Assembly: GCF_024223415.1 (NCBI RefSeq)
Contig: NZ_CP100500.1
Reading direction: 5' to 3' (one strand)
DNA length: 64,000 nucleotides
DNA from: Escherichia coli
GTDB lineage: Bacteria > Pseudomonadota > Gammaproteobacteria > Enterobacterales > Enterobacteriaceae
How positions within the stretch are numbered: position 1 is the first letter of the stretch; the number at the start of each line of letters is the position of its first letter. The notes under the pieces were generated by a model. The model saw nothing but the letters and a program-made list of their open reading frames with translations. It ran no database searches and was not told the DNA's origin. This document shows positions 1 to 64,000 of the stretch, piece by piece. The position numbers were made by a program, and so were the translations under genes.

Positions 1-5563
<5,563 letters not shown>

Positions 5564-5875
5564 GCTTACCTTCCCTGAACGAGCTAACATAAATGCGCCC
5601 TTTCTAGCACAGCGAAAAAATGTAAATCCTGATAGCAATATGATTGAAAATTAATAACTTTTCGTTAAGCAGTTTTGGGTGTGAGTTGCAAGAGGGGAGA
5701 CTACTGAATTACTCAAGTTTTGTAATCGAGGGGAAAATGGTGATGGCGTTCATAGCAAAACGCCCTCAACCATAAAGGTCGAGGGCGCTTAAGATGTCAA
5801 AAACCCGCTATCCGTTAAAAAGCAATGCTCAACTAAGGTCAGTGACATTGCGCTAAAAAGCGAATTTTTAGAATT

Positions 5876-5951
5876 TGGCTCCTCTGACTGGACTCGAACC
5901 AGTGACATACGGATTAACAGTCCGCCGTTCTACCGACTGAACTACAGAGGA
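5876..5951 (-). tRNA. asnT: tRNA-Asn (GTT)
   Basis: Reverse complement reads TCCTCTGTAGTTCAGTCGGTAGAACGGCGGACTGTTAATCCG...GAGGAGCCA with cloverleaf and CCA end. Confidence 0.9.
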
Positions 5952-6051
5952 ATCGTGAGAACGGGGCGCATATTACTTAGCGGTACCTTGTCTGTCAACA
6001 CTAAATTTCATAAGTCATTTCAATTGGTTAATTAATCCGCAAAGTTGTTAA

Positions 6052-6849
6052 TTAATGAACATTCGTCGCCGAAAACGAGTCTGTATCATTAGCGTGATGC
6101 AGTCTCTGCAAAGGATCTTGTTGATAAAATTGGCAGAAACGTTGCCACAATGAAGGGAAACGAGGAGCAAAAAGTTCTGGGGCGCTAAAGAAATATTCAG
6201 AAAGTACGGCAAAACACTCAGCAGGATCACTGGCAGCATAAGCATCGATGCTCGCCGCATTCTCGCCAACTAATTCGATTTCTTCCTGAATGTTGTTCAT
6301 TGCAGCATGAAGATCGTGTTCCCAGCCAGCAACCTCACGCAACGGAATAAAGGGAACTCCGCTGGCGCGATCGCCGTTACGGGTGTCCAGCTTATGAGCG
6401 ACTTCATGAATAATCAGGTTAAAACCAGAAGCATCAAAAGAATCTTGTATATCCAACCAGTTCAAAACGATAGGCCCTTGCTGCCAGCTCTGACCTGACT
6501 GAACAATACGTTGGTTATGCACCAGACCGATATCGTCTTCCCATTCGTCATCGACCACAAATGGCGCAGGATAAATTAAGACTTCATGAAAACCATCCAG
6601 CCATTCCAGTCCTAACTCCAGAACGGGCAGGCAAAATAGAAGTGCTATCCGGCAGCTTCTTAATGAATCCAGTTCAAAGTCCTGTAAAGGAACAAGCCGC
6701 TTTTGCTGTAAAAAACGTTCGGCAAGAGTGACTAATTTGCTTTGTTCCTGTTCCGTCAGACACGTTAAAAGGGGGATCGATAGTGCTTCCTGCCAGGGAA
6801 GGGCAGTTTGATGTGCTGATTCTTGTACTTTCCAGGGCCACTTAATCAT
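6052..6849 (-). CDS. mtfA: Mlc titration factor A (265 aa)
   Basis: ORF 6052..6888; product begins [28 protein letters not shown] at internal Met; length matches MtfA. Confidence 0.85.
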
Positions 6850-6942
6850 CGTTTTGCTCGCAAACTCGTCACTTGAACAAAATTGCACGGACAGGGACTG
6901 TTAAAATGCCAAATTTCCTGGCATCATGGCAACCATCTGAAC

Positions 6943-7032
6943 GGAGAGATGCCGGAGCGGCTGAACGGACCGGTCTCGAAAACCGGAGTAGGGGCAACTC
7001 TACCGGGGGTTCAAATCCCCCTCTCTCCGCCA
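6943..7032 (+). tRNA. serU: tRNA-Ser (CGA)
   Basis: GGAGAGATGCCGGAGCGGCTGAACGGACCGGTCTCGAAAACCGG...CTCTCCGCCA, long variable arm, anticodon CGA. Confidence 0.9.
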
Positions 7033-7586
7033 CTTTATCAATGACTTATCTCCCGACTTACCGCCTTGCTTTTCCTAAACAGAACAATCGTAGAATATTC
7101 TTGAAGGGTTAGATCGTCACTGTTTTCTGTTCGATACTGTGACATTCAGCACTTGATTCGCTATGGATCTGACAGGAAGGTTTCGAGCGAAAATCTGCAG
7201 TTATTCAGTCGTTTTCTTATCGGTCACCATTATTCTTTTAGACATTGATCCTACGAAGCTGCCGCAAAGTTGGTGGTGGGAACTGAAGTTGCGTAGAGAA
7301 GGGGTCAATAATTGAGCCAAAAAAGGAACGCGGCCGTCAGATTAAAGCCGCGGGACAAAGTCCATAATTTCCAAGAGTTGTTGAATTTCCCAGCTTTTTT
7401 GAAAGCCTTTGTATCATACTAACAAGTAAAAAAGGTTTAAATACCAAAATTAACCTATATTTCTGGTTAGCTTTACCATGACAGATGACTTGCTCCTGGA
7501 GACATTGGCGCTGCCAGTCTGTATTGGTGAGTTGTGTATTTATTGTTCGCCGCTTTCTCGGTTTTTTTCTACAGACATAATAAAAA

Positions 7587-7613
7587 AGACACGTCTCAAG
7601 CATGAGCGTGTCT
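7587..7613. terminator. Hairpin (AGACACG..CGTGTCT) flanked by A/T runs, probable bidirectional intrinsic terminator downstream of zinT
   Basis: 7-bp inverted repeat with 13-nt loop, T-rich on both sides; about 90 bp past the zinT stop. Confidence 0.45.
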
Positions 7614-7701
7614 GAGTTTGTTTTATTTATTTGTCTTGGTAAATTATTGTCGTTACTACCAGGCACTGTTCTGTTAAATAATTGAAGTCAGCGCAAAAAA
7701 A

Positions 7702-8352
7702 TCAATGAGACATCATCTCCTCGACCACTTCTTCGCTACTCAACTGATAGGGATAATACGTTGGCCAGTTTTCCATTTCATTCAATAAAGATTGCTGTGA
7801 ATCATTACCCATAAAAATGTGAAAATGAGATGATTTTCGTGGTGCAATTATATGATCGCTAAATTGAATATATTTAGGGGCTTTGCTTTCAGGATCTTTA
7901 CATTCGAATAAGTAACGAACGCCTTTCTTGCCTGATTTATAGGTGAGTATTTTGTATCCCTCGTAATCATATTTACAGGATGTTGTTTCATTATTTCTAT
8001 GGAATTCAACAATGCCGTCCTCAATGCCAATCATCTCGATATCTGTCGCATAACCTTTGTGATAATAATCTTTAATTTCAGCAAATGTTTTAGTTTTATC
8101 TGCATCCGCTTTCTTCTGAAAGACGGGATCAAGTTTGCCACTTTGCAGTAAAGGATAAACGGATTGCCAGACTCCATCCCAGTCACTGAGCGTTCGATTT
8201 TGTACATTGGCATCATCAAAAACACCATTAGCAGCTTTTTGTTCGATCTCTGTTAAAGGTTTGCCGTGTGAGTGATGACCATGCGAAAAGGCAGGAGCGC
8301 TAACAATAAAGACGCCTAAAGCAACAGCCAGTTTATGAAGACGAATCGCCAA
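7702..8352 (-). CDS. zinT: Zinc/cadmium-binding periplasmic protein ZinT (216 aa)
   Basis: [30 protein letters not shown]..., His-rich N-terminus, lipocalin-like fold signature. Confidence 0.9.
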
Positions 8353-8388
8353 AACAGTTTCCTCCAGAGTTATTGTACATGATGTGTT

Positions 8389-8405
8389 ATGTTATATTGT
8401 AACAT
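8389..8405. promoter_or_regulatory. Zur box-like palindrome upstream of zinT
   Basis: ATGTTATATTGTAACAT, imperfect palindrome matching the Zur consensus core (TGTTATA-N-TATAACA), about 40 bp upstream of the zinT start. Confidence 0.55.
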
Positions 8406-8546
8406 ATGGCGAAATGCAATAACTCTTAGAAAACGAGAGCATAGTTTTCTCAGGTGTATTTACCTATCTTATTGAAATAAAATAAATTATGTCGATGATT
8501 TGAGGTTGATGACAAACGAAACATAACCTGATGCGATCTGTGTGGG

Positions 8547-8575
8547 CCGGATAAGGCGCTCGCGCCGCATCCGGC
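8547..8575. repeat. REP (repetitive extragenic palindrome) element
   Basis: GCCGGATAAGGCGCTCGCGCCGCATCCGGC, classic REP palindrome downstream of msrQ. Confidence 0.7.
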
Positions 8576-8608
8576 AGGGATAACGCGTACTTTGTCGGCA
8601 ATATGAAG

Positions 8609-9244
8609 TTATAGAGATAATTTGTTGTGAACCTGCTTGCGTAACCGGTTGAAAAAGGAAAGCAACTTCTTATACCGTAAGGCTAAAAGCAGTACCGCCA
8701 GCCCAGCGTAGATGAGCGGCTGCGGTGAAATAATCTTCACTGACCACAGATAATGTATTGGGGCCAGGATCGCGACAAGATAGACGAAATTATGCAACTG
8801 TTGCCAGTGCTTGCCGAGTTTTCGCTGCATCGCCTGGGTTGAAGTAAACGCTAAAGCAAGCAAAATAACCCAGCTGATAATTCCTAACGTTAAATAAGGC
8901 CGGGTAATTAACTCCTTACCTAATAACGCCAGATTATTCACGCCCAGCTCCAGCAATGCGTAACTGGTTAAATGCAGTGTCGCCCAGGCAAAGCACCATA
9001 AGCCTAACAGGCGGCGAGTGCGTATCAATAACGGCTGTTTTGCGTAGCGTGCCAGAGGTGTGATTAACAAGGTCGCCAGCAAAAATTTCAGTGCAGTGCG
9101 ACCGGTAAAATGCTGAATATCTTTCACTGGATCGGCACCCAGTCCACCGTGATTGATCGCCCAGACCAGCCAGAGAAACGGCAACAATCCGGCAAGATGC
9201 AGGCAAACTTTCAGCCATGTCACCTGTTTTGCTGTCAGACGCAT
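8609..9244 (-). CDS. msrQ: Methionine sulfoxide reductase heme-binding membrane subunit MsrQ (211 aa)
   Basis: [26 protein letters not shown]..., polytopic membrane protein; adjacent to msrP. Confidence 0.85.
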
Positions 9245-10255
<1,011 letters not shown>

Positions 10256-10357
10256 TCACACTTTTTTGTCGTTAGCCAGCAAGAGCCGTTTACTGTTAAT
10301 CTGTCAGGGAGTCACCTCCCTAACAGTAGCAGAGATCTGCTTTTATATATTTATGCA

Positions 10358-10771
10358 TTAACTGCCACGATAGGTTGAATACCCATATTGGCTGAGTAAT
10401 AAAGGCACATGATAATGCTCGTTCACTTTATTGATATGAAATTCAACGGGGATCTCAGGGAAGAAACTTTCAAGATTTTGTTTCTTGAAATAGTCCCCGG
10501 TTTTAAATACGACACGGTAATCGCCAGTAGTCGCAGTTTGCTCGGGCCACAGTGCCTTAATTCGTCCATCCTTATCTGTTTTGGCGGTATTAAGTTGTAA
10601 CCAGCCGTTGTCCGCTTTCTTTTCAAGAGTGACTGTCACGTCGGCAGCGGGTTTTCCTGTTTGCTGGTTCAAAATATGCACGCTAAGAATGTTTTGTTGT
10701 GCAGCATAGACCAAAGAAGGTAATGAAAATGCAGCCGTTACTACGGAGAGTACTAAATAACGCTTTAACAT
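10358..10771 (-). CDS. hiuH: 5-hydroxyisourate hydrolase, transthyretin-like (137 aa)
   Basis: Signal peptide then transthyretin-family sequence ending YRGS. Confidence 0.85.
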
Positions 10772-10903
10772 GTTTATATCCTTGTCATGTGAATGATTTT
10801 TGAGGATAGCGAAAAAACGTCCAGGGTAACCTTACAGAAGCATTACAATTTTGTAATGAACCAGGCTGTTTCTATAACATATGATTTATGGCATATTATT
10901 TTC

Positions 10904-11575
10904 ATGAAGATTCTACTTATTGAAGATAATCAAAGGACCCAGGAATGGGTAACGCAGGGGCTTTCCGAAGCGGGTTATGTCATTGATGCCGTTACTGATG
11001 GCAGAGATGGGCTTTATCTTGCGCTGAAGGATGATTATGCATTGATCATTCTGGATATTATGCTTCCGGGTATGGATGGCTGGCAGATCTTACAAACGTT
11101 AAGAACGGCAAAGCAAACTCCTGTTATTTGCCTTACTGCAAGAGATTCTGTCGATGACAGAGTCAGAGGGCTGGACAGTGGGGCAAATGATTATCTGGTA
11201 AAACCTTTTTCATTTTCTGAGTTGCTGGCAAGGGTTCGGGCACAATTAAGGCAACATCACGCTTTGAATTCAACACTAGAAATCAGCGGCTTAAGAATGG
11301 ACTCTGTTAGTCAAAGTGTGAGCAGGGACAATATCAATATTACACTGACGCGCAAGGAGTTTCAGTTACTTTGGCTACTGGCCTCCAGAGCTGGCGAAAT
11401 TATACCCAGAACGGTTATTGCGAGTGAAATTTGGGGAATCAACTTTGATAGTGATACCAATACGGTGGATGTCGCCATTCGCAGGCTCCGCGCAAAAGTT
11501 GATGATCCTTTTCCTGAAAAGCTAATCGCCACAATCCGGGGGATGGGCTATTCATTCGTAGCGGTAAAAAAATAA
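10904..11575 (+). CDS. hprR: OmpR-family response regulator HprR (223 aa)
   Basis: MKILLIEDNQRTQEWVTQGL... receiver domain plus winged-helix; ORF-track start at 10793 is an upstream extension. Confidence 0.85.
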   Translation: MKILLIEDNQRTQEWVTQGLSEAGYVIDAVTDGRDGLYLALKDDYALIILDIMLPGMDGWQILQTLRTAKQTPVICLTARDSVDDRVRGLDSGANDYLVKPFSFSELLARVRAQLRQHHALNSTLEISGLRMDSVSQSVSRDNINITLTRKEFQLLWLLASRAGEIIPRTVIASEIWGINFDSDTNTVDVAIRRLRAKVDDPFPEKLIATIRGMGYSFVAVKK

Positions 11576-12933
11576 TGAAAAGATTATCTATAACCGTCCG
11601 TTTAACCTTGCTTTTTATATTGCTGCTGTCTGTTGCTGGCGCTGGAATTGTATGGACTCTCTATAATGGCCTGGCAAGTGAGTTGAAATGGCGCGATGAT
11701 ACAACACTCATTAACCGGACAGCGCAGATCAAGCAGTTGTTAATTGATGGGGTAAATCCAGATACGTTACCTGTGTACTTTAACCGGATGATGGATGTTA
11801 GTCAGGATATCTTGATCATTCATGGTGATAGCATCAACAAAATTGTTAACCGGACGAATGTCAGTGATGACATGTTAAATAACATACCTGCTACTGAGAC
11901 AATCAGCGCAGCTGGCATTTACAGAAGCATTATTAATGACACAGAGATAGATGCTTTACGAATTAATATTGATGAAGTTTCGCCATCATTAACGGTTACT
12001 GTGGCTAAATTGGCTTCAGCCAGACATAACATGCTTGAACAGTATAAAATTAATAGCATTATAATTTGCATTGTCGCCATTATACTGTGCTCAGTATTAA
12101 GTCCGTTGTTAATCAGAACGGGGTTACGAGAGATCAAAAAGTTGAGTGGTGTAACGGAAGCGCTGAATTATAACGATAGCCGAGAGCCTGTTGAGGTTAG
12201 CGCATTACCGAGAGAACTAAAACCTCTTGGGCAGGCGTTGAATAAAATGCACCAAGCCTTAGTCAAAGATTTTGAACGCCTAAGTCAATTTGCTGACGAT
12301 CTCGCTCATGAACTTAGAACGCCAATTAATGCATTACTGGGTCAGAATCAGGTTACGCTCAGTCAAACCAGAAGTATCGCTGAATATCAAAAAACAATTG
12401 CCGGAAACATTGAAGAGCTGGAAAATATTTCGCGGTTAACAGAGAATATACTGTTTCTTGCCAGGGCAGATAAAAACAATGTTTTGGTGAAACTGGATTC
12501 GCTTTCTCTCAATAAGGAAGTCGAAAATTTGTTGGACTATCTTGAATACCTTTCAGACGAGAAAGAGATTTGCTTTAAGGTCGAGTGCAATCAGCAAATC
12601 TTTGCGGATAAAATTTTACTGCAACGAATGTTATCGAATCTTATTGTTAACGCCATTCGATATTCACCAGAAAAATCGCGCATTCATATAACCAGTTTTC
12701 TTGATACCAACGGCTATCTTAATATTGATATCGCCAGCCCTGGAACGAAAATTAATGAGCCTGAAAAACTCTTCCGTAGATTTTGGCGGGGAGATAATTC
12801 GCGTCATTCCGTAGGTCAGGGACTTGGTCTTTCTTTAGTCAAAGCGATTGCCGAATTACATGGAGGAAGTGCTACGTATCACTATCTCAATAAGCATAAC
12901 GTGTTCCGAATTACGTTACCGCAAAGAAATTAA
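11575..12933 (+). CDS. hprS: Sensor histidine kinase HprS (452 aa)
   Basis: Two TM segments, H-box LAHELRTPINAL, ATPase domain; start overlaps hprR stop (TAATG). Confidence 0.85.
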   Translation: MKRLSITVRLTLLFILLLSVAGAGIVWTLYNGLASELKWRDDTTLINRTAQIKQLLIDGVNPDTLPVYFNRMMDVSQDILIIHGDSINKIVNRTNVSDDMLNNIPATETISAAGIYRSIINDTEIDALRINIDEVSPSLTVTVAKLASARHNMLEQYKINSIIICIVAIILCSVLSPLLIRTGLREIKKLSGVTEALNYNDSREPVEVSALPRELKPLGQALNKMHQALVKDFERLSQFADDLAHELRTPINALLGQNQVTLSQTRSIAEYQKTIAGNIEELENISRLTENILFLARADKNNVLVKLDSLSLNKEVENLLDYLEYLSDEKEICFKVECNQQIFADKILLQRMLSNLIVNAIRYSPEKSRIHITSFLDTNGYLNIDIASPGTKINEPEKLFRRFWRGDNSRHSVGQGLGLSLVKAIAELHGGSATYHYLNKHNVFRITLPQRN

Positions 12934-13040
12934 CATAGGGCTTCAGTACGCCATAAATTAACCGTGAAAAAACGCAGTCACGTCGTAAGTACTAACGCAG
13001 CTGCGATTGATTATGCGCTTACATTCAAACGTAACAGGGA

Positions 13041-13892
13041 TTAACCCGCGTAAGCTGCCAGCATTTCCTGCGCCGCCAGTTTACCCAACGCATTCGCTGC
13101 GAAAGGACTGTCGCCGGTGAGAACTTTACGGTCCTTATGTACTCGCCCGGTGATGTCGTCATTAATAATGCTCATGCCCATTTTCTTCAGCTCTTCGCCG
13201 AAGTACCAGGTGAGATGACCCGGCATATAGCCAATATCTGGCGTTTGTTTGTCTGCGGCGTCTGGGAATGCGCAAATGGAATAACCATTCAGTGGGTTAT
13301 CGCCGTGGCGAAGCGCCAGAAATGCCGCCGGGCCGTGGCAAAGGGAGATAACAAAACGGTCATTTTTGATTGCCCACTGTAAAGCGGCAGCCACGTCCTG
13401 GCTTTCTGGTAAACCAATAAGTGCGCCATGACCACCAGGAACAAAGATTGCTGCATATTCGCTGTCAGCGTTGAGGCTGGCGACAACATCCGCGAGTTTC
13501 TTCGGATTGCGGAACAACGATTTATGCTGCTCAAAGAATGGCATTACTTTTTCATCTTTGTGTGGCATAGCCCAGTATTCAAACTTGGTCATCAGACCGG
13601 AAATGGTCGCCACTTCGAATTCGAAACCTGCAGCATGGAGATGATACAACGGCAGCAACGTTTCAATCGGATGGTTACCGGTCGAGAACAGTTTTCCGTT
13701 ATCGGTCGGCAAATAACGTTCGTCCGCGGCGATCACCAGAATTTTATGTTTCCCGCGATACGGTTTTGGATAGTCCACGCCATCAAGATCAGAGACGGGA
13801 CTCGTATATTGGCTAAGCGAATATTCTGAAGGGAAGAATGCATTATCTTCAGCAATATCGACCTGCGGGTTTTTACTTGTTTGAACAGTCAT
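13041..13892 (-). CDS. hchA: Hsp31 glyoxalase/chaperone (283 aa)
   Basis: MTVQTSKNPQVDIAEDNAFFPSEYSLSQYTSPVSDLDGVDYPKPYRGKHKILVIAADERYLPTDNGKLFSTGNHPIETLLP..., DJ-1/PfpI family. Confidence 0.9.
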   Translation of the reverse strand: MTVQTSKNPQVDIAEDNAFFPSEYSLSQYTSPVSDLDGVDYPKPYRGKHKILVIAADERYLPTDNGKLFSTGNHPIETLLPLYHLHAAGFEFEVATISGLMTKFEYWAMPHKDEKVMPFFEQHKSLFRNPKKLADVVASLNADSEYAAIFVPGGHGALIGLPESQDVAAALQWAIKNDRFVISLCHGPAAFLALRHGDNPLNGYSICAFPDAADKQTPDIGYMPGHLTWYFGEELKKMGMSIINDDITGRVHKDRKVLTGDSPFAANALGKLAAQEMLAAYAG

Positions 13893-14400
13893 AGTGTATT
13901 CCTTATTGTTGCTTAGTTAGGGTAGTCACTATATTTGCGACTGAGCTGGTCGTTATTTTTACCCAGGCTGGAAAATTGAGTCAATATATCGAAAGCGGTA
14001 GTCGGCGGGCGTAAGTATGTAATGATGATGCTGCACTGGTGTTGAATATTATTCACACCAACTTTTCCTTATTGAGCAACGCCGTCGCAAGTGGCCTCAA
14101 TGATTTTAGACCATTATCAGAGATCCGGGGCGGCAGGGAGAGATTTAGTGCTGTGGAATATTGTGGTGCTGATGAATATTTATATCCCGGATTGGCAGAG
14201 AAAAAGCTTTTTTCATGCACTATTTTTGCAAATATTTCTATATGGACGGCGGTTTTGTTGCGGATTAATTCATAAAGAAATGCATTTGGGTGTTGGCTGG
14301 AAGAAACGCTGGTAGATTTTATTGAGCCAGGAGGGGCGGGGTAATGTGCTGTATCGATATGCTTTGGCAATTGCGTGTGCCGCAGATGGAGATGAAATGC

Positions 14401-14440
14401 CAATAAAAAAGCCTGAGTTCGATGAGGGACGAACTCAGGC
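14401..14440 (-). terminator. Intrinsic terminator downstream of yedS
   Basis: Perfect 11-bp stem GCCTGAGTTCG/CGAACTCAGGC followed by a T-run on the minus strand. Confidence 0.7.
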
Positions 14441-14483
14441 TAGTGTTTAGTTTTACAGTAACACGCCGCGGCGCGTTGGCTGA

Positions 14484-15671
14484 TTAGAACTGGTAGACTA
14501 AGCCCACAGCAACGATATCATCGGTAGCGATACCGTTTTCTTTGTAGAAGTCGTCGTCGTTGTCCAGCAGGTTGATTTTGTAATCAACGTAGGTGGACAT
14601 GTTTTTGTTAAAGTAATAGGTCGCACCGACTTCAACGTATTTAACCAGATCTTTGTTTGCGTAGTGATGATTACCCTGGCTATCAAAGTTATCACCATTC
14701 AATCCGCCTAAATCCTTACCTTTAGATTGCAGGTAAGCGATGGACGGGCGCAGACCGAAGTCGAACTGATACTGAGCAACAACTTCAAAGTTTTGGGTTT
14801 TGTTAGCGATGGCATCAGCATCACCGTAACCAGTCATGTTACGGGTTTCAGCATACATAGCTGCTAAGTAAACGTTATTAGCGTCGTATTTAGCACCAAC
14901 GGTCCATGCTTCTGCTGTTTCACCGCCAGCAGTTGCATCGAAGCGATCTCCATAACGAGTGTTATGCAAACCTTTGTGAACCTGATTGTCAGTACGGTCA
15001 GAATTAGAATATGCAGCACCCAGACTTAAACCAAAGTCAAAGTCATAGGAAGTGGACATACCGTAACCGTCGCCGTTCTCTTTAGCAAGTTTACGGCCAT
15101 TCCCGTTACCTGAACCTTCTTGATCAAATAATCCGCTTTTCTCGTTGTTACCTTGATACTGGAGTGCAAAGTTCAGACCATCAACTTGACCAAAGAAACC
15201 ATTGTTACGATAGGTTGCTACGCTGTTAGCACGACCGTTCATGAAGTTGTCGGCACCAGCATAGGTATCGCCACCAAATTCTGGCAGCATATCGGTCCAT
15301 GCTTCGATGTCATATACGACACCGTAGTTACGACCATAGTCGAAAGTACCATTCTGACCAAAGCCTAAACCTGCAAATGCCAGACGCGTTGCGGTATTAC
15401 CTTTGTCGCTTTCAGGACCGTTTGCGCCAATGTTAAATTCCCACTGACCATAACCAGTGAATTGGTCAGCGATCTGAGTTTCACCTTTGAAACCGATACG
15501 GGCATATGACATGTCGCCATCGCTGCCAGCATCATCAGAGAAGTAGTGCAGGCCCGCTACTTTTCCGTACAAATCCAGTTTATTACCATCTTTATTATAG
15601 ACTTCAGCCGCATTTGCTGCGCCAGCAACTAATAACGCCGGGACCAGCATTGCCAGAACTTTTCTTTTCAT
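14484..15671 (-). CDS. yedS: OmpC/OmpF-family outer-membrane porin, apparently intact (395 aa)
   Basis: [38 protein letters not shown]...VGLVYQF, typical porin N-terminus and C-terminal Phe. Confidence 0.85.
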
Positions 15672-15980
15672 TATGTATTCCCTTGTGATTATAATCTTCA
15701 TGGATATATCAATAAGTGCCGTTATCCAAAAAAGCACATTTGGATACTATTCTATGAAGTTCATTTTATTTTAAGGGTTACATGTAACAAATGTATTTAA
15801 AAGATTTCAAAATGTTTCCAATCTATTTAATATAATTCAGAATTATGAATTCTAGATATAAGCATTCATGAGATTTATAAATATATATCAATATGTTATG
15901 AGTTAATCGGAAAGATAGGGAGTATCAATGAGTGTTGCGCTAAACGGCTGGTGTGATCACGCGCATATTAATGAAGGCAT

Positions 15981-16005
15981 AAAAAAAAGCCGGCATCATG
16001 CCGGC
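15981..16005 (-). terminator. Hairpin GCCGGCAT-C-ATGCCGGC with 8-nt T-run on the minus strand; possible terminator of an RseX-like sRNA
   Basis: Strong GC stem followed by TTTTTTTT on the minus strand in the yedS-yedR intergenic region, with no protein gene upstream on that strand. Confidence 0.45.
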
Positions 16006-16235
16006 CCAAAAAATATAAACAAGACGATAAAAGGCTAATAACGGGGTTATCATGACACAGAAATCAAAAAAGGTATAATTGAATTCGGTGCTAATATATT
16101 GTTTAGGTGAATTAATAAAACCATTACCATAGATAATAATAAATCTTTATTGCTGTTTTTCCGGTAATTATTGCCATTGCGCAAAAATTATCTATTTGTT
16201 CAAAAAATGATTGAGTCTTGACTGGCTCATCCAAT

Positions 16236-16601
16236 GTGAAAAAATGTGACTTTTATCACATAATAGTACTAAGTCTGAATTTTCCGGGTTATCTCAAAAT
16301 GGAATACGGTTCGACAAAGATGGAAGAGAGACTCTCTCGCAGTCCTGGTGGCAAACTGGCTTTGTGGGCTTTCTATACATGGTGTGGCTATTTTGTCTGG
16401 GCAATGGCGCGTTACATCTGGGTGATGAGCCGGATCCCCGATGCCCCTGTGTCGGGATTTGAAAGCGATTTAGGCTCTACCGCGGGAAAGTGGTTAGGGG
16501 CACTGGTTGGCTTTTTATTTATGGCTCTGGTCGGGGCATTGTTAGGCAGCATTGCCTGGTACACCCGACCTCGTCCCGCACGTAGCAGACGCTATGAATA
16601 A
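16236..16601 (+). CDS. yedR: Inner-membrane protein YedR (start uncertain; 121 aa if GTG at 16236)
   Basis: ...MEYGSTKMEERLSRSPGGKLALWAFYTWCGYFVWAMARYIWVMSRIPD..., two TM helices. Confidence 0.7.
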   Translation: MKKCDFYHIIVLSLNFPGYLKMEYGSTKMEERLSRSPGGKLALWAFYTWCGYFVWAMARYIWVMSRIPDAPVSGFESDLGSTAGKWLGALVGFLFMALVGALLGSIAWYTRPRPARSRRYE

Positions 16602-16640
16602 AAACTGCTAAGGTTGCGACTCTTTGGCAACGGAGCGCGT

Positions 16641-17336
16641 ATGGACGTACAACACTGGCAGGCACAGTTCGAAAACTGGTTGAAAAACCATCACCAGCAC
16701 CAGGACGCGGCCCATGACGTGTGTCATTTTCGCCGCGTCTGGGCTACGGCACAGAAGCTGGCGGCAGATGACGATGTCGATATGCTGGTGATTTTAACCG
16801 CCTGTTATTTTCACGATATTGTGAGCCTGGCGAAAAATCATCCACAACGGCAGCGTTCTTCAATCCTGGCGGCAGAAGAGACGCGTCGCCTGCTCCGTGA
16901 AGAGTTCGTGCAATTTCCGGCGGAGAAAATCGAGGCCGTTTGTCATGCCATTGCCGCTCACAGTTTCAGCGCGCAAATCGCCCCCTTAACAACGGAAGCT
17001 AAAATCGTCCAGGATGCGGATCGGCTGGAAGCCCTGGGGGCGATTGGCCTGGCGCGCGTCTTTGCTGTTTCAGGGGCATTGGGCGTGGCGCTGTTTGATG
17101 GCGAAGATCCGTTCGCACAGCATCGCCCGCTGGATGATAAACGCTACGCGCTGGATCATTTCCAGACTAAGTTGCTGAAGCTACCGCAAACCATGCAAAC
17201 CGCAAGAGGCAAGCAGCTGGCGCAGCACAACGCGCAATTTTTAGTCGAGTTTATGGAGAAGCTCAGTGCCGAACTGGCGGGGGAGAATGAAGGTGTCGAT
17301 CACAAGGTGATAGATGCGTTTTCACCCGCGGGATAA
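16641..17336 (+). CDS. yedJ: HD-domain phosphohydrolase YedJ (231 aa)
   Basis: [38 protein letters not shown]..., HD motif (YFHDIV). Confidence 0.85.
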
Positions 17337-17402
17337 GCGCGTGGCCCTAAATGGCTGTAATTATGTTAACCTGTCGGCCATCTCAGATGGCCGGTTAAAT
17401 CT

Positions 17403-18821
17403 ATGCAGGAAAATATATCAGTAACCGATTCATACAGCACCGGGAATGCCGCACAGGCAATGCTGGAGAAACTGCTGCAAATTTATGATGTTAAAACGCT
17501 GGTGGCGCAGCTTAATGGTGTGGGTGAGAATCACTGGAGCGCGGCAATTTTAAAACGTGCGCTGGCGAATGACTCGGCATGGCACCGTTTAAGTGAGAAA
17601 GAGTTCGCCCATCTGCAAACGTTGTTACCCAAACCACCGGCACATCATCCGCATTATGCGTTTCGCTTTATCGATCTATTTGCCGGAATTGGCGGCATCC
17701 GTCGCGGTTTTGAATTGATTGGCGGACAATGCGTGTTTACCAGCGAATGGAACAAACATGCGGTACGCACTTATAAAGCCAACCATTATTGCGATCCGGC
17801 GACGCATCATTTTAATGAAGATATCCGCGATATCACCCTCAGCCATAAAGAAGGCGTGAGTGATGAGGCGGCGGCGGAACATATTCGTCAACACATTCCT
17901 GAACACGATGTTTTACTGGCCGGTTTCCCTTGTCAGCCATTTTCGCTGGCTGGCGTATCGAAAAAGAACTCGCTCGGGCGGGCGCACGGTTTTGCCTGCG
18001 ATACCCAGGGCACGCTGTTTTTTGATGTGGTACGCATTATCGACGCGCGTCGTCCGGCGATGTTTGTGCTCGAAAACGTCAAAAACCTGAAAAGTCACGA
18101 CCAGGGTAAAACGTTCCGCATCATCATGCAGACGCTGGACGAACTGGGCTATGACGTGGCTGATGCAGAAGATAACGGGCCGGACGATCCGAAAATCATC
18201 GATGGTAAACATTTTCTGCCGCAGCACCGTGAACGCATCGTGCTGGTGGGTTTTCGTCGCGATCTTAATCTGAAAGCCGATTTTACTCTGCGTGATATCA
18301 GCGAATGTTTCCCTGCACAGCGAGTGACGCTGGCGCAGCTGTTGGACCCGATGGTCGAGGCGAAATATATCCTGACGCCGGTGCTGTGGAAGTACCTCTA
18401 TCGATATGCGAAAAAACATCAGGCGCGCGGTAACGGCTTCGGTTATGGAATGGTTTATCCGAACAATCCGCAAAGCGTCACGCGTACGCTGTCTGCGCGT
18501 TATTACAAAGATGGCGCGGAAATTTTAATCGATCGCGGCTGGGATATGGCCACGGGTGAGAAAGATTTTGACGATCCGCTGAATCAGCAACATCGTCCAC
18601 GTCGGTTAACGCCTCGGGAATGCGCGCGCTTAATGGGTTTTGAAGCGCCGGGAGAAGCGAAATTCCGCATTCCGGTTTCGGACACTCAGGCCTATCGCCA
18701 GTTCGGTAACTCGGTGGTCGTGCCGGTCTTTGCCGCGCTGGCAAAACTGCTTGAGCCAAAAATCAAACAGGCGGTGGCGTTGCGTCAGCAAGAGGCACAA
18801 CATGGCCGACGTTCACGATAA
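17403..18821 (+). CDS. dcm: DNA-cytosine C5 methyltransferase Dcm (472 aa)
   Basis: [12 protein letters not shown] (motif I), GFPCQPFS (motif IV), ENV, QFGNSV motifs. Confidence 0.95.
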
Positions 18822-19272
18822 GGCCACTCGCAGCAAAAATATGCGCGCGATTGCCACGCGTGATACGGCGATTGAGAAGCGCCTCGCCAGTCTGTTAACC
18901 GGGCAGGGCCTGGCGTTTCGCGTTCAGGACGCCAGTCTGCCCGGAAGCCCGGATTTTGTCGTTGATGAATATCGCTGCGTGATATTTACCCATGGCTGCT
19001 TCTGGCATCATCATCACTGCTATCTGTTTAAAGTGCCTGCGACTCGAACCGAGTTCTGGCTGGAGAAGATAGGTAAAAATGTTGAACGCGATCGCCGCGA
19101 TATCAGTCGTTTGCAGGAACTCGGCTGGCGCGTACTGATTGTCTGGGAGTGTGCATTACGTGGGCGCGAGAAGCTGACGGATGAAGCGCTTACCGAGCGT
19201 CTGGAAGAGTGGATCTGCGGCGAAGGTGCCAGCGCGCAGATCGACACGCAGGGGATTCATTTACTCGCTTGA
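18802..19272 (+). CDS. vsr: Very-short-patch repair endonuclease Vsr (156 aa)
   Basis: [32 protein letters not shown]...; start lies inside the dcm 3' end (20-nt overlap, different frame). Confidence 0.9.
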
Positions 19273-20181
19273 TGCGTCCTGAATAACTGGCGCAACTAAG
19301 GGTTTTGCCGGGAAGAGATATTTTCCCAACGTGACCAGTACCACCGCGAAGACAATTACGCCGAGCGCCAGCCATTCAATCTTCGACAGCGTCTCTCCGC
19401 CCAGTCCCGTACCCAGCAAGACCGCGACCACCGGGTTAACGTAGGCGTAGCTGGTGGCGAGAGCCGGACTGACATTACGGATTAAATACATATAAGCGTT
19501 GATGGCGATAATCGAACCAAACAGCGCCAGATAGCCGACCGCAAGGAAGCCTGAAAGGGAAGGGAGCGCCGTCAGTTTTTCACCTGCAATCATCGACGCG
19601 ATCATTAACACCACGCCTGCCGCCAGCATCTCAATCGCACCCGCCATCATCCCTACAGGTAAGGTAATGCGCGAGCCATAAACCGAGCCAAACGCCCAGC
19701 TAATCGAGCCGATTAAAATCAGAATCGCGCCCCACGGATTGCCGCTTAAATTTCCACCGCTATTGAGCATGATGATTCCGGCAAGCCCAATGGCAATACC
19801 CACCCATTCCAGTTTGCGCGTTTTAATGCCAAACAGGCGGCTGAAGCACAGGGTAAAGAGGGGCACGGTTGCAACCACTACGGCGGCGATGCCGGAAGGA
19901 ACATTTTGATGTTCGGCAACCGTCACCATGCCATTACCGACAGCCAGCAATAATAGGCCAATCAGCGCGGCATTAAGCAGCGGACGTAGCGGGGGGAGTT
20001 TGTGTCCGCGCAGTAGCAAAAATGCCAGCAATAAAATACCGGCTGCCAGGAATCGCACGCCTGCCATCATTAACGGAGGCCAGCTTTCCACGCCAATCCG
20101 AATGACAAAATAGGTTGAGCCCCAAATGATATACAACGCAAACAGCGCGCCAAAAAGCGGTAACAACTGGCGGAAACGCAT
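19261..20181 (-). CDS. yedA: EamA/DMT-family transporter YedA (306 aa)
   Basis: MRFRQLLPLFGALFALYIIWGSTYFVIRIGV..., 10-TM DMT signature. Confidence 0.85.
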   Translation of the reverse strand: MRFRQLLPLFGALFALYIIWGSTYFVIRIGVESWPPLMMAGVRFLAAGILLLAFLLLRGHKLPPLRPLLNAALIGLLLLAVGNGMVTVAEHQNVPSGIAAVVVATVPLFTLCFSRLFGIKTRKLEWVGIAIGLAGIIMLNSGGNLSGNPWGAILILIGSISWAFGSVYGSRITLPVGMMAGAIEMLAAGVVLMIASMIAGEKLTALPSLSGFLAVGYLALFGSIIAINAYMYLIRNVSPALATSYAYVNPVVAVLLGTGLGGETLSKIEWLALGVIVFAVVLVTLGKYLFPAKPLVAPVIQDASSE

Positions 20182-20353
20182 AATCCCTCACGGTGGAAAT
20201 AAAAAGGTGGGTCATAGTAAACGTGAAAATCATTCTGCTGACGAGAGATATAATTGCACTTGATTGTTAAAAAAATGTTGACCTGTGAAGCAAGTATCAG
20301 AGCTGCCGTTTTTGCTTCATACTTACACCCTTCAACAATAAAAATGAGAGGGA

Positions 20354-21271
20354 ATGCTTTTGGCCGGGAGTAGTTTACTGACGTTGCTCGATGATATCGC
20401 CACACTGCTGGACGATATCTCCGTGATGGGCAAACTGGCGGCGAAGAAAACCGCCGGTGTATTAGGGGATGACTTATCGCTCAATGCGCAACAAGTTTCA
20501 GGCGTGCGGGCCAACCGGGAACTTCCCGTGGTCTGGGGCGTGGCGAAAGGATCGCTGATTAATAAAGTGATTCTGGTGCCGCTGGCGCTGATCATCAGTG
20601 CGTTTATCCCGTGGGCGATTACGCCTCTGTTGATGATTGGTGGCGCGTTTCTCTGCTTTGAAGGAGTAGAGAAAGTGCTGCATATGCTGGAGGCTCGTAA
20701 ACATAAAGAAGATCCGGCGCAGAGCCAGCAGCGTCTGGAGAAGCTGGCGGCGCAGGATCCGCTGAAGTTTGAAAAGGACAAAATAAAAGGGGCGATTCGT
20801 ACCGATTTTATATTGTCTGCGGAAATCGTCGCCATCACGCTGGGGATTGTGGCCGAAGCGCCGTTGCTTAATCAGGTGCTGGTGCTTTCAGGCATCGCGC
20901 TGGTAGTGACCGTGGGCGTCTACGGTCTGGTAGGGGTTATCGTTAAGATTGATGACCTGGGGTATTGGCTGGCGGAAAAATCCAGCGCGCTGATGCAGGC
21001 ATTAGGTAAAGGGTTATTGATCATTGCGCCCTGGTTGATGAAAGCATTATCGATTGTCGGCACGCTGGCGATGTTCCTCGTCGGCGGCGGGATTGTGGTA
21101 CATGGTATTGCGCCGCTGCATCACGCCATTGAACATTTCGCCGGGCAGCAAAGTGCAGTGGTGGCGATGATATTACCGACTGTTTTAAATCTGATTCTTG
21201 GATTTATCATCGGCGGCATCGTGGTGCTGGGAGTGAAAGCCGTAGCGAAAATACGCGGTCAGGCACATTAA
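20354..21271 (+). CDS. yedI: DUF808 inner-membrane protein YedI (305 aa)
   Basis: [41 protein letters not shown]... Confidence 0.85.
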
Positions 21272-21349
21272 TACTCGCACAGGCTATTATGCAAAATTCG
21301 CCATCTTCAACTAAGGTGAACAAGTTTCACTCGAAAAAAGGAGGCGAGT

Positions 21350-21592
21350 ATGAGCTTTATGGTTAGTGAGGAAGTTACGGTTAAAGAGGGCGGCCCGCGG
21401 ATGATTGTCACTGGATACTCCAGCGGTATGGTTGAGTGTCGTTGGTATGACGGTTACGGGGTCAAGCGGGAGCTTTTCATGAAACCGAGCTTGTTCCGGG
21501 GGAGGGGAGTCGTTCTGCGGAAGAAGTTTGAAAGGGTATCATTAACACCAGGCCGGATCACATCCGGCCTGGTGTGCCAATGCCTGCAATGA
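21350..21592 (+). pseudogene. yodC: yodC (DUF2158), probably frameshifted: present frame gives 80 aa; a -1-nt correction after codon 41 gives a 60-aa product ending at 21529..21531
   Basis: First 41 codons MSFMVSEEVTVKEGGPRMIVTGYSSGMVECRWYDGYGVKRE; the alternative frame continues FHETELVPGEGSRSAEEV-stop, while the in-frame tail reads through a perfect hairpin. Confidence 0.5.
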
Positions 21593-21701
21593 ATGATAGT
21601 CGCGTCTTATCATGCCACCATTATAAAATTATCGCTGTTTTGCGGTACGCTATCGCCAGGTTATGCCAGAATCATAAAAAAGCAGGTTGGGAGTCGTCAG
21701 G

Positions 21702-24226
<2,525 letters not shown>

Positions 24227-24405
24227 TTACCAGGATGATTCTCAAAACAGCACAAATTATCAAAGATGATTTTTTCGGGAGCGATCCCGCTGACGCCAGA
24301 GCCACCAAGGGGTGACGTGCGTCACATTTCTATTCATAAGTAGCGTTAATCATTCATATAGCGAATATTTTCTTGTCAGCGAAAAAAATTGCGGATAAGG
24401 TGATG

Positions 24406-24492
24406 AACACATCAGATTTCCTGGTGTAACGAATTTTTTAAGTGCTTCTTGCTTAAGCAAGTTTCATCCCGACCCCCTCAGGGTCGGGATTT
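24406..24492 (+). ncRNA. dsrA: DsrA small regulatory RNA (87 nt)
   Basis: AACACATCAGATTTCCTGGTGTAACGAATTTTTTAAGTGCTTCTTGCTTAAGCAAGTTTCATCCCGACCCCCTCAGGGTCGGGATTT, matches DsrA including the terminator. Confidence 0.95.
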
Positions 24493-24505
24493 TTTTATTG
24501 TGCAT

Positions 24506-24733
24506 TCAACGATTCACTTCAGAGACGCTGAAGTCATGAATATCCAGTTCGAAGGCATCCGCCAATTCACGCCATGTATGATATTCACGTCCATCGACGC
24601 TAACGTGTTCAGAATCGTTCTGGCTGCGATGAACCTCGCTTTCGCTAATTTCATTGATCGCCGCCAGCAGGGCATCGACATCGACGCTGACCTCACGTTT
24701 TGCGGTATCGCTGTACTCTTTTGCGGTTTTCAT
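24506..24733 (-). CDS. yodD: Stress-induced small protein YodD (75 aa)
   Basis: MKTAKEYSDTAKREVSVDVDALLAAINEISESEVHRSQNDSEHVSVDGREYHTWRELADAFELDIHDFSVSEVNR. Confidence 0.85.
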   Translation of the reverse strand: MKTAKEYSDTAKREVSVDVDALLAAINEISESEVHRSQNDSEHVSVDGREYHTWRELADAFELDIHDFSVSEVNR

Positions 24734-24805
24734 CATCTTTCCTCGCAACCGTTACTCTGTTGTTGCCGCCAGTCGTTAAGTCCGCCTGGCATCTCTTAAG
24801 TATAG

Positions 24806-25084
<279 letters not shown>

Positions 25085-25095
25085 TCTTATTCAGC

Positions 25096-25121
25096 CTGAC
25101 TGGTGGGAAACCACCAGTCAG
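25096..25121. terminator. Bidirectional terminator hairpin between convergent dsrB and rcsA
   Basis: CTGACTGGTGG-GAAA-CCACCAGTCAG perfect stem. Confidence 0.6.
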
Positions 25122-25127
25122 AATGTG

Positions 25128-25751
25128 TTAGCGCATGTTGACAAAAATACCATTAGTCACATTATCCGTCAGTCGGACGACATGGTAGATAACCTGTTTA
25201 TTATGCGTTTTGATCTTACGTTTAATATTACCTTTATGCGATGAAACGGTCTTGGCTTTGATATTCATTTGGTCAGAGATTTGAATGGTTCCCTGACCTG
25301 CCATCCACATTCGCAACATACTCGATTCGGTTCGGCTCAATGATAACGTCGGCATATTTAAAAAAGAGGTTATCGTTGTCTCTTTTTTCAGAATATCGCC
25401 AAGGATATCGTCGAGAGATTCCGGTTTAATCGATTTAGAACTTATCAATAAATTTTTTCTGACCAATAGATATTCATCAAAATGAACATTGGCAATTGCC
25501 ATAAAAACGATAAATAACGTATTGGGATGTTGATTAATGATGTGCTTGATGTGCTGACTGTTAGAAGCATCATGGATGAAACAGTCCTCATTAATAAACA
25601 CCACTGAAGGGCGCTGTGAATCACAAGCTATGGCAAGGTCATCAACGGTTTCAATGTCGTTGATTTCTCTTTTTTTAACCCCTCTACTCAACAGATACCC
25701 GGTTAAACCTAGTCGGGTGTAACTACATAAATCCATAATAATCGTTGACAT
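25128..25751 (-). CDS. rcsA: Capsule synthesis co-regulator RcsA (207 aa)
   Basis: [39 protein letters not shown]..., LuxR-type HTH at C-terminus. Confidence 0.95.
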
Positions 25752-26040
25752 GGCATACCCTCACTCAATGCGTAACGATAATTCCCCTTACCTGAATATT
25801 TCATCATGACTAAACGGAACAACATGGGTCACCTAATGCGCCACTCTCGCGATTTTTCAGGCGGACTTACTATCCCGTAAAGTGTTGTATAATTTGCCTG
25901 GAATTGTCTTAAAGTAAAGTAAATGTTGCGATATGTGAGTGAGCTTAAAACAAATATTTCGCCGCAGGAGTATCCTGGAAGATGTTCGTAGGTATTATTT
26001 TTCGGATAATCCTTAGGATAACATGATAAACGTTACGGAA

Positions 26041-26826
26041 TTATATTAATGGCAATTCACTAATAATATCAGCCAGCAAATTAAACATCTCACTGAATAA
26101 ATGTTCGCAAAAAGGCGCAATTAACGGCATTAATGCCGCCATTAAAGAGATACCGACAGTCAGAGTTAATGGAAATCCAATAACAAAAATGGATAATTGC
26201 GGGGCCATACGATTCAGTAAACCTAATGCCAGATTCAGGGTCAGCAGCAGAGTAATGAGCGGTAACGCCAGCATCAGCCCGTTAAGGAAAATCAAACTCC
26301 CTGCTTTGGTGAGTGCCAGAAACGCATTGCTGTTCAACGGTTCGCCACCAATCGGCAGGGTGTGAAAGGTATCGACCAGCAGTGAAATCAACCATAAATG
26401 ACCGTTAAATGTCAGGAACAGCAGTAACGCCAGCATATCCATGATACGCGCTAGAACGGGCATGTTGAGATGGCTGGCCGGATCGACAAACGTCGCAAAT
26501 GACAGCCCCATTTGCAGACCGATAATTTCGCCAGCGGTTCGCACAGCGGCAAAGGCAAATTGCATGGTGAAACCAAGCGCAATGCCGATCAGGATCTGCT
26601 GCACGGCCAGCCACAGAGCAAAGAACGAAAAAACAGGAACATCGTTGGCAGGTAATGATGGGGCAATAGCGAACGTGATCATCATTGCCAGACCCAGTTT
26701 TACCCGCTTCGGCACGCTGCGTTCGCTCAGAATTGGCGCGGTAGAAATGAGCGCCAGCACGCGCAGTAACGGCCAGAAGTACAGACTTAGCCAGGAAAGC
26801 CATTGATCGCTTGTCACCTGCAACAT
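26041..26826 (-). CDS. fliR: Flagellar export apparatus protein FliR (261 aa)
   Basis: [35 protein letters not shown]... Confidence 0.9.
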
Positions 26827-26833
26827 AGTACGG

Positions 26834-27103
26834 CTACCCGATGGTATACGGCAGGTTAGTGAACAAGGTGCGGACGTAATCCAGCAACAGATTGAGCATC
26901 CACGGTCCGGCAATAATAATGGCAATAAATACGGCGATGATTTTCGGAATAAACGACAGCGTCATTTCGTTAATCTGGGTGGCGGCCTGCAAAATACTGA
27001 TGATAAGGCCCGTGACCAACGCTACCAACAATAGCGGGGCAGCCAGTGCCAGCGCGACTTTCATCGCTTCAGTCCCCATCATCATGACCGATTCAGGTGT
27101 CAT
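26834..27103 (-). CDS. fliQ: Flagellar export apparatus protein FliQ (89 aa)
   Basis: [55 protein letters not shown]... Confidence 0.9.
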
Positions 27104-27112
27104 TTTGCCTCT

Positions 27113-27850
27113 CTAGCTGTAAAAGCTCTGCGCCAGCGAACCGACCAGCAATTGCCAGCCATCCACCAGTACAAACAGCATCAGTTTAAAGGGCAGAGCA
27201 ATGGTGGCGGGGGGAACCATCATCATCCCTAATGCCATCAACACGCTGGCTATCACCAGGTCGATAATCAAAAAAGGGATGAAAATCGTGAAGCCTATCT
27301 GAAATGCGGTTTTCAACTCGCTGGTCACGTAGGCCGGGAGCAAAATGCGCATCGGCACGGCTTCAGGTCCCTGCAACGGGTCGGTATTCGCTAGTCTGGC
27401 AAACAACCCTAAATCTGCCTCACGGGTCTGACGCAGCATAAACTCACGTAGCGGCTGCGCCCCTTTTTCCAGCGCCTCCTGCATTGATATTTTCTCTTCG
27501 CTGAATGGCTGGTACGCATCGACATAAATTTTGTCGATCACCGGTGACATAATAAAAAAGGTCAAAAATAGTGCCAGCCCCAGCAATACCTGGTTAGGTG
27601 GCGCGGAGGGCGTTCCCAGCGCGTTACGCAATAAACCAAAAACAATGATGATGCGGGTGAAACTGGTCATCATCAGTAAAATTGCCGGAATAAACGTCAA
27701 CGAGGTGATGAACACCAGCGTCTGCACCGGGAGCGACCAGCTTTGTCCACCGCCAGGCAGCGGCTGGCTGGTGATACCCGGCAGTTGCGCGAAGGCGAGG
27801 GGCGTAACCAGCCAGAGAAGGACAGGTGCGATAGACAACAAACGACGCAT
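27113..27850 (-). CDS. fliP: Flagellar export apparatus protein FliP (245 aa)
   Basis: [70 protein letters not shown]... Confidence 0.9.
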
Positions 27851-28218
27851 CAGGATCTCCCACTACGCTTAAGCAAATTTTTCATGACCGACTGAAAATC
27901 GGTTTGCGGTATCTCTTCTGTTGGTGCTGAAGGGGGAAGTTTATGCAGCAGATTGATTTGCCCTGCGGTAACGCCGAGCACCAGCCGTGCATCTTCCACA
28001 TCGACCACCACAACCCGTTCACGCGCGCCCAGCGAAGCACTGGCGCTAATTTTCAGACCGTTAACGCCAGTGCGTTTCGGGGCAAATCCCAACCGTTTTA
28101 CCAGCCAGGCAGCAGCGAGGATCAGGGCAATAATGGCGATGAGTGCGCCGCTGACCTGCAGCAGTGGCGCAGCAGAAACCGGCGTGGAAGATTGCACAGT
28201 AGCGTGGTTATTCATCAC
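27850..28218 (-). CDS. fliO: Flagellar protein FliO (121-122 aa)
   Basis: [45 protein letters not shown]... Confidence 0.85.
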
Positions 28219-28631
28219 TAACGGCTCAGGCGACGCATTCGCTCAGACGGAGTAATGATATCGGTGATCCGCACGCCATATTTATCGGCAACGACCACCA
28301 CTTCGCCCTGGGCGATTAAATAACCGTTGATCAGAATATCCAGTGGTTCGCCCGCCAGACCGTCCAGCGCCACGACGGACCCTTGCGTCAGACGCAACAG
28401 CTCTTTGATGGTCATCCGCGTACGGCCCAGCTCGACGGTCAGCTTGACCGGAATATCCATTATCAGGTCGATATCCTGCAACGTTCCGCTGACATCACCA
28501 CCGCCAAATTGCTGGAACACCGCGTCGGCAGCGCTTTTGCTGCTGGTTGATTTTTGTTCGCTCAACGCTTCAGCCCACAGATCGTCCATTGCGCCGTTGT
28601 TGTCATCGGCCGGATTATTCATGTCACTCAT
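28218..28631 (-). CDS. fliN: Flagellar motor switch protein FliN (137 aa)
   Basis: MSDMNNPADDNNGAMDDLWAEALSEQKSTSSKSAADAVFQQF... Confidence 0.9.
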   Translation of the reverse strand: MSDMNNPADDNNGAMDDLWAEALSEQKSTSSKSAADAVFQQFGGGDVSGTLQDIDLIMDIPVKLTVELGRTRMTIKELLRLTQGSVVALDGLAGEPLDILINGYLIAQGEVVVVADKYGVRITDIITPSERMRRLSR

Positions 28632-29632
28632 TTGGGCTGTTCCTCGTTCAGAGAATTTAAAATCGGGTTAATCAAATGTTCTATCCGTAACGCATACTGA
28701 CCGTTGAGAGTGCCGTACTGACTGGTCAGCACCGGGACGCCGTCAACATGGGCGATGATGCGATCGGGTTTTTCTATCGGCAGGACGTCGCCGGGTTTCA
28801 GTTTTAAAATCTGCGACAGGCGTAGCGAGATATCGGCAAAGTTGGCGACCAGCTCCAGCTGTGAATGCTGCACCTGGCGCACCAGGTTATCGCGCCAGTT
28901 CTGATCTTCATTACGCGAGTTTTCCAGCGGCGGGTTAACCAACAATTCCCGTAGCGGCTCGATCATGCTGAATGGCAGACAGATATTAAATTCGCCGGTC
29001 AGGTTGCCAATCTCCACATGGAACGGCGTGTTAACCACAATGTCGTTCGGCGAGGTGGTGATATTGGTAAATTTCACCTGCATTTCCGAACGCACGTACT
29101 CAACTTCCAGCGGATTAATCGCCTTCCAGGCGTCGCTATAGCCTTCAAGCGCCAGCTTTAACATGCGGTTGATGACGCGCTGTTCGGTATGGGTAAACTC
29201 GCGACCTTCCACTTTGGTCGGGAAGCGTCCATCGCCGCCAAACAGGTTATCCACGGCGATAAACACCAGACTCGGTGAAAACACCACCAGCCCTGTGCCG
29301 CGCAGCGGTTTCAGATGGATAAGGTTCAGGTTGGTCGGCACCGGCAGGTTGCGGGCAAATTCATGGTACGGCTGAATGCGGATGGCCCCGACGGTTATAT
29401 CCGGGCTACGACGCAGCAGGTTGAACAGCCCCATACGAAAATGGCGGGCAAAGCGCTCATTAATGATTTCCAGCGCCTGCAAACGTTCGCGCACAACCCG
29501 TCGTTGGGTATTCGGATCGTACGGACGAATGTCACTTTCGCCGCTAACACTGGCTGTCGGTTCGTCTTTGACTTCGCTGTCACCATTCAACAGCGCATCA
29601 ATTTCAGCTTGAGAAAGAATACTATCGCCCAT
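28628..29632 (-). CDS. fliM: Flagellar motor switch protein FliM (334 aa)
   Basis: MGDSILSQAEIDALLNGDSEVKDEPTASVSGESDIRPYDPNTQRRVVRERLQALEIINERFARHF... Confidence 0.9.
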   Translation of the reverse strand: MGDSILSQAEIDALLNGDSEVKDEPTASVSGESDIRPYDPNTQRRVVRERLQALEIINERFARHFRMGLFNLLRRSPDITVGAIRIQPYHEFARNLPVPTNLNLIHLKPLRGTGLVVFSPSLVFIAVDNLFGGDGRFPTKVEGREFTHTEQRVINRMLKLALEGYSDAWKAINPLEVEYVRSEMQVKFTNITTSPNDIVVNTPFHVEIGNLTGEFNICLPFSMIEPLRELLVNPPLENSRNEDQNWRDNLVRQVQHSQLELVANFADISLRLSQILKLKPGDVLPIEKPDRIIAHVDGVPVLTSQYGTLNGQYALRIEHLINPILNSLNEEQPK

Positions 29633-29636
29633 GTCG

Positions 29637-30101
29637 TTATCGCAGAATAAAAGCGGTATACAGCACGTCGGTGACATCCTGTTTCGGTTGCCCGGCAACA
29701 AGCGGGGTGGAAAGCGTGGTTTTAATCTCGGCAATCAGGTTTTTCTTGCCTTCTTCTGTCGCCAGTACGGCAGCATCCTGACGCGAAAACAGTAACAGCA
29801 AACGGCTACGGACTTCCGGCAAATACTCACTCAGCCGCGAGCGGGTAGCTTCATCTTTCAGGCGCAGGGTTATGCCGATATAAAGTACGCGATCTGCATC
29901 GCCCAGATTGACCGTAAAGGTATCCAGCGCATAGAAGACCGGGGAGGGCACGACGCGTTGCTGCGCTTTGTCGTCAGCGGCAACCTGATGCGAATGCCAG
30001 TAGCTGTAACCTGCGCTGGCACAGGCCGCGAGGGTAATGAATACCAGAATCGGGATCCAAAGCGATCGCTTGCTTTTCTTGCTTATCGCGTAATCAGTCA
30101 T
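29637..30101 (-). CDS. fliL: Flagellar basal-body-associated protein FliL (154 aa)
   Basis: [39 protein letters not shown]... Confidence 0.9.
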
Positions 30102-30205
30102 GTGTTGCGGTCTTCCTGTGTCGCTACTGCTTATCGGCTAATTATCCTGCGTCTTGAGCGCAACAAAGCGGGGAAAAGACGCGGATTACGGTGCTACCTC
30201 TGACG

Positions 30206-31333
30206 TTAGGCGAAAATATCAACGCCGCTGTTGCCTGTTACACGTACTTGTAAAGAGACGGGAACCGGAAGCGTATCGTCGTCTTCCCCCGCCAGAGGTT
30301 CATGGTTTGCTGTGCGTTGGCTTTGCTGTTGCTGGGAAGCGGCCTGCTGCTGACCACTAAAGCTTTCGCCACTGATGTTGCTTTGCCCTAACTGAATGCC
30401 ACTTTCGGCCAGCTGCGTTCGCAGTACCGGAAGCGCTGCTTCCAGGGCGGCGCGTACGTGTTGATGCGGTGAAACCATCTGGATTTGCGCCTGGTTATCA
30501 TCCACTTTGAGGGAGATTTGCACTTCACCTAAATCCTGCGGGTGCAGACGCAACTCTGCACTTTGTTGCCCCTGGCGGGTGAACAGCGAAATATGCTGGC
30601 TTAATGATTGTTGCCATTCGTGAGAACCCAGCGGTGCACTCAACACAGGCGCGGCGACGGTGGGCAGTGGCTGTGTCTGGTGTGGAGTGATTAGCGGGCT
30701 GGCGGCAGCGGTCACCGGTGAAGGTGTGCTGATGACTTCCGCTTTACTCTGGGCTTCTGCTACCAGCGGTGTTAATGGCTGAGCTGGCGTGCCGGGGGCA
30801 TCATCAGGCTGTGCTGTTGTGAGTTGCGCAGAAGTCAGTTTTGTGAAGAGCGTTGGTTTCTCTGCCGGTAACACGGTTGACGGCACATCAGTCACTTTGG
30901 GCGTATTGTCAAAACCCGGCAACATCGCAAAAAGGGCGCTCAGGCTTGCGGTGACGTCTTCATTCAGATCATCCGCTTTTTCGTCTTTTGCCGTATTGTT
31001 GCCAGCCACCGCAGCCAACGTCATCGTTTGAGCGGTGGTTAATGGTGTTGATGTGGATTGTTCGTCGTTGATGACAGGCGGTGTTTCATCCACGGGGATC
31101 AGTAAATCCGCTTGTTGCGCGTCGGCAAGAATATCGCTGATCAGCGGCTCGCCTTTTGTCGTGGGCTTATCTGTTGCCACCAGCAACTGGGGGGCCGCTT
31201 TGTCGGTAGTTGTCTCGCCTGCTAATGCTTCGCTCAACAACGCGAGAAAATCTTGTGCAGCATCGCTGGCTTTGCCGCCAGGCAATGTGGTGGTGTCAAC
31301 GTCGGCGGTAATTAAGGGCGCTAAGCGAATCAT
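30206..31333 (-). CDS. fliK: Flagellar hook-length control protein FliK (375 aa)
   Basis: [74 protein letters not shown]..., Pro/Gln-rich. Confidence 0.9.
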
Positions 31334-31773
31334 TCAGGTTTCCTCATGGCGGCGCGCTGGGCGAACTCATCCATCTTTTTCTGATCGAGGCGGTTTTCTG
31401 CAAGCAGTGCCGCCGTGGATTGCCGTTCCTGCAGTGTCTGCCAGGCCTGCAAACGTTGTTTCTTTTCTCGCCAGCTGTTCAGGGCAATGTCAACTTTCTG
31501 CGTCCACTGATTAAGTTGCTGGCGATGCTGAGTAATGGCTTTTTCCAGCGTCTGGATAAACTGCTGATAGTTGATCCAGCGGTTGCTGGTCATCCCGGCA
31601 CTCATATCGCTGTTGAGGTTATTGCGATATTCATTCTGATAATCGATCAGCATTTTGAGCTGTTCTTCCGCCTGCTGACACCCGCGACGCATTTCACCCA
31701 GCAGGCGCGCGGCATCCTCTACCTCTTTTTCTGCCAGATCTTTCAGGGTCGCCAGCGCGCCATGTTCTGCCAT
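31330..31773 (-). CDS. fliJ: Flagellar export chaperone FliJ (147 aa)
   Basis: [53 protein letters not shown]... Confidence 0.9.
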
Positions 31774-31791
31774 CTGCCGTTATCTCCTGGG

Positions 31792-33164
31792 TTATGACAC
31801 TGTCGGGAAAATACGCTCCAGCCCCTGGAGAGACGCTTCCCAGTCCGCACGTTCAAAAATGCCTTGTTGCAAATAGCCCTCCAGCTGCGGCCACAGGGCG
31901 ATGGCTTTGTCGAGCATCGGATCGCTGCCTTTGGCATACGCGCCGACGCTAACCAGATCGCGGTTACGCTGAAAACTCGACAACAGCTGTTTGAAGGTGC
32001 GCACTCGCGCGTAATGTTGCTCACTGATCAACGCCGTCATTGCGCGGCTGATCGACGCTTCAATATCGATAGCCGGATAGTGCCCGGCTTCCGCCAGTCG
32101 GCGAGACAGCACAATGTGACCGTCGAGGATCGCCCGCGCGGAGTCTGCAATGGGGTCCTGCTGGTCATCGCCTTCGGTGAGCACGGTATAAAACGCGGTA
32201 ATCGAGCCGCCGCCGCTAATTCCATTTCCGGCACGCTCGACCAGTGCCGGTAATTTGGCAAACACCGACGGTGGATAACCTTTAGTGGCAGGTGGTTCGC
32301 CAATCGCCAGCGCAATTTCACGCTGGGCCATCGCGTAGCGGGTGAGGGAGTCCATAATCAGCAACACATGCTGACCACGATCGCGAAAATCTTCGGCAAT
32401 TCGCGTGGCATAGGCGGCACCTTGCATTCGCAGAAGCGGAGAGACATCCGCCGGAGCGGCAATCACCACGGAGCGTGCACGTCCCTCGGCACCGAGGATA
32501 TTCTCAATAAAATCTTTTACTTCGCGCCCACGTTCACCAATCAAACCCACGACAATGACATCGGCGCGGGTGTAACGGGCCATCATCCCCAGCAGCACAC
32601 TTTTACCAACGCCAGACCCGGCAAACAGTCCCATACGCTGCCCACGCCCAACGGTAAGCAGGGCATTGATTGGGCGCACGCCGGTGTCCAGCACATGTTC
32701 AATCGGTGTACGTTGCAACGGGTTAAATGGCGGGGTAATCAGCGCACCGGTTTCCGTCGTATCGGGGGAGGGGAGGCCATCGAGCGGTTTACCGCTGCCG
32801 TCCAGAACACGACCTAATAACGCCGGACCGAGCGGTAACTGCTTGCCGCTTTGCAGCCCTTCTGCCGAAATGTTTTTGGCATAAACACGCGCGCCGGGCA
32901 GGACACCTTCGACTTCCTCCAGCGGCATTAAAAACAGCCGTTGACCGTTAAAGCCAACGACTTCACTTTCTACTTCGTGCGTTTCAGTGCCGTTCTGGCG
33001 TTCAATGACACAGGTTGCGCCGAGCGGCAATTGTAATCCGGTGGCTTCCAGCACCAGCCCGGTAGCGCGGGTTAATCGCCCATAGCGACGTACCGCAGGC
33101 AACTGCGCCATTTTGGCTTCAAAGTTATCCAGCGTGGTTAGCCAGCGAGTCAGGCGCGTGGTCA

Positions 33165-33165
<1 letters not shown>
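31792..33165 (-). CDS. fliI: Flagellum-specific ATPase FliI (457 aa)
   Basis: Walker [19 protein letters not shown]1/V-type ATPase fold. Confidence 0.95.
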
Positions 33166-36490
<3,325 letters not shown>

Positions 36491-36704
36491 CGCGCACCTC
36501 GTGGCTGATTATGGACGGCGTTATTGGCAAAGTGGAACAAGACTCACTCCCGGGTCAGCAAACTCGAAAAATTGACGCTGCCATTATTTGTGCTTTCGTT
36601 TTTTTCTATCCGCCAATAAACCCGTTTTTTTGTTGCTATTTAGCGCCTTTGTCTTATTGACTTACTGGTAGGCTTTGCTACCAGAAATTATCCAGGAGAC
36701 GAAA
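36491..36704. promoter_or_regulatory. Divergent fliF / fliE class 2 (FlhDC-dependent) promoter region
   Basis: Intergenic region between divergently oriented fliF and fliE; assignment from conserved flagellar regulon architecture, sites not individually mapped. Confidence 0.4.
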
Positions 36705-37019
36705 ATGTCAGCGATACAGGGGATTGAAGGGGTTATCAGCCAGTTACAGGCTACGGCGATGAGTGCGCGTGCACAGGATTCACTGCCGCAACCGACCATT
36801 AGTTTTGCCGGGCAGCTGCACGCCGCGCTCGATCGCATTAGCGATACACAAACAGCTGCCCGCACGCAGGCAGAAAAATTCACCCTCGGTGAACCCGGCG
36901 TGGCGTTAAACGATGTGATGACCGATATGCAAAAAGCCTCAGTTTCTATGCAAATGGGGATTCAGGTGCGTAATAAGCTGGTGGCCGCGTATCAGGAAGT
37001 GATGTCCATGCAGGTGTAG
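36705..37019 (+). CDS. fliE: Flagellar hook-basal body protein FliE (104 aa)
   Basis: [104 protein letters not shown]. Confidence 0.95.
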
Positions 37020-37352
37020 GTTTTGTAACCTGTTGTTAATTACTTCCAATCTCACCGCTTGGGGCATGGATGGGGCAAACTCACTCAATTTCTGGTTTAA
37101 AATGGATACCTGATCCTGAAAGTTTTCTGCCATCCACGATCCGTAAACGCGATAACATGTTTTGTCTTCGCTTTGCTCATAGGAAGAGTGAACTCTTTTG
37201 TTAGCCTGGGGTTCCTTCTGATCATTATTGTTCCTGCCTTTATCTCTTGCCACGCCAGAGCCCCCTGGATACACATACACCAGGATGAAAACGGTGAGTT
37301 GTGTTCAAACTGTAGTACAATTCTCTCCAGTATGAACAGGAAAGAATATGCT

Positions 37353-37685
37353 ATGAACCCTTATATTTATCTTGGTGGCGCAATACTTGCAGAGGTCATT
37401 GGTACAACCTTAATGAAGTTTTCAGAGGGGTTTACACGGTTATGGCCCTCTGTTGGCACAATTATTTGCTATTGTGCATCATTTTGGTTATTAGCTCAGA
37501 CACTGGCTTATATACCTACAGGGATTGCTTATGCTATCTGGTCAGGAGTCGGTATCGTTCTGATTAGTTTGCTTTCCTGGGGATTTTTTGGCCAACGACT
37601 GGACTTGCCAGCCATCATAGGCATGATGTTGATTTGTGCCGGTGTGTTAGTCATTAACTTGTTGTCACGAAGCGCACCGCATTAA
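37353..37685 (+). CDS. emrE: SMR-family multidrug efflux transporter EmrE (110 aa)
   Basis: MNPYIYLGGAILAEVIGTTLMKFSEGFTRLWPSVGTIICYCASFWLLAQTLAYIPTGIAYAIWSGVGIVLISLLSWGFFGQRLDLPAIIGMMLICAGVLVINLLSRSAPH; conserved Glu14. Confidence 0.9.
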   Translation: MNPYIYLGGAILAEVIGTTLMKFSEGFTRLWPSVGTIICYCASFWLLAQTLAYIPTGIAYAIWSGVGIVLISLLSWGFFGQRLDLPAIIGMMLICAGVLVINLLSRSAPH

Positions 37686-37853
37686 AAAATAATCATCCTT
37701 GAGATAACAGGAATCTGATTTGTGCATATTATGGCTAATGTTCGGGGCAACTTTATAATTATGATTGCATTTGCGCGATCATTGCGCCTTTTTGCATAAT
37801 GAGATCAATGCACATCAAATAAAATAACGATAGGTCACAACAAAGAGGTTTTT

Positions 37854-38405
37854 ATGAAAAAACTTATCGTTTCAAGTGTATTGGCATTCATAACATTTTC
37901 TGCGCAGGCCGCAGCATTTCAGGTCACTAGTAATGAAATAAAAACAGGAGAGCAACTTACAACGTCTCATGTATTTTCTGGATTTGGGTGTGAGGGGGGT
38001 AATACATCGCCCTCATTAACCTGGTCTGGTGCTCCAGAAGGCACCAAAAGCTTTGCCGTAACTGTGTATGATCCAGATGCGCCTACAGGCAGCGGATGGT
38101 GGCACTGGACTGTTGCTAATATTCCAGCAACGGTAACATATTTGCCCGCTGATGCAGGAAGACGTGATGGTACAAAACTTCCGACTGGTGCTGTCCAAGG
38201 CCGAAATGATTTTGGTTATGCGGGATTTGGTGGAGCATGTCCTCCCAAAGGAGATAAACCCCATCATTACCAGTTTAAAATATGGGCTCTAAAAACTGAT
38301 AAGATTCCTGTGGATTCTAATTCCAGCGGAGCGTTAGTTGGTTATATGCTTAATGCCAATAAAATTGCAACCGCTGAGATAATACCCGTTTATGAGGTAA
38401 AGTAG
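37854..38405 (+). CDS. ybcL: Secreted PEBP-family (Raf kinase inhibitor-like) protein YbcL (183 aa)
   Basis: Signal peptide MKKLIVSSVLAFITFSAQAAAF, PEBP motifs (YDPDAP, HHYQFKIWAL). Confidence 0.85.
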   Translation: MKKLIVSSVLAFITFSAQAAAFQVTSNEIKTGEQLTTSHVFSGFGCEGGNTSPSLTWSGAPEGTKSFAVTVYDPDAPTGSGWWHWTVANIPATVTYLPADAGRRDGTKLPTGAVQGRNDFGYAGFGGACPPKGDKPHHYQFKIWALKTDKIPVDSNSSGALVGYMLNANKIATAEIIPVYEVK

Positions 38406-38414
38406 GATAAGAGT

Positions 38415-39212
38415 ATGCTGGCAAAAGATAGGACTAACCTAAAGATTGAAGAAATACGGATGCATAAACATCATGAGATTCACAGGGTTAAGCCTCTTAT
38501 GCCAGCTTTATGTCGTATCCGTCAGGGAAAAAAAATTATCAATTGGGAGACGCATAGTCTAACTGTTGATAATAATCAGATAATATTATTTCCCTGTGGA
38601 TATGAATTTTATATTGCGAATTACCCAGAAGCAGGTCTTTATCTTGCAGAAATGCTTTATTATCCCATTGATCTAATTGAAAAGTTCCAAAATCTTTATG
38701 CGATAACCGATCAAATTCGTAACACGACAGGTTTCTGCTTACCTCAGAATCCCGAGTTAATATATTGTTGGGAGCAACTAAAAACATCTATTTCCCGAGG
38801 CTTCTCAACGCAAATTCAGGAACACTTAGCAATGGGCGTTCTACTTTCATTAGGAGCACATCATGTTAATTGTTTACTTTTATCAGATAGTAAACAATCA
38901 TTAATAAGTCGTTGTTATAACCTAATGCTATCCGAACCTGGAACAAAATGGACAGCAAACAAGGTAGCGAGATATCTCTACATTTCTGTTTCCACATTGC
39001 ATCGCCGTCTGGCAAGCGAGGGAGTAAGTTTTCAAAGTATATTGGACGACGTGAGGTTAAATAATGCGTTGTCTGCTATACAAACGACAGTAAAACCCAT
39101 CAGCGAGATTGCCAGGGAAAATGGTTACAAGTGTCCTTCTCGTTTTACTGAAAGGTTCCATAATCGTTTTAAGATAACACCAAGAGAGCTAAGAAAAGCG
39201 TCCAGAGAGTAA
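38415..39212 (+). CDS. ybcM: AraC/XylS-family transcriptional regulator YbcM (265 aa)
   Basis: C-terminal AraC HTH ([47 protein letters not shown]...[20 protein letters not shown]). Confidence 0.85.
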
Positions 39213-39503
39213 AAGTATTTTATGAAGGAGCAACAGCATAGATTTTTATTTTGGAAAATAAATACGGCATACTCAACCTATTGGAGCCTGAACAATCCGG
39301 TGACTTCTGCGCTAATCGGGGACGTTTATAAGCACATATAATTGATACTATCTTCCTCCATCACAATTTCAGAAATGCACGTGTGATTTTTTTGCATCCG
39401 GCGTTTGGACTATGTGGAGTTCAAGAGTGGGAAAGTTACAAGAGGTTGAGGGGATAATTAAAGGGATGCTTATGACATTAGATATCCGGATAGGTACGGA
39501 TAT

Positions 39504-39543
39504 CGTTGTTATTAAATCTAGTTCGTTGTTATTAAATCTAGTT
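39504..39543. repeat. Perfect 2-copy tandem direct repeat of a 20-bp unit (CGTTGTTATTAAATCTAGTT)
   Basis: Two adjacent identical 20-mers inside AT-rich non-coding DNA. Confidence 0.9.
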
Positions 39544-40175
39544 TATACGTTAAGATGCAGCTACAGCAGAAATTGCCACTGTTAATTTTTTCATCGTGAG
39601 CCTTTTATTTGAACTATTATTTAAAAATGATGTCACTGCACTACAAATATTCATCCAATCAATGAGATTATTTCAAGATGTAAGTTTTAGTTTCTCATTT
39701 AAATTGTGAAGTAGATCCCTATCTTTATCTGAACTGTTTCTATTGCACACAATGCATGACTATTTTGTGAACGAATATAAATTTGGTAGTTAAATTATAT
39801 TAAAGGTTGTTATTTATGATTGACTCATAATTTATTTATTTAATTTAAATAGCCTAGAAATAACCATGGAAATTATTTGCATGATGTTTGTTTAGATTTA
39901 TTAATGTAATTGAGGTGGTTTTATTTAATACGCAATATAGCGCCGCTTGATATTAGTTCTATTTTTTTTGCGTAAGATAGATGAGACAAACTGAGACGCA
40001 TAATGGTTTGCAAGGCTCTAATACTTTGATGTTGAGGATGTGATGGGGCATGTACGGGGCATAGTACAATGATGTCCATGCTGGTGTAGATAATCTCCAG
40101 GCTTATCCGGTGCGCCGTAAAACCCCGTCCTTCAGGGCAGGGATATAAGGCGTGGTTTTCCACCTGACCAGGTGT

Positions 40176-40595
40176 TTGCTGTTGTTCAATGTATTGGCGG
40201 ATGACGGATATTGGCGCACCTCCGCAGCTACTGGCAAAATAGCCAGGACTCCACAAAACGCCTTTGTAGTAATACCTGACTGCAATATCTGGTCGATCTC
40301 GTCGCAGTCACCTACCCGATACGCCTTTGAGGCTGTTTACCAGACTGGATATCGCCAGTTTGGGAGGATAGTTAATTAACAAATGGACGTGATCTGGTTC
40401 GCCATCCATTTCAACCAGTTCAGCTTCAAAATCAGCACATACATTTGAAAAGTAAGTGCGTAGTTTTTCTGTCGCGTCATGGTCAAAAATCTGACGTCGG
40501 TATCTGGTGACAAAGACCAGGTGAACATGCATCAGGAAAACACAATGCCTTCCACGCCGGATATCGGTTTCTTTTTTCACAGACCAAAGTATCAT
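40176..40595 (-). pseudogene. tnpA: tnpA (HUH Y1 transposase of IS200/IS605 family) interrupted by an in-frame TGA
   Basis: N-part MILWSVKKETDIRRGRHCVFLMHVHLVFVTRYRR...EPDHVHLL (HUH motif) ends at TGA 40308..40310; same frame continues LRRDRPDIAVRYYYKGVLWSPGYFASSCGGAPISVIRQYIEQQ (catalytic Tyr region). Confidence 0.75.
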
Positions 40596-40602
40596 TTGGC
40601 CT

Positions 40603-41811
40603 GTGAAACGACTACAAGCATTTAAATTCCAGTTAAGACCCGGTGGTCAACAGGAGCGTGAAATGAGGCGCTTCGCAGGCGCATGTCGTTTCGTTTTCAA
40701 TCGTGCTCTGGCACGTCAGAATGAGAATCATGAGGTCGGTAATAAATACATCCCTTACGGGAAAATGGCTTCCTGGCTGGTTGAGTGGAAAAATGCCACT
40801 GAAACGCAATGGCTTAAAGATGCCCCGTCACAGCCATTGCAACAGTCACTGAAAGACCTTGAGCGGGCTTACAAAAACTTCTTCCAGAATCGGGCTGCTT
40901 TTCCCCGATTCAAAAAGCGGGGACAGAATGATGTATTCCGCTACCCGCAGGGCGTTAAGCTCGATCAGGAAAACAGCCGTATTTTTCTGCCGAAACTGGG
41001 CTGGATGCGCTACCGGAACAGCCGTCAGGTCACGGGTGTTGTGAAAAATGTCACTGTCAGCCAGTCCTGCGGTAAGTGGTACATCAGTATTCAGACAGAA
41101 AGTGAAGTATCAACTCCGGTTCACCCTTCAGCATCAATGGTCGGGCTGGATGCTGGCGTGGCTAAACTCGCCACGCTGTCAGATGGCACAGTCTTTGAGC
41201 CTGTAAACAGTTTTCAGAAAAACCAGAAGAAGCTGGCGAGACTTCAGCGACAGTTAAGCCGCAAGGTCAAATTCAGCAACAACTGGCAGAAGCAGAAACG
41301 CAAAATACAGCGACTGCATTCCTGTATCGCAAATATCCGCAGGGACTACCTTCACAAAGTCACAACGACCGTCAGCAAAAACCACGCAATGATAGTCATT
41401 GAGGATTTGAAGGTCAGCAACATGTCAAAGTCAGCAGCGGGTACGGTCAGCCAGCCGGGGCGCAATGTCCGGGCAAAATCAGGTTTAAACCGTTCGATAC
41501 TGGATCAGGGCTGGTATGAAATGCGCCGCCAGCTTGAGTACAAGCAGCTCTGGCGTGGCGGTCAGGTGCTTGCTGTTCCGCCAGCGTACACAAGCCAGCG
41601 TTGCGCGTGCTGTGGTCATACAGAGAAAGAAAACCGCCTGTCACAAAGTAAATTCAGATGCCAGGTATGTGGATATACAGCGAACGCCGATGTAAATGGC
41701 GCTCGTAACATTTTAGCGGCGGGGCACGCCGTTCTTGCCTGTGGAGAGATGGTGCAGTCAGGCCGCCCGTTGAAGCAGGAACCCACCGAAATGATTCAGG
41801 CGACAGCCTGA
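40603..41811 (+). CDS. tnpB: TnpB (IS605 OrfB family RNA-guided endonuclease), apparently intact, 402 aa
   Basis: RuvC-I ([12 protein letters not shown]), RuvC-II ([11 protein letters not shown]), zinc finger CACCGH...CQVCG, RuvC-III ([10 protein letters not shown]). Confidence 0.85.
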
Positions 41812-41850
41812 ACGTAGCAGGGATCCTCGTCCTTCAGGGCGTGGAGGATG

Positions 41851-42522
41851 TCAACAAACAGGTTGAATTAACTCCGCGCCCTGGTTTTTGACATTACCTA
41901 CCGCGCGCGATACCGGGTGCCAGGTGAACTGGTTTGCTGGCACACAGCCGTTGGTAGCAATTTCTGATGCTTCTTTACCGCCAATCTCTTGCCGCATCCA
42001 TTCCTGTGCAGCTTCTGGCGACAGAACCAGCGGGCGGCGGTCATGAATATCTACCAGACCCTGGTCTGCTGCTGCAGTGACAATTAAAAATCCTTCGGCT
42101 TCGTCACCGCGCTCAAACGGTGTGCTACCTATCGCGGCCATAAAAACAGGTTGTCCATCAGCGCGATAGATAAAATAAGGCTGTTTTTTGTCGCCTTCTT
42201 TTTTCCACTCAAACCAGCCATCGGCAAAACAGATTGCCCGACCATGTTGCCAGAGCGGTTTAAACATACGACTGGTGGCCGCAGTTTCTACGCGGGCGTT
42301 AATCAGCGGCGGTTTATCCCACCATCCGGGAGCATATCCCCAGAAAACCGGATCCAGATGAAGGTGTTCATCACGTTCACTGAGCAGAAGAACTTTGGTT
42401 CCCGGCGCGACGTTGTATCTGCCAATGGGTTCGGGATCGTAGGGAATATCGCGTTCAATATCTTCCGCGAGAAGCGCAAGGTAATCTTCACGCGTTTGGG
42501 ATTGGGCAAAGCGTCCACACAT
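41851..42522 (-). CDS. yedK: SRAP-family abasic-site processing protein YedK (223 aa)
   Basis: MCGRFAQSQTREDYLALLAEDIERDIPYDPEPIGRYNVAPGTKV..., N-terminal Cys2 nucleophile. Confidence 0.9.
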   Translation of the reverse strand: MCGRFAQSQTREDYLALLAEDIERDIPYDPEPIGRYNVAPGTKVLLLSERDEHLHLDPVFWGYAPGWWDKPPLINARVETAATSRMFKPLWQHGRAICFADGWFEWKKEGDKKQPYFIYRADGQPVFMAAIGSTPFERGDEAEGFLIVTAAADQGLVDIHDRRPLVLSPEAAQEWMRQEIGGKEASEIATNGCVPANQFTWHPVSRAVGNVKNQGAELIQPVC

Positions 42523-42628
42523 AGAAACCTCCTGAGATCATACTGAAAAGAATAGGAGAGGGGGCGGGTAAAATCTATGTGTCAGAGGCAACGATGTTCC
42601 CGCTGTGGGCCACAGCGGGAATGAGGGA

Positions 42629-42862
42629 TTACTTCTGAATTAAATAACGAATGGTCGGCCCGTCTTGCTGAATATCCAGCACCGTATAGCCGTGATTACG
42701 CGCATCCAGTGGAATATTATTGATCGACTGTGGACAGTCGCTCACCACTTCCAGGATTTCCCCTTTTTTTAACTGCGGCATCGCCTCAAGAGTTGCGACT
42801 GCCGGATAAGGGCAGGGTTCACCCACCATATCAAGGCGGTAATCAGGAACGATATTTTTCAT
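42629..42862 (-). CDS. yedF: TusA-like sulfurtransferase-fold protein YedF (77 aa)
   Basis: MKNIVPDYRLDMVGEPCPYPAVATLEAMPQLKKGEILEVVSDCPQSINNIPLDARNHGYTVLDIQQDGPTIRYLIQK (CPxP motif). Confidence 0.9.
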   Translation of the reverse strand: MKNIVPDYRLDMVGEPCPYPAVATLEAMPQLKKGEILEVVSDCPQSINNIPLDARNHGYTVLDIQQDGPTIRYLIQK

Positions 42863-44064
42863 GCGATCTCCTTAGCAGTCTGCGGTGCCGCACGGCGGAA
42901 GAAGCGTTTTTCCCAGCCGATAATCAACATCAGCGCAGTAAACAACAGCAAATATGTCACCAGCAGGCCACCCATCGGGCCAAAGGTTTTCAGCAGGTTG
43001 ATTTTGTCCCAGTCGGTGGCCAGCGCCGGAGCGAAATCATCCCAGTAATACGCCAGAATCGTCGAGCCGATCACATTGCCCAGACCGACCCACCAGTAGT
43101 GCACCTGGCCTTCTACCGCGCGGTACATCCAGCCGGTTTCGCAGCCGCCTGCCAGCACGATGCCAAAACCAAACAGTAAACCACCAATTACCGCGTTTGG
43201 TCCCGCCCACATGATTTTGGGTTCAACGCCTAACTGTACGTAACTGAAGATCCCGATGGCACTCACCGCCATACCGATAATGATTGCTTTCGCCATATGG
43301 GTACGTCCGGTGATCCACATATCGCGGAACGCCGAAGTAAAGCAGATTTGCGCACGTTCAATCAGTAAACCAAAGCCGACGCCAAACAGCATTGCCAGCC
43401 CCAGTTTGGGTTGGTTCATCGCCGTGAGCAGCGCCCAGCCCAGCATGCCGAAAAAGACCAGCATCCCGAGACGAAAACGACGCCGCGCCTGATCCGGTTT
43501 TTGCGTCAGCGGTGAGGCGGCAGAAACTTTCTGCATTTTCACGGGAATACGGAAGATGGGCAGCAGGGTAAAGCGCGCGCCAAACCATGAACCAATGGCC
43601 GTGGCGATGGCAAAGAACCAGGCATGCAGCGAGAACTGAGGAATGCCGGTAAAGAACGCCGCCAGGTTACAGCCCATTGCCAGACGCGCGCCAAAACCGG
43701 CGATAATGCCGCCAATAATGGCCTGCATAATGCGGATACGGCTGCGCGGCATGCGCAGTTTGACATTGTTGGCCCACAGCGCTGCGGCAAAGCAGCCGCC
43801 AAACATGCCGAGGATCATCATCCCGTCGATGCGGGTTAATGGCGATCCTTCCAGATGGATAATTTTAAAATAACCCCACTCTTCAGCATGGACGCCAAAC
43901 AGCTGCAGGAGCTGACCGCCCCAACGGGTAAATTCACCCGTGACAGCCCAAAAGGTGCCAGTAATGCCAAAATAGTAAGTGGAGAGAATACCCGCCGCGA
44001 TGACCGCAGGGATGGGTGCCCAGAATTTAATCAACCAGGCGTGTTTGAATTGCTGCCATGACAT
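42859..44064 (-). CDS. yedE: YedE/YeeE-family inner-membrane transporter (401 aa)
   Basis: MSWQQFKHAWLIKFWAPIPAVIAAGILSTYYFGITGTFWAVTGEF..., overlaps yedF by 4 nt. Confidence 0.85.
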   Translation of the reverse strand: MSWQQFKHAWLIKFWAPIPAVIAAGILSTYYFGITGTFWAVTGEFTRWGGQLLQLFGVHAEEWGYFKIIHLEGSPLTRIDGMMILGMFGGCFAAALWANNVKLRMPRSRIRIMQAIIGGIIAGFGARLAMGCNLAAFFTGIPQFSLHAWFFAIATAIGSWFGARFTLLPIFRIPVKMQKVSAASPLTQKPDQARRRFRLGMLVFFGMLGWALLTAMNQPKLGLAMLFGVGFGLLIERAQICFTSAFRDMWITGRTHMAKAIIIGMAVSAIGIFSYVQLGVEPKIMWAGPNAVIGGLLFGFGIVLAGGCETGWMYRAVEGQVHYWWVGLGNVIGSTILAYYWDDFAPALATDWDKINLLKTFGPMGGLLVTYLLLFTALMLIIGWEKRFFRRAAPQTAKEIA

Positions 44065-44247
44065 GAATGTAGCCTCTGAACTCAGAAGGTTTGAAACAAG
44101 AATCGCGAATCATACATCATGCAAATTTATTTTCGGGGTAATAATTCACAAAAATAATAGTTAGATCAAATTTCTCTCTGAACCTGGAAAGGCTGGCGAT
44201 ATCAGGGCTTTAATGCCACAATCCTCTTTTCTTCTCATGCAGGACGA

Positions 44248-44664
44248 ATGATGAAAAAACTCGCAATTGCAGGCGCGCTCATGTTGCTGGCGGGCTGTGC
44301 CGAAGTCGAAAACTATAACAATGTCGTGAAAACCCCCGCGCCGGACTGGCTGGCGGGCTACTGGCAGACCAAAGGGCCGCAACGTGCGCTGGTCAGTCCG
44401 GAAGCGATAGGCAGCCTGATTGTCACTAAAGAGGGCGATACCCTGGATTGCCGTCAGTGGCAGCGGGTGATTGCCGTGCCGGGCAAGTTGACATTGATGT
44501 CTGATGATCTCACTAACGTTACCGTAAAACGTGAGCTGTACGAGGTTGAGCGTGACGGTAACACCATTGAGTACGATGGTATGACGATGGAGCGTGTGGA
44601 TCGCCCGACGGCAGAGTGTGCCGCCGCGCTGGATAAAGCGCCGTTACCGACGCCACTGCCGTAA
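44248..44664 (+). CDS. yedD: Lipoprotein YedD (about 137 aa)
   Basis: MMKKLAIAGALMLLAGCAEVE (lipobox LAGC). Confidence 0.85.
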   Translation: MMKKLAIAGALMLLAGCAEVENYNNVVKTPAPDWLAGYWQTKGPQRALVSPEAIGSLIVTKEGDTLDCRQWQRVIAVPGKLTLMSDDLTNVTVKRELYEVERDGNTIEYDGMTMERVDRPTAECAAALDKAPLPTPLP

Positions 44665-44697
44665 TGAAATCTCCCCGGCTTGCCGCCGGGGATGAAT

Positions 44698-46185
44698 TTA
44701 AATCACCTCTTCGATAACCCACACGCTGACGCTGCCGCCGTTGCAAAAGAAGGTCGCTTCGCCGTTTTCGTCGGTCACTACGCTCTCTTGCCGATTCCCC
44801 AGAAAATCACGCCAGGTTTTATTGCCGTAATTCTCTCCCAGATGAATGGTTTTTTCGCCATCATCCCCGTTCGACATGACCACCACGCAGCCGGGATATT
44901 CGTCAGTGCCACTGCGACTAAAGGCAATGCAGTTCGGATGGTCGAAAAATAACGTCTGTACACCGTGGGCGAAACGCTGACGGGCGAGAATTAACTCATC
45001 AAGCTGTTCGATTATTGGCATATCTATCGGATAGGTTTGCCCGTCACCACCGACATCTTCGTAATGCGCACCGTAGAGGTCCGGATAGAATACCGAAGGA
45101 ACGCCATTTTCCCGCAACAAAATTAAGGTATACGCCAGCGGTTTAAACCACGGTTCGACCGGCGCTTCGAGGGCTTGCAACGGTTGGGTGTCGTGATTGG
45201 CAACGAGCGTCACGGCGTGGAAAGGATCGGCTTCCACTAATGTACCCGTGAAAATCTGCGTCATGTCGTAGTCGCGCCCCATGCGCGATGCTTCATGGAA
45301 TTTCATCTGCAGCGGCGCATCGAACAGCATGGTTTTGCCTTCCACCTGATCAATATACGTTTGCAGTTTATCGACTTCATGCGACCAGTACTCCGCCACA
45401 ATAAACAGCGGCTTTGGCGCAACTTCCTGTACGTGTTCGATCCACTCTTTATAAAACCACGCCGGAATATGTTTGACCGCATCAAGACGAAAACCGTCGC
45501 ATTGTGTTTGTTCCATCACCCAGCGCGCCCAGTATTTAATCTCTTCCGTCACGGCATGATTGCGGAAATCGATATTCTCACCCATCAGATAATCGAAATT
45601 ACCGAGTTCATCATCAACCTGATCGTTCCAGCCTTCACCGGTGTAGTCGTTAACAATTTTAAAAATGCCATCTTCATCAGGGTTTTCGATATGGTCGATA
45701 CCGCTAAAACATTTGAAATCCCAGATAAACTGCGAGTATTGCCCGGCACGGGCGGGGAAGGTGTAACGCGTCCAGCCTTCGCACTCTATGATTTCTTCGT
45801 CAATTTGCGTACGGTCATCAGCATTTACACGCTGCACGCGAATAGCTTCTTTTTCATCCGCGCCCATTTTGTGGTTGACTACCACGTCCAACAGCACCGC
45901 AATGTCATTACGTTTCAGAGCGTCAATGGCGGCCAGCAGTTGTGCTTTATCGCCATATTTAGTAGGGATGCTGCCTTTCTGATCAAACTCGCCTAAATCA
46001 AATAAATCATAGGAGTCGTAGCCGACCGAATACCCGCCCGATGCGCCTTTATAGGCGGGCGGCAACCAGACCATATTGATACCAATATCATTAAAACCGT
46101 CGGCGCGCTCGGCCAGTTCAGGCCAGAGCTTACCGCCTTCCGGGTAATACCAGTGAAAACATTGTAACAGCGTGGGATTACGCAT
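44698..46185 (-). CDS. amyA: Cytoplasmic alpha-amylase AmyA (495 aa)
   Basis: [47 protein letters not shown]..., GH13 motifs (GFRLDAVKH). Confidence 0.9.
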
Positions 46186-46262
46186 TCTTCGACTCCATTC
46201 AAGGGGAACATTAGAAGCGTAGCCGTAATCGGATTATTCGCGAGCCATCGACTCGTTCAGAT

Positions 46263-46628
46263 TCAAAAGAGGTTATCCTGCGGAGCCAGCACAAAGCCGC
46301 CCTGATCGCCATAGGCACTTAACACCGATTTTTGCACCGATGACTGACCGACCAGTTTCGCCAGTTCATCCATCCGAATCTGTAATAACTGCTTTACCTT
46401 GCTTTCGTTGTCGAGAATCAGGCGCAGCATCGGGCGGAGCTGCTCCTGCATCGTGGTGGACGGGTCAATCTCTTCAGTCAGATGTGCAATCTCCTGCACC
46501 GCATTCACATACGCCATTTCGCTGGCGATGAGTTCTTCCCATTGTTCTTCCGTTGCCAGGCGTAACATGAGCTGGCTTTTTTCGACGAGTTGTTGCCAGG
46601 CGAAATACAAATGCGGTGCATGGTTCAT
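46263..46628 (-). CDS. fliT: Flagellar export chaperone / anti-FlhDC factor FliT (121 aa)
   Basis: [50 protein letters not shown]... Confidence 0.9.
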
Positions 46629-47038
46629 CAGACTGGGTCCTGAATCAAAGAAGGGGAGAGTAACGACTCTTTCCAGGCATCGGCAATATTACGCATTAAT
46701 GCTTCCACTTCTTCGACTGCGGAGACATCGTTGCGTAAATTGGCTTGCAGCAAGCGCCTGACCATATAGCTATAAAGAGCAATCAAGTTTTGGGTTAATT
46801 CGTCTTTGCTCTCTTCATCAAGACTCACCCGCAGTCCGTTCTCAATGATGTTGATCGCTTTTGACAAAGAGACGCCTTTGCCTTGCTGATTGTTGTCCTG
46901 CATAAACAGGCGCGCTCTAACCAGTGCGCTCAGCACTCCATCAAATAGCATGGTGACCAGCTGCTGCTGGCTGGCGCTCATTACGGCGCTTTCGACGCCA
47001 ATTTGTGCATAGGCTTTTGAGCCGCTCGCGGTATACAT
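46628..47038 (-). CDS. fliS: Flagellin-specific chaperone FliS (136 aa)
   Basis: [50 protein letters not shown]... Confidence 0.9.
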
Positions 47039-47052
47039 GCTGACCTCCGTGA

Positions 47053-48465
47053 TCAGGAATTACTCATTGCAGTAAATTGTTGGCTGAGATAGGTACTGGT
47101 GTTATTCAGTTTGCTCATCATGGTATCTAATTGCGTAAACTGTGCAGTGTAACGCGCCACGGTGTCATCAATGCTGGCACTGACGGATAGATACTGTTTG
47201 GTTAGTTTTTTCAGTGTGGCGTTAATACTGTCCTGTGCGCTATCAATAATGCCATCATCGGCAAGGTAACCTTTTACCTCGGTGGCAATTTTGGTGGTAA
47301 TTCCTGTTTCTTTACCATCGCCTACCAGCAATTCACGTACGGATGCTGTATTTTCATTCAGGACTTTTTTGAGTTTATCATCATCAATTTTCAGCTTACC
47401 CGTCGTGCCGTCCTGCTTAATCCCGATCTCGTTTAATGTTTTGAAGGCACCGTCGCTGGCACCGTTTGCAAATTGTGCGCGGATGCCGCTTTGAATTGTA
47501 CGTACAACGCTGTCTCCGAGAAGTGCACCATTATTTTTATCTTGTGCTTCAGCACCTGGGTCTACTTCTTTATATTTTGTCAGGGTGTTAAAGGTGTCAA
47601 TGAGGGAGTTATATGAATCCACCCAGCCTTTAATTGCTTCGGTTGCTTTATCGTTGCTTTTTGTCACAGTGACCCGGACGTCAGTGACTTTTTTGGTCAA
47701 ATCGAGAGTCACTCCCTGAGGAGCATCGGTAATTTTGTTACTTGAACGTTCAATATCGATACCGTTAACGTTTAGCTGTGCATTTTGCGCGTTAACCAGT
47801 TCCTTCATATTCCCGGTGTTGGTCTTGCTGTCATAAGCCAGCAGATCATTTAATTTACTGTCACCCTCAACAGATATGGTCATTTTATTGGCCAGACCTT
47901 CACTGGCGGTCAATACCAATTGATAGTCACCATCTTTGACTTTAACGATACTAGCGGAAATTCCACTATCGGCATCGTTAATGGTTTTGCTGATCTCATC
48001 CAATGACGTCTGATCTTTATTGAGCTTGATTTCCAGCGGCTCTTTACGGCCGTCTTGGGTAATTTTTATTGTGCGTGTATCTGATGACTCATCACCCAGT
48101 GCATCTTTTGTTGATGCAATGATTGTCGGGGAATCAGTTCGTAAAGATTGCGCCTGCGCCAGTTGGGTTACGCTGATGGTATAGATACCGGGGGCAGCAC
48201 CTGCTTCGGTGGAAACTTTAAGGTCTTCATTGCTACTGGTAACGGTAGTGCTTTTGAACAGATCGGCTTTATTTAACGCAGTATTTGCAGTCTGGAATTT
48301 TTCTAATGCACTTTTTAATGTGCCATAGGCTGTCAGACGTGCGGTGTTGTCACTCTGTTGCTGAGTAATTGGGTTTAAGCGTTTTTTTTCAGCGATGGTC
48401 AGGTTGTTTAGCAATGTATCCAGCGGCAGATTCGAACCAACGCCAAGAGATGTAAATGAAGCCAT
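47053..48465 (-). CDS. fliD: Flagellar filament cap protein FliD (470 aa; strain-variable allele)
   Basis: MASFTSLGVGSNLPLDTLLNNLTIAEKKRLNPITQQQSDNTARLTAYGTLKSALEKFQTAN...; SD AAGGAA upstream. Confidence 0.85.
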   Translation of the reverse strand: MASFTSLGVGSNLPLDTLLNNLTIAEKKRLNPITQQQSDNTARLTAYGTLKSALEKFQTANTALNKADLFKSTTVTSSNEDLKVSTEAGAAPGIYTISVTQLAQAQSLRTDSPTIIASTKDALGDESSDTRTIKITQDGRKEPLEIKLNKDQTSLDEISKTINDADSGISASIVKVKDGDYQLVLTASEGLANKMTISVEGDSKLNDLLAYDSKTNTGNMKELVNAQNAQLNVNGIDIERSSNKITDAPQGVTLDLTKKVTDVRVTVTKSNDKATEAIKGWVDSYNSLIDTFNTLTKYKEVDPGAEAQDKNNGALLGDSVVRTIQSGIRAQFANGASDGAFKTLNEIGIKQDGTTGKLKIDDDKLKKVLNENTASVRELLVGDGKETGITTKIATEVKGYLADDGIIDSAQDSINATLKKLTKQYLSVSASIDDTVARYTAQFTQLDTMMSKLNNTSTYLSQQFTAMSNS

Positions 48466-48503
48466 ACCTAATTCCTTTTGATTGCAAACAGTAGATAAGC
48501 GGG

Positions 48504-48530
48504 TTATCGGCAATTTGTGCGCAAAGTTTA
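48504..48530 (-). promoter_or_regulatory. Sigma-28 (FliA) class 3 promoter of fliD
   Basis: Minus strand reads TAAA-N15-GCCGATAA, matching the sigma-28 consensus. Confidence 0.7.
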
Positions 48531-48623
48531 ATAGTTGATTCACGAAGATGATGCGCAGAGTAGAGTTGTATATTACGGATATTTCAGCCGTTAAGAAAAA
48601 ACAGGAGAGAAACTAAAATTTTC

Positions 48624-48650
48624 TAAAGTTCGAAATTCAGGTGCCGATAC
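48624..48650 (+). promoter_or_regulatory. Sigma-28 (FliA) class 3 promoter of fliC
   Basis: TAAAGTTCGAAATTCAGGTGCCGATAC: TAAA-N15-GCCGATAC. Confidence 0.75.
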
Positions 48651-48719
48651 AAGGGGTACGGTGAGAAACCGTGGGCAACAGCCCAATAACATCAAGTTGT
48701 AATTGATAAGGAAAAGATC

Positions 48720-50180
48720 ATGGCACAAGTCATTAATACAAACAGCCTGTCGCTGTTGACCCAGAATAACCTGAACAAATCTCAGTCTTCTCTTGGCTCT
48801 GCTATTGAGCGTCTCTCTTCTGGCCTGCGTATTAACAGTGCTAAAGATGACGCAGCAGGTCAGGCGATTGCTAACCGTTTTACGGCAAATATTAAAGGTC
48901 TGACTCAGGCTTCCCGTAACGCGAATGATGGTATTTCTGTTGCGCAGACTACTGAAGGTGCGCTGAATGAAATTAACAACAACCTGCAGCGTGTACGTGA
49001 ACTGACTGTTCAGGCAACTAACGGTACTAACTCTGACAGCGATCTTTCTTCTATTCAGGCAGAAATTACTCAACGTCTGGAAGAAATTGACCGTGTATCT
49101 GAGCAAACTCAGTTTAACGGCGTGAAAGTCCTTGCCGAAAATAATGAAATGAAAATTCAGGTTGGTGCTAATGATGGGGAAACCATCACTATCAATCTGG
49201 CAAAAATTGATGCGAAAACTCTCGGCCTGGACGGCTTTAATATCGATGGCGCGCAGAAAGCAACTGGCAGTGACCTGATTTCTAAATTTAAAGCGACAGG
49301 TACTGATAATTATCAAATTAACGGTACTGATAACTATACTGTTAATGTAGATAGTGGAGCAGTTCAAAATGAGGATGGTGACGCAATTTTTGTTAGCGCT
49401 ACCGATGGTTCTCTGACTACTAAGAGTGATACAAAAGTCGGTGGTACAGGTATTGATGCGACTGGGCTTGCAAAAGCCGCAGTTTCTTTAGCTAAAGATG
49501 CCTCAATTAAATACCAAGGTATTACTTTCACCAACAAAGGCACTGGTGCATTTGATGGCAGTGGTAACGGCACTCTAACCGCTAATATTGATGGCAAAGA
49601 TGTAACCTTTACTATTGATGCGACAGGGAAGGACGCAACATTAAAAACGTCTGATCCTGTTTACAAAAATAGTGCAGGTCAGTTCACTACAACTAAGGTT
49701 GAAAACAAAGCCGCTACAGCATCGGATCTGGACTTAAATAACGCTAAAAAAGTGGGTAGTTCTTTAGTTGTAAATGGCGCTGATTATGAAGTTAGCGCTG
49801 ATGGTAAGACAGTAACTGGGCTTGGTAAAACTATGTATCTGAGCAAATCAGAAGGTGGTAGCCCGATTCTGGTAAAAGAAGATGCAGCAAAATCGTTGCA
49901 ATCTACTACCAACCCGCTCGAAACCATCGACAAGGCATTGGCTAAAGTTGACAATCTGCGTTCTGACCTCGGTGCAGTACAAAACCGTTTCGACTCTGCT
50001 ATCACCAACCTTGGCAACACCGTAAACAACCTGTCTTCTGCCCGTAGCCGTATCGAAGATGCTGACTACGCGACCGAAGTGTCTAACATGTCTCGTGCGC
50101 AGATCCTGCAACAAGCGGGTACCTCTGTTCTGGCGCAGGCTAACCAGACCACGCAGAACGTACTGTCTCTGCTGCGTTAA
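48720..50180 (+). CDS. fliC: Flagellin FliC (486 aa; non-K-12 H-antigen allele)
   Basis: MAQVINTNSLSLLTQNNLNKSQSSLGSAIERLSSGLRINSAKDDAAGQAIANRF...SRIEDADYATEVSNMSRAQILQQAGTSVLAQANQTTQNVLSLLR. Confidence 0.95.
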   Translation: MAQVINTNSLSLLTQNNLNKSQSSLGSAIERLSSGLRINSAKDDAAGQAIANRFTANIKGLTQASRNANDGISVAQTTEGALNEINNNLQRVRELTVQATNGTNSDSDLSSIQAEITQRLEEIDRVSEQTQFNGVKVLAENNEMKIQVGANDGETITINLAKIDAKTLGLDGFNIDGAQKATGSDLISKFKATGTDNYQINGTDNYTVNVDSGAVQNEDGDAIFVSATDGSLTTKSDTKVGGTGIDATGLAKAAVSLAKDASIKYQGITFTNKGTGAFDGSGNGTLTANIDGKDVTFTIDATGKDATLKTSDPVYKNSAGQFTTTKVENKAATASDLDLNNAKKVGSSLVVNGADYEVSADGKTVTGLGKTMYLSKSEGGSPILVKEDAAKSLQSTTNPLETIDKALAKVDNLRSDLGAVQNRFDSAITNLGNTVNNLSSARSRIEDADYATEVSNMSRAQILQQAGTSVLAQANQTTQNVLSLLR

Positions 50181-50196
50181 TTTACACTTATCGCTC

Positions 50197-50222
50197 AAAC
50201 CCCGCCAACGGCGGGGTTTTTT
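50197..50222 (+). terminator. Intrinsic terminator of fliC
   Basis: AAACCCCGCCAACGGCGGGGTTTTTT. Confidence 0.85.
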
Positions 50223-50344
50223 CTGTCCGCAATTTACCGGTAACCCCCAAATAACCCCTCATTTCACCCACTAATCGTCCGATTAAAAACCCTGCAGAAA
50301 CGGATAATCATGCCGATAACTCATATAACGCAGGGCTGTTTATC

Positions 50345-51064
50345 GTGAATTCACTCTATACCGCTGAAGGTGTAATGGATAAACACTCGCTGTGGCAGCG
50401 TTATGTCCCGCTGGTGCGTCACGAAGCATTGCGCCTGCAGGTTCGACTGCCCGCGAGCGTGGAACTTGACGATCTGCTACAGGCGGGCGGCATTGGGTTA
50501 CTTAATGCCGTCGAACGCTATGACGCCCTACAAGGAACGGCATTTACAACTTACGCAGTGCAGCGTATACGTGGCGCTATGCTGGATGAACTTCGCAGCC
50601 GTGACTGGGTGCCGCGCAGCGTGCGACGCAACGCGCGTGAAGTGGCACAGGCAATAGGGCAACTGGAGCAGGAACTTGGCCGCAACGCCACGGAAACTGA
50701 GGTTGCGGAACGTTTAGGGATCGATATTGCCGATTATCGCCAAATGTTGCTCGACACCAATAACAGCCAGCTCTTCTCCTACGATGAGTGGCGCGAAGAG
50801 CACGGCGATAGCATCGAACTGGTTACTGATGATCATCAGCGAGAAAACCCGCTACAACAACTGCTGGACAGTAATCTGCGCCAGCGGGTGATGGAAGCCA
50901 TCGAAACGTTGCCGGAGCGCGAAAAACTGGTATTAACCCTCTATTATCAGGAAGAGCTGAATCTCAAAGAGATTGGTGCGGTGCTGGAGGTCGGGGAATC
51001 GCGGGTCAGTCAGTTACACAGCCAGGCCATTAAACGGTTACGCACTAAACTGGGTAAGTTATAA
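50345..51064 (+). CDS. fliA: Flagellar sigma factor sigma-28 FliA (239 aa, GTG start)
   Basis: MNSLYTAEGVMDKHSLWQRYVPLVRHEALRLQVRLPASVELDDLLQAGGIGLLNAVERYD..., sigma-70 regions 2-4. Confidence 0.95.
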   Translation: MNSLYTAEGVMDKHSLWQRYVPLVRHEALRLQVRLPASVELDDLLQAGGIGLLNAVERYDALQGTAFTTYAVQRIRGAMLDELRSRDWVPRSVRRNAREVAQAIGQLEQELGRNATETEVAERLGIDIADYRQMLLDTNNSQLFSYDEWREEHGDSIELVTDDHQRENPLQQLLDSNLRQRVMEAIETLPEREKLVLTLYYQEELNLKEIGAVLEVGESRVSQLHSQAIKRLRTKLGKL

Positions 51065-51109
51065 CGTCAGTAAATGCCGCACTTTAATTTTGACTACCAG
51101 GAGTTCTTA

Positions 51110-51661
51110 ATGATGGTGCAGCACCTGAAAAGACGGCCATTAAGCCGCTATCTTAAAGACTTTAAACACAGCCAGACTCATTGCGCGCATTGCCGTAAAT
51201 TACTCGATCGCATTACCTTAGTTCGCGACGGCAAAATAGTGAATAAAATCGAGATTTCCCGCCTGGACGCGCTGCTTGATGAAAATGGCTGGCAAACGGA
51301 ACAAAAATCATGGGCGGCATTGTGCCGATTTTGCGGTGATTTACATTGCAAAACGCAGAGTGATTTTTTCGATATTATCGGCTTTAAGCAATTTCTTTTT
51401 GAGCAAACTGAAATGAGCCCAGGTACGGTGCGTGAATATGTCGTTCGTTTGCGCCGTTTGGGGAATCATCTACACGAGCAAAATATTTCCCTCGATCCGC
51501 TGCAGGACGGTTTCCTTGATGAAATCCTCGCCCCGTGGCTGCCCACCACCAGCACCAACAATTACCGCATCGCATTACGGAAGTATCAACACTATCAGCG
51601 TCAAACGTGTACCGGACTTGTGCAGAAATCCTCCAGCCTGCCTGCTTCTGATATATATTAA
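51110..51661 (+). CDS. fliZ: Regulator FliZ (183 aa)
   Basis: MMVQHLKRRPLSRYLKDFKHSQTHCAHCRKLLDRITLVRDGKIVNKIE... Confidence 0.85.
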   Translation: MMVQHLKRRPLSRYLKDFKHSQTHCAHCRKLLDRITLVRDGKIVNKIEISRLDALLDENGWQTEQKSWAALCRFCGDLHCKTQSDFFDIIGFKQFLFEQTEMSPGTVREYVVRLRRLGNHLHEQNISLDPLQDGFLDEILAPWLPTTSTNNYRIALRKYQHYQRQTCTGLVQKSSSLPASDIY

Positions 51662-51748
51662 ATAAGAATAAGATGTAGCGGAGTTGTTTTTGTGTTTACA
51701 AACAATGGCTCTACACTGCAAACAGACATAACAACATTCGGGGTAAAT

Positions 51749-53640
<1,892 letters not shown>

Positions 53641-53654
53641 CTCCGGGAACGCTC

Positions 53655-54323
53655 ATGCAAGAAAGTATACAACTGGTTATTGATTCCTTGCCGTTCCTGC
53701 TGAAAGGGGCTGGGTATACGCTGCAACTCAGTATCGGCGGCATGTTTTTTGGCTTACTGCTCGGGTTTATTCTCGCGCTGATGCGCCTGTCGCCAATCTG
53801 GCCCGTGCGCTGGCTGGCGCGTTTTTATATCTCTATTTTTCGTGGTACACCGCTCATCGCACAACTGTTTATGATCTATTACGGCCTGCCGCAGTTTGGT
53901 ATCGAATTAGATCCCATTCCGTCAGCAATGATTGGTCTGTCGCTGAACACTGCCGCCTATGCCGCCGAAACACTGCGCGCCGCCATTTCTTCTATTGATA
54001 AAGGTCAGTGGGAAGCAGCTGCCAGTATTGGTATGACGCCATGGCAGACTATGCGTCGCGCGATTTTGCCACAGGCGGCGCGGGTGGCGTTGCCGCCGCT
54101 GTCGAACAGCTTTATCAGCCTGGTAAAGGATACGTCGCTGGCCGCGACAATCCAGGTGCCGGAGCTGTTCCGTCAGGCGCAGTTGATTACCTCGCGCACG
54201 CTGGAGGTGTTCACCATGTACCTGGCGGCTTCGCTCATCTACTGGATCATGGCGACAGTATTATCGACGTTGCAGAACCATTTTGAGAATCAACTTAATC
54301 GCCAGGAGAGAGAACCAAAATGA
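53655..54323 (+). CDS. tcyL: L-cystine ABC transporter permease TcyL (222 aa)
   Basis: MQESIQLVIDSLPFLLKGAGYTLQLSIGGMFFGLLLGFILALMRLS... Confidence 0.9.
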   Translation: MQESIQLVIDSLPFLLKGAGYTLQLSIGGMFFGLLLGFILALMRLSPIWPVRWLARFYISIFRGTPLIAQLFMIYYGLPQFGIELDPIPSAMIGLSLNTAAYAAETLRAAISSIDKGQWEAAASIGMTPWQTMRRAILPQAARVALPPLSNSFISLVKDTSLAATIQVPELFRQAQLITSRTLEVFTMYLAASLIYWIMATVLSTLQNHFENQLNRQEREPK

Positions 54324-55072
54324 GTGCCATTGAAGTTAAGAACCTGGTGAAAAAATTTCACGGTCAGACGGTGCTGCACGGTATCGACCTTGAGGTAAAG
54401 CCTGGCGAAGTGGTGGCAATTATCGGTCCGAGTGGTTCCGGCAAAACCACGTTGCTACGCAGCATAAATCTGCTGGAACAACCCGAAGCGGGAACGATCA
54501 CCGTTGGCGATATCACTATTGATACTGCACGTTCATTAAGTCAGCAAAAATCGCTGATTCGCCAGTTGCGTCAGCACGTCGGGTTTGTCTTCCAGAACTT
54601 TAATTTGTTTCCGCATCGTACGGTGCTGGAAAACATTATTGAAGGGCCGGTGATCGTCAAAGGCGAACCGAAAGAAGAGGCCACGGCGCGCGCTCGCGAG
54701 CTGTTGGCGAAAGTTGGGCTGGCCGGTAAAGAAACCAGCTATCCACGTCGTTTGTCTGGCGGTCAACAGCAACGTGTTGCGATTGCACGTGCGCTGGCAA
54801 TGCGTCCTGAGGTGATTTTGTTTGACGAGCCAACGTCGGCGCTGGATCCAGAGCTGGTGGGCGAAGTCCTGAACACCATCCGTCAGCTGGCGCAGGAAAA
54901 GCGCACGATGGTGATTGTGACGCACGAAATGAGCTTTGCCCGGGATGTTGCGGACCGGGCGATCTTTATGGACCAGGGGCGGATAGTCGAGCAGGGGGCC
55001 GCAAAAGCGTTATTTGCCGATCCCGAGCAGCCTCGCACCCGCCAGTTCCTCGAGAAGTTTCTGCTGCAATAA
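54320..55072 (+). CDS. tcyN: L-cystine ABC transporter ATP-binding protein TcyN (250 aa)
   Basis: Walker A GPSGSGKTT, signature LSGGQQQRVAIARAL, Walker B ILFDEPTSALD. Confidence 0.9.
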   Translation: MSAIEVKNLVKKFHGQTVLHGIDLEVKPGEVVAIIGPSGSGKTTLLRSINLLEQPEAGTITVGDITIDTARSLSQQKSLIRQLRQHVGFVFQNFNLFPHRTVLENIIEGPVIVKGEPKEEATARARELLAKVGLAGKETSYPRRLSGGQQQRVAIARALAMRPEVILFDEPTSALDPELVGEVLNTIRQLAQEKRTMVIVTHEMSFARDVADRAIFMDQGRIVEQGAAKALFADPEQPRTRQFLEKFLLQ

Positions 55073-55301
55073 TAAGAAAAAATCAGCCCCGACGATTCAC
55101 CTGTCGGGGCTGGACGCCATTTCAAGCCTGATAAAACTGCTTAACAAATCAGCATAACTCATTAATAACATAAGAGAATGCGATGGCTTGCAAAAGTAAT
55201 TCATTGCCTGAATAATATAAATTATATATAAATCTTATTTATGTGATAGTTTGAATTATCATTATAAATGATACTCACTCTCAGGGGCGTTGCGGTTTAC
55301 T

Positions 55302-56024
55302 ATGCAGGATAAGGATTTTTTCAGCTGGCGTCGCACGATGCTGTTGCGTTTTCAGAGGATGGAGGCCGCAGAAGAGGTCTACCATGAAATAGAGTTTCAG
55401 GCTCAGCAGCTGGAGTACGATTACTATTCGTTATGTGTTCGCCACCCGGTACCATTCACGCGACCTAAAGTGGCTTTCTACACCAATTACCCTGAGGCGT
55501 GGGTTAGTTATTATCAGGCAAAAAACTTTCTCGCAATTGATCCGGTGCTGAACCCTGAAAACTTTAGTCAGGGCCATTTAATGTGGAATGATGACTTATT
55601 CAGCGAAGCACAGCCGTTATGGGAAGCCGCGCGCGCACATGGTTTACGCCGCGGTGTCACTCAGTATTTAATGCTGCCAAACCGGGCGCTGGGCTTTTTG
55701 TCCTTTTCCCGTAGCAGCGCGCGCGAAATACCCATTCTTAGTGATGAACTGCAATTAAAAATGCAGTTACTGGTGCGCGAAAGTCTGATGGCTCTGATGC
55801 GTTTAAATGATGAAATAGTGATGACGCCAGAGATGAATTTCAGCAAGCGCGAAAAAGAAATTTTGAAATGGACGGCGGAAGGGAAGACATCAGCAGAGAT
55901 AGCGATGATTTTGTCAATCTCTGAGAATACGGTCAATTTCCATCAGAAAAACATGCAGAAAAAAATCAATGCACCAAATAAGACCCAGGTTGCCTGTTAC
56001 GCGGCCGCTACTGGCTTAATTTGA
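55302..56024 (+). CDS. sdiA: LuxR-family quorum-sensing regulator SdiA (240 aa)
   Basis: MQDKDFFSWRRTMLLRFQRMEAAEEVYHEIEFQAQQLEYDYYSLCVRHPVPFTRPKVAFYTNYPEAWVSYYQAKNFLAIDPVL... Confidence 0.95.
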   Translation: MQDKDFFSWRRTMLLRFQRMEAAEEVYHEIEFQAQQLEYDYYSLCVRHPVPFTRPKVAFYTNYPEAWVSYYQAKNFLAIDPVLNPENFSQGHLMWNDDLFSEAQPLWEAARAHGLRRGVTQYLMLPNRALGFLSFSRSSAREIPILSDELQLKMQLLVRESLMALMRLNDEIVMTPEMNFSKREKEILKWTAEGKTSAEIAMILSISENTVNFHQKNMQKKINAPNKTQVACYAAATGLI

Positions 56025-56051
56025 TCGCTTTTCTTTCTGCGTGCCAGATGC

Positions 56052-56088
56052 AAAAACCGGCTGAAAGGCACGCTATCAGCCGGTTTTA
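56052..56088. terminator. Bidirectional terminator between convergent sdiA and yecF
   Basis: AAAAACCGGCTGA...TCAGCCGGTTTTAT. Confidence 0.7.
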
Positions 56089-56090
56089 TA

Positions 56091-56315
56091 TTACTGACGG
56101 TAGGCTTGTTTAATTTGCTTAACCGTTTTGGAAAATACTGCAGCCTGGGTTTCGTCTTCGATCAGCGCAAGCTGTTTTTCCATCTTTAACATCACGCGGC
56201 CCGCGTCAGCTTGTCCCATCGCCTGTAGCATCAGCGTCAGCATCGCTTTCAGGCAGGAGACTTCATTTGCCAGTTCTTGATTATTCTCGGCAGTAGAAAA
56301 ATCAGGCGTACTCAT
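56091..56315 (-). CDS. yecF: YecF (DUF2594 small protein, 74 aa)
   Basis: [74 protein letters not shown]. Confidence 0.85.
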
Positions 56316-56456
56316 TTATTTTCCTCGTCATGTTGCAATGAAAATTTGCGGTGAAAAATGTTAAGGCGGCGGAGTATACCATAAGCTTTGCTAAAAATAG
56401 CAGTGGTTGTTTTTTGAGCGTGATATCGGCAGTGCTATAAAATACGTTAATATAAT

Positions 56457-56465
56457 GACCAATTA
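56457..56465. repeat. IS1 target-site duplication (left copy, GACCAATTA)
   Basis: Identical 9-mer directly flanks both IS1 ends. Confidence 0.9.
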
Positions 56466-56480
56466 GGTAATGACTCCAAC

Positions 56481-56984
56481 TTACTGATAGTGTTTTATGT
56501 TCAGATAATGCCCGATGACCTTGTCATGCAGCTCCACCGATTTTGAGAACGACAGTGACTTCCGTCCCAGCCTTGCCAGATGTTGTCTCAGATTCAGATT
56601 ATGTCGCTCAATGCGCTGAGTGTAACGCTTGCTGATAACGTGCAGCTTTCCCTTCAGGCGTGATTCATACAGCGGCCAGCCATCCGTCATCCATACCACG
56701 ACCTCAAAGGCCGACAGCAGGCTCAGAAGACGCTCCAGTGTGGCCAGAGTGCGTTCACCGAAGACGTGCGCCACAACCGTCCTCCGTATCCTGTCATACG
56801 CGTAAAACAGCCAGCGCTGACGTGATTTAGCACCGACGTAGCCCCACTGTTCGTCCATTTCAGCGCAGACAATCACATCACTGCCCGGTTGTATGCGCGA
56901 GGTTACCGACTGCGGCCTGAGTTTTTTAAGTGACGTAAAACCGTGTTGAGGCCAACGCCCATAATGCGTGCACTGGCGCGACAT
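56481..56984 (-). CDS. insB: IS1 InsB (transposase frame, normally expressed as InsAB' by -1 frameshift)
   Basis: ...[52 protein letters not shown]...[18 protein letters not shown]. Confidence 0.9.
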
Positions 56985-57178
56985 CCGACGCCATTCATGG
57001 CCATATCAATGATTTTCTGGTGCGTACCGGGCTGAGAGGCGGTGTAAGTGAACTGTAGTTGCCATGTTTTACGGCAATGAGAGCAGAGATAGCGCTGATG
57101 TCCGGCAGTGCTTTTGCCGTTACGCACCACGCCTTCAGTAGCGGAGCAGGAAGGACATCTGATGGAAATGGAAGCCAC
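56903..57178 (-). CDS. insA: IS1 InsA (91 aa)
   Basis: [91 protein letters not shown]. Confidence 0.95.
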
Positions 57179-57233
57179 GCAAGCACCTTAAAATCACCAT
57201 CATACACTAAATCAGTAAGTTGGCAGCATTACC

Positions 57234-57242
57234 GACCAATTA
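57234..57242. repeat. IS1 target-site duplication (right copy, GACCAATTA)
   Basis: Identical to 56457..56465. Confidence 0.9.
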
Positions 57243-57550
57243 ATATTTTTATCATGAATGTTTTTTGCCCGTATTGTTCGGGTTAATTAATGTTACATAT
57301 TCAGCGGGCTGATTTTCATTTTTGCTGAATAAAGTCAATTTTTGTCACATTTCATCGTAGGGCTTACTGTGAAACGATCCGGTAAGCCGTTGGTGACGGG
57401 CGTGACCATAACTGTGGACAATCGAATTGACAAAAACGAGAGAAAAATCGAATACCCACCATTTTTAACGTTTCAAAGTTGCAATAAAAACCGCTAATAT
57501 ACGAATGACTAACTATCAGTAGCGTTATCCCTATTTCTGGAGATATTCCT

Positions 57551-58207
57551 TTGATCAACGTTCTACTTGTTGATGACCACGAACTGGTGCGCGCAGGGAT
57601 ACGACGCATTCTGGAAGATATAAAGGGTATAAAAGTCGTCGGTGAGGCATCGTGCGGTGAAGACGCCGTTAAGTGGTGCCGGACAAATGCCGTTGACGTG
57701 GTGCTAATGGACATGAGTATGCCGGGCATTGGCGGTCTTGAGGCGACGCGTAAAATCGCGCGTTCCACAGCTGATGTCAAAATCATCATGCTTACCGTCC
57801 ATACAGAAAACCCTTTACCAGCGAAAGTCATGCAGGCCGGTGCTGCGGGCTACCTCAGCAAAGGCGCGGCTCCGCAGGAAGTCGTGAGTGCGATTCGTTC
57901 TGTCTATTCAGGGCAGCGTTACATTGCTTCTGACATCGCTCAACAAATGGCGTTAAGCCAGATCGAACCAGAAAAAACAGAAAGCCCATTTGCCAGTTTG
58001 TCTGAACGTGAATTGCAGATTATGCTGATGATCACCAAGGGCCAGAAGGTCAATGAGATCTCAGAACAGCTCAATCTCAGTCCGAAAACGGTGAACAGCT
58101 ACCGCTATCGTATGTTCAGTAAACTAAACATTCATGGCGATGTTGAGCTGACTCACCTGGCAATTCGCCATGGTCTGTGTAATGCGGAGACATTATCAAG
58201 TCAGTGA
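57551..58207 (+). CDS. uvrY: Response regulator UvrY (218 aa)
   Basis: [44 protein letters not shown]..., LuxR-type HTH. Confidence 0.95.
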
Positions 58208-60036
58208 GTGATCAGTTTGACGCAAAAGCGTTTTTAAAAACCGTAACCAGCCAGCCAGGCGTTTATCGCATGTACGATGCTGGTGGTACGGTTATCTATG
58301 TCGGCAAAGCGAAAGACCTGAAAAAACGGCTTTCCAGCTATTTCCGTAGCAACCTCGCTTCGCGCAAAACCGAAGCGCTGGTCGCCCAGATCCAGCAAAT
58401 TGATGTAACGGTTACTCATACAGAAACCGAAGCGCTGTTGCTGGAACACAACTACATCAAACTCTATCAGCCGCGTTACAACGTTTTGCTACGCGATGAT
58501 AAATCTTATCCTTTTATCTTCCTGAGTGGCGATACCCACCCGCGTCTGGCGATGCATCGTGGTGCGAAGCATGCCAAAGGTGAATATTTCGGCCCGTTCC
58601 CGAATGGCTATGCCGTACGTGAAACACTGGCGCTACTGCAAAAGATTTTCCCCATTCGCCAGTGCGAAAATAGTGTTTATCGCAATCGCTCGCGTCCGTG
58701 TCTGCAATATCAGATAGGGCGCTGTCTGGGACCGTGCGTTGAAGGACTGGTGAGTGAAGAAGAATACGCTCAGCAGGTCGAGTATGTGCGCCTGTTTTTG
58801 TCTGGCAAAGATGATCAGGTGCTTACGCAACTCATTAGTCGTATGGAAACTGCCAGCCAGAATCTGGAGTTTGAAGAAGCGGCACGTATTCGCGACCAAA
58901 TTCAGGCGGTGCGACGCGTCACCGAAAAACAGTTTGTTTCCAATACCGGCGACGACCTTGACGTTATTGGTGTGGCGTTCGATGCGGGCATGGCTTGTGT
59001 CCACGTATTGTTCATTCGTCAGGGCAAAGTGCTCGGCAGCCGCAGCTATTTCCCGAAAGTGCCTGGCGGTACGGAACTGAGCGAGGTGGTAGAAACCTTC
59101 GTAGGTCAGTTCTATTTACAAGGCAGCCAGATGCGCACCTTACCGGGTGAGATCCTGCTCGATTTTAATCTTAGCGATAAAACGCTGCTCGCCGATTCCC
59201 TTTCAGAACTGGCGGGACGCAAGATTAATGTTCAAACCAAACCTCGCGGCGATAGGGCGCGTTATCTGAAACTCGCGCGCACCAATGCGGCGACGGCCTT
59301 AACCAGCAAACTTTCGCAGCAATCTACCGTTCACCAGCGACTGACCGCGCTTGCCAGCGTGTTGAAATTGCCGGAAGTGAAGCGGATGGAGTGCTTTGAC
59401 ATCAGCCATACCATGGGCGAACAAACCGTCGCTTCCTGTGTGGTGTTTGATGCTAACGGCCCGCTGCGTGCGGAGTATCGGCGCTATAACATTACAGGCA
59501 TCACGCCGGGCGATGATTATGCGGCGATGAATCAGGTGCTGCGTCGGCGTTATGGTAAAGCCATTGACGACAGTAAGATCCCGGATGTGATCCTTATCGA
59601 CGGCGGCAAAGGCCAGCTTGCGCAGGCGAAAAATGTCTTCGCCGAACTGGATGTCTCATGGGATAAAAATCATCCGCTGCTACTTGGCGTTGCCAAAGGA
59701 GCAGATCGTAAGGCTGGACTGGAAACGCTGTTCTTTGAGCCGGAAGGTGAGGGATTTAGTTTGCCGCCAGATTCACCCGCGCTGCATGTTATCCAGCATA
59801 TTCGCGATGAATCACATGATCACGCGATTGGCGGGCACCGTAAAAAACGGGCGAAGGTCAAAAATACCAGTTCCCTGGAAACCATTGAAGGCGTCGGGCC
59901 AAAACGTCGGCAAATGTTGTTGAAATATATGGGCGGTTTGCAAGGTTTACGTAACGCCAGCGTCGAGGAAATTGCAAAAGTGCCGGGTATTTCGCAAGGT
60001 CTGGCAGAAAAGATCTTCTGGTCGTTGAAACATTGA
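58204..60036 (+). CDS. uvrC: Excinuclease ABC subunit C UvrC (610 aa, GTG start overlapping uvrY stop)
   Basis: [47 protein letters not shown] (GIY-YIG domain). Confidence 0.95.
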
Positions 60037-60092
60037 TGTCTCTGTAGCAACATAGGGGTAATCTTACTGACAACAGATAGTTACCCGTCATT

Positions 60093-60641
60093 ATGCAATT
60101 TAATATCCCTACGTTGCTTACACTGTTCCGTGTCATCCTTATCCCATTCTTTGTATTGGTCTTTTATCTGCCTGTCACCTGGTCGCCGTTTGCCGCCGCG
60201 CTCATTTTCTGCGTCGCGGCGGTGACTGACTGGTTCGATGGTTTTCTGGCACGCCGCTGGAACCAGAGTACCCGGTTTGGTGCTTTCCTTGACCCTGTAG
60301 CAGATAAAGTTCTCGTGGCTATCGCCATGGTGCTGGTAACCGAGCATTATCACAGCTGGTGGGTGACCCTACCGGCGGCAACGATGATCGCCCGTGAAAT
60401 TATTATTTCTGCGCTACGCGAATGGATGGCGGAGTTGGGTAAACGCAGTAGCGTGGCTGTCTCCTGGATTGGGAAAGTGAAAACCACTGCCCAGATGGTG
60501 GCGTTGGCCTGGCTGCTGTGGCGTCCGAACATTTGGGTTGAGTACGCCGGTATTGCACTTTTCTTTGTGGCTGCGGTACTGACTCTGTGGTCAATGTTGC
60601 AATATTTGAGCGCTGCGCGTGCAGATTTGCTTGATCAGTGA
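60093..60641 (+). CDS. pgsA: CDP-diacylglycerol--glycerol-3-phosphate 3-phosphatidyltransferase PgsA (182 aa)
   Basis: [58 protein letters not shown] (CDP-alcohol phosphatidyltransferase motif). Confidence 0.95.
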
Positions 60642-60792
60642 TCGTTTCGGCGTAATTTTCAGCAAACGATCAAAAGTGGTGAAAAATATCGTTGACTCAT
60701 CGCGCCAGGTAAGTAGAATGCAACGCATCGAACGGCGGCACTGATTGCCAGACGATAATAAAATCAAGTGATTAACTGATTGCTTGATGAAT

Positions 60793-60868
<76 letters not shown>

Positions 60869-60922
60869 GTTTAAAAGACATCGGCCTCAAGCGGATGTCT
60901 GGCTGAAAGGCCTGAAGAATTT

Positions 60923-60996
60923 GGCGCGTTAACAAAGCGGTTATGTAGCGGATTGCAAATCCGTCTAGTCCGGTTCGACTCCGGAACGCGCCTCCA
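60923..60996 (+). tRNA. cysT: tRNA-Cys (GCA)
   Basis: GGCGCGTTAACAAAGCGGTTATGTAGCGGATTGCAAATCCGTCTAGTCCGGTTCGACTCCGGAACGCGCCTCCA. Confidence 0.95.
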
Positions 60997-61008
60997 CTTT
61001 CTTCCCGA

Positions 61009-61095
61009 GCCCGGATGGTGGAATCGGTAGACACAAGGGATTTAAAATCCCTCGGCGTTCGCGCTGTGCGGGTTCAAGTCCCGCTCCGGGTACCA
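61009..61095 (+). tRNA. leuZ: tRNA-Leu (TAA)
   Basis: GCCCGGATGGTGGAATCGGTAGACACAAGGGATTTAAAATCCCTCGGCGTTCGCGCTGTGCGGGTTCAAGTCCCGCTCCGGGTACCA. Confidence 0.95.
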
Positions 61096-61139
61096 TGGGA
61101 AAGATAAGAATAAAATCAAAGCAATAAGCAGTGTCGTGA

Positions 61140-61163
61140 AACCACCTTCGGGTGGTTTTTTTG
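61140..61163 (+). terminator. Intrinsic terminator of the glyW-cysT-leuZ tRNA operon
   Basis: AACCACCTTCGGGTGGTTTTTTT. Confidence 0.85.
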
Positions 61164-61290
61164 TGCCTGCAACTTGTCGTTACACCCTCCTTAATTTTTA
61201 ATCACCAGCAAAGCCACTCAAAAAGTATCTCTGATACGGACCGGCATGTAAGATAGGTGCTGGCGAGTTGAGATCCACAAGGAAAATCGT

Positions 61291-61956
61291 ATGAAAACGG
61301 GACCGTTAAACGAAAGTGAGTTGGAATGGCTGGACGATATTCTGACCAAATACAACACTGACCACGCCATCCTTGATGTGGCGGAGCTGGACGGTTTATT
61401 GACGGCGGTGTTGAGTTCTCCGCAAGAGATTGAACCGGAACAGTGGCTGGTTGCCGTGTGGGGTGGGGCTGACTATGTGCCGCGCTGGGCGTCAGAGAAA
61501 GAGATGACGCGCTTTATGAATCTGGCTTTTCAACATATGGCCGATACCGCAGAGCGTCTGAACGAATTCCCGGAGCAGTTTGAGCCGTTATTCGGCTTGC
61601 GAGAAGTTGATGGCAGCGAGCTGACGATTGTTGAGGAGTGGTGCTTTGGCTATATGCGGGGCGTGGCACTTTCTGACTGGTCAACGTTGCCCGATTCGTT
61701 AAAACCAGCGCTGGAGGCGATTGCGCTGCACGGTACTGAGGAAAACTTCGAGCGGGTAGAGAAAATGTCGCCAGAAGCGTTTGAAGAGAGCGTAGATGCC
61801 ATTCGACTGGCGGCGCTTGATCTACATGCGTACTGGATGGCGCATCCGCAGGAAAAAGCTGTTCAGCAACCGATCAAAGCAGAAGAGAAACCGGGGCGTA
61901 ACGATCCTTGCCCGTGCGGTAGTGGTAAGAAATTTAAGCAGTGCTGCCTGCATTAA
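61291..61956 (+). CDS. yecA: SEC-C motif / UPF0149 protein YecA (221 aa)
   Basis: [41 protein letters not shown]..., C-terminal [13 protein letters not shown] metal-binding motif. Confidence 0.9.
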
Positions 61957-62017
61957 GAGGTCAAATTGGGTGTCAGCGTTAATTCTGGCACCCAATAAGG
62001 AATTTGAGGCTATCTGA

Positions 62018-63229
62018 TCACCCCACTTCTGGTAACAACCCTGCCGCAATCAAAAATTGCACGCCAATCACAGCAATACCACAGAGAAACACCACCACCA
62101 GCGCCGGACGACCACCTTTCACCCGGTAACCCGCCTGAGGATTGTGCTTTCTGCTTTGCCAGGTCAACAGCGAAGGGATAATCAATGCCAGTACCGCCAG
62201 CGCCACACCGGCGTAACCCAGCGCCATCACAAATCCTCGTGGATAAAACAGTGCAAACGCCAACGGCGGCAGAAAGGTAATTGCACCAGTTTGCAACCGT
62301 CCACCAACGGTATTTGAACGCTGAAATAAATCAGCCAGATAATCAAATAAGCCTAACGCAACGCCGAGAAATGACGTGGCGAGGGCTAAATCAGCAAATA
62401 AATGCACTGCCAGCTCAACATGCGGAGAGGCCACCATTTCGCGTAACGCCTGTAACAGCCCGTTTAATCCAGCATGATTAGCCAGCAATCCCATAAAGGT
62501 TGTTGAATCAATGCTGCCAAGCGTTGCCACCTGCCAGAAAATATATGCCACCAAGGGGATCGCACTACCGGTTATAAACACCCAGCGTAGCTTACGAACG
62601 TTGCCATCCATATAGCTGACAATACTCGGCACGCTACCGTGAAAACCAAATGAGGTAAAAATCACCGGGATTGCTGACAGAGCCAGCCCCTGTTGCAACG
62701 GCAGGGTTAAAAGATTCACTTTGTGAATATGCGGTAGCAGCAATACCAGCATCACCACCAGAAAAATAATTTTGGCGCTGAACAGAAAACGGTTAAATAA
62801 ATCGACCAGCGATGTTCCAACACAAACCACGCCACCGGCAACAAAAGTGAACAACAGCACGCCAGCGGTTGCCGACATTGAAATACCTGTCCAGTCGCTG
62901 ATGCTGGAGGCCAACAATTCACCGGCACCGCTGATGTATGCCGCAGTCAGAGCATACATTAAGAACATCATACTGAAGCCCGTCAGCCATTGACCGTAGC
63001 GTCCCAGATAGCGTTTTGCCAGCGTGCCCAGACCGGTATCTGCCGGAACATGCTGGTACACCTCCAGCAGTAATAGCGCCGTGTAGCACATCAACGCCCA
63101 AAGCCCAATCAACAAGATTAACGTAACGCTAAAACCAACACCGGCCGCAGCCAGCGGCATTGCCAGCATGCCTGCGCCAATTGTGGTTCCCGCCACGATA
63201 AAAACACTTCCCAGGGTTCTGTTTTTCAC
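62018..63229 (-). CDS. tyrP: Tyrosine-specific transporter TyrP (403 aa)
   Basis: [76 protein letters not shown]... Confidence 0.9.
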
Positions 63230-63419
63230 GCTTTCTTCTGTCCTGACGATCTTTATGAGTGATATCTGCGGCGCAGGTTAAGGCATAACGGCTGCTTCGT
63301 CAAACCGACGTTACATATGGTGTAAATATAAATGTACAATAAAAAGCATTCAGTCCTGCGCTGGCGCAAAGTCTTCATAAGCGGCAATCGCTACGCTAGG
63401 CTTTTTTTGAGGAGGGACG

Positions 63420-63659
63420 ATGGACTCTATTCACGGTCATGAAGTGTTAAATATGATGATTGAATCAGGCGAGCAATATACGCATGCCAGTCTGGAAGCT
63501 GCGATTAAAGCGCGTTTTGGTGAACAGGCACGTTTTCACACCTGCTCGGCAGAAGGGATGACAGCGGGAGAGCTGGTAGCGTTTCTGGCAGCAAAAGGCA
63601 AATTTATACCTTCGAAAGACGGTTTTTCGACCGTTCAGAGTAAGATTTGCCGTCACTGA
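63420..63659 (+). CDS. yecH: DUF2492 protein YecH (79 aa)
   Basis: MDSIHGHEVLNMMIESGEQYTHASLEAAIKARFGEQARFHTCSAEGMTAGELVAFLAAKGKFIPSKDGFSTVQSKICRH. Confidence 0.85.
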   Translation: MDSIHGHEVLNMMIESGEQYTHASLEAAIKARFGEQARFHTCSAEGMTAGELVAFLAAKGKFIPSKDGFSTVQSKICRH

Positions 63660-63663
63660 TTTG

Positions 63664-63690
63664 AAACGGCGGCAGTAAACCTGCCGCCGG
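63664..63690. terminator. Bidirectional terminator hairpin between convergent yecH and ftnA
   Basis: CGGCGGCAG-TAAAC-CTGCCGCCG. Confidence 0.6.
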
Positions 63691-63696
63691 AGAGCA

Positions 63697-64000
63697 TTAG
63701 TTTTGTGTGTCGAGGGTAGAGAGTTCTTTGTCGATAAAATACAGACCTTCGCCGCTTTTGCCTGCCAGGCTTAATTTATCAATAATCGATTTGAACAGTT
63801 TCTCTTCTTCATGCTGCTCAGAAACATACCATTGCAGGAAATTAAATGTTGGGTAGTCCTGATTGGTCATTGCAGCATGAGCCAGTTCGTTAATTTTCTG
63901 GGTGATTAATTGTTCGTGTTTATAGGTTTCCTGGAATAATTCATCAAGTGAGGAATATTCAGCAAACGGAGATTCAACGGTATTAATACGCGGTAAATTG
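63697..64000 (-). CDS. ftnA: Ferritin FtnA, C-terminal part only (5' end beyond window)
   Basis: Minus-strand translation ends ...LSTLDTQN-stop; upstream residues consistent with ferritin C-terminus ([54 protein letters not shown]). Confidence 0.8.

Follow-up and report, generated by a model that had tools for sequence, protein, structure and literature searches.

The serU–zinT spacer of Escherichia coli exists in a short form without yodB and a long form with it, of which the short form is most likely ancestral

The spacer between serU and zinT in the window (the whole 64-kb stretch of E. coli DNA that was analyzed here) appears to carry the short allele of an old and common two-allele structural polymorphism. 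Throughout the text, S denotes the short, yodB-less allele and L denotes the long, yodB-bearing one. The gap in the window consists of a 447-bp backbone flank and 222 bp of native DNA downstream of zinT, with the zinT terminator as its main functional element, whereas in the L allele these 222 bp are replaced by an unrelated 995-bp block that contains yodB with its own upstream region. We consider it probable that S is the ancestral state and that yodB of the L allele is an acquired phage-type cargo gene that has been spread by recombination. L would have arisen once, via insertion of or replacement by a self-contained cargo gene ("moron") of the lambdoid prophage type. Homologous recombination of its flanks would then have carried it into different E. 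coli lineages, and this spread is possibly coupled to the traffic of the neighboring asnT island and serU prophages. What we observed directly are the anatomy of the locus, the frequencies of the alleles, the state of the outgroups, the diversity of the flanks (in a small sample) and the prophage surroundings of YodB relatives, and from these we infer which allele is older, that L arose once and that its source was a phage.

Layout of the locus

Between positions 6900 and 7800, the sequence matches that of E. coli WG5 (NZ_CP024090) with 100% identity. The features of the locus, in window coordinates, are as follows.

5876-5951, minus strand: asnT
6052-6888, minus strand: mtfA
6943-7032, plus strand: serU, tRNA-Ser(CGA) (ARAGORN; Rfam tRNA, 57 bits)
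7033-7479: backbone spacer common to both haplotypes, 447 bp, 39.8% GC, with no credible gene; 97.5% identical to K-12
7163-7315: ORF of 50 aa; no Pfam match
7318-7350, minus strand: second, weaker terminator-like hairpin with a CGCGGC/GCCGCG stem and, behind it, a run of U (-17.3 kcal/mol and z = -2.0 when 7300-7370 is folded)
7337-7666, minus strand: ORF of 109 aa with a GTG start; judged spurious; no Pfam match
7478-7615, plus strand: ORF of 45 aa with an ATG start; judged spurious; no Pfam match
7480-7701: block specific to the short haplotype, native region downstream of zinT, 222 bp; no blastn match to K-12
7581-7614, minus strand: predicted zinT intrinsic terminator, an 11-bp stem-loop at 7587-7613 followed by UUUUUU (-20.1 kcal/mol, z = -4.4)
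7702-8352, minus strand: zinT, encoding the metal-binding protein ZinT (ORF; 38.6% GC; named zinT in the identical WG5 record)

Past zinT, the window continues with msrQ, msrP and hiuH. The serU–zinT gap spans 7033-7701 and has the length of 669 bp given in an earlier note on this DNA, its ends being fixed by the end of serU according to ARAGORN and Rfam and by the end of the zinT ORF. The backbone spacer, from window position 7033 onward, also adjoins a partial copy of serU in genomes that carry islands or prophages at this tRNA gene. For the whole window, the Rfam 15 matches comprise five tRNAs and the small RNAs DsrA (24406-24492, plus strand, 102.5 bits) and RseX (15982-16071, minus strand, 97.8 bits), both of which are located where expected.

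The gap contains neither yodB nor any other credible gene

The earlier note had given the K-12 gene order as zinT, yodB, serU, which is right (b1973, b1974 and b1975), and had reported that yodB is missing from this place in the window. In K-12, yodB is 531 bp long and the zinT–serU gap measures 1442 bp. The absence was borne out by both a tblastn search and ORF/Pfam checks. With the low-complexity filter switched off, K-12 YodB found no YodB-like coding frame anywhere in the 64-kb window: the best match (E = 0.27) was located outside the gap, and inside the gap the search yielded just a 12-residue match with an E-value of 4.3. K-12 YodB is a member of the prokaryotic cytochrome b561 family (PF01292; CybB, YceJ and YodB in E. 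coli), whereas the window gap holds no member of it.

The sole ORF of at least 60 codons that lies wholly inside the gap, 7337-7666 on the minus strand, had been described as unlike a b561 protein. Its product matches no Pfam family; K-12 YodB, which served as a positive control, matches PF01292 with an E-value of 3e-22. The gap ORF extends over the junction of the haplotypes (7479/7480) and through the terminator hairpin. The other two ORFs, of 45 and 50 aa, likewise match no Pfam family, cytochrome b561 included; the former is frameshifted by a 1-bp deletion in the O26 allele and the ATG of the latter is not kept in E. albertii. Rfam 15 at gathering thresholds detects no RNA family within 7033-7701, and PGAP annotates no gene in the gap of any of the five genomes of WG5, UTI89, ST131, O26 and O104. 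The 669-bp gap is non-coding and holds no credible gene.

These findings, together with a divergence of the S-specific block of up to 7.7% within E. coli, make it very unlikely that a small protein, or a small RNA from the 3' UTR of zinT, is made from the gap and substitutes for the L allele or differs from it functionally. Such a product could be imagined as small ORFs are present at 7163-7315, 7478-7615 and 7337-7666, and S alleles carry a canonical hairpin with a U6 tract. Terminators of this type end Hfq-binding 3'-UTR small RNAs.

The two alleles differ by a replacement

In a blastn comparison, window positions 6851-7479 are 97.5% identical to K-12, and positions 7702-8427, which comprise zinT and the DNA upstream of it, are 97.2% identical. 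The 222 bp in between (7480-7701) have no K-12 counterpart. Their place is taken in K-12 by 995 bp (positions 4027-5021 of the K-12 locus L001), composed of 342 bp, yodB and 122 bp, and this block starts exactly at the zinT stop codon. In other respects, the K-12 locus resembles that of the window closely. The order and orientation of genes is the same (hiuH, msrP, msrQ, zinT, then serU, mtfA, asnT), the identity is about 97% in both zinT and the 447 bp beside serU, and the zinT terminator hairpin is also present; the difference is confined to 995 bp with yodB versus 222 bp in the window. Judging by these alignments, S and L do not differ by a clean insertion or deletion: 222 bp have been exchanged for 995 bp of unrelated DNA.

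We also considered the possibility that the S block is a diverged subset of the L block and rejected it, as both global and local alignments, controlled with shuffled sequences, showed that the two share the hairpin only. For the segment between the zinT stop codon and the hairpin, the results were as follows.

S versus L: z = 1.7; 25 of 500 shuffles as good
S versus E. albertii: z = 4.7; 0 of 500 shuffles as good
L versus E. albertii: z = 1.0; 85 of 500 shuffles as good

Hence, a simple insertion fails as an explanation, because the stop-to-hairpin segment of L has no detectable homology to that of either S or E. albertii.

The hairpin of the gap as the zinT terminator

The terminator-like hairpin that had been noticed at 7587-7613 is real, but it is not a stray element of the gap: it is, by all appearances, zinT's own terminator. 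In the orientation of zinT (minus strand), none of 200 shuffled sequences folds as well, and the hairpin is located about 90 nt past the zinT stop codon. A stable stem-loop, a U tract and a co-oriented gene upstream are all present, which identifies 7587-7613 as a predicted intrinsic (Rho-independent) terminator of zinT. In this hairpin (CAGACACGCTCAT...), the letters common to the S and L blocks are GACACGTC...ATGAGCGTGTCTG, with 8 of the roughly 12 tail bases matching. The hairpin is kept in all ten E. coli alleles examined, of both S and L forms, and the E. albertii copy retains the stem via compensatory base changes.

The hairpin of K-12 is just as stable (-21.4 kcal/mol, z = -4.7). However, it is followed by UAUAUUAAUAAG, whereas the hairpin of the window is followed by UUUUUU. 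As a result, the L allele is left without a U tract, and zinT transcription in L strains may read through into yodB.

The idea that the hairpin is a dispersed repeat or a part of a phage cassette was rejected, since it is present solely downstream of zinT: its sequence has no other copy in the window or in the fetched loci, the prophage yodB cassettes included. A scan with promoter and terminator consensus sequences gave counts no better than those of shuffled sequences and missed the bulged zinT hairpin. The second, weaker hairpin belongs to a stretch of about 100 bp (window ~7310-7410) that is found in all E. coli alleles examined and is missing from E. albertii.

Both alleles are common in E. 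coli

Among 5426 complete E. coli genomes, 2292 contain the 222-bp S block and 3114 the 995-bp L block, in either case nearly always as a single occurrence. Thus, yodB is missing from about 42% of the complete genomes. The S and L counts total 5406, which is consistent with two mutually exclusive alleles and a few further deletions. S is the allele of UTI89, ST131, O26:H11, O104:H4 and WG5, and L that of K-12, O157:H7 and ATCC 8739. The earlier note had proposed either a lineage-specific deletion or an insertion in K-12. The direction of insertion is the better supported one, but the event is a replacement and, with 2292 genomes of one kind versus 3114 of the other, it is specific neither to a lineage nor to K-12.

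This polymorphism was already known in practice, because a published study used the presence or absence of yodB as a marker of ST410 clones, two of which were told apart as fyuA+ yodB- and fyuA- yodB+ (PMC10786849). The presence or absence of yodB is an ordinary, widespread variant across several lineages. yodB is an accessory and not a core gene of E. coli, and a strain without it carries no lesion. The practical value of this knowledge is small and concerns chiefly annotation and interpretation.

Outgroups and the polarity of the change

In order to examine outgroups, we used ZinT as a query against one genome per species and analyzed the best 80 zinT loci. The Escherichia outgroups among these were two, E. 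albertii and Escherichia sp. MOD1-EC7003, and no locus was identified as that of E. fergusonii, E. marmotae or E. ruysiae. In E. albertii the order is zinT, 564-567 bp, serU, mtfA, and there is no yodB. The E. albertii spacer aligns with the S allele over its full length, including the S-specific block and the hairpin, with an overall identity of about 70% to window positions 7430-7800. Within the ~25 bp that adjoin the junction on its left, however, there are four sites at which E. albertii has the base of L and not that of S.

Escherichia sp. MOD1-EC7003 has no yodB within 5 kb of zinT. In this genome (L002 5649-6600), the zinT stop codon joins, within about 5 bp, the equivalent of window ~7187-7033, and beyond the joined spacer there is a partial serU 3' end and then a P4-like integrase gene with its island. 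Only about 160 bp separate zinT from the partial copy of serU here, which is a third, much shorter state of the spacer. The other 76 Enterobacterales zinT loci examined show no yodB within 5 kb of zinT either, and in the other genera examined zinT is not beside msrPQ, serU or yodB. The group serU-mtfA-asnT is kept in Salmonella, Citrobacter and an Escherichia-like genome, each of which has different DNA after serU. A search for MtfA relatives yielded one 91%-identical locus (L104), in which shiA/amn and not zinT follows serU, as well as Salmonella and Citrobacter loci without zinT. The zinT–serU adjacency is Escherichia-specific, and the MtfA-relative loci are uninformative with respect to polarity.

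The outgroup alignments point to S as the most likely ancestral allele of Escherichia. The choice between insertion and deletion, which the earlier note had left undecided, leans in the alignment of serU–zinT intervals across strains towards the short form being the older one. The opposite polarity, in which the yodB arrangement is ancestral in E. coli and all S genomes, the window's lineage included, have lost yodB, is improbable. It would agree with yodB being intact (176 aa) and of low diversity in five out of five L alleles examined, as is fitting for a maintained gene, with the four sites at which E. albertii sides with L, and with a spacer that is prone to deletion, as seen in the ~160-bp state of MOD1-EC7003. 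However, deletion alone cannot make S, because the 222 bp of S are not contained in L. Furthermore, E. albertii has a homologue of the S block and no yodB, the sampled S flanks are more diverse than the L flanks, and the relatives of YodB occupy mobile contexts.

Diversity of the flanks

The flanks were compared among ten strains, five with S and five with L, with the following pairwise differences.

Within L: 447-bp spacer, 0-0.7%; zinT, 0.2-0.6%
Within S: 447-bp spacer, up to 2.2%; zinT, up to 2.6%
S versus L: 447-bp spacer, 2.9-4.0%; zinT, 1.7-2.8%

The S/L structure is gone in msrQ and mtfA, where S and L differ by 1-2%. The last 82 nt of zinT contain two differences that are fixed between S and L in these five plus five strains, and the 122 bp downstream of yodB vary by a mean of 4.1% among L alleles. 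For the ten strains sampled, the pattern of the flanks fits a single origin of L that was followed by its spread by homologous recombination with short hitch-hiking flanks. L is not young throughout, because of the four sites shared with E. albertii left of the junction and the 4.1% variation downstream of yodB, and for the same reasons both alleles appear to be old.

The intergenic region between zinT and msrQ (window 8353-8608, 256 bp) shows differences of up to 10.9% among strains of E. coli, compared to 1-3% for the flanking genes, and this variation is independent of the S/L split.

A variant of our preferred explanation, in which S is still ancestral in E. coli, is that the whole L block, i.e. 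the zinT 3' region with its hairpin, yodB and the 122 bp, was not inserted in place but came in by homologous recombination from an unsampled, more distant relative that already had zinT and yodB adjacent to each other. We regard such an import as possible, if doubtful. It would account for the L block starting exactly at the zinT stop codon, and for a zinT 3' UTR in L that is as unlike S as that of E. albertii, or more so, and has nevertheless kept the hairpin and 8 of 12 tail bases. The adjoining spacer, too, differs by 3-4% between S and L, which is above the 1-2% found in mtfA and msrQ. On the other hand, the coding sequence of zinT differs between S and L by only 1.7-2.8%, with the two fixed differences in its last 82 nt, and the best 80 zinT loci show no zinT–yodB adjacency save for two contigs identical to E. 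coli. A donor species with zinT beside yodB was sought among these 80 loci, and none was found.

Prophage context of YodB relatives

The suggested phage source of yodB in the preferred explanation, that of an acquired cargo gene, comes from the surroundings of its relatives. The closest relatives of YodB outside E. coli have 72-77% amino acid identity to it. Three relatives are located in prophages (of Citrobacter portucalensis, of Hafnia paralvei and a metagenomic one), where they have a holin/lysozyme/spanin cassette on one side and HNH/terminase genes on the other and are transcribed from the strand opposite to that of the phage late genes. Two Citrobacter relatives are found in islets with homologues of lambda bor or dinI, and a Salmonella relative in an islet with a gene of the Ail/Lom family. 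In addition, the full length of YodB is covered by a match to the PHROG family phrog_31729 (E = 5e-39).

With regard to context, YodB can be compared with the morons of lambdoid prophages, such as bor and lom: its closest relatives occupy the same slot between lysis and terminase genes. The DNA similarity between the K-12 and prophage copies comprises yodB and about 88 bp upstream of it, as expected for a self-contained cassette. In contrast to morons, E. coli yodB has no recognizable prophage remnants around it, and the comparison concerns an allele that is missing from the window. Neither tblastx nor relaxed and sensitive blastn searches against the prophage loci found phage gene fragments in the 342-bp and 569-bp flanks of yodB in K-12. 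When curated phage genomes were searched with the YodB protein and the 995-bp DNA, the only close match was KU052038, a record of a serU prophage that extends into the chromosomal yodB; the same collection also gave distant b561 genes of Acinetobacter phages. The phage-cargo context of the closest YodB relatives is a modest lead on why some strains retain this uncharacterized membrane cytochrome.

The shared upstream region of about 88 bp (K-12 L001 4281-4368) contains a palindrome, TGTGAAAATCACA, just before the ribosome-binding site. This palindrome could be an operator.

serU prophages and the asnT island

A prophage or island is present at serU in O157:H7, ETEC1734, Citrobacter amalonaticus, MOD1-EC7003 and phage SerU-LTIIb, and serU is also the site of an Stx1d prophage (PMC9729726). 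The serU prophage of Citrobacter amalonaticus (L107 4714-5907) carries an integrase and cI/cro-like genes and is lambdoid. The lambdoid serU prophages of E. coli carry espJ in O157:H7 (L099) and tail-fibre genes in ETEC1734 (L102).

The window has no second serU 3' end at three or fewer mismatches, no direct repeats at 6900-8400 and no integrase between mtfA and zinT. As far as these features can tell, the serU attachment site of the window strain is unoccupied, and the locus does not qualify as a tRNA island. The serU prophages and islands (the espJ prophage of O157:H7, SerU-LTIIb, Stx1d) adjoin the tRNA gene and the backbone flank that are also found in the window, but the window serU is empty and the yodB polymorphism is situated 447 bp beyond their attachment site. 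The yodB block is no simple leftover of a serU prophage, because these 447 bp of backbone DNA separate it from the tRNA gene and it is found at their zinT end.

On the other flank, a tyrosine integrase is located beside asnT in four of the five S-allele strains fetched (loci L095-L098 and L100), whereas WG5 (S) and both K-12 and JNE141411 (L) have yeeJ beside asnT instead. The asnT gene is the site of the high-pathogenicity island and is 1.5 kb from the yodB allele. The island at asnT moves by recombination together with its yeeI/mtfA flank (PMC2606025). The import of the island may thus swap the yodB allele, given this mode of movement, the integrase pattern and the ST410 clones. The S/L state marks the haplotype of a strain in a recombination-prone neighborhood, which comprises the serU prophages and the asnT high-pathogenicity island.

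All of these elements can be combined into a more detailed scenario, which we consider rather unlikely as a whole. Here, a domesticated lambdoid cargo gene, yodB, would have replaced the spacer just downstream of the zinT terminator in one Escherichia lineage, and four T-to-A changes in the U tract would let zinc-regulated zinT transcription reach yodB. Both alleles would be long-lived across phylogroups, their spacers being 3-4% apart, and they would be reshuffled by the recombination that moves the asnT high-pathogenicity island.

Also of note is an intact gene for an OmpC-family porin next to hchA (window ~14461-15648, minus strand), which is annotated in the identical WG5 record at a position whose K-12 counterpart we take to be the yedS pseudogene.

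Follow-up and report, generated by a model that had tools for sequence, protein, structure and literature searches.

An intact yedS porin gene between hchA and rseX in an Escherichia coli genome

Introduction

In E. coli K-12 MG1655, the porin gene between hchA and rseX is annotated as a pseudogene, yedS (b4496, formerly b1964-b1966). The same locus in another E. coli genome therefore raises the question of whether the gene there is intact, and what its product would do in the outer membrane. We analysed a stretch of 64,000 nucleotides from contig NZ_CP100500.1 (the window), for which an initial annotation had described an intact yedS that encodes a signal peptide and a C-terminal Phe and is followed by a strong terminator, and had mentioned a link with carbapenem susceptibility.

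Results

The yedS reading frame of the window

The gene lies at the K-12 yedS position, its flanks are colinear and its sequence is continuous with K-12 yedS, so that its earlier naming as yedS holds. The following elements define it:

14484-15671, minus strand: yedS coding sequence, 395 codons and a TAA stop, uninterrupted (open reading frame list and sequence)
15609-15671, minus strand: signal-peptide codons, 21 residues with predicted cleavage between ANA and AE, aligning with the signal peptides of OmpC, OmpN and OmpF
15679-15684, minus strand: Shine-Dalgarno-like AAGGGA with a 7-nt spacer to the ATG, read in the sequence and conserved in all loci compared
14404-14441, minus strand: intrinsic terminator with a 12-bp stem, an 8-nt loop and a T-run, found by a terminator scan and kept in all allele families

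The gene reads on the minus strand of the window, from an ATG (15671-15669) to a TAA stop (14486-14484). A mechanical open reading frame of 417 amino acids, starting from a GTG at 15737, is an artefact; the Shine-Dalgarno sequence and the signal peptide place the start at the ATG at 15671. The N-terminus has MKRK, a hydrophobic core and the ANA-AE junction (sequence and alignment judgement), and in the alignment the N-termini of OmpC and OmpN match it residue for residue. The protein ends in VGLVYQF, with the terminal aromatic Phe of a BAM beta-signal, and the terminator hairpin (14441-14410, with 7 G-C pairs in the stem, followed by TTTTTT) lies 43 nt past the stop codon. All three elements named in the initial annotation are thus present at the locus.

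The precursor porin of the window is identical to RefSeq WP_000824410.1, which is annotated as intact and is also the accession found in NCTC10973, and the translation at the locus in NZ_CP041110 is identical in pairwise alignment. Alignment with K-12 yedS and with the intact RefSeq protein uncovered no hidden frameshift or stop in the window gene. From its sequence and position, we identify the feature as an intact yedS allele, the hchA-to-rseX/drpB porin gene of E. coli.

Lesions in K-12 and O157:H7, and the spread of intact alleles

Pairwise alignment located two lesions in K-12 yedS, and neither the stop codon nor the deletion is present in the aligned yedS of the window:

15186-15188, minus strand: codon 162, CAA (Gln) in the window and TAG in K-12 (pairwise alignment)
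15006-15011, minus strand: site of a 1-nt deletion in K-12, TATTCT in the window and TA-TCA in K-12, near nt 662 of the coding sequence (window about 15009)

Together with the annotation b4496, these lesions bear out the earlier statement that yedS is a pseudogene in K-12; in a K-12 derivative, RefSeq flags the gene as 'frameshifted; internal stop'. Over 14300-16000 (the coding sequence and its immediate flanks) the K-12 DNA is 88% identical to the window. The ribosome-binding site and signal peptide are identical. The initial 480 nt of the coding sequence match at ~98%, the centre, which codes for loops, diverges, and the 3' end is conserved; loops L4-L7 differ between the two alleles by many substitutions and indels. 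The 63-mer that carries the K-12 TAG was searched for in 5426 complete genomes; 357 of them have an exact match, and most of these are laboratory strains. In O157:H7, yedS has a separate frameshift (1-nt deletion), which occurs in 298 genomes. Judged by these counts, the pseudogene of K-12 is a lesion of the K-12 lineage. Because two successful clones, K-12 (stop and frameshift) and O157:H7 (1-nt deletion), lost the gene independently, yedS is evidently dispensable.

Among 14 sampled E. coli loci, 11 have an intact yedS locus; an IS3-disrupted copy also exists, and another locus has no annotated porin. An undamaged yedS is the usual state in E. coli, and the finding of an intact gene is correct but ordinary: the intactness stands, while the emphasis placed on it does not, as it is not a peculiarity of the window. 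The exact protein of the window is found without lesions in 28 of the 5426 complete genomes (from diverse hosts), and at least 1000 public contigs have it as WP_000824410.1; the allele is shared with E. coli C, NCTC122 and WG5. With the exact protein already in RefSeq and widespread, nothing new is added for this window. For annotation, K-12 is a poor reference for the yedS locus, and the gene is mislabelled 'ompC' by automatic pipelines.

Porin family, fold and selection

The match to Pfam PF00267 (Porin_1) spans the entire model, 1-337 of 337, at 474 bits (cutoff 23.7; E=3.7e-142). In a phmmer search of solved porins, the best match is OmpK37 (6v78; 488.7 bits, E=1.5e-145, end to end), with E. 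coli OmpC entries at 407-442 bits and OmpF at about 372. The full-length Porin_1 match and the phmmer E-value of 1.5e-145 to a solved porin exclude a chance open reading frame. Along its full length, the mature protein is homologous to trimeric general porins of solved structure with 16 strands. Among K-12 paralogues, OmpN is the closest (71% amino acid identity), followed by OmpC (66%) and OmpF (63%). The constriction residues K37, R58, R96, D127, E131 and R147 are conserved (corresponding to K16, R42, R82, D113, E117 and R132 of OmpF), and the L3 motif PEFGG is found at residues 130-134. An AF2 model (pLDDT 60), built from a 17-sequence alignment, of moderate confidence and used just for strand and loop boundaries, has 16 strands, L3 at 113-150 with a short helix, and low-confidence segments that correspond to loops. 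Most likely, as these comparisons suggest, YedS belongs to the OmpC/OmpN/OmpK37 group and functions as a trimeric general diffusion porin with 16 strands.

Among five intact alleles of the same family (family A), barrel and turn codons have dN/dS of 0.03-0.11 at dS of 0.16-0.60. Amino acid-variable columns make up 58 of the 148 columns in predicted surface loops and 14 of the 247 elsewhere (p=1.6e-16). The low barrel dN/dS at dS up to 0.6 points to long-term purifying selection, and therefore to a working protein that is kept in nature.

The upstream region and the possibility of a silent gene

Four elements were located upstream of the start codon:

15672-15981, minus strand: AT-rich leader/regulatory region, 28.7% GC over 310 nt as compared to 49.1% for the window, a presumed H-NS target
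15763-15790, minus strand: candidate sigma-70-like match, TTGTTA, a 16-nt spacer and TAAAAT (9/12), the best upstream of yedS in a consensus scan
15950-15970, no strand assigned: counterpart of the K-12 in vitro CRP site, ggTGTGAtcacgcGCATAtta in the window and ggTGTGAtcaggcGCACAtta in K-12, with one half-site weakened by a T at 15966
15982-16071, minus strand: rseX sRNA gene, on the same strand as yedS and ending 310 nt upstream of its ATG (Rfam RF01401, 97.8 bits against a gathering threshold of 50)

The K-12 annotation has rseX at the same place. The sigma-70 consensus scan upstream of yedS gave 8 sites against 6.0 +/- 2.2 expected, no better than chance, so the best match is not evidence of function or of promoter integrity; its -35 and -10 hexamers are unchanged in K-12. 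When the AT-rich region is compared with that of 12 other E. coli loci, the identity is 92-95% (about 5-7% of positions differ). The CRP site of K-12, at 2033766, was observed in vitro and assigned to yedS (PMC12871828). The T at 15966 is unique to the window among 13 aligned sequences, and the near-identical strain ECCTRSRTH03 has it too. Another private change is the T-run at about 15732-15737, which has 6 T in the window as compared to 7-9 elsewhere.

These differences would fit a gene with an intact reading frame that is silent in this strain, i.e., a cryptic gene, silenced for example by upstream regulatory changes, in which coding lesions have yet to accumulate. We regard such a state as unlikely. 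The upstream region does diverge from that of 12 other E. coli, the private CRP half-site change included, but its best candidate -35 and -10 hexamers match those of K-12, and there is no defect in the ribosome-binding site, start codon, signal peptide or terminator. The adjoining rseX is silent in wild-type K-12, where it is H-NS-silenced and RseX is undetectable unless hns is deleted (PMC8313858). Two clones have lost yedS independently, and these losses, together with the IS-disrupted copy and the locus without an annotated porin, indicate that selection is weak in some lineages; however, 28 complete genomes of varied host origin, and at least 1000 contigs, have the same protein free of lesions, and the barrel has a dN/dS of 0.03-0.11 at dS up to 0.6.

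Expression level

With Sharp-Li weights, the codon adaptation index (CAI) is 0.52 for yedS, 0.47 for ompN, 0.82 for ompC and 0.66 for ompF, and 0.32-0.37 for the neighbouring genes (ompC and ompF, as controls, fall in the expected order, and the absolute values are approximate). A yedS transcript is measurable in K-12 and goes down 2.5-fold with other porins on sigma-E induction (PMC2731931). Recombinant YedS was recognised by 1 of 141 human sera (PMC11242715), a result that fits low exposure and could also reflect allele mismatch. Taking the AT-rich upstream region, the neighbouring rseX and the codon bias as indicators, yedS is probably kept at low expression.

That this strain instead makes YedS constitutively, as a major porin on a par with OmpC and OmpF, seems to us quite improbable. 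With a CAI of 0.52, yedS clearly exceeds its neighbours, yet it stays far below ompC and ompF and near the quiescent ompN. The hypervariable surface loops are as expected of an exposed antigen or phage receptor, but human antibodies to YedS are almost absent (PMC11242715). The AT-rich upstream region next to an H-NS-silenced sRNA, and the quiescence of OmpK37 and OmpS1 (the closest characterised relatives), also argue against a major porin and are consistent with the low expression proposed for yedS.

Gene order and the 'ompC' label

The gene order hprS-hchA-porin-rseX-drpB-yedJ-dcm-vsr is common to the window and K-12, and the flanks of yedS are colinear with K-12 and 97-99% identical. RefSeq names the window gene 'ompC: porin OmpC'. 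The label arises because YedS scores 542.7 bits with the NCBIfam porin OmpC subfamily model, above its cutoff of 484, and OmpN passes this model too. A true or duplicated ompC was ruled out by the locus (ompC adjoins micF and rcsD) and by the 66% amino acid identity to K-12 OmpC, and a foreign or prophage porin of the NmpC/Lc type by synteny and identity. Hence a porin of either kind inserted here, in place of a yedS orthologue, is extremely improbable: the 'ompC' label and a central part that is just 71-84% identical to K-12 yedS would speak for it, but the label comes from a subfamily model that OmpN matches as well, the gene sits at the exact K-12 yedS position between flanks of 97-99% identity, the first 480 nt of its coding sequence are ~98% identical to K-12 yedS, the neighbourhood is without phage or IS genes, and the gene is only 66% identical to the K-12 OmpC of the micF-rcsD locus.

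Porin polymorphism between hchA and rseX

Apart from the finding itself, the polymorphism of this slot is a more interesting point than the intactness of yedS. Between hchA and rseX, E. coli strains have porins of at least four families, whose mature parts are only ~60% identical to each other. Across all 13 loci compared, the ribosome-binding site and the 63-nt signal-peptide stretch are 100% identical, even at ~60% mature identity, and the families share the YQF-stop-terminator end and the conserved flanks. The window family is OmpC/OmpN/OmpK37-like with PEFGG in L3, while the slot porin of phylogroup B2 is OmpF/PhoE/OmpK35-like and has VEWGG for PEFGG.

The conservation of the ribosome-binding site and signal peptide, of the YQF-stop-terminator end and of the flanks around divergent mature parts may reflect repeated, precise replacement of the mature cassette. 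Possibly, although we put this forward tentatively and with some doubt, the slot is a porin-exchange locus, in which mature cassettes are swapped by homologous recombination anchored in these conserved ends and variants are kept by phage, colicin or immunity selection. If so, the polymorphism would be a balanced one with the window allele as a rare variant (28/5426 genomes), the pseudogenes of K-12 and O157 would be losses within one family, and selection would be acting on a supposedly 'quiescent' protein.

Pairing of RseX and MicF with the yedS leader

MicF is said to control yedS. In RNAduplex comparisons with mononucleotide shuffles, the ompF positive control for MicF gave z=-2.1 at full length and z=-4.9 for nt 1-33, as compared to z=-0.13 at full length and z=+1.3 (dG -7.7) for nt 1-33 of MicF with the yedS leader, in what is a crude and not decisive test. 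Direct MicF pairing at the yedS translation start is thus without sequence support. For RseX, pairing with the ompC leader was seen in silico (z=-2.5), and regulation of the neighbouring yedS by pairing was rejected, with no signal for the yedS leader (z=+1.1). Repression of ompA and ompC by RseX was reported in Douchin 2006 (cited in PMC8313858). As RseX represses ompC and ompA yet has no pairing signal with the yedS leader, we hypothesize that joint induction of rseX and yedS would swap OmpC for YedS.

Discussion

Proposed role of YedS

We think it likely, reasoning from the sequence comparisons, that YedS is an OmpC-like diffusion porin, probably quiescent, that would influence carbapenem susceptibility when OmpC and OmpF are absent. 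The protein would be exported through its Sec signal peptide and assembled in a BAM-dependent manner into a water-filled OmpC-like channel, which would pass small hydrophilic solutes, beta-lactams included. Under ordinary conditions yedS would be transcribed weakly, with its AT-rich upstream region silenced by H-NS, as for rseX. YedS would then matter mainly with OmpC and OmpF lost or repressed, when it would maintain the permeability of the outer membrane and thereby influence susceptibility to carbapenems.

The carbapenem link, which the initial annotation had given as reported elsewhere, is indeed present in the literature: as cited in PMC4048246 and PMC11267920, Warner et al. (2013, AAC 57:1935) tied functional YedS to carbapenem susceptibility. 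When OmpC and OmpF are lost, outer-membrane permeability can be maintained by an alternative porin that is intact, and for this reason an intact YedS may be a background gene that modulates susceptibility to carbapenems and cephalosporins. YedS is also a possible phage or colicin receptor.

Comparison with known porins and porin-sRNA pairs

OmpK37 of Klebsiella pneumoniae (6v78), the best-scoring solved relative, shares with YedS the PEFGG motif of L3 and long L4 and L5 loops; it belongs to another species and another locus, and insertions in the phmmer alignment make L5 and L7 longer in the YedS of the window. Like YedS, OmpK37 is an alternative porin that has been implicated in permeability to beta-lactams or carbapenems in cells that lack the major porins. 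Its positional counterpart in E. coli is, presumably, OmpN, as commonly annotated, which is the closest K-12 paralogue of YedS (71% amino acid identity) and has a similar CAI (0.47 vs 0.52). OmpC belongs to the same family and has the same signal-peptide cleavage context, but is 66% identical, lies at another locus and has a much higher CAI.

OmpS1 of Salmonella is a quiescent porin controlled by H-NS/StpA, LeuO and OmpR. OmpK37 and Salmonella OmpS1 and OmpS2 have been described as quiescent porins under H-NS/LeuO control, and OmpS1 in particular as H-NS-silenced and de-repressed by LeuO (PMC4264507). By name, yedS has been equated with ompS1 in a K-12 table (PMC2731931) and in one NCBI annotation, where its product is called 'outer membrane protein S1'. 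By analogy, the regulation of OmpS1 (H-NS silencing, LeuO de-repression) may serve as a model for yedS.

The arrangement of rseX and yedS, with an sRNA gene immediately upstream of a porin gene and targeting other porin mRNAs, has parallels in micC-ompN and micF-ompC, where an sRNA that represses other porins is likewise encoded just upstream of a porin gene. The orientation differs: micC and micF are transcribed divergently from the porin genes next to them, whereas rseX is on the yedS strand.

Intact reading frame of yedS

The porin gene that the initial annotation had called intact is indeed a single uninterrupted ORF from ATG to TAA, and the only detail missing from that call was its strand (minus). 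The features of the gene and its surroundings are as follows:

14484–15671, minus strand: yedS ORF (ATG at 15671, TAA at 14486–14484, product of 395 aa)
15684–15679, minus strand: AAGGGA, ribosome-binding site (RBS) of yedS, 8 nt upstream of the start
14441–14410, minus strand: yedS terminator hairpin, a 12-bp stem then TTTTTT, 43 nt past the stop
15982–16071, minus strand (as yedS): rseX sRNA gene (Rfam, 97.8 bits), upstream of yedS and separated from its ATG by 310 nt

The signal peptide, C-terminal Phe and terminator proposed earlier are all borne out: the N-terminus is a classical signal peptide that aligns residue for residue with those of OmpC, OmpN and OmpF, the protein ends in ...GLVYQF, and the hairpin lies just beyond the TAA. 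A longer version in the mechanical ORF list (417 aa, from GTG at 15737) was rejected, since the position of AAGGGA, the signal peptide and the alignment with paralogue N-termini all place the real start at 15671.

The gene order in the window (hprR-hprS, hchA, porin, rseX, drpB (yedR), yedJ, dcm, vsr) is that around yedS in K-12 MG1655, where the locus is annotated as pseudogene yedS b4496, in line with what had been claimed for K-12 (RefSeq flags the gene in one K-12 derivative as 'frameshifted; internal stop'). Global alignment of the two coding regions located two K-12 lesions: codon 162 is TAG in K-12 and CAA in the window (15186–15188), and K-12 is short by one base near CDS nt 662 (window about 15009). 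The alignment found neither lesion in the window, whose translation is RefSeq WP_000824410.1; in both ECCTRSRTH03 and NCTC10973 the corresponding CDS is annotated as intact.

Two observations concern neighboring regions. In the hchA-yedS intergenic region (14039–14275, plus strand), the RefSeq annotation of close relatives has a 78-aa 'hypothetical protein' (WP_156890186.1); in the window its ORF begins with GTG, a 116-aa ORF runs across it on the other strand, and the call is probably spurious. Few mismatches to ECCTRSRTH03, the strain with the near-identical yedS region, occur before about 17300, beyond which dcm holds a cluster of them (about 40 in 1.4 kb; compared region 17600–19000, dcm and vsr), a pattern suggestive of recombination with its boundary between yedJ and dcm.

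Intact copies among E. coli genomes

We sampled 14 loci, most of them picked at regular intervals down the ranked list of the 4890 complete genomes that matched (the K-12 MG1655 locus was added separately, and one locus was judged by feature names alone). An intact porin CDS occupies the yedS slot in 11 of the 14; the broken copies are those of K-12, one O157:H7 genome and one locus split by an IS3 element (H14). One further locus beyond the 14 has the slot without an annotated porin. The O157:H7 copy (MB41-1, locus L004) carries a 1-nt deletion at CDS nt 608 (L004 about 1064, window about 15064). A 63-mer with the K-12 TAG is found exactly in 357 of 5426 complete genomes (the examples listed are laboratory K-12 derivatives), and one with the O157 deletion in 298 of 5426; the two losses are independent and clone-specific.

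Intact relatives of 395 aa are numerous in the protein database, and at least 1000 contigs encode the very protein of the window, under the record 'MULTISPECIES: porin OmpC'. Over the loop-coding part of the window allele (14487–15230), 28 complete genomes match at 100% identity, among them E. coli C, NCTC122, C122 and WG5, a coliphage host; the complete-genome collection does not contain the window strain (best match over 24 kb: 99.1% identity). A 94%-identical protein, labelled E. albertii, is found in the same synteny. Intact yedS is thus not unusual in E. coli. The observation is confirmed and its interpretation supported: what the window carries is an ordinary intact allele, catalogued before, of an alternative porin that is itself known.

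Protein family and pore features

YedS matches the whole Pfam Porin_1 model (E=3.7e-142). It scores 542.7 bits on the NCBIfam 'porin OmpC' subfamily model, above its cutoff of 484, and does not pass the NCBIfam OmpF and PhoE equivalog models. Among solved structures, Klebsiella pneumoniae OmpK37 (6v78) ranks top with 488.7 bits, followed by Omp36 and OmpK36 (about 448), E. coli OmpC (407–442), PhoE (383) and OmpF (372); amino acid identity to the K-12 paralogues is 71% for OmpN, 66% for OmpC and 63% for OmpF. All six residues shaping the OmpF/OmpC constriction are kept (OmpF K16, R42, R82, R132, D113 and E117 are YedS K37, R58, R96, R147, D127 and E131), and the L3 motif PEFGG is present. An AF2 model of moderate confidence (pLDDT 60, from a shallow alignment of 17 sequences) has the expected 16 strands, with loops L2–L8 as its low-confidence stretches. 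The sequence shows that yedS encodes a general-porin precursor that is complete; from its family, the protein would be expected to be exported, form trimers and act as a channel.

In PGAP annotation, slot porins of family A are named 'ompC: porin OmpC', also where the gene is a pseudogene (K-12 and O157), so these genomes seem to carry two ompC genes; family B and C porins are labelled just 'porin'.

Polymorphism of the hchA-rseX slot

Compared with K-12, the two-thirds of yedS that code for the loops are 71–84% identical and the surroundings of rseX 85%, with the flanks at 97–99%, the ordinary E. coli divergence. Across E. coli, the slot holds at least four porin families, about 60–72% identical in the mature part.

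Table. Porin families in the hchA-rseX slot (members; length; amino acid identity to window; genomes covering at least 80% of the mature-region query, out of 5426)
A: window, K-12, O157; 395–404 aa; 86–96%; 1391
A': STEC17-183; 387 aa; 72%; 366
B: Z22-7, FDA1265; 357–371 aa; about 62%; 1355
C: LF82, strain 1506; 352 aa; about 60%; 1140

In families B and C, VEWGG takes the place of PEFGG, and the OmpF model scores highest on them, yet below every NCBIfam cutoff; OmpK35 is the best-scoring solved structure for a family C allele. The slot porin is OmpC/OmpN-like in some strains and OmpF/PhoE/OmpK35-like in others. All 13 loci compared share the RBS and the 63 signal-peptide nt at 100% identity, and conservation across families extends to the YQF-stop-terminator segment and the flanks: what diverges is exactly the cassette that codes for the mature protein. 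We found no description of this polymorphism in literature naming yedS (most subscription journals lay outside the search), and at the population level it is the sole part that might repay further work.

Selection on yedS

Five intact same-family alleles (window, W46, TK3887, Br112 and MDK6L1) were compared. Of the 148 columns in predicted surface loops, 58 vary in amino acid, against 14 of the 247 outside them (odds ratio 10.7, p=1.6e-16); dN/dS is 0.03–0.11 in barrel and turn codons (at dS 0.16–0.60) and 0.13–0.37 in loop codons. A barrel under strong purifying selection combined with exposed loops that change fast is the mark of a surface protein in actual use and exposed to view, and not that of a decaying relic.

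Expression and upstream region

The 310 nt from rseX to the yedS start have 28.7% GC (49.1% for the window). RseX is undetectable in wild-type K-12 and appears on hns deletion (PMC8313858). Salmonella OmpS1 and OmpS2 are quiescent, H-NS-silenced and de-repressed by LeuO (PMC4264507), and yedS has been equated with ompS1 in a study in which the K-12 yedS transcript was measurable and dropped 2.5-fold on sigma-E induction, alongside other porins (PMC2731931). Recombinant YedS was recognised by only 1 of 141 human sera (PMC11242715). The CAI of yedS (0.52, with absolute values approximate; neighbors 0.32–0.37) is close to that of ompN (0.47), while those of ompF (0.66) and ompC (0.82) are far above it. 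Taken together, these lines favor YedS being a conditionally expressed minor porin.

The best candidate sigma-70-like match upstream (15790–15763) is no better than chance and is the same in K-12. The upstream region has changes private to the window. At 15950–15970 lies the counterpart of a CRP site that was found in vitro for K-12 and assigned there to yedS (PMC12871828); one half-site is GCATA in the window and GCACA in K-12, and would be weakened by the T at 15966, which is private to the window among 13 aligned sequences and also present in the near-identical ECCTRSRTH03. The leader also has a short T-run of variable length (about 15732–15737, some 60 nt before the ATG), with 6 T in the window and 7–9 T in the 12 other loci compared.

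Small RNAs and comparison with other porin-sRNA pairs

The region 15977–16226 (rseX and the rseX-drpB intergenic region) is a second divergence peak against K-12 (84.8% identity). The 5' part of RseX differs, being TTTTTTGATTTCTG...GATAACCCCG in the window and TTTTTATTATTCTG...GATGCTTCCG in K-12; within the sample, the window variant is shared with W46 only, and rseX variants do not follow porin family in the sampled loci.

Warner 2013 reportedly found yedS to depend on MicF. A duplex test that recovers the known pairs MicF-ompF (z=-4.9) and RseX-ompC (z=-2.5) gave no pairing with the yedS leader for either MicF (z=+1.3) or RseX (z=+1.1), so direct complementarity at the yedS start site does not support the MicF dependence. 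The rseX-yedS pair may parallel micF-ompC and micC-ompN, in that RseX would spare its neighbor yedS while repressing OmpC.

Follow-up and report, generated by a model that had tools for sequence, protein, structure and literature searches.

The rseX small RNA gene and its terminator between yedS and drpB in an Escherichia coli strain carrying a minority rseX allele

The region between yedS and drpB in this Escherichia coli genome raises the question of what a strong terminator-like hairpin is doing where no protein gene lies behind it. A GC-rich hairpin is present at 15989..16005 and is followed on the minus strand by a run of T, as an earlier sequence-only reading had noted; coordinates here and below are those of the window, the whole stretch of 64,000 nucleotides that was analysed. 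That reading also held that no protein gene lies upstream of the hairpin on the minus strand, and the annotations of K-12 and of PigCaeca_2, a near-identical strain with 99.8% identity to the window, bear this out, since drpB, yedJ, dcm and vsr are all on the other strand. It had suggested that the hairpin might end the small RNA RseX, reported from the yedR-yedS intergenic region of K-12, and had drawn attention to a 36-codon ORF on the plus strand that overlaps the hairpin and would be antisense to such an RNA. We conclude with high confidence that positions 15981..16071 of the minus strand are rseX, and that its RNA is one with predicted repression of ompA and ompC through pairing by nt 30-51.

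RseX was first predicted computationally, in 2002. Its isolation followed in 2006, when in multicopy it was found to relieve cells of their need for the essential protease RseP and, as that work is summarized in later papers, it is a 91-nt primary transcript that binds Hfq and lowers the levels of ompA and ompC mRNA (Douchin et al. 2006, as cited in PMC8313858, PMC7648144 and PMC1804206). In K-12 it is an Hfq-dependent, trans-acting RNA whose weak sigma-70 promoter is kept silent by H-NS, and both a sigma-70 consensus and a start mapped by 5'-RACE have been described for the gene (PMC8313858). The native RNA went undetected for nearly two decades, a northern blot signal being obtained only in hns mutants, where a shorter form of about 75 nt is seen alongside it, and otherwise from plasmids; fimB and ihfB are further direct targets, both of them repressed (PMC8313858).

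Identity of the gene and its terminator

In an Rfam scan of the whole 64-kb window, run at the gathering threshold, RF01401 (rseX Hfq binding RNA) is matched over its full length at 15982..16071 on the minus strand. The match spans model positions 1-94 of 94 without truncation, and its score of 97.8 bits exceeds the gathering score of 50 (E 3.2e-12 in the 64-kb window). The annotated K-12 ncRNA rseX (b4603; NC_000913.3 2033649..2033739) aligns end to end and without gaps to 16071..15981, with 83 of the 91 bases identical, and its annotated 3' end falls on 15981, about where the sequence-only reading had expected a minus-strand transcript to stop. The flanking genes are also those expected: in the MG1655 record rseX sits between drpB (formerly yedR) and the yedS pseudogene, the gene order in the window (hchA, yedS, rseX, drpB, yedJ, dcm, vsr) is that of K-12, and the K-12 and PigCaeca_2 annotations have rseX and yedS pointing the same way, with rseX the upstream one. 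The identification as rseX rests on the Rfam match, the K-12 alignment and this gene order together, and the Rfam scan and the alignment with annotated rseX, both of which the earlier reading had proposed as checks, uphold its tentative attribution of the terminator to RseX.

The window gene is like K-12 rseX in locus, orientation, 91-nt length and terminator. Since rseX is annotated in K-12 and has been an Rfam family for years, the finding is an ordinary one; its outcome is that the earlier call is validated and that the coordinates of rseX in the window are fixed (Table 1), where the 5' end follows the K-12 annotation and the 3' end is set at the close of the U tail.

Table 1. Features of the rseX locus in the window
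Feature	Coordinates	Strand	Basis
rseX gene, 91 nt	15981..16071	-	Rfam RF01401 and K-12 b4603 alignment
Putative rseX -10 hexamer, -12..-7, TTCAAT	16078..16083	-	Position relative to annotated +1
Sigma-70 promoter-like site ATGACA-16-TATAAT, 11/12 consensus, back-to-back with rseX start	16052..16079	+	Promoter scan
Allele block 1, nt 6-9: UGAU here, AUUA in K-12	16063..16066	-	Pairwise and multiple alignments
Allele block 2, nt 24-27: AACC here, GCUU in K-12; lengthens hairpin 1 to 7 bp	16045..16048	-	Alignments and fold
Hairpin 1, nt 20-36, 7-bp stem UGAUAAC/GUUAUUA, loop CCC	16036..16052	-	Fold
Predicted target-pairing core, nt 30-51, GUUAUUAGCCUUUUAUCGUCUU	16021..16042	-	Accessibility-corrected local duplex search
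U-rich single-stranded stretch GUUUAUAUUUUUU, nt 52-64, just upstream of terminator	16008..16020	-	Sequence; unpaired in MFE and centroid folds
Terminator stem-loop, 9 pairs including two G-U, loop UGA; 7-bp core 15989..16005	15987..16007	-	Terminator scan and fold
Run of eight U, RNA 3' end, terminator tail	15981..15988	-	Sequence
36-codon ORF (ATG, 36 aa), antisense to rseX nt 34-91; judged a chance ORF	15928..16038	+	ORF list

The plus-strand sequence of the hairpin is GCCGGCA-TCA-TGCCGGC, in which a 3-nt loop caps a stem of 7 bp; before it stand eight A that are eight T, or U in the RNA, on the minus strand. In the minus-strand RNA two terminal G-U pairs extend the 7 bp to nine pairs (16007..15987), six of them G-C, and the terminator folds at -14.6 kcal/mol, a stability that none of 200 dinucleotide shuffles reached. 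It is the sole terminator-like site that the terminator scan found in 15650..16350, where 0.4 would be expected from shuffles. The seven core pairs show no variation among 14 distinct Escherichia alleles, and the T run is polymorphic in length, with T8 in three, T7 in seven and T6 in one of the 11 E. coli alleles sampled. Read along the plus strand, CCAAAAAAUAU comes after the hairpin and there is no U tract; the hairpin therefore terminates in the minus direction only. The hairpin and its eight T are the intrinsic (Rho-independent) terminator of rseX.

Two other readings of this conserved segment would take it away from an RNA gene. The hairpin is palindromic and its plus-strand version also folds, at -13 kcal/mol, as might be expected of a stand-alone element, either a leftover terminator or a repeat, that is not the 3' end of an RNA gene; yet the 91-nt unit that it closes fits both the rseX covariance model and the annotated K-12 gene, only the minus strand has a U tract, and the segment occurs at one place per genome (median 1) and so is no dispersed repeat, which leaves this reading a negligible probability. 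The other, that the plus-strand ORF encodes a 36-aa protein and that the conserved sequence is constrained by coding, we consider highly improbable. The ORF does exist and does overlap the hairpin, as the sequence-only reading had it, and an AGGGAG is found at 15917..15922, 5 bases before its ATG. Its ATG is kept in 17 of 17 Escherichia sequences, a purine-rich motif (AGGGAG, AGGGGG or AGGAGG) stands 5 nt upstream in the E. coli alleles, and PGAP has called the ORF once, as the 41-aa hypothetical protein WP_000564324.1 of strain OkiPb01713 (L009 481..606 (-)), a call that is probably an over-call. Against this, the ORF crosses the A/T run of the terminator, where length variation (T6, T7 or T8) throws it out of frame beyond codon 20, and its product would be 29, 36, 38 or 41 aa long with four unrelated C-termini among the 11 E. 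coli alleles; a stop codon cuts it to 7 aa in two other Escherichia lineages; and codons 2-20 hold 48 distinct single-base variants that show no bias among the three codon positions (15/15/18), 12 of them synonymous and 36 nonsynonymous. The Shine-Dalgarno-like motif degenerates outside E. coli, the ORF has no Pfam match, the promoter scan placed no plus-strand promoter-like site upstream of it, and the curated K-12 record has no gene at its position.

The frameshifts, the truncation to seven codons in two lineages and the absence of codon-position bias show that the ORF is not coding, and the earlier suggestion that it might be translated does not survive, the reading frame being conserved neither within E. 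coli nor across Escherichia. We conclude that the ORF is a chance by-product of AT-rich sequence and not a gene, and that the seeming conservation of its start reflects nucleotide similarity within the genus. It is thereby removed as a candidate gene at a place where RefSeq pipelines occasionally call a hypothetical protein. A minus-strand ORF at 15940..16053 (37 aa, from RseX nt 19) was likewise rejected: it runs through the terminator, which would leave the RNA without a stop codon, and it lacks a Shine-Dalgarno sequence. With these readings set aside, we return to the segment as the gene for RseX.

The RNA and its predicted pairing with porin mRNAs

The RNA of the window allele is 5'-UUUUUUGAUUUCUGUGUCAUGAUAACCCCGUUAUUAGCCUUUUAUCGUCUUGUUUAUAUUUUUUGGGCCGGCAUGAUGCCGGCUUUUUUUU-3'. 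Its predicted fold has four parts, namely a weak hairpin at nt 20-36, a single-stranded middle, a U-rich stretch at nt 52-64, and the terminator at nt 65-85 with its U tail. The energy of hairpin 1 is -2.7 kcal/mol in the window allele and -1.7 in K-12, weak in both cases, and the hairpin overlaps the 5' part of the predicted pairing core; its 7-bp shifted register and the register drawn in Rfam both fit all alleles and are indistinguishable. Counts of base pairs over 14 distinct Escherichia alleles gave no covariation in either hairpin, because the stems do not vary, and covariation thus leaves the RseX structure neither supported nor contradicted beyond the energy calculations. The U-rich stretch is at the usual position of an internal Hfq-binding module and would probably act as one. 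The U tail would correspondingly be the 3' Hfq-binding tail, as the literature on RseX and the general rule for Hfq-dependent small RNAs suggest.

The site at which RseX binds ompA has not been mapped experimentally, according to PMC8313858. A windowed search for local duplexes, corrected for the cost of opening both RNAs and using the K-12 ompA and ompC leaders, those of the strain itself lying beyond the window, predicts that RseX nt 37-51 pair with ompA -22..-7, covering the GAGG Shine-Dalgarno sequence (hybrid -17.1, total -12.2 kcal/mol), and that nt 30-44 pair with ompC -14..+1 through 14 contiguous bp (hybrid -16.5 kcal/mol). For the best local hybrids, shuffled RseX matched or beat the real RNA in 2 of 150 trials with ompA and in 1 of 150 with ompC. 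Whole-length duplexes of RseX with 100-nt leaders, computed by RNAduplex-style folding, were long and uninformative and no better than those of shuffles. Nucleotides 30-51 are identical in the window and in K-12 and nearly invariant across the genus. The adjacent yedS was considered as a cis-neighbour target and rejected, the windowed duplex search of RseX against its leader giving no convincing pairing (best total energy -5.9 kcal/mol).

The most likely mode of action is the published one, Hfq-assisted pairing with porin mRNAs, with the pairing sites as computed here. Transcription would end at the intrinsic terminator (16007..15987) plus its U tail, and in the released RNA the conserved single-stranded core would be free to pair with the Shine-Dalgarno and start-codon regions of the ompA and ompC mRNAs. 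Such pairing, assisted by Hfq and lying across the ribosome-binding sites, would block the ribosome and so lower porin synthesis.

A minority allele, its putative promoter and an opposing site

All eight differences between the window and K-12 rseX fall into two 4-nt blocks, and nt 28-91 are identical. Of 5,426 complete E. coli genomes, 81 carry an allele of the window type at an identity of at least 99% and 226 at 95-99%; for the K-12 type the number at an identity of at least 99% is 2,170. The window rseX is 95-97% identical to that of other Escherichia species, E. whittamii among them, and 91% identical to the K-12 type; as it is closer to the other species than to K-12, the GAUAAC form is probably ancestral. 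The strain goes on record as one with a minority rseX allele, in which the 5' end is altered, the first hairpin lengthened and the putative -10 a variant one, with an intact yedS adjoining. This yedS is a porin gene at 14484..15671 on the minus strand that encodes 395 aa with a full Porin_1 domain, the K-12 copy being a pseudogene; its product shares 97% identity with the Escherichia sp. E1V33 protein and 94% with the one from E. albertii, and RefSeq labels it 'porin OmpC' in related strains. Between hchA and yedS lies a 78-aa GTG ORF (14039..14275, plus strand), a hypothetical protein in the PigCaeca_2 annotation. Elsewhere in the window there are a full-length gene for the small RNA DsrA at 24406..24492 on the plus strand (Rfam RF00014, 102.5 bits) and, in the Rfam scan, five tRNA genes, one at 5879..5951 (minus strand), one at 6943..7029 (plus strand) and a cluster of three at 60793..61092 (plus strand).

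The hexamer at -12..-7, which we infer to be the rseX -10 element, is TACAAT in K-12 and most alleles, and TA...T is found in most Escherichia alleles. In the window it is TTCAAT, differing at -11 by T for A, a change that creates an EcoRI site (GAATTC); the Escherichia lineage L017 has the same TTCAAT, with rseX otherwise conserved. No base of a -10 element is normally more critical than the A at -11, and with T in its place the rseX promoter may be weaker in this strain. The promoter scan gave no minus-strand sigma-70 site at the rseX start at its threshold. A minus-strand promoter-like site at 16194..16167, from which a longer RNA would be made, was rejected as the rseX promoter, its sequence not being conserved in K-12.

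The plus-strand promoter-like site that stands back-to-back with the rseX start is the only one in the 64-kb window to reach at least 11/12, a level that 7% of shuffled versions of the intergenic region (30% GC) also attain. Its -35 hexamer is the reverse complement of an invariant UGUCAU inside rseX, its -10 hexamer overlaps the putative rseX -10 by 2 bp, and its predicted start, near 16086, is 15 bp from the rseX +1; 16 of 17 Escherichia alleles retain the two hexamers. We reject it as the mapped drpB promoter, which lies between the old GTG start (16236) and ATG-22 (16299) (PMC7648144). It could be a spurious promoter in AT-rich DNA kept off by H-NS, could serve drpB as a second promoter, or could compete with the promoter of rseX. 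A literature search found no paper linking RseX to a bidirectional promoter.

The last of these roles bears on how much RseX is made. Competition from the stronger opposing plus-strand site, together with H-NS, would offer an explanation for the near-absence of RseX in the wild type and would make the present strain a natural low-RseX variant; we hold this to be unlikely. Were it true, part of the conservation at the 5' end of rseX would reflect the opposing promoter, whose -35 lies inside the gene, and the T at -11 would tip the balance further toward low RseX here. A related doubt is whether the gene is rseX by descent only, an unexpressed relic whose promoter is weakened at -11 and overlapped by a stronger opposing one, so that no functional RseX is produced. 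The departure from TACAAT, the failure of any minus-strand promoter to pass the scan and the nearness of the 11/12 site all lean in that direction, as do the want of detectable native RseX in wild-type K-12 (PMC8313858) and the absence of the locus from about 10% of genomes, together with the several losses described in PMC3318445. However, the body of the RNA is much better conserved than its flanks across Escherichia, unlike sequence that is never expressed, and both the seed and the terminator are intact in the window allele; moreover, the -10 hexamer is itself a putative assignment, and L017 shows that TTCAAT can accompany an otherwise conserved rseX. A relic is thus improbable, and we continue to read the locus as an rseX gene whose RNA is predicted to act on ompA and ompC. 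The natural promoter variants and the opposing site are cheap leads on the natural inducing condition of RseX.

Distribution, conservation and comparison with other porin regulators

When complete E. coli genomes were searched with a 111-nt query covering rseX and its -10 region, the locus was found in 4,876 of 5,426, once per genome. Some 10% of these genomes (about 550) have no rseX match, and the gene is therefore dispensable. It has been described as one of the few Hfq-dependent small RNA genes that vary in presence within E. coli and Shigella, having been lost in S. dysenteriae, E. coli HS and S. flexneri (PMC3318445). Two of the approximately 4,880 matches are on records labelled as plasmids.

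Species-representative genomes were searched by one exact-pattern scan with 19 fixed bases, followed by Rfam, a procedure that does not imply absence outside Escherichia, including in Salmonella and Citrobacter, both of which the literature mentions. The gene was found in E. albertii, E. whittamii, Escherichia sp. E1V33, Escherichia sp. MOD1-EC7003 and two divergent "E. coli" representatives. Outside Escherichia no locus with the 19 fixed bases passed Rfam in these genomes, and we regard the matches in Pluralibacter, Snodgrassella, archaea and others as chance ones. In the six further Escherichia loci tblastn places yedS beside rseX in all, and hchA too where the locus extends far enough; drpB is upstream of rseX in all five that reach there, the sixth ending just upstream of rseX. 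The order drpB <- rseX -> yedS -> hchA is seen in K-12, PigCaeca_2 and five other Escherichia lineages, including E. albertii and E. whittamii, and these comparisons place the rseX locus in the common ancestor of Escherichia. Relative to the window, rseX is 87-97% identical in the other Escherichia lineages and its 150-nt flanks are 63-87% identical, below rseX in every lineage; this better conservation of rseX than of its flanks indicates purifying selection on the RNA.

Among known regulators, MicA and RybB are like RseX in being Hfq-dependent, trans-acting small RNAs that pair at or near the translation-initiation regions of omp mRNAs, and in that their overexpression relieves envelope stress, with ompA and ompC as common targets (PMC8313858; PMC1804206). 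Their sequences are unrelated to that of RseX, and whereas both depend on sigma-E, RseX stands outside the sigma-E regulon, is silenced by H-NS and has no known inducing signal. MicF and MicC resemble RseX in another respect, their genes being those of porin-repressing small RNAs that adjoin a porin gene, which we take to be ompC in the case of micF and ompN in that of micC; MicC, moreover, also represses ompC (PMC1804206). The transcription of micF and micC runs away from the porin gene beside each of them, whereas rseX lies upstream of its porin neighbour, yedS, and is transcribed in the same direction.

Follow-up and report, generated by a model that had tools for sequence, protein, structure and literature searches.

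The overlapping dcm-vsr gene junction of a non-K-12 Escherichia coli chromosome and the translation start of the Vsr endonuclease

The segment described here is very probably the chromosomal dcm-vsr operon junction of a non-K-12 E. coli strain, at which synthesis of the repair endonuclease Vsr would be tied to that of the methyltransferase Dcm, and the longer, 210-aa frame that runs through vsr would not be translated as Vsr. The window, i.e., the whole stretch of DNA that was analyzed, comprises 64,000 nucleotides, and all coordinates below refer to it unless K-12 or another locus is named. The features that matter for the junction are the following.

17403 to 18821, + strand: dcm, gene of the CCWGG DNA-cytosine C5-methyltransferase (472 aa; ATG start, TAA stop at 18819-18821)
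18640 to 18801, + strand: upstream extension of the vsr frame (54 codons), with TTG codons at 18640, 18730 and 18751; it corresponds to the +1 frame of dcm
18790 to 18795, + strand: Shine-Dalgarno (SD)-like element AAGAGG within dcm codons, with a 6-nt spacing to the vsr ATG
18802 to 19272, + strand: vsr, gene of the very-short-patch repair T:G mismatch endonuclease (156 aa; ATG 18802-18804, TGA 19270-19272)
18802 to 18821, + strand: dcm/vsr overlap of 20 nt, containing vsr codons 1-6 and 2 nt of codon 7
18841 to 18843, + strand: Met14 codon, the second in-frame ATG of vsr, 20 nt past the dcm stop; disfavoured as a start

The preliminary description had placed the vsr ATG at 18802, 20 nt inside dcm and in a different frame, which can be read directly from the sequence and agrees with the overlap of the K-12 RefSeq annotation. 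The frame of vsr is +1 relative to that of dcm (17403 mod 3 = 0; 18802 mod 3 = 1). The overlap is made up of 17 nt of dcm sense sequence and the stop codon; it touches seven dcm codons, corresponding to the tail H-G-R-R-S-R-stop, and the dcm TAA is embedded in codons 6 and 7 of vsr (GAT AAG). It had also been noted that the ORF track swallows vsr into a longer frame, and this is reproduced in the ORF listing: because the nearest in-frame stop upstream is the TAA at 18631, a 210-aa ORF (18640..19272) beginning at a TTG is reported.

Several observations concern the surroundings of the two genes. At the other end of vsr, the last 12 nt (19261-19272) are shared with the 3′ end of the convergent yedA (- strand, 19261..20181), an arrangement also present in K-12, and nothing resembling an intrinsic terminator was found between vsr and yedA. 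Upstream of dcm, positions 17375-17394 hold a perfect inverted repeat that is rich in GC (CGGCCATCT/AGATGGCCG) and whose last base precedes the dcm ATG (17403) by 9 nt. It occupies the spot where an SD would be expected for dcm, and no obvious one is present there; the repeat may make initiation at dcm structured and weak, or may mark the place where the yedJ transcript ends. Elsewhere in the window, matches above the Rfam gathering threshold correspond to the small RNAs DsrA and rseX and to five tRNA genes, three of which are clustered at 60.8-61.1 kb (match coordinates 24406-24492, +; 15982-16071, -; 5879-5951, -; 6943-7029, +; 60793-61092, +). These matches are ordinary E. coli chromosomal context.

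The identities of dcm and vsr, proposed initially from the sequence, are corroborated by both family profiles and the K-12 annotation. In Pfam profile searches Dcm matched PF00145 (258.5 bits, E 1.4e-76) as well as PF18284, with the methylase domain stopping at residue 448 of 472, and it scored 948 bits against the NCBIfam profile NF007772 (DNA cytosine methylase), for which the cut-off is 710. Vsr scored 133.6 bits against PF03852 (cut-off 27), positions 1-73 of the profile being aligned to residues 2-74, and 181.3 bits against TIGR00632 (cut-off 97.85), whose positions 1-119 correspond to residues 1-118, such that the full profile is covered. By these curated cut-offs, both proteins are members of their respective families. 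Residues 2-156 of Vsr match chain A of PDB 1CW0 with 154 of 155 residues identical, and comparison with K-12 b1960 gives 155 identical residues out of 156, the sole change being R49S, with 9 nt differences in vsr. Vsr is thus near-identical, catalytic core included, to the E. coli enzyme that has been characterized biochemically and structurally. Dcm has 470 of 472 residues in common with K-12 b1961, with 17 nt differences in dcm.

The K-12 dcm-vsr operon (b1961-b1960), which is said to have been described by Sohail et al. in 1990 and by Dar and Bhagwat in 1993, has the same two genes, the same 20-nt overlap in the +1 frame and the same junction. In the RefSeq annotation of MG1655, vsr occupies 2030448..2030918 and dcm 2030899..2032317, which gives the same overlap, and the alignment with K-12 that had been suggested as a check shows an 80-nt dcm/vsr junction identical to that of the window. 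The neighbors are also the same, in the order drpB-yedJ-dcm-vsr with yedA convergent, and the differences from K-12 are purely allelic (S105L and V446L in dcm; R49S in vsr). The junction reported here is therefore already known, a textbook feature identical to that of K-12, and its confirmation adds nothing new.

The locus is also widespread in the species. A megablast search with positions 17300-19300 found dcm-vsr in 5367 of 5426 complete E. coli genomes; the best matches had 99.8-99.9% identity, with the annotated order yedJ, dcm, vsr, yedA, and the 60-nt junction was 100% identical in 3320 of the 5367. As judged from these comparisons of sequence and annotation, the junction is an orthologous annotated feature and not a chance pattern. 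Two plasmid-borne copies were found among the matches, and the region was unmatched in 59 of the 5426 genomes; strains of the E. coli B lineage are known to lack dcm. The Ser49 allele of Vsr (codon 18946-18948), two residues ahead of Asp51, is rare: K-12 has Arg at this position, the 80 related species have Arg (76), Lys (3) or Thr (1), and an exact copy of the 60-mer around codon 49 is present in 138 of the 5367 E. coli genomes.

Where translation of vsr begins is of practical relevance, as the ORF listing and the annotation differ by 54 codons. The ATG at 18802 is very probably the real start, a conclusion supported by five lines of evidence that agree. When the 210-aa translation was scanned, its first 55 residues were devoid of family-profile coverage, position 1 of the Pfam Vsr profile falling on residue 2 and position 1 of TIGR00632 on residue 1 of the 156-aa protein. 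The full-length Vsr chain that was crystallized with DNA (PDB 1CW0_A, 155 residues) begins with ADVHDK, i.e., at Ala2, in line with the annotated Met1. For comparison with relatives, one genome per species was scanned, which yielded 80 Enterobacteriaceae loci whose Vsr proteins have 75-97% identity. The codon homologous to ATG 18802 is ATG in 73 of the 80 species and GTG in three, and in the remaining four (Superficieibacter, Raoultella) a GTG one codon downstream is used as the start instead; each of the 80 vsr genes has its own, conserved start codon. Function points the same way: removal of the first 14 residues of Vsr diminishes both endonuclease and repair activity and abolishes stimulation by MutL (PMC2715241), which argues that the N-terminus encoded from 18802 is functional.

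The same comparison bears on the idea that the true start lies upstream, at TTG 18640, 18730 or 18751, which would give a protein of up to 210 aa. In this strain the frame is open from 18634 and contains these three TTG codons, as such a start would require. However, none of the three is preceded by an SD, the extension does not align to any family profile, and the frame is closed in many relatives. Salmonella arizonae and diarizonae (loci L012 and L013) have an in-frame stop 3 nt upstream of the start, E. albertii (L004) has one at 27 nt and two divergent E. coli at 84 nt; the distance is 12-63 nt in many others, within a range of 12-87 nt for many species. The variable distances of these stops indicate that the extension is not a conserved coding sequence. 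Furthermore, in 29 of the 80 species the upstream part of the frame is devoid of ATG, GTG and TTG codons. An upstream start is effectively refuted by this comparative evidence, and its likelihood is put close to nil. The earlier suggestion that the first start of the 210-aa frame goes unused is thus upheld by the profiles, by 1CW0, by the K-12 annotation and by the 80-species comparison. In annotation, the ORF of 210 aa is best cut back to 156 aa.

The open upstream frame could in principle serve in another manner, through a +1 ribosomal frameshift within 18802-18818 that would produce a Dcm-Vsr fusion. The geometry would allow it: relative to dcm, vsr is shifted into the +1 frame, and E. coli has 171 nt of open vsr frame upstream. 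However, the sequence CAT GGC CGA CGT TCA CGA TAA contains no slippery or prfB-like motif, vsr keeps its own start codon in every one of the 80 species, and stand-alone vsr genes exist. Purified Vsr has its native size, of about 18 kDa, and this also counts against a fusion. The comparative evidence, together with the missing slippery motif, effectively excludes frameshifting, to which hardly any credence can be given.

With vsr starting at 18802, the overlap itself can be followed across the family. It is kept in 56 of the 80 other species, with a length of 20 nt in 50 of them, 17 nt in four and 35 nt in two, so that with the window 57 overlapping loci are available, to be set against 24 non-overlapping ones; the latter comprise seven species in which dcm is present without overlap and 17 without an adjacent dcm. 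Among the 57 overlapping loci, the N-terminal octapeptide of Vsr has eight variants, with MADVHDKA accounting for 35 loci, and the C-terminal 12-mer of Dcm has 40. Given this difference, and the fact that the methylase domain ends at residue 448, the shared nucleotides are constrained by Vsr, and the Dcm tail is a tolerated by-product. The length variants have simple origins: where codon 6 of vsr is GAC, dcm extends to a 35-nt overlap (Siccibacter), and where the preceding codons are CAT AAC, the overlap is 17 nt. The purine-rich GAG core of the SD is nearly invariant (G51 and A52 at 90% or more in the alignment). Among the loci with a dcm but no overlap, in four Buttiauxella species (L051, L054, L057 and L064) the dcm gene ends some 0.9-1 kb ahead of vsr, with an insertion between the two genes, and in Buttiauxella sp. 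B2, Enterobacter sp. Ag1 and Cedecea colo (L069, L074, L077) it stops just before vsr. The existence of such loci means that the overlap is common but not obligatory.

The functional relationship between the two enzymes provides the context of this arrangement. Dcm methylates the inner C of CCWGG, and Vsr would act where this 5-methylcytosine has deaminated, nicking the resulting T:G mismatches, in the CTWGG context, on the 5′ side of the T. Both proteins would be made from one mRNA, co-transcription being taken from the literature. As the dcm stop follows the vsr AUG at a distance of 17 nt, a ribosome that terminates dcm translation would sit on the vsr initiation region, and Vsr production would in this manner be tied to that of Dcm. 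The route is presumed to be either local re-initiation or the passage of a ribosome that keeps the site unfolded. The geometry of a coupled pair is indeed present, with co-directional genes and the vsr ATG inside the 3′ end of dcm in another frame, and this arrangement is conserved among relatives (56 of 80 species) without being universal. A scan for consensus sigma-70-like sites on the + strand inside dcm gave none, such scans being weak.

Efficient translation of vsr reportedly needs translation of dcm, an observation attributed to Dar and Bhagwat. One article states that vsr is co-transcribed with dcm (PMC12907096), and a further article describes dcm as partially overlapping vsr and states that the nonsense allele dcm-6, at codon 45, abolishes vsr activity too (PMC4444293, citing Dar & Bhagwat 1993). 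Part of the polarity of dcm-6 could be transcriptional and Rho-dependent, rather than reflecting translational coupling.

Alternatively, Vsr might be translated independently from its own AAGAGG, in which case the overlap would be mere compact packing. That element is SD-like and correctly spaced, and its predicted duplex with the 3′ end of 16S rRNA has a moderate energy of -5.8 kcal/mol. In addition, at least 24 of the 80 related species have a vsr that does not overlap dcm, including 17 in which no dcm is adjacent; these stand-alone genes imply that independent initiation is possible as a contribution. On the other hand, the loss of vsr activity in the dcm-6 mutant, as reported in the article cited above, is at odds with a self-sufficient start. 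Moreover, the SDs are significantly weaker where the overlap is present: their duplexes average -5.6 kcal/mol in overlapping loci and -7.4 kcal/mol in the class without dcm, a difference confounded by phylogeny and GC content, and they are also weaker than in all 24 non-overlapping loci together (Mann-Whitney p = 0.001), with the same confounding by phylogeny and GC. Weaker SDs in the overlapping loci would fit a reliance on coupling.

Start-site profiling, which the preliminary description had proposed as a check, speaks to the same question. In the INRI-seq data, zero peaks were recorded at the annotated starts of vsr (2030918, minus strand) and dcm in five in vitro replicates, and the in vivo Ribo-RET dataset of Meydan et al., listed in the same table, has no peak at either start (PMC9825163 Table S2). 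Of the annotated starts, about 70% were picked up by INRI-seq and about 18% by Ribo-RET. No vsr entry was found in the TRAINSPOTTER N-terminomics supplements. The start is thus neither confirmed nor refuted by profiling, with no peak at vsr or at dcm. That the isolated vsr region gave no INRI-seq peak, in an assay with this detection rate, counts against independent initiation, and the missing peak would fit a start site that is poor on its own. Overall, translation of vsr without any coupling to dcm is considered unlikely.

The loci at which vsr does stand alone have features of their own. In 17 of the 80 species, among them Kosakonia, Phytobacter, Pseudescherichia vulneris, K. oxytoca and K. 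spallanzanii, an intact vsr (75-85% amino acid identity) is found beside yedA, with no dcm homologue up to 2.5 kb upstream.

About 2501 to 2970 in each locus: stand-alone vsr (L025, L026, L033, L037, L038, L043, L046, L047, L060-L062, L066, L067, L070, L076, L082)

The gene order at most of these loci is yedJ-vsr-yedA; upstream of vsr there is a GntR-like gene in K. oxytoca and a divergent porin gene in P. vulneris. In Klebsiella indica (L034, 2353-2505), a dcm remnant of 51 aa abuts vsr, which suggests loss or deletion of dcm rather than gain.

As to how coupling to dcm translation might operate, RNA structure was considered as well. The single-sequence minimum free energy (MFE) fold has a hairpin that encloses the vsr SD, the AUG and the dcm stop (z = -2.05), and between -30 and +15 the MFE is -11.9 kcal/mol in overlapping loci compared with -7.0 kcal/mol in stand-alone ones, a difference that would fit a reliance on coupling but is confounded by coding GC content and phylogeny. 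A hairpin sequestering the SD and AUG was not recovered by RNAalifold with the 57 sequences, however: the percentage paired was 72.4, as against 72.3 in shuffles, and compensatory changes occurred at columns 35/84 only. Accessibility of the SD-AUG region in a 100-nt context also did not differ between overlapping and stand-alone loci (p = 0.21). Since the junction hairpin has neither RNAalifold nor covariation backing, the version of coupling that proceeds through unfolding is unsupported.

Re-initiation might also take place downstream of the dcm stop, such that part of the Vsr pool would start at Met14 (ATG 18841) and form a shortened, less active proteoform. This ATG is the nearest AUG past the dcm stop and has an A-rich tract ahead of it, Met14 shows no variation in 81 of 81 sequences, and a Vsr engineered without 14 residues is stable and able to bind MutL (PMC2715241). 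The 24 loci without dcm overlap show the same invariance of Met14, however, which indicates that its conservation is at the protein level and independent of the dcm stop; a literature search for a structural role of Met14 found none. Furthermore, no SD is present within 5-10 nt of this codon, and no profiling peak has been reported there. Such a start is most improbable. It is similarly doubtful in the extreme that ribosomes at the dcm UAA choose between re-initiation 17 nt upstream (AUG1) and 20 nt downstream (AUG14), giving rise to full-length Vsr together with a form that lacks 13 residues. Growth-phase control of Vsr activity is known, Vsr reportedly accumulating in stationary phase, and the ratio between two such forms could add to this control. 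A comparable engineered truncation, Vsr-Δ14, is less active and unstimulated by MutL (PMC2715241).

Coupling of vsr to dcm from the ATG at 18802 can be compared with other systems. Coupled operon pairs such as trpE/trpD and trpB/trpA have ATGA or TGATG overlaps, the usual lengths being 1 or 4 nt. The dcm-vsr pair resembles them in that its genes are co-directional and on one mRNA, with a start beside the upstream stop and a modest embedded SD. It differs from them by its overlap of 20 nt, rather than 1 or 4 nt, as a result of which the terminating ribosome would have to re-engage a start located 17 nt behind the stop. The other end of the range is represented by stand-alone vsr genes, such as vsrA of Caulobacter, which is unlinked to its methylase (PMC12907096), and the enterobacterial yedJ-vsr-yedA loci. 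They encode the same intact Vsr family endonuclease but, unlike the window, do not overlap a methylase gene, and the enterobacterial ones have stronger SDs.

The persistence of vsr with a stronger ribosome-binding site where no dcm is adjacent may be of interest for the field of 5-methylcytosine repair and for the cost of Vsr without its methylase. Where the overlap is kept, it would link the amount of a repair endonuclease to the methylase whose product makes the mutagenic lesion, and dcm-vsr is in this respect a classic case of genome organization serving functional linkage.

Follow-up and report, generated by a model that had tools for sequence, protein, structure and literature searches.

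The window, that is, the whole stretch of 64,000 nucleotides analysed in this study, comes from an Escherichia coli genome (contig NZ_CP100500.1). As listed in Table 1, a yodC allele lies in the window between two intact genes, yedI and dgcQ. Annotated E. coli genomes also have the order yedI-yodC-dgcQ, and the DNA is nearly identical to theirs; thus, the gene sits at the orthologous position. The ORF has 80 codons, and its translation is exactly the one quoted in the original prediction, which was made from the letters of this DNA and regarded yodC as frameshifted by a one-base deletion. In an alignment with K-12 and strain 503025, the promoter region, the Shine-Dalgarno sequence, and the start codon are the same as in the references. 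Since the Shine-Dalgarno sequence is unchanged, the altered ORF should still be translated. In a promoter scan, the only plus-strand match fell within the yodC ORF (21405-21432); neither the region 5′ of yodC nor the yodC-dgcQ spacer gave a plus-strand promoter-like site.

Table 1. Coordinates of the features at the yodC locus (positions in the window)
Feature	Position	Strand	Remarks
yedI (DUF808)	20354..21271	+	intact 5′ neighbour of yodC; fixes synteny
Shine-Dalgarno sequence AGGAGG	21339..21344	+	5 nt 5′ of the yodC ATG; same in K-12 and strain 503025
Frameshifted yodC ORF, 80 aa	21350..21592	+	start ATG 21350, stop TGA 21590-21592; residues 1-41 native YodC, residues 42-80 out-of-frame basic tail
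Deletion site, codon 41	21470..21472	+	GAG then CTT in the window, GAA GCT in the reference; one A of the AA pair absent
Leftover native-frame coding sequence	21472..21531	+	YodC residues 42-60, then the native stop TGA 21529-21531; no longer in the frame of the yodC ATG
Hairpin (perfect 14-bp stem, 3-nt loop)	21545..21575	.	ACACCAGGCCGGAT CAC ATCCGGCCTGGTGT; 14 nt past the native yodC stop
dgcQ (diguanylate cyclase)	21702..23396	+	intact 3′ neighbour of yodC; start 110 nt past the new yodC stop

What is known of yodC, a small gene induced by stress, is limited. The gene is among the sigma-S-bound promoters in E. coli (PMC4447067), and in Salmonella the orthologue is a small protein that depends on sigma-S (PMC5437024). 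These two studies describe yodC as sigma-S-dependent and assign no function to it. In a transcriptomic study, yodC is mentioned as a hypothetical protein (PMC12356324).

The alignment of yodC with the K-12 MC1000 and strain 503025 sequences has one single-base gap in 292 columns, at 21471/21472. The reference reads AAG CGG GAA GCT TTT CAT (K R E A F H), while the window reads AAG CGG GAG CTT TTC ATG. Thus, a single-base deletion after codon 41 was rightly predicted; the lost base is an A, and not a G of GAGGCT as had been proposed, although the residues inferred for the intact gene, E41 and A42, were right. The loss of the A destroys the HindIII site AAGCTT of the reference yodC. The two alleles can be separated by their junction sequences, GGGAGCTTTTC versus GGGAAGCTTTTC.

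The deletion replaces YodC residues 42-60 (AFHETELVPGEGSRSAEEV) with 39 unrelated basic residues, and the shifted frame overruns first the old stop codon, which it outlasts by 61 nt, and then the hairpin. The native coding sequence remains in the DNA. The frame from 21475 encodes FHETELVPGEGSRSAEEV and stops at TGA 21529-21531, and a tblastn search matched wild-type YodC residues 42-60 to 21472-21528 at 100% identity. The 60-aa product predicted for this frame is a known protein; the unshifted product of the window would be identical to WP_000009307.1, the 60-aa YodC annotated in K-12 and other strains (MSFMVSEEVTVKEGGPRMIVTGYSSGMVECRWYDGYGVKREAFHETELVPGEGSRSAEEV). True YodC orthologues of Salmonella, Citrobacter, Kosakonia, Enterobacter, Klebsiella, and Pantoea are 59-61 aa in length and are in the reference frame. 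Relative to these orthologues, the reading frame of the window yodC is disrupted, as is typical of pseudogenes.

Could the two frames be joined by the ribosome or the RNA polymerase? A programmed frameshift is expected to have an X XXY YYZ heptamer and a stimulatory structure 5-9 nt downstream, both conserved in homologues. The TTTT at this locus occurs only as C TTT TC, which is no canonical heptamer, and the run is too short for transcriptional slippage. Moreover, no strong structure lies closer than about 70 nt downstream, and all orthologues are coded in one frame. Programmed frameshifting and slippage were therefore rejected.

The effect of the deletion on the protein was assessed with the Pfam family, a family alignment, and structure models. 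The 80-aa form matches PF09926 (DUF2158) with 28.3 bits over residues 9-44, and the 60-aa reference with 31.4 bits; both exceed the cutoff of 22.3. No NCBIfam model matches either form, and the best match of a PDB sequence search, 7bcj, is insignificant (E = 0.75). An exhaustive search of representative sequences gave only 53 relatives, the query being very short; these are alignable, but the view of the family is not deep. In the alignment of 27 sequences, G15, G26, C30, and W32 are invariant, and V9, G14, P16, M18, G35, F43, and L48 show at least 90% conservation; E45 is also conserved. The four invariant residues and the GGP motif precede the shift, and the 80-aa product has all of them. 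The native C-terminal part, namely strands 4-5 with F-x-E-x-x-L and a terminus near residue 60, was not found in the window product. Judged by these comparisons, the locus is a yodC allele whose predicted product is not an intact YodC.

From this alignment, AlphaFold2 confidently predicted wild-type YodC to be a five-strand SH3-like barrel (pLDDT 85.6) with strands at residues 8-11, 18-24, 27-33, 38-44, and 48-50 and a disordered stretch at 51-60. The frameshift hits the predicted strand 4, and residues 42-50 change from AFHETELVP to LFMKPSLFR. Two of the conserved residues, F43 and L48, happen to be encoded in the new frame as well (TTT to TTC and CTT to TTG, respectively). In place of the 10-residue acidic tail there are 30 residues, most of them basic; the pI is 4.67 for the 60-aa form and 9.66 for the 80-aa form, and the net charge is -5.4 and +5.5, respectively.

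These features bear on the question of whether the 80-aa protein is folded and working, with the SH3-like core kept and only the disordered tail changed. Exchanging 10 acidic for 30 basic tail residues could alter the partners or the localisation of YodC without abolishing its function. Several observations count against a loss of function: F43 and L48 are kept, the Pfam score is above the threshold, and the AlphaFold2 model of the variant retains all five strands (38-43 and 48-50 among them) with a pLDDT of 94 over residues 41-50 and disorder over 51-80. In addition, the native tail at 51-60 is itself disordered and variable among orthologues, and the allele persists across two sub-haplotypes, described below, with no second lesion. 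However, the conserved E45 becomes K, and residue 46, in the turn that joins strands 4 and 5, is now a proline. The model deserves little weight in this respect, since it was guided by the wild-type homologue alignment and is insensitive to such a local change. The new tail derives from intergenic DNA including the hairpin and was never selected as a protein, and frameshifts at many other positions of yodC suggest a simple tolerance of loss. A working 80-aa protein is thus regarded as the main alternative, though clearly less probable than a loss. It is still less probable, and in fact doubtful, that the 80-aa form is a working lineage-specific YodC which has an intact SH3-like core and has recruited a 30-residue basic tail from intergenic DNA. 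If this were true, it would be a small natural case of a frameshift-born coding extension, and the translated hairpin could also affect dgcQ. Rather, YodC function has most likely been lost or strongly impaired.

The hairpin downstream of the native stop codon had also been noticed in the original prediction, as a perfect 11-bp stem at 21546-21574 in the tail of the ORF. The stem is indeed perfect and lies in the tail, but it is longer, with 14 bp at 21545-21575. The RNA folding z-score is -4.2, and the minimum free energy of the surrounding 86 nt is -34.6 kcal/mol. The 14-bp palindrome is perfect in the window and in strain 503025; in the K-12 sequence examined, the 5′ arm differs by a C-to-T change, leaving a G-U pair in RNA. 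The hairpin has the G+C-rich stem-loop of a Rho-independent terminator. On the other hand, the stem is followed by GCCAATGCC and not by a T-run, a terminator scan found no terminator-like site, and Rfam has no match in 20000-24000, the hairpin included.

Only in the deletion allele does this hairpin sit within the translated yodC ORF. Its strength and its location between the native stop and dgcQ raise the alternative that the main effect of the deletion is regulatory: ribosomes crossing the hairpin could change the stability of the yodC mRNA or the read-through of transcription into dgcQ, and the control of c-di-GMP and cellulose could then be altered in the lineage. Such an effect is compatible with either a lost or a working YodC. 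As the main effect, however, it is very improbable, given the lack of a T-run, of a terminator-like site, and of an Rfam element, and given that the new yodC stop still precedes the dgcQ start by 110 nt.

Is the missing base real? The original prediction left a pseudogene, a sequencing error, and a natural variant side by side. If the base were missing through a sequencing or assembly error, the real yodC would be intact. An error private to this assembly would be expected to be absent from other genomes, and the deletion was in fact found in none of the complete RefSeq genomes searched. However, the identical 80-aa protein is encoded on 99 public contigs (150 index blocks in NCBI, ENA, Logan, and UniRef), a count that may hold one sample recorded by several sources. 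CAK1206188.1, SRA11533.1, STQ49559.1, and UniRef100_A0AAD2GEG5 are records of this protein. Three separately assembled loci were then compared with the window, and all three have the deletion. A single SNP in 20,243 bp separates one of them, L006 (GCA_900482235.1), from the window; for another, L004 (Logan SRR29200026), the number of SNPs is 11, and the alignment is gap-free. The third, L005 (GCA_974490515.1), is a separate, lower-quality, and more error-prone assembly. The fetched carriers represent two sub-haplotypes which are 10 SNPs per 20 kb apart. Within yodC, which is a short gene, the window and all three loci are identical.

The window is also clean around this site. Compared with the nearest complete genome, that of NCTC10973 (99.0% identity), it has two single-base indels in 34 kb, including the yodC one. 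The other indel, at 26834, lies in the fliQ-fliR spacer (7 nt versus 8); many complete genomes align there with no gap, indicating a common length polymorphism. All of the 43 other genes compared, from mtfA to fliS, are full length and have no internal stops, and the context of the deletion is an AA pair and not a long homopolymer. The idea of an error-rich assembly was ruled out, since the window is essentially free of other indels and broken genes. Because the same product occurs on 99 contigs, because the three carrier loci differ from one another by SNPs, and because the rest of the window is clean, a sequencing or assembly error appears to be effectively excluded, and its probability is taken to be negligible. 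Among the three options of the original prediction, an inherited natural variant is favoured by the 99 contigs and by the three loci of two sub-haplotypes.

How far has the allele spread? A 70-nt junction query found the yodC deletion in none of the 5,287 RefSeq complete E. coli genomes; every match was below 99%, and all had the extra base. Since this set evidently contains neither the window's own genome nor its clade, the result means absence outside the clade and not a species-wide frequency. When the 381-bp yodC region was used as the query, the best match among the complete genomes was 99.7% identical, and its sole difference was the gap. The exact flanking proteins DgcQ, YedI, and YedP are each found on at least 1000 contigs, and thus the deletion is a derived event on a widespread haplotype.

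Other variants mark the clade more narrowly. The YedA variant common to the window and L004 is on 158 contigs (P0273), and one of its source organisms is named 'Escherichia coli O158/O8:H27'. The L004-type porin was counted on 126 contigs, and 9-10 contigs have the YedJ, FliQ, and Dcm variants of the window type. The contig count of the deletion allele is of the same order as the counts of these clade markers. The deletion is thus older than the split between a large and a small sub-lineage of one H27 clade. A private SNP of the window at 18738 (dcm codon 446) gives Dcm L446, where L004 and L006 have V, and the exact Dcm is on 2 contigs (UTJ28509.1 and WP_254539412.1). The fliC gene of the window (48720-50180) is of the H27 type and shows 99.8-99.9% identity to those of strains including O128:H27 90-9281. 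The whole fli region is intact, and the lineage is thus probably motile. Taken together, sequence comparisons indicate that the yodC deletion is real, vertically inherited, and restricted to one E. coli lineage with H27 flagellin. It could act as a clade marker for this H27 lineage, which has about 100-160 public assemblies.

The best identity to complete genomes is a mosaic along the window: 99.9% for 1-9000 (ES5, G6/7, and MB50), 99.0% for 9000-34000, and 99.3% for 39500-64000 (strain a7). This points to a haplotype formed by recombination or to a clade that the genome collection lacks. The best identity of 99.0% over 25 kb also raised the possibility of Shigella-style mass gene decay. This idea was rejected, since the neighbouring genes compared are all intact and the low identity reflects the mosaic haplotype.

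An IS200/IS605-type element at 39921-41811, between ybcM and yedK, has a tnpA broken into fragments of 111 and 95 aa; its 402-aa TnpB/InsQ ORF is open (40603-41811). In strains a7 and 503025, the tnpA at this site is annotated with an internal stop, and so is the tnpB of a7. The yeeJ gene for an inverse autotransporter adhesin (1-5473, minus strand) has an open frame of 1,866 codons that reaches the left edge of the window, and its Ig-like repeats give internal self-matches at about 400-2100. In strains 503025 and NCTC10973, yeeJ is a pseudogene or truncated.

Damage to yodC is not limited to this lineage. Many other independent frameshift or stop-loss alleles were found in public E. coli assemblies (P0017, P0018, P0019-P0021, P0024, P0027, P0032, and P0034), and the other frameshifts lie at codons 18, 23, 26, 27, 37, 43, and about 51-55. 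Such a number of frameshift and stop-loss alleles suggests that yodC is often damaged and is tolerant of damage. The stop-loss forms P0044-P0054 (130 aa; e.g. P0048) fall into several clusters and run on through the intergenic …EEVLKGIINTRPDH…. One E. coli assembly has a yodC fusion with sequence upstream of dgcQ (in the stop-loss and fusion set of P0044-P0054 and P0041, 82 aa).

The original prediction named homologues in the 80-aa frame as evidence that would speak against it. A few database entries of 76-86 aa have this appearance on the surface. They do not form a conserved 80-aa family; all of them are independent frameshift alleles, in which separate frameshifts join one frame at different codons. 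Salmonella and Citrobacter entries of 80-81 aa were likewise rejected as long homologues, since their extra length is an N-terminal extension from an upstream start call and is not C-terminal. The two proposed comparisons, with K-12 yodC and with other strains, gave the single one-base gap and about 100 carrier contigs, respectively.

The best explanation of these results, with a probability of roughly 0.7, is an inherited yodC deletion in one H27 lineage whose YodC function is most likely lost or strongly impaired, yodC being dispensable. Translation would start at the unchanged Shine-Dalgarno sequence and ATG. Past E41, the ribosome would be in the wrong frame, pass the native stop codon and the hairpin, and release a basic product of 80 aa. 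Thus, an 80-aa protein is presumably made in the carriers. The shift in strand 4 would rewrite the conserved AFHETELVP and the tail. The lineage would tolerate this loss, yodC being a stationary-phase gene that it can do without. The three carrier loci have no further lesions in yodC and so give no hint of ongoing decay, but the gene is too short and the loci are too few for this to carry weight.

For annotation, the yodC of this lineage should be labelled as a frameshifted allele and not as an ordinary 80-aa 'DUF2158 domain-containing protein', the name given by some submitters. The allele adds to the evidence that yodC, a sigma-S-dependent gene, is dispensable in nature. A carrier strain may also serve as a ready-made natural yodC mutant for study.

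Finally, the window allele can be compared with known systems. Small beta-barrels of the SH3-like type, such as NdhS (6a7k_B), the KOW domain of NusG/Spt5, Tudor, and HspQ, resemble YodC in fold only, and no function is transferable from them. The closest counterpart is K-12 yodC (b1957; WP_000009307.1; PF09926, DUF2158), which occupies the same locus between yedI and dgcQ. The 381-bp yodC region of the window shows 98.9% identity to the K-12 lines and 99.7% identity to strain 503025, from which it differs by the gap alone. K-12 and the window have in common residues 1-41, the Shine-Dalgarno sequence, the start codon, and the downstream hairpin. In contrast, the window has one A fewer in codon 41, and its product has 80 aa and a pI of 9.7 instead of 60 aa and a pI of 4.7. 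The other yodC lesion alleles are of the same kind as that of the window, and most of them switch to its alternative frame as well and share its ...GLVCQCLQ stop. They differ in distribution; most of them are known from a single contig and a few from 3-8 contigs, whereas the window allele is on 99 contigs and is clade-wide. The yodC deletion is a case of ordinary lineage-specific gene decay or variation and is nothing new in kind.

Follow-up and report, generated by a model that had tools for sequence, protein, structure and literature searches.

A decayed lambdoid prophage at an attachment site in the 3' end of fliE, with a later IS609, between fliE and yedK of Escherichia coli

Organization of the fliE-yedK interval

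The window analysed here is a 64,000-nucleotide stretch of E. coli DNA. Between fliE and yedK it holds emrE, ybcL and ybcM, a low-GC stretch of about 0.9 kb and an IS200/IS605-family element, all of which an earlier sequence-only reading had listed. That reading had also given the K-12 order correctly: yedK, yedL, the yedN pseudogene, the intG pseudogene (which carries the annotation "cryptic prophage PR-G") and fliE. Its statement that no K-12 occupant is recognisable here holds for yedL and yedN/espR3, which are absent, but not for intG, a remnant of which lies at 37020-37155 with 96.3% nucleotide identity to the K-12 remnant over 136 nt. The features of the interval and its borders are as follows.

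36705-37019, plus strand: fliE (annotated by PGAP at L001, a locus with 99.9% identity; open reading frame list)
37000-37019, plus: attL core TGATGTCCATGCAGGTGTAG, comprising the six final fliE codons and the stop
37020-37155, minus: C-terminal remnant of a 434-residue tyrosine integrase (residues 387-431, approximately), orthologous to the intG remnant of K-12
37156-37262, minus: a further piece of this integrase, from its interior (residues 241-277, approximately)
37277-37685, plus: ren-emrE intergenic DNA and emrE (emrE itself 37353-37685, 110 aa)
37854-38405, plus: ybcL, 183 aa, Raf-kinase-inhibitor-like periplasmic protein
38415-39212, plus: ybcM, 265 aa, AraC-type regulator, intact
39213-39419, plus: ybcM-ylcH/ybcN intergenic prophage DNA, within the 37699-39419 match to DLP12
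39429-39523, plus: 3'-terminal 95 nt of a Q antiterminator gene (quuD-like)
39503-39542, plus: two tandem copies of the 20-bp unit TCGTTGTTATTAAATCTAGT, evident in the sequence itself
39554-39594, minus: codons 1-14 (MKKLTVAISAVAAS) of an nmpC/OmpD-like phage porin gene, remainder deleted
39595-39931, minus: promoter-side upstream region of the porin gene, matched in living phages too
39932-40069, plus: phage arm of attR, common to the L005 allele and adjoining the core
40070-40089, plus: attR core TGATGTCCATGCTGGTGTAG, identical to attL at 19 of 20 positions
40090-40106, plus: chromosomal spacer, which in genomes without the IS extends to the yedK stop
40107-41853, plus: IS609 (IS200/IS605 family), 1747 bp, boundary ambiguous by 1 nt
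40164-40595, minus: tnpA pseudogene with an in-frame TGA at 40308-40310 (PGAP "internal stop")
40603-41811, plus: tnpB/insQ, 402 aa, intact reading frame of the RNA-guided-nuclease family (PGAP; Pfam)
41851-42522, minus: yedK (SRAP peptidase), 223 aa

The low-GC stretch (39213-40106; GC 0.33 versus 0.52-0.55 in the flanks), which the earlier reading had described as AT-rich non-coding DNA, is not anonymous: prophage fragments can be recognised in it, together with the right attachment site.

Attachment cores and integrase remnants

The last 20 nt of fliE are a phage attachment core. This 20-mer has two occurrences in the whole 64-kb window (37000 and 40070, against none expected by chance). 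Integrase sequence lies at 37020-37262 on the minus strand, adjoining attL and with the 3' end facing the core, as a fragment and not a gene. The attR core of the IS-free allele L005 also matches at 19 of 20 positions, with its mismatch at a different position. The phage arm of attR at 39932-40069 has no match except in emrE-type alleles, and the spacer beyond the core, ATAATCTCCAGGCTTAT, is the same in K-12, L005 and L007, directly before the yedK stop.

The C-terminal integrase piece at 37020-37155 is 78% identical to the integrase of Escherichia phage IdasGreatGrand (PP925829.1; tblastn, E 3e-20) and 99.3% identical at the nucleotide level to L006, an "empty" type of the site. It is joined to the internal fragment through an internal deletion of about 344 nt, and window 37151-37260 matches positions 3012-3127 of phage L092 at 75% identity (blastn; tblastn E 4e-12). 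In IdasGreatGrand the identical 20-mer lies beside int-xis, 17 nt from the integrase stop codon, and homology between phage and window begins exactly at 37000. K-12 has the same integrase C-terminal piece abutting fliE at the same site, where it keeps residues 383-431 contiguous, followed by espR3/yedN (pseudogene) and yedL; the K-12 att core differs by a synonymous TCC-to-AGC change, the emrE module is missing, and the attR core is absent from K-12-type alleles. The espR3/yedN and yedL interior of these alleles has no match in the phage collection. Franconibacter likewise has a remnant of this integrase family directly against fliE.

Complete prophages use this attB at the 3' end of fliE at present. 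One E. coli genome (L094) has a complete 40.6-kb P22-like prophage there, placed between fliE and the old remnant and with exact core copies on both sides. Full-length int and xis adjoin fliE in at least seven genomes, one of them with the complete 40.6-kb prophage, and fall into at least four alleles that are 98.6%, 78.8%, 78.3% and 76.7% identical to the phage. IdasGreatGrand and the P22-like prophage of NZ_OZ040490.1, which is located at the fliE site, share the window's integrase family and carry the identical 20-bp core beside int-xis; they differ from the window remnant in being complete, presumably functional and 40-48 kb long, in having different early and late modules, and in lacking emrE-ybcLM. 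Judged from these sequences, the core appears to be still usable and still a target for other phages with an integrase of this family; the comparisons define a 20-bp phage attB, still in use, in the last codons of fliE.

Collinearity with lambdoid phages and decay of the prophage

The sequences between the two cores follow the gene order of lambdoid phages. The series of integrase remnant, emrE, ybcL-ybcM, Q remnant, porin remnant and porin upstream region is collinear both with DLP12, the argU prophage of K-12 (int...ren-emrE-(ylcJ-ybcK)-ybcL-ybcM-ybcN...Q-porin(nmpC)-lysis), and with the phages PhiR34_1, PhiR68_2 and PhiR70_1 (PV340559 and related records; P-ren-emrE-ylcJ-ybcK-ybcL-ybcM-ybcN-ninE-ybcO-rusA-ylcG-Q-OmpD-S-R-Rz-bor), which, unlike the window remnant, are complete. 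Segments shared with DLP12 are 82-92% identical in nucleotides. At the left, 37277-37685 is 92% identical to DLP12 and 92.3% identical to phage PhiR47_2, where it adjoins ren; 37699-39419 is 89% identical to DLP12, the match stopping at the start of ylcH. The three PhiR phages are 87.5% identical over 37699-39931, the ybcL region included. The Q fragment matches positions 11242-11338 of the DLP12 record L003, inside quuD (10957-11340), at 82% identity (E 2e-21), and everything from ybcN through most of Q is deleted before it. The repeat unit TCGTTGTTATTAAATCTAGT is present in one copy only in L004 and L005. Further right, 39554-39931 is 82% identical to L003 13786-14163, and 39554-40107 is 98% identical to L005, which has an intact 360-aa porin gene between the same flanks; comparison with it places the porin deletion junction at GTTAA/GATGCAGC (a slash marks a junction here and below).

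We conclude that window 37000-40089 is one decayed lambdoid prophage between 20-bp att repeats, with a probability of about 90%, and that the interval as a whole is the wreck, about 3 kb long, of a lambda-like prophage that integrated into the last 20 bases of fliE, with IS609 added later alongside. The sequence-only reading had called the contents unrelated cargo. A hotspot that gathered an efflux cassette, AT-rich DNA and an IS separately, with no common origin, would suit an interval whose contents differ between strains and an IS609 that is truly a separate, later arrival, but it is very unlikely given that 37000-40089 is collinear with lambdoid phages and bounded by att core repeats, and that the supposedly anonymous DNA proves to be made up of pieces of Q, porin and attR.

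EmrE, YbcL and YbcM are 98.2%, 95.1% and 91.3% identical in amino acids to their K-12 counterparts. With the same genes in the same order as DLP12 and 89-92% nucleotide identity, the emrE-ybcL-ybcM block might be a secondary copy of a resident argU DLP12, made by ectopic recombination or gene conversion. We consider this very unlikely as well: dS values of 0.24-0.38 indicate deep divergence from the DLP12 copy of K-12, the flanking integrase remnant is of a family other than intD, the flanking att repeats are specific to fliE and not argU, and the Q and porin fragments carry the phage order on past ybcM. DLP12 is likewise defective, but it has a different integrase family and sits at tRNA-ArgU instead of the fliE 3' end; the window remnant is far more decayed (3.1 kb versus 21 kb) and has none of DLP12's ylcJ-ybcK, nin region, lysis, head and tail genes.

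As a single prophage, the remnant would have arisen from a temperate lambdoid phage with an integrase of the IdasGreatGrand family, integrating by tyrosine-integrase site-specific recombination with the crossover in the 20-bp core formed by the fliE 3' end. fliE is left intact because the phage's own copy of the core supplies its 3' end. At the time of integration the yedK stop would have lain about 16 nt past the fliE stop; that the two genes were originally adjacent is deduced only from attR and the shared 17-nt spacer, no unoccupied attB and no Escherichia outgroup having been recovered. Decay probably then took at least five or six deletions, in an order that we infer: inside int; from int to ren; from ybcN to most of Q; of the porin body; and of the lysis, head and tail genes through to attR, with the missing ylcJ-ybcK possibly another, leaving about 3.1 kb. 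L005, with its intact porin and no IS, is a surviving intermediate and the source of both the porin deletion junction and the empty IS site. No replication, lysis or structural modules are present in 37000-40089, and for this reason the remnant cannot be an inducible phage. IS609 would have inserted later, 3' of TTAT and inside the yedK stop codon, and homologous recombination in the flanks presumably shuffles the resulting alleles between strains. A seemingly miscellaneous island is thus accounted for in its att sites, probable decay order and IS insertion point, to the base.

One simple lineage for the whole island is too simple. The integrase segment is unusually polymorphic across alleles (88-99%) and in the window is nearest to L006, not to the other emrE types, so the left end has been exchanged by recombination or later integrations.

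The only still-intact genes of the remnant are emrE, ybcL and ybcM, which, with dN/dS values of 0.02, 0.09 and 0.13 against the DLP12 copies, are under purifying selection. The emrE-ybcLM allele is found at this site in 2495 of 5426 complete E. coli genomes (46%), and 1073 of the 5426 have the exact window form. Nearly half of sequenced E. coli therefore have a second, divergent emrE-ybcL-ybcM copy outside DLP12, which matters for interpreting emrE (efflux) and ybcL genotypes; suppression of neutrophil migration by YbcL is decided by one amino-acid difference, according to a review (PMC4810123).

Tabulating the junction across complete E. coli genomes gave at least seven configurations besides that of the window, hence at least eight. 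With the repeated 20-bp core, and the same core beside the integrase in living phages, this bears out the proposal of a strain-variable integration hotspot: the locus is a genuine hotspot for phage integration, assembled from known parts. A decayed prophage with an IS609 beside fliE is an ordinary feature, unsurprising for E. coli genome biology.

IS609 and its insertion in the yedK stop codon

The ends of IS609 were set from seven copies at seven loci. TTAT precedes six of them, and TTAC the divergent plasmid copy. The window copy is inserted after TTAT and splits the TGA stop of yedK between its G and A; the empty site in L005 reads TTAT/CAAACAGG, and its comparison with the window reveals no target duplication. 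The right end of the element supplies the last codon (Cys) and stop of yedK, which thus encodes 223 aa versus 222 in K-12 (...CCTGTTTG/TTGA versus ...CCTGTTTGATAA). IS200/IS605 elements are known for single-strand "peel and paste" transposition. A fixed 5' tetranucleotide without target-site duplication or terminal inverted repeats, as found here, is typical of that family, and the insertion is consistent with such a mechanism. The motif CGTCCTTCAGGGC is common to both ends; single-strand DNA folds of the ends are no better than those of shuffled sequence (z -0.9 and -0.4), and Rfam, for an omega RNA at the tnpB 3' end, gave only sub-threshold hits, at 41738-41867.

Over its full length the element is 98.45% identical to the annotated IS609 of NC_000913.3. 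That K-12 copy (yncK pseudogene and insQ, beside ydcO) agrees in length to within 1 nt and has the same tnpA TGA and a 402-aa tnpB; both copies follow TTAT and overlap a convergent gene at its stop codon, yedK in the window and ydcO in K-12. The IS had been called decaying, and this is borne out for tnpA, whose stop recurs in the K-12 ydcO and yidH copies among the seven translated, while the ends and tnpB are intact. The tnpA frame retains its HUH (HVHLL) and tyrosine (RQYIEQ) motifs, and TnpB matches the Pfam families OrfB_IS605 (1e-34), Cas12f1-like TNB (5e-24) and HTH_OrfB_IS605 (1e-13). A tnpA pseudogene beside an intact tnpB and intact ends is what IS609 copies in E. coli usually show, and such a copy is predicted to be mobile only with TnpA in trans.

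That IS609 delivered or created the island, as a composite or passenger-carrying element, might be read from its abutting the island and from L004-type deletions that begin within the IS. The IS-free L005 allele, which has the island with intact porin and a clean empty site, refutes this origin, and all seven compared copies enclose only tnpA and tnpB; we regard the chance of it as negligible.

Should IS609 work as characterised TnpB systems do, the guide of its omega RNA would be transcribed from the yedK flank (CAAACAGGTTGAATTA...). Guide and TTAT would then match IS-free alleles of the same hotspot, and TnpB could cut incoming IS-free alleles, biasing which allele persists. A joint reading, in which emrE, ybcL and ybcM are domesticated and the IS609 copy is possibly an allele-protecting element, is speculative and rather unlikely; in favour of domestication, the three genes were kept whole through deletions of the remaining phage, in an allele found in 46% of complete genomes.

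Compared with each of the other chromosomal IS609 copies, the IS fragment of the L004 type is only about 95.5% identical, and either one or two insertions of IS609 at the fliE-yedK site fit the L004 data.

The decayed prophage between fliE and yedK

Between fliE and yedK lies a decayed lambdoid prophage, at an attachment site formed by the fliE 3' end, and IS609 later inserted into the stop codon of yedK. Three sources (the ORF list, the composition profile and PGAP annotation of NZ_CP042893.1, a genome with 99.9% identity) were concordant and confirmed the emrE-ybcL-ybcM genes, low-GC DNA and IS200/IS605 element that a sequence-only reading had placed there:

36705-37019, + strand, fliE (ORF list, PGAP)
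37353-37685, + strand, emrE (ORF list, PGAP)
37854-38405, + strand, ybcL (ORF list, PGAP)
38415-39212, + strand, ybcM (ORF list, PGAP)
39213-40106, low-GC stretch, GC 0.33
40164-40595, - strand, IS200/IS605 tnpA pseudogene (PGAP)
40603-41811, + strand, intact tnpB, 402 aa (ORF list, PGAP)
41851-42522, - strand, yedK (ORF list, PGAP)

GC is at its lowest for the whole window, 0.369, in the 38-40 kb bin. ybcM, intact in the window, is frameshifted in NZ_CP042893.1 (L001, 4816-5612), the closest genome.

Cargo that had been taken as unrelated proved to be phage DNA in phage order. Local BLAST of the window against the K-12 region of DLP12, a cryptic lambdoid prophage at argU, gave four collinear matches:

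37277-37687, ren-emrE spacer and emrE of DLP12, 92% identity
37699-39419, ybcL, ybcM, to the ylcH start, 89% identity
39429-39523, last 97 nt of quuD (Q), 82% identity
39554-39931, first 41 nt of nmpC and its upstream region, 82% identity

Three living lambdoid phages, PhiR34_1, PhiR68_2 and PhiR70_1, have the same order (P-ren-emrE-ylcJ-ybcK-ybcL-ybcM-ybcN-ninE-ybcO-rusA-ylcG-Q-OmpD-S-R-Rz-bor) and are 87.5% identical to window 37699-39931. The 0.9 kb of AT-rich DNA described as non-coding is indeed low in GC, but it is not anonymous, consisting of Q and porin-region prophage fragments. An Rfam scan of 36400-42700 (E<=1) found nothing in this AT-rich DNA, its two sub-threshold matches both lying at the IS609 3' end. 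A natural intermediate, NZ_CP091682.1 (L005), has an intact 360-aa porin where the window has just 14 codons (MKKLTVAISAVAAS); compared with it, the porin deletion in the window joins GTTAA to GATGCAGC. Beside this junction, where the Q remnant ends, the 20-bp sequence TCGTTGTTATTAAATCTAGT is perfectly duplicated in tandem (39503-39542); it is single copy in L005 and in a further-deleted emrE allele (L004).

Compared with the K-12 DLP12 copies, protein identity is 98.2% for EmrE, 95.1% for YbcL and 91.3% for YbcM, and dN/dS is 0.02, 0.09 and 0.13, respectively, at dS of 0.24-0.38. On these values the three genes are old and constrained, with no recent copying from K-12 DLP12. A review (PMC4810123) attributes to one amino-acid difference whether a YbcL variant suppresses neutrophil migration.

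The MG1655 order is yedK, yedL, yedN (pseudogene), intG (pseudogene, annotated 'cryptic prophage PR-G') and fliE, so the K-12 arrangement had been stated correctly. The accompanying claim that none of the K-12 occupants is recognisable did not hold: DNA downstream of fliE aligns with K-12 up to 37155/6, a segment that corresponds to the C-terminus of intG (96.3% identity, 136 nt). A search of a phage collection with 36940-37290 returned Escherichia phage IdasGreatGrand, in which an excisionase gene follows that of a 434-aa integrase. Translated comparison with this integrase located two pieces:

37038-37172, - strand, integrase C-terminal piece, residues 387-431, 78% identity
about 37151-37262, integrase internal piece, residues roughly 241-277

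In the window the two pieces are joined across an internal deletion of some 344 nt, whereas K-12 intG runs unbroken through residues 383-431 and then stops. We therefore rejected the reading that the alignment limit at 37155/6, common to all alleles, marks a single ancestral truncation of int; the window junction is an internal int deletion, and K-12 reaches about 28 nt further into int. A PHROGs scan of ORFs in the remnant gave weak integrase evidence only (E 0.02), and identity was settled by comparison with the full-length phage integrase. Among alleles the int segment is 88-99% identical, far more polymorphic than its flanks, and that of the window is closest to a near-empty allele (L006) rather than to other emrE types. 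This pattern points either to flanks exchanged by homologous recombination or to an attL refreshed by later integrations.

All components of the interval are of well-known kinds, and defining its attB and decay series at base level is routine comparative genomics. Such a definition was not found in the literature that could be searched, and literature on the intG/fliE prophage, DLP12 genes, EspR3/yedN/yedL and IS609/TnpB yielded no description of the locus.

The attachment site at the fliE 3' end

The last 20 nt of fliE (TGATGTCCATGCAGGTGTAG, 37000-37019, attL) are repeated at 40070-40089 (attR) with one mismatch; at up to 2 mismatches these are the only matches in the 64 kb, with 0 expected. 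L005 also has a second core copy, its single mismatch differing from that of the window. IdasGreatGrand has an identical 20-mer 17 nt past its integrase stop codon, and homology between phage and window starts exactly at 37000, to the left of which the phage and fliE sequences diverge. In NZ_OZ040490.1 an older emrE-ybcLM remnant is separated from fliE by a complete 40.6-kb P22-like prophage (int and xis through to tailspike) that has exact 20-mer copies on both sides. Searching with the phage int-xis region identified full-length integrase and excisionase genes abutting fliE in seven complete genomes, at identities of 98.6, 98.5, 98.5, 78.8, 78.3, 78.3 and 76.7% to the phage, and therefore at least four alleles. 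Franconibacter pulveris, with the order yedE, yedF, yedK, an acyltransferase gene, int remnant and fliE, has a C-terminal remnant of a same-family integrase convergent on fliE; no repeat of the fliE 3' end was found near its yedK. Enterobacter and Klebsiella phages in the phage collection carry related integrases. The fliE 3' end is therefore a real attB, in use today, in more than one genus, and the suggestion of an integration hotspot is borne out by the core repeats, the complete prophage and the seven int-xis genomes.

To the right of the attR core are 17-18 nt (ATAATCTCCAGGCTTAT[C]) that lead directly into the yedK stop codon in K-12, L005 and a yedL-only allele (L007). A YedK scan of species-representative genomes recovered no Escherichia outgroup and no unoccupied attB, so we can only infer the original spacing: because ATAATCTCCAGGCTTAT[C] runs into that stop, the fliE and yedK stop codons would have been about 16 nt apart before integration.

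The att core is polymorphic. K-12-type fliE 3' ends read TGATGAGCATGCAGGTGTAG, through a TCC-to-AGC change in a Ser codon, and among the examples compared (L009, L007, L008, L010 and L100) some alleles have additional core changes (TAATGAGCATGCAGGTATAG in SMS-3-5 and O157). In strain C3728 (L100) a phage arm is fused to the AGC core variant, so phages with this variant exist.

In the YedK scan, fliE-linked synteny was kept only in Franconibacter and one Enterobacter, and most homologues in other Enterobacteriaceae (63-88% identity) lie away from yedEF and fliE (L012-L090). Several of these (L027, L032, L065, L089) have a same-family integrase fragment 300-500 bp upstream, which suggests that yedK-like genes may often be phage- or island-borne. 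Enterobacterial-type yedK also occurs on contigs labelled Lachnospiraceae MAG, Chryseobacterium, Streptococcus infantis and Streptomyces morookaense (L011, L018, L063, L079), which are probably contaminated assemblies; L011 additionally holds an E. coli fliE fragment and an emrE-type int remnant.

Alleles of the interval in E. coli

Of 5426 complete E. coli genomes, 1073 covered the 6-kb interval to at least 80%, and 2495, all those with emrE-ybcLM-carrying alleles, did so for a 13-kb query. The interval is strain-variable, as had been proposed, and takes the forms listed here.

Forms of the fliE-yedK interval. Shares are rough, from 54 chromosomal rows sampled evenly along the 13-kb query ranking, plus annotated examples.
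Window type; this window; about 20%
emrE type, intact porin, no IS; L005; about 7%
emrE type with two further microhomology deletions (GCAGCTAC and CTTC); L004; about 20%
K-12 type, yedN pseudogene and yedL; L009; about 20%
espR3 intact, including a tandem espR4/espR3 duplication in O157; L008, L010; about 7%
yedL only; L007; about 4%
Near-empty form, 257 bp of K-12-type residue; L006; about 19%

The L004-type deletions took out attR together with the left end and most of the tnpB of the IS, and also shortened yedK by its last 235 nt. We rejected this type as an IS-free empty site, as it is a further-deleted derivative with a truncated yedK. The K-12-type allele is without the attR core, and its interior (espR3/yedN-yedL) had no match in the phage collection. 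In O157 strain ERL04-3476 (L010, 18063-22101) the int remnant-espR-yedL module is tandemly duplicated, yielding espR4 then espR3 between fliE and yedK. IS1-associated deletions adjoining the locus removed fliE-fliQ in C3728 and fliF-fliQ in CT01 (L101); both strains are presumably non-flagellate.

IS609 in the yedK stop codon

The insertion sequence is 98.45% identical to the annotated IS609 of MG1655, which lies beside ydcO and comprises insQ and the tnpA pseudogene yncK. Comparison of seven copies, each at a different locus, set its ends as CCGGTGCGCC...GGATGTCAA, without target duplication, with TTAT in front of six of the copies and TTAC in front of a divergent plasmid copy. The empty site in L005 joins ...GGCTTAT to CAAACAGGTTGAATT. 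In the window IS609 occupies 40107-41853, with a 1-nt ambiguity because C flanks both ends, and is positioned between the G and A of the yedK TGA stop; its end contributes T-TGA, so YedK has 223 aa (...QPVC) versus 222.

The element had been described as decaying, which fits tnpA only: tnpA has an in-frame TGA (VSGR*LRRD; 40308-40310), but the three Pfam domains expected of TnpB are all there and IS609 is found in 5014 of the 5426 genomes. The same TGA is common to the window, ydcO (L091) and yidH (L096) copies, and two further copies at other loci have Leu at this position. Its presence at three loci implies a defective copy mobilised in trans, gene conversion between copies, or a stop that is tolerated or read through.

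A TnpB omega RNA would be expected at the tnpB 3' end and IS right end (41738-41867), where the sub-threshold Rfam matches were to RAGATH-18 (25.4 bits, E 0.2) and HgcC (19.3 bits, E 0.39). Single-strand DNA folding of the IS609 ends could not be told apart from that of shuffled sequence. On an allele-protection reading, the putative TnpB target may be TTAT plus CAAACAGGTTGAATTA.

Overlap between the IS609 right end (...GGATGTCAA; reverse complement TTGACATCC) and the stop codon of a convergent gene of the host recurs, at yedK (window 41851-41853), at ydcO in K-12 (L091, 6906-6909) and at yfeD in an O157-like strain (L097, 2044-2047), and at all three the IS end supplies the replacement TGA.

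Follow-up and report, generated by a model that had tools for sequence, protein, structure and literature searches.

What is the DNA between fliE and emrE in this Escherichia coli genome, and where does the foreign DNA that carries emrE begin? The window analyzed here, a 64,000-nt stretch of contig NZ_CP100500.1 (assembly GCF_024223415.1), contains a 333-nt spacer (37020-37352) between the fliE stop codon TAG at 37017-37019 and the emrE start at 37353, and GC content, about 55% in fliF, falls to 28-44% within the island. A preliminary description had found no recognizable integrase or att sequence at this left edge, and had suggested that a minus-strand reading frame in the spacer could be a relic of the gene that originally bordered fliE. 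Our comparisons point to a different origin. With a probability of roughly 0.88, the spacer is the left end of a decayed lambda-like (lambdoid) prophage that was integrated into the 3' end of fliE by tyrosine-integrase site-specific recombination, and it consists of an attachment site, two broken pieces of the integrase, and the emrE leader. The homologies, the junctions, the direct repeat, and the finding of an intact prophage at this site in another strain are counted here as direct observations. The features of the locus are the following.

34832-36490, minus strand: fliF, E. coli chromosome context
36706-37019, plus strand: fliE (ORF list; RefSeq annotation of identical loci), its last 20 nt being the attachment-site core
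36939-37280, minus strand: 113-amino-acid chimeric ORF with a GTG start (ORF list), not a gene
37000-37019: attL core TGATGTCCATGCAGGTGTAG, made up of the final 6 codons of fliE and its stop; the 20-nt direct repeat has its left copy here
37020-37035: phage-side arm GTTTTGTAACCTGTTG, from the core to the integrase stop (alignments to phage attP, ATCC 11775, the UTAK-1 attL, and Escherichia sp. E1V33)
37036-37155, minus strand: integrase remnant A, codons 393-431 of a 434-amino-acid lambdoid/P22-type tyrosine integrase (tblastn, nucleotide alignment)
37151-37155: deletion junction J2, TTATC microhomology (minus strand), with the breakpoint relative to K-12-type genomes at 37156/37157
37151-37260, minus strand: integrase remnant B, codons 239-277, one frame off remnant A (local and database tblastn)
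37261-37276: junction J3, where the integrase fragment meets the ren'/emrE cassette; homology to integrases stops at about 37260-37268, and that to DLP12 starts at 37277
37277-37352, plus strand: the final few bases of a ren-like gene, followed by the emrE leader with the ribosome-binding region (DLP12 homology)
37353-37685, plus strand: emrE, SMR efflux transporter, first cargo gene of the relic (NCBIfam NF042984 and annotation)
37854-38405: ybcL, downstream of emrE
38415-39212: ybcM, downstream of ybcL
40070-40089: attR core TGATGTCCATGCTGGTGTAG, 19/20 positions identical to attL, followed at 40090-40107 by backbone shared with island-free-type strains
40603-41811: tnpB, within an IS200/IS605 element
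41851-42522, minus strand: yedK, right of the IS200/IS605 element

The part of the spacer nearest to fliE, remnant A, encodes a peptide (YRVYGSWMAENFQDQVSILNQKLSEFAPSMPQAV…) that matches the Int protein of Escherichia phage IdasGreatGrand with 87% identity (tblastn E = 2e-15) in a database of 50,697 phage records (2.3 Gb) that was searched with both remnants. Its best matches are the integrases of IdasGreatGrand and Enterobacter phage CobraSix (434 and 431 amino acids), whose genes follow an excisionase gene, and in both phages the match is to the extreme C-terminus of the protein. Integrases of the IdasGreatGrand type combine an Arm-DNA-bind_2 domain (PF12167, residues 7-70) with a Phage_integrase domain (PF00589). 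At the nucleotide level, identity to IdasGreatGrand int is 93% for remnant A and 97.5% for its copy in ATCC 11775, while the phage int 3' end and attP region taken together are 89-93% identical to the window. The segment RVYGSW is presumed, from alignment to the Tn1549 Int, to hold the catalytic tyrosine, and PGAP labels this stretch "integrase, incomplete" in other genomes.

Remnant B, which reads …LAWQEI--KAGTIMIRRNPRLTKEFTLPMSKAKTKHVI on the minus strand, has the same two phage integrases as its best matches (tblastn E = 2e-7 in the phage database), so that the similarity of both pieces to bona fide integrases is significant. Its blastn identity is 75-79%, about 79% to IdasGreatGrand int, and it may extend to about 37268 past a 9-bp deletion. 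An apparent tblastn extension to codons 210-238 was rejected, the DNA from 37277 being DLP12-like emrE leader. The searches turned up no full-length integrase with a closer match to remnant B: among complete E. coli genomes the top hit is 75% identical, and a scan of representative genomes returned only Escherichia sp. E1V33, with an IdasGreatGrand-like remnant. In the complete E. coli genomes remnant B is present as a single copy in 2622 of 5426.

Between the two remnants, 344 nt of integrase (codons 278-392) are missing at J2, which accounts for their different reading frames. The intact-gene sequences that flank this junction are …CGTGTTATC|AAC… and …ATGGTTTATC|GCG…, with GTTATC/TTTATC microhomology, and the missing 344 nt are included in the fliE-adjacent remnant of Escherichia sp. 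E1V33, which covers codons about 260-434. At J3, a large deletion has taken everything from the 5' portion of int to nearly the end of ren; ATCC 11775 shares both J2 and J3. A smaller loss lies at 37035/37036, where an 11-bp deletion (ACTATGCTTGT) removed the integrase stop codon in the window; these 11 bp are kept in the phage, in ATCC 11775, in the UTAK-1 attL, and in Escherichia sp. E1V33. With only codons 239-277 and 393-431 remaining, in different frames, there is no complete catalytic domain (Arg-Lys-His-Arg-His/Trp-Tyr) in one frame; the second Arg and the His residues (…SRHTY…GHSD…) were lost with codons 278-392, and the Tyr-bearing RVYGSW segment alone survives. The N-terminal arm-type DNA-binding domain (PF12167) is absent, and the window holds nothing upstream of about codon 235. 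Judged from these sequences, the integrase pieces are a non-functional pseudogene.

The attachment site lies inside fliE itself. The repeat TGATGTCCATGC(A/T)GGTGTAG at 37000-37019 recurs at 40070-40089, where 0.02 matches would be expected by chance, and a short direct repeat with one copy beside int thus flanks the element and bounds a mini-prophage of about 3.1 kb. Window positions 37000-37035 are identical at 36/36 nt to the DNA just downstream of int in IdasGreatGrand, whose homology to fliE ends exactly at 36999/37000, and CobraSix carries the equivalent sequence downstream of int for an Enterobacter-type fliE end. Searches for attR with this 36-nt block, or with its right-hand 26 nt, found nothing, because the true core appears to be the left 20 nt only, those that end fliE. 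This core is identical to the attP of phages whose integrase matches and is occupied by intact prophages elsewhere, as would be expected of a genuine attachment site. Immediately to the right of the attR core stands ATAATCTCCAGGCTTATC…, the yedK-side backbone common to K-12 and the minimal strains, and ATCC 11775 has the same arrangement.

These repeats redraw the left edge of the island. Two integrase fragments and a direct repeat are present where the preliminary description had seen neither integrase nor att sequence, and its proposed relic of a chromosomal neighbor of fliE is instead the integrase of a prophage inserted at the fliE 3' end. Its placement of the island boundary in the spacer holds for the breakpoint relative to other E. 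coli, which alignment with the minimal strain PCP06101, K-12, and O157 puts at 37156/37157, but this is an internal deletion junction only. Biologically, the foreign DNA begins within the last 20 nt of fliE and not in the intergenic region, and the DNA from 37020 to 40069, the whole spacer included, appears from its homologies to be phage-derived.

Within the core, the fliE serine codon at 37006-37008 is TCC in the window, ATCC 11775, and the IdasGreatGrand attP, and AGC in K-12, O157, E1V33, and the UTAK-1 attR. The crossover cannot be placed within the 20 nt from this polymorphism, as both placements fit. TCC and AGC are synonymous codons two steps apart, and their occurrence inside the att core means that phage traffic may rewrite the last codons of fliE. 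At the other end of the element, an IS200/IS605-family element (40108 to about 41854) with a degraded tnpA and an intact 402-amino-acid TnpB (40603-41811) is cleanly inserted between the end of the island and the stop codon of yedK, 18 nt past the right-hand edge of attR; ATCC 11775 is without this element and its backbone is uninterrupted there.

The remainder of the island identifies the kind of prophage from which it came. The segment 37277-37687, from the last bases of renD through emrE, is 92% identical to prophage DLP12 (NC_000913, 568,239-568,649 region), 37699-39419 is 89% identical to DLP12 ybcL-ybcM-ylcH', 39429-39523 matches the 3' end of DLP12 quuD, and 39554-39931 is 82% identical to the nmpC/ompD 5' region of lambdoid phages (434, ev243). 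The emrE product scores 240 bits against NCBIfam NF042984 (cut-off 226). The remaining order, int'-emrE-ybcL-ybcM-ylcH'-quuD'-nmpC upstream region-attR, is colinear with DLP12, and int is divergent from the rightward genes, as in the lambdoid order int … ren-emrE-ybcL-ybcM-ylcH … Q-nmpC; order and orientations are those of a lambdoid map (attL-int … ren-emrE-ybcLM … Q-nmpC … attR) with large deletions. No immunity, replication, lysis, or virion genes are present between 37020 and 40089, and the fliE element is a relic that cannot be an active phage.

DLP12 in K-12 (intD … renD-emrE-ybcK-ybcL-ybcM-ylcH … quuD-nmpC) thus shares its cargo genes with the fliE element (82-92% nucleotide identity), and seen from the integrase end their order and orientation agree. 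DLP12 differs in its location at argU and in its integrase, IntD, whereas the fliE element has a different integrase, and in its size of about 21 kb with ybcK, nin-region, and lysis genes retained, all of which are lost from the approximately 3.1 kb at fliE. The ylcJ-ybcK (recombinase) segment of DLP12 (L008, 5650-7739) is missing between emrE and ybcL in the fliE island (37687-37699). The window keeps the quuD 3' fragment and the nmpC/ompD upstream region (39429-39931) and has lost the porin gene; in the island of the B2 type strain ATCC 11775 (L013, 8841-10208) an nmpC-like porin, annotated ompC, is kept, and quuD' is also present.

The 76 nt upstream of emrE probably carry its translation signals and possibly also its promoter, a role suggested by a TACAAT −10-like hexamer read from the sequence at 37316-37321. 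A consensus scan of the spacer returned no plus-strand promoter, no fliE terminator, and no full sigma-70 match, and the number of promoter-like sites was not above that in shuffled sequence. An Rfam scan of 36600-37900 at E ≤ 1 found no RNA family match, and the predicted folding of the fliE 3' end with the core was unremarkable (z = −0.87).

Remnant A is the positional and sequence ortholog of intG (b1936) of E. coli K-12, which bears out the earlier suggestion of an intG-like gene remnant on the minus strand. Identity to K-12 is 96.3% over the first 137 nt after fliE and 95.8% over the 120 nt of remnant A. MG1655 annotation describes intG as a pseudogene of "cryptic prophage PR-G" and draws it across the fliE 3' end. 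In both genomes the piece has the same position, converges on fliE, and abuts the fliE stop codon, and in both the same 11 bp with the stop codon are lost, so that the annotated K-12 pseudogene overlaps fliE antisense. The two loci part company further upstream. K-12 retains integrase codons 383-434 and nothing beyond them before the yedN/yedL block, unlike the window, where codons 393-431 are followed by codons 239-277 and then by emrE-ybcL-ybcM. Neither form can be derived from the other, and each would have decayed independently from a longer gene. O157:H7 has a second stump copy (L004, 6913-7123), 91.7% identical to window 37036-37155, which belongs to a duplicated stump-espR module (espR4, espR3) and is without an att core.

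The intact relatives of this integrase are found in phages and prophages. The integrases of IdasGreatGrand and CobraSix and those of the prophages in E. coli UTAK-1 and FLI21 are the best matches of both remnants; the prophages sit exactly at the fliE site, and the DNA that follows int in the phages repeats the 3' end of fliE, as at attL in the window. These integrases are full length (that of FLI21 is frameshifted), in contrast to the window, which has about 78 of 434 codons in two frames and is without the arm-binding domain and the catalytic Arg/His residues. A full-length integrase gene of the IdasGreatGrand type occurs in 8 of the 5426 complete E. coli genomes and is adjacent to fliE in both of those examined. 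In UTAK-1, a P22-like prophage of 38.7 kb separates fliE from the old stump and is bounded by the core at both ends (L011, 604-639 and 39329-39364); in FLI21, xis and int stand against fliE. The attachment core and phage arm thus appear to be still in use by present-day phages with a matching integrase.

Across the same 5426 genomes, the first 137 nt after fliE, which hold the C-terminal piece, are present in 5331, and the whole 333-nt spacer with its emrE-type junction in about 2620. Among the types of fliE-yedK gap, the emrE type makes up about 48% and the minimal type about 15% (about 800 genomes); the rest of E. coli presumably have the yedN/espR type. A chimeric query for an unoccupied attB, with fliE joined directly to the yedK flank, found none among the 5426 genomes, and the ancestral empty site is therefore deduced from the repeat alone. 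No genome was found with an intact prophage that combines the fliE-site integrase with emrE-ybcL-ybcM. In the near-identical strain AR96.3A (L003, 4744-5686), IS1A replaces fliF through most of fliQ and leaves fliE isolated, and this strain is presumably non-flagellated.

The minus-strand ORF at 36939-37280 is real, as the preliminary description of a non-coding fliE-emrE junction had reported; its translation contains the quoted peptide ...YGSWMAENFQDQVSILNQKLSEFAPSMPQAVRLEVINNRLQN... and its antisense run into fliE is 81 nt long. It passes from out-of-frame remnant B through in-frame remnant A to antisense fliE read-through, which exists because the 11-bp deletion took the integrase stop codon, and its in-frame part matches phage integrases above chance (E = 2e-15 in the 2.3-Gb phage database). 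In ATCC 11775, which has the same junction, the ORF is not conserved: there is an upstream stop (…ANE*) and the frame terminates at the native integrase stop (…GSDIIKQA*). We conclude that the ORF is not a gene. A real small protein gene, or a functional antisense regulator of fliE, could in principle have evolved from the integrase debris; the frame is open for 113 codons, and K-12 annotation likewise draws intG over the fliE 3' end. A weak promoter-like sequence, GTGGCA-18-AATAAT, lies inside remnant B on the minus strand (37253→37224), aimed in the correct direction toward fliE antisense. A genomic SELEX study, which treats renD-emrE as one unit, also lists an RpoD site in the K-12 yedM-intG spacer (PMC3946193). 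Such a gene is nevertheless very improbable for an ORF that strings together three unrelated readings, owes its existence solely to the 11-bp deletion, is interrupted in ATCC 11775, and has an entirely different upstream half in K-12-type genomes. The promoter-like count noted above is not in excess of shuffled sequence, no RNA family is matched, and Pfam and NCBIfam scans of the translated fragments gave nothing significant (best E = 0.05-0.08, far short of the curated cut-offs), the fragments being too short and degraded. That same protein-family result is what neutral intergenic DNA with an accidental likeness to integrases would give, the outcome that the preliminary description had named as the one that would count against a gene relic. 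This reading can be set aside with near certainty, and is already refuted by tblastn matches (E = 2e-15 and 2e-7) in which both pieces hit the same integrases, correctly ordered and oriented, by 89-93% nucleotide identity to a phage int 3' end and attP, and by intact prophages at the site.

The history of a decayed lambdoid prophage would then be as follows. The phage attP carries a copy of the last 20 nt of fliE, and integration would therefore rebuild an intact fliE and leave the 20-nt direct repeat at 37000-37019 (attL) and 40070-40089 (attR). The integrase gene would have adjoined attL, converging on fliE, and would have been destroyed stepwise: by the 11-bp deletion that took its stop codon, by the 344-nt deletion at the TTATC microhomology that may have fused codons ≤277 to codons ≥393 out of frame, and by a large deletion from about codon 235 of int through ren that would have set the emrE leader against the integrase stump. 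We infer both the order of these deletions and the derivation of the two integrase pieces and the cargo from a single prophage.

The divergence of the two remnants bears on this last point. Relative to IdasGreatGrand int, identity is 93% for remnant A (97.5% for the ATCC 11775 copy) and about 79% for remnant B, a discordance that speaks against a single integrase gene, so that the two pieces may not stem from one gene. Moreover, remnant A of the window is nearer to K-12 (95.8%) than to ATCC 11775 (92.5%), though the latter shares the emrE junction. Remnant A (intG) could accordingly derive from one prophage visit, and remnant B with emrE-ybcL-ybcM from a second prophage in tandem, J2 being a deletion or a homologous or illegitimate recombination between two different integrase genes. 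The presence of remnant A in nearly all E. coli, including those without emrE, and the tandem of a new prophage and an old remnant in UTAK-1 would agree with such an origin. Against it, the 344-nt length and the codon order (…277 | 393…) fit exactly a simple internal deletion in one gene, and the integrase 3' ends are better conserved between the two phages compared (86.6% versus 79.3%), so that part of the discordance is expected. On balance we consider two elements rather unlikely, and this alternative would change how the DNA arose but not what it is. At J2, material between two tandem prophages could have been deleted, or recombination with later phages may have exchanged remnant A for another copy; a mosaic integrase would fit the divergence pattern, as would a remnant A renewed by later phage visits. 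Such renewal would take the form of a tandem integration like that in UTAK-1, after which one integrase 3' end recombines with the other.

Under the prophage reading, the "intergenic" DNA is entirely prophage-derived. Apart from cleaner annotation, little follows from this: the spacer is a prophage scar of an ordinary kind, the core of which is already annotated as intG in E. coli K-12. The second integrase fragment and the att repeats are unmarked in the RefSeq annotation of the genomes examined, and the literature searched (intG/fliE, ybcL/emrE/fliE, PR-G, CobraSix, IdasGreatGrand) contained no description of the site, the second fragment, or the repeats. The scar explains an ORF that is open to mis-calling as a gene overlapping fliE, and the 20-nt repeats give exact boundaries to a small island, present in about half of E. 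coli genomes, that carries emrE, ybcL, and ybcM.

The fliE 3' end is, in addition, an integration site still used by present-day P22-like or lambdoid phages. A more speculative proposal, which we hold only tentatively and think somewhat doubtful, is that the fliE 3' att site and the resident int stump act as a self-renewing landing pad. New phages with a matching integrase would insert at the core. The int 3' end that they bring would then recombine, through RecA, with the resident stump of about 120-160 nt, deleting the phage and leaving a "refreshed" stump. If true, this would account for a remnant A that is far closer to modern phages than remnant B, for remnant A alleles common to otherwise different island types, and for the hypervariable fliE-yedK gap in E. 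coli, and a founding DLP12-like prophage would survive only in the emrE-ybcL-ybcM cargo that about half of the species carries.

Follow-up and report, generated by a model that had tools for sequence, protein, structure and literature searches.

The emrE, ybcL and ybcM genes downstream of fliE

We analyzed a 64,000-bp stretch of the Escherichia coli chromosome (hereafter the window). In the window, the minus strand carries fliK through fliF and the plus strand carries fliE; after fliE come emrE, ybcL and ybcM, followed by an IS200/IS605 element and then by yedK, yedF, yedE, yedD and amyA. The positions of fliE and of the three genes that follow it are:

36675..37019, plus strand: fliE, host flagellar gene (from the list of open reading frames and the RefSeq annotation of near-identical genomes)
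37353..37685, plus strand: emrE, 110 aa, predicted SMR proton/drug antiporter
37854..38405, plus strand: ybcL, 183 aa, predicted periplasmic PEBP/Raf-kinase-inhibitor-like protein with an N-terminal signal peptide
38415..39212, plus strand: ybcM, 265 aa, AraC-type regulator, starting 9 bp 3' of ybcL

The gene calls made in an initial annotation of this DNA proved correct. All three genes are contiguous and intact, and their products matched the Pfam families SMR (PF00893; E = 2.1e-35), PBP (E = 1.1e-41) and HTH_18 (E = 1.5e-16), respectively. EmrE matched the EmrE-specific NCBIfam model NF042984 over its full length (240.5 bits against a cut-off of 226), YbcL matched the NCBIfam equivalog NF007330 (400.7 bits against 277), and YbcM matched PF12833 at residues 185-261 (60.9 bits against 33.6), corresponding to a C-terminal AraC-type double helix-turn-helix. 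Amino acid identities to the K-12 proteins were 98.2% for EmrE, 95.1% for YbcL and 91.3% for YbcM (over 265 aa).

Both EmrE, a textbook example of a transporter, and YbcL are commonly described as products of the DLP12 prophage. The membrane-embedded Glu14 of EmrE is essential for proton/substrate coupling. The EmrE protein encoded in the window, MNPYIYLGGAILAEVIG, has E at position 14 and differs from that of K-12 by two substitutions only, V100 and A108. Judging from its 98.2% identity to K-12 and a dN/dS of 0.021, this protein probably mediates the efflux of cationic substrates. The N terminus of YbcL, MKKLIVSSVLAFITFSAQAAA, is conserved with K-12 and E. albertii and is predicted to be a signal peptide.

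For the other two genes, dN/dS relative to K-12 was 0.09 (ybcL) and 0.129 (ybcM), and dS between the fliE-locus and DLP12 copies was 0.24-0.38; all three genes have been under purifying selection since the split of the two Escherichia lineages. The GC content was 54-58% in the fli genes, 36-44% over positions 37000-39500 and 28% at 39500-40000.

Phage remnants on both sides of the genes

The initial annotation had described the block as lying outside a prophage context, with no phage genes on either side. By contrast, we found remnants of an integrase gene, ren, ylcH, Q and nmpC/ompD flanking the block together with a pair of att cores, and the integrase and Q remnants, the att repeats and the collinearity with DLP12 contradict that description. 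The remnants are the following, where L004 is the K-12 DLP12 sequence:

37038..37260, minus strand: integrase pseudogene, two pieces in two reading frames (tblastn against phage integrases)
37277..37352, plus strand: last 9 bp of ren (37277-37285), then the emrE upstream region, 92% identical to L004 4239-4314
39213..39419, plus strand: hairpin downstream of ybcM and degraded ylcH (remnant around 39329-39419); DLP12 homology stops at the ybcN start codon
39429..39523, plus strand: last 31 codons of the late-gene antiterminator Q (quuD-like), 82.5% identical to L004 10241-10337
39554..39931, minus strand: first 41 bp of the nmpC/ompD porin gene and its upstream region, 81.6% identical to PhiR34_1 16271-16649
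39932..40069, no strand assigned: 138 bp adjoining attR, also present in the IS-free variant L009

The first integrase piece corresponds to aa 387-431 of the Int protein of lambdoid phage IdasGreatGrand (78% identity) and the second to roughly Int aa 238-277, the N-terminal 237 aa and aa 278-386 having been deleted. The tblastn E values for this remnant were 4e-15 in one search and 3e-20 and 4e-12 in another, and PGAP also annotates a partial integrase at the stub next to fliE. The remnant is oriented toward attL and fliE, and is of the IdasGreatGrand/Fels-1 type. The IntD type of DLP12 was considered as well and rejected, IntD and the PhiR34_1 Int giving only noise in tblastn.

BLAST searches against K-12 DLP12 and PhiR34_1 showed 92% identity to DLP12 over 37277-37687 (the end of ren and emrE) and 89% over 37699-39419/39429 (ybcL, ybcM and ylcH up to the ybcN start codon). 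The translation of the Q fragment, GKLQEVEGIIKGMLMTLDIRIGTDIVV, aligned with the C terminus of QuuD; ybcN, ninE, ybcO, rusA, ylcG and the 5' part of Q have been deleted between the ylcH remnant and this fragment. The body of the porin gene has been deleted from the window and is intact in L009, an E. coli contig filed under a Lachnospiraceae MAG. The 138 bp at 39932-40069 had no match in the phage collection, and an Rfam scan of 36500-42600 returned no matches at E <= 0.1. We found no lysis, structural/virion, replication or immunity genes between 37000 and 40089, so the case for a prophage is built on fragments (about 85 codons of int, 31 codons of Q and 41 bp of the porin gene) together with a single 20-bp repeat.

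An attachment site at the 3' end of fliE

That repeat consists of two att cores, which lie with their right-hand neighbors at the following positions (no strand assigned):

37000..37019: attL core, TGATGTCCATGCAGGTGTAG, the last 20 bp of fliE
40070..40089: attR core, TGATGTCCATGCTGGTGTAG, a 19/20 match to attL
40090..40107: native 18 bp, a 100% match to L003 8506-8489 and L006 13158-13175
40108..41855: IS200/IS605 element, outside attR, inserted in the yedK stop codon

The cores form a direct repeat (blastn-short; E = 4.9e-4), and the attR core also matched a phage attP core (E = 4.5e-4). Indeed, the same core and the same following 16 bp adjoin int in the attP of Escherichia phage IdasGreatGrand. 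In K-12 and O157:H7, the native 18 bp run straight into the yedK stop codon, and the right edge of attR is the exact point at which the K-12 and O157 alleles diverge. Because these native 18 bp follow directly to the right of the second core copy, attR sits on native sequence. In the ancestor, a distance of only about 16 bp would have separated the stop codons of fliE and yedK. Phages still use the fliE attachment site: a full-length int of the fliE-site type adjoins fliE in 8 genomes, and strain UTAK-1 carries a complete lambdoid prophage whose full-length int abuts fliE. In the IS200/IS605 element, tnpA has an internal stop and tnpB is intact (402 aa). The element is missing from L009, in which position 40107 joins 41855 directly.

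Origin of the remnant

We compared the locus with DLP12 and with PhiR34_1, an intact DLP12-like Escherichia phage that is 99.4-99.7% identical to DLP12. Both have the order int (toward attL), ren, emrE, ybcL, ybcM, ylcH, nin region, Q and nmpC, and the window shares with them the order ren'-emrE-ybcL-ybcM-ylcH-Q'-nmpC' (primes mark partial genes) at 82-92% identity. The shared DNA pieces are 82-92% and the three cargo proteins 91-98% identical to those of DLP12, and intD reads toward argU just as the integrase remnant reads toward fliE. By contrast, DLP12 occupies the argU site instead of the 3' end of fliE, has an integrase of another family and carries a ylcJ-ybcK cassette, which the remnant lacks. 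It measures 21 kb, whereas the remnant measures 3.1 kb and has no lysis, nin or tail genes, and it occurs in about 600-700 of 5,426 genomes, compared with about 2,660 for the fliE remnant.

Taking these results together, we conclude, with a probability of about 0.9, that positions 37000-40089 are a 3.1-kb cryptic remnant of a DLP12-like lambdoid prophage integrated in the 3' end of fliE. Site-specific recombination would have put the prophage into fliE, and successive deletions would have removed most of int and the region from xis through ren, the nin region and most of Q, the body of the porin gene, and all lysis and structural genes; the order of these deletions is one that we infer. Two cargo units (putative morons), emrE and the ybcL-ybcM operon, survive intact; both belong to the slot that separates ren from the nin region. 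The emrE product would act as a proton-coupled SMR exporter of cationic compounds, and the operon would provide a Sec-exported periplasmic PEBP protein and an AraC-type regulator that binds upstream of its own operon. Having no functional int or xis, the element no longer excises and is therefore inherited as ordinary chromosome. The cargo is presumably expressed at the fliE locus and of benefit to the host.

We found no intact phage that combines an int of the fliE-site type with emrE-ybcLM and lacks ybcK. The element is a domesticated cryptic prophage; its genes and its kind are already known, and the finding is largely ordinary. The fliE locus is a clean example of prophage domestication, with all phage functions gone and three cargo genes under purifying selection.

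The gene order common to both loci, and the IS200/IS605 element adjoining the block, would also be expected if the block had been copied from DLP12 to fliE within E. coli, via that element or by ectopic recombination. We consider such a copy highly improbable. The dS of 0.24-0.38 is too large for a recent intragenomic copy and rules one out, the IS lies outside attR and is absent from L009, ybcK is missing, and the block has its own integrase type and att site. Moreover, genomes with both copies are few, as no more than about 117 extra places were counted in 3,256 genomes. The suggestion in the initial annotation of a relocated moron block is loosely right, the genes being the cargo of a second DLP12-like lambdoid prophage that integrated independently at the fliE attB, but with these dS values they were not moved there from DLP12.

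Absence of ybcK and assortment of cassettes

The absence of ybcK, which had been noted initially, was confirmed and traced to one junction between emrE and ybcL:

37688..37698, no strand assigned: junction without the DLP12 ylcJ-ybcK cassette

These 11 bp replace a 2,088-bp K-12 segment (L004 4650-6737) that contains ylcJ, ybcK and a small open reading frame, and the emrE terminator hairpin of K-12 and E. albertii is absent at the junction. In E. albertii, emrE is followed by the terminator hairpin, ybcL and ybcM with no ybcK between them; there are ren traces upstream and a P4-type integrase is adjacent. The K-12 sequence on both sides of the ybcK segment aligns with the E. albertii spacer, and this is consistent with an insertion of ylcJ-ybcK in the DLP12 lineage. 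A search for terminal repeats or target duplications at the K-12 segment yielded only short repeats at chance level and an AATAAT microhomology.

Among the complete E. coli genomes, 1,427 have ybcK. One element that carries it is the lambdoid prophage at the icd site of O157:H7 (ren-emrE-orf-ybcK-ylcH-ybcN), which resembles the window in its cargo slot between ren and the nin region and in having emrE next to ren. However, this prophage has ybcK and lacks ybcL-ybcM, so the cassettes assort independently. Thus, three cassettes that assort independently, namely emrE, ybcL-ybcM and ylcJ-ybcK, occupy the slot between ren and the nin region, and ybcK is missing from the window because ylcJ-ybcK is a separate cassette absent from the lineage of the window.

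Distribution and alleles of the fliE locus

To describe the distribution of the locus, we used 5,426 complete E. coli genomes, about 48% of which carry the emrE-ybcLM allele at fliE. At least 80% of window positions 36900-40700 was held by 2,590 genomes, and the int'-ren' deletion junction was complete in 2,622 out of 5,426. The ybcL-ybcM pair was present in 3,256 genomes, at 3,373 places. Types were told apart by the identity of ybcL-ybcM to the window, with at least 95% taken as the fliE type (2,659 genomes) and only 90-95% as the DLP12 type (597 genomes). The fliE remnant is the commonest home of the module in E. coli, and the DLP12 version of K-12 is a minority.

The usual home of emrE and ybcL in complete E. 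coli genomes is therefore the remnant next to fliE instead of DLP12. This correction of location affects how presence or absence, copy number and regulation are read in surveys of the pan-genome, of resistance genes and of virulence. Our literature search found no description of an emrE-ybcLM locus adjacent to fliE.

Three alleles were distinguished. Allele A, with emrE-ybcLM, is exemplified by ST131, O104:H4 and E24377A. Allele B, that of K-12 and O157, has yedN/espR LRR effector genes and the GNAT gene yedL after the int stub. Allele C is the shortest (803 genomes); it keeps the int stub and derives from the K-12-type allele by deletion. We found no truly empty fliE-yedK site among the E. 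coli genomes. Decay has also proceeded to different extents within the emrE-ybcLM type: the less decayed L009 has a complete porin gene and no IS but has lost the 3' end of emrE, whereas in the more decayed ST131 strain JJ2434 Q', nmpC' and part of yedK are gone and emrE, ybcL and ybcM are intact.

In K-12, the locus is known as "cryptic prophage PR-G", or the intG pseudogene. It has the same fliE site and the same C-terminal integrase stub (window 37020-37156), with 97.7% identity over a 656-bp match that covers fliE and the stub. However, yedN (an LRR effector pseudogene) and yedL (GNAT) stand in place of emrE-ybcLM, and there is no attR core.

Since the C-terminal piece of int is common to the K-12 and O157 alleles, whose cargo differs, it may be older than the DLP12-like segment; in that case the segment would have come in later, through another integration event or through recombination. 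A history in two steps, in which an older prophage left the int stub at fliE in the E. coli ancestor and a second, DLP12-like phage then entered and decayed, is possible but on balance somewhat improbable. The second phage would have entered at the remaining att site or by recombination with the stub, and such a history would refine the main explanation without contradicting it. This history accounts for the presence of the C-terminal 136 bp of int in 5,312 of the 5,426 genomes, across all three alleles, when the rest of the remnant is found in only about 2,620, and for the yedN/espR and GNAT genes behind the same stub in K-12 and O157; that phages use the fliE site today is also in its favor. 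However, the second int piece of allele A (aa ~238-277) is fused directly to ren', most simply explained by int and ren coming from a single prophage, and allele B has no attR core.

We also weighed the proposal in the initial annotation that the three genes originally belonged to the chromosome at this locus and were captured from it by a lambdoid phage afterwards. The genes are indeed contiguous and intact with no intact phage gene nearby, and the fliE locus is their commonest location in E. coli. However, the integrase and other phage remnants that directly flank the block are collinear with DLP12 and lie inside an attL/attR pair, the GC content of the block is foreign, and the non-mobile homes of ybcL-ybcM (in Yersinia ruckeri, Cedecea, Lelliottia and Brenneria) all lack an SMR gene. 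An ancestral home at fliE is therefore very unlikely indeed. The initial annotation had itself named immediately flanking integrase genes as grounds for rejecting its reading, and the integrase remnant supplies them.

The ybcL-ybcM pair as a conserved unit

The initial annotation had further suggested that the three genes form a functional unit. In K-12, ybcL and ybcM form an autoregulated operon with a YbcM ChIP-exo peak upstream (PMC8464067), and deletion of ybcM makes K-12 8-fold more sensitive to H2O2 (PMC8464067). The corresponding region of the window is:

37699..37853, plus strand: ybcL upstream region, presumed ybcLM promoter and YbcM autoregulation site

DLP12 homology restarts 155 bp 5' of ybcL, and this region is kept at about 79% identity. 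Positions 37704-37732 resemble a promoter by pattern matching only; because promoter and terminator consensus patterns were no more numerous than in shuffled controls, we did not draw on them.

The ybcL-ybcM pair was conserved in 9 contexts, including DLP12 and the fliE locus, and in six other Enterobacterales contexts it occurred without any SMR pump. Chromosomal pairs were found in Cedecea, Yersinia ruckeri, Lelliottia and Brenneria, and mobile ones in a Tn3-family transposon of Salmonella Oslo and in an ICE of S. houtenae. In these other Enterobacterales pairs, as in the window, a 182-183-aa PBP gene precedes a 260-276-aa AraC-type gene of the same orientation, with 9-16 bp between the two, and the regulator is 49-84% identical to YbcM, the E. 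albertii island with its P4-type integrase included. YbcM homologues at 49-62% identity were always preceded by a PBP-family gene of 182-183 aa. These pairs differ from that of the window in having no adjacent SMR gene except in E. albertii, and no lambdoid context apart from the ren' trace in E. albertii. A GTDB scan by exact-peptide patterns placed close YbcM relatives in Escherichia only; the more distant ones come from a separate search. In the contexts examined, no SMR gene adjoined the pair outside Escherichia.

The emrE gene occurs more widely in E. coli, its places exceeding those of ybcLM by at least about 800, and it occurs without ybcLM in the icd-site prophage of O157. Only ybcL-ybcM is a conserved unit, and emrE lies outside it. 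The suggested functional unit therefore stands for ybcL-ybcM, an operon in K-12 and a pair in 9 contexts, but not for emrE.

More tentatively, ybcL-ybcM could be an ancient, self-regulated Enterobacterales cassette that phages, a Tn3-family transposon, an ICE and an integrase island have each picked up in repeated captures. Selection for a host-beneficial function in stress defense or immune evasion would then explain why the cassette and emrE have persisted side by side in three independent Escherichia elements that are otherwise decayed (the fliE remnant, DLP12 and the E. albertii sap island). In this view, YbcM might control emrE as well, or emrE might be transcribed by read-through from the flagellar promoter of fliE. 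We regard this proposal as a whole as unlikely. The conserved PEBP-AraC pairing gives a first lead to what bacterial PEBP proteins do, and YbcL itself has been reported as a factor of UPEC that suppresses neutrophil migration (PMC4810123).

As a separate observation on the YbcL sequence, position 99 of the precursor is A in the window and in ST131 and V in K-12.

Alleles of the fliE-yedK gap

The gap between fliE and yedK, which in the window holds the decayed lambdoid prophage remnant, is a hotspot with multiple alleles. The alternative alleles carry genes for type III secretion system LRR effectors (espR3, espR4) and a GNAT acetyltransferase. The observation covers the following loci.

L003 8490-10563: K-12 allele, in which yedN is a pseudogene
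L006 9025-13063: O157:H7 allele
L016: allele of strain HS30-1

A minimal allele of 377 bp was present in 803 genomes. The integrase stub, the C-terminal int piece adjoining fliE, was common to all alleles. The K-12-type allele and the window diverge exactly where the attR core (the right-hand copy of the 20-bp repeat that ends fliE) stops on its right side, and the K-12-type allele has no copy of this core.

The other end of the gap and the interior of the remnant have two further features.

Window 40108-41855: IS200/IS605-family element, inserted exactly within the yedK stop codon
Window 39412-39585: 57-aa ORF, a chimeric product of deletion

Insertion of the element lengthened YedK from 222 to 223 aa. 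Its tnpA is interrupted by an internal stop, and its TnpB ORF, of the RNA-guided nuclease family, is intact (402 aa). The ST131 strain JJ2434 shows the opposite arrangement, with an intact tnpA and a truncated tnpB; its yedK is also truncated. The less decayed variant of the remnant (L009) lacks the element at yedK. This variant lies on a 5.2-kb contig (SFGN01000137.1) deposited within a Lachnospiraceae MAG; the contig is 95-98% identical to the E. coli fliE-yedK region of the window and is probably a binning contaminant.

In the 57-aa ORF the ybcN start region is fused with the final 31 codons of Q, the late-gene antiterminator gene, followed by read-through. It could be taken for a gene in annotation and is probably meaningless. 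A pattern scan of window 37019-37353, from the stop codon of fliE to the start codon of emrE, found no terminator-like hairpin on the plus strand; emrE may be transcribed by read-through from the fliE flagellar promoter.

The PEBP-AraC pair in other genomes

The ybcL-ybcM pair, or a homologous pair, also occurs in other settings. In Escherichia albertii NBRC 107761, an island lies between sapC and sapB and interrupts the sapABCDF operon.

L011 7268-14482: 7.2-kb island with a P4-type integrase, emrE, ybcL, ybcM, an OYE-family reductase, an alpha/beta hydrolase and a LysR regulator

Salmonella Oslo has the pair as cargo of a Tn3-family transposon (L021 3617-8801), directly behind the transposase and resolvase genes, and in S. 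houtenae (L023) it lies on an ICE-like element, with an integrase and genes for TraU and TraG_N as neighbors. The Yersinia ruckeri pair (L019 7440-10440) is chromosomal and species-wide, and adjoins genes for a glyoxalase and a periplasmic Cu/Zn superoxide dismutase. These neighbors fit the reported oxidative-stress phenotype of K-12 ybcM, but the agreement may be a coincidence.
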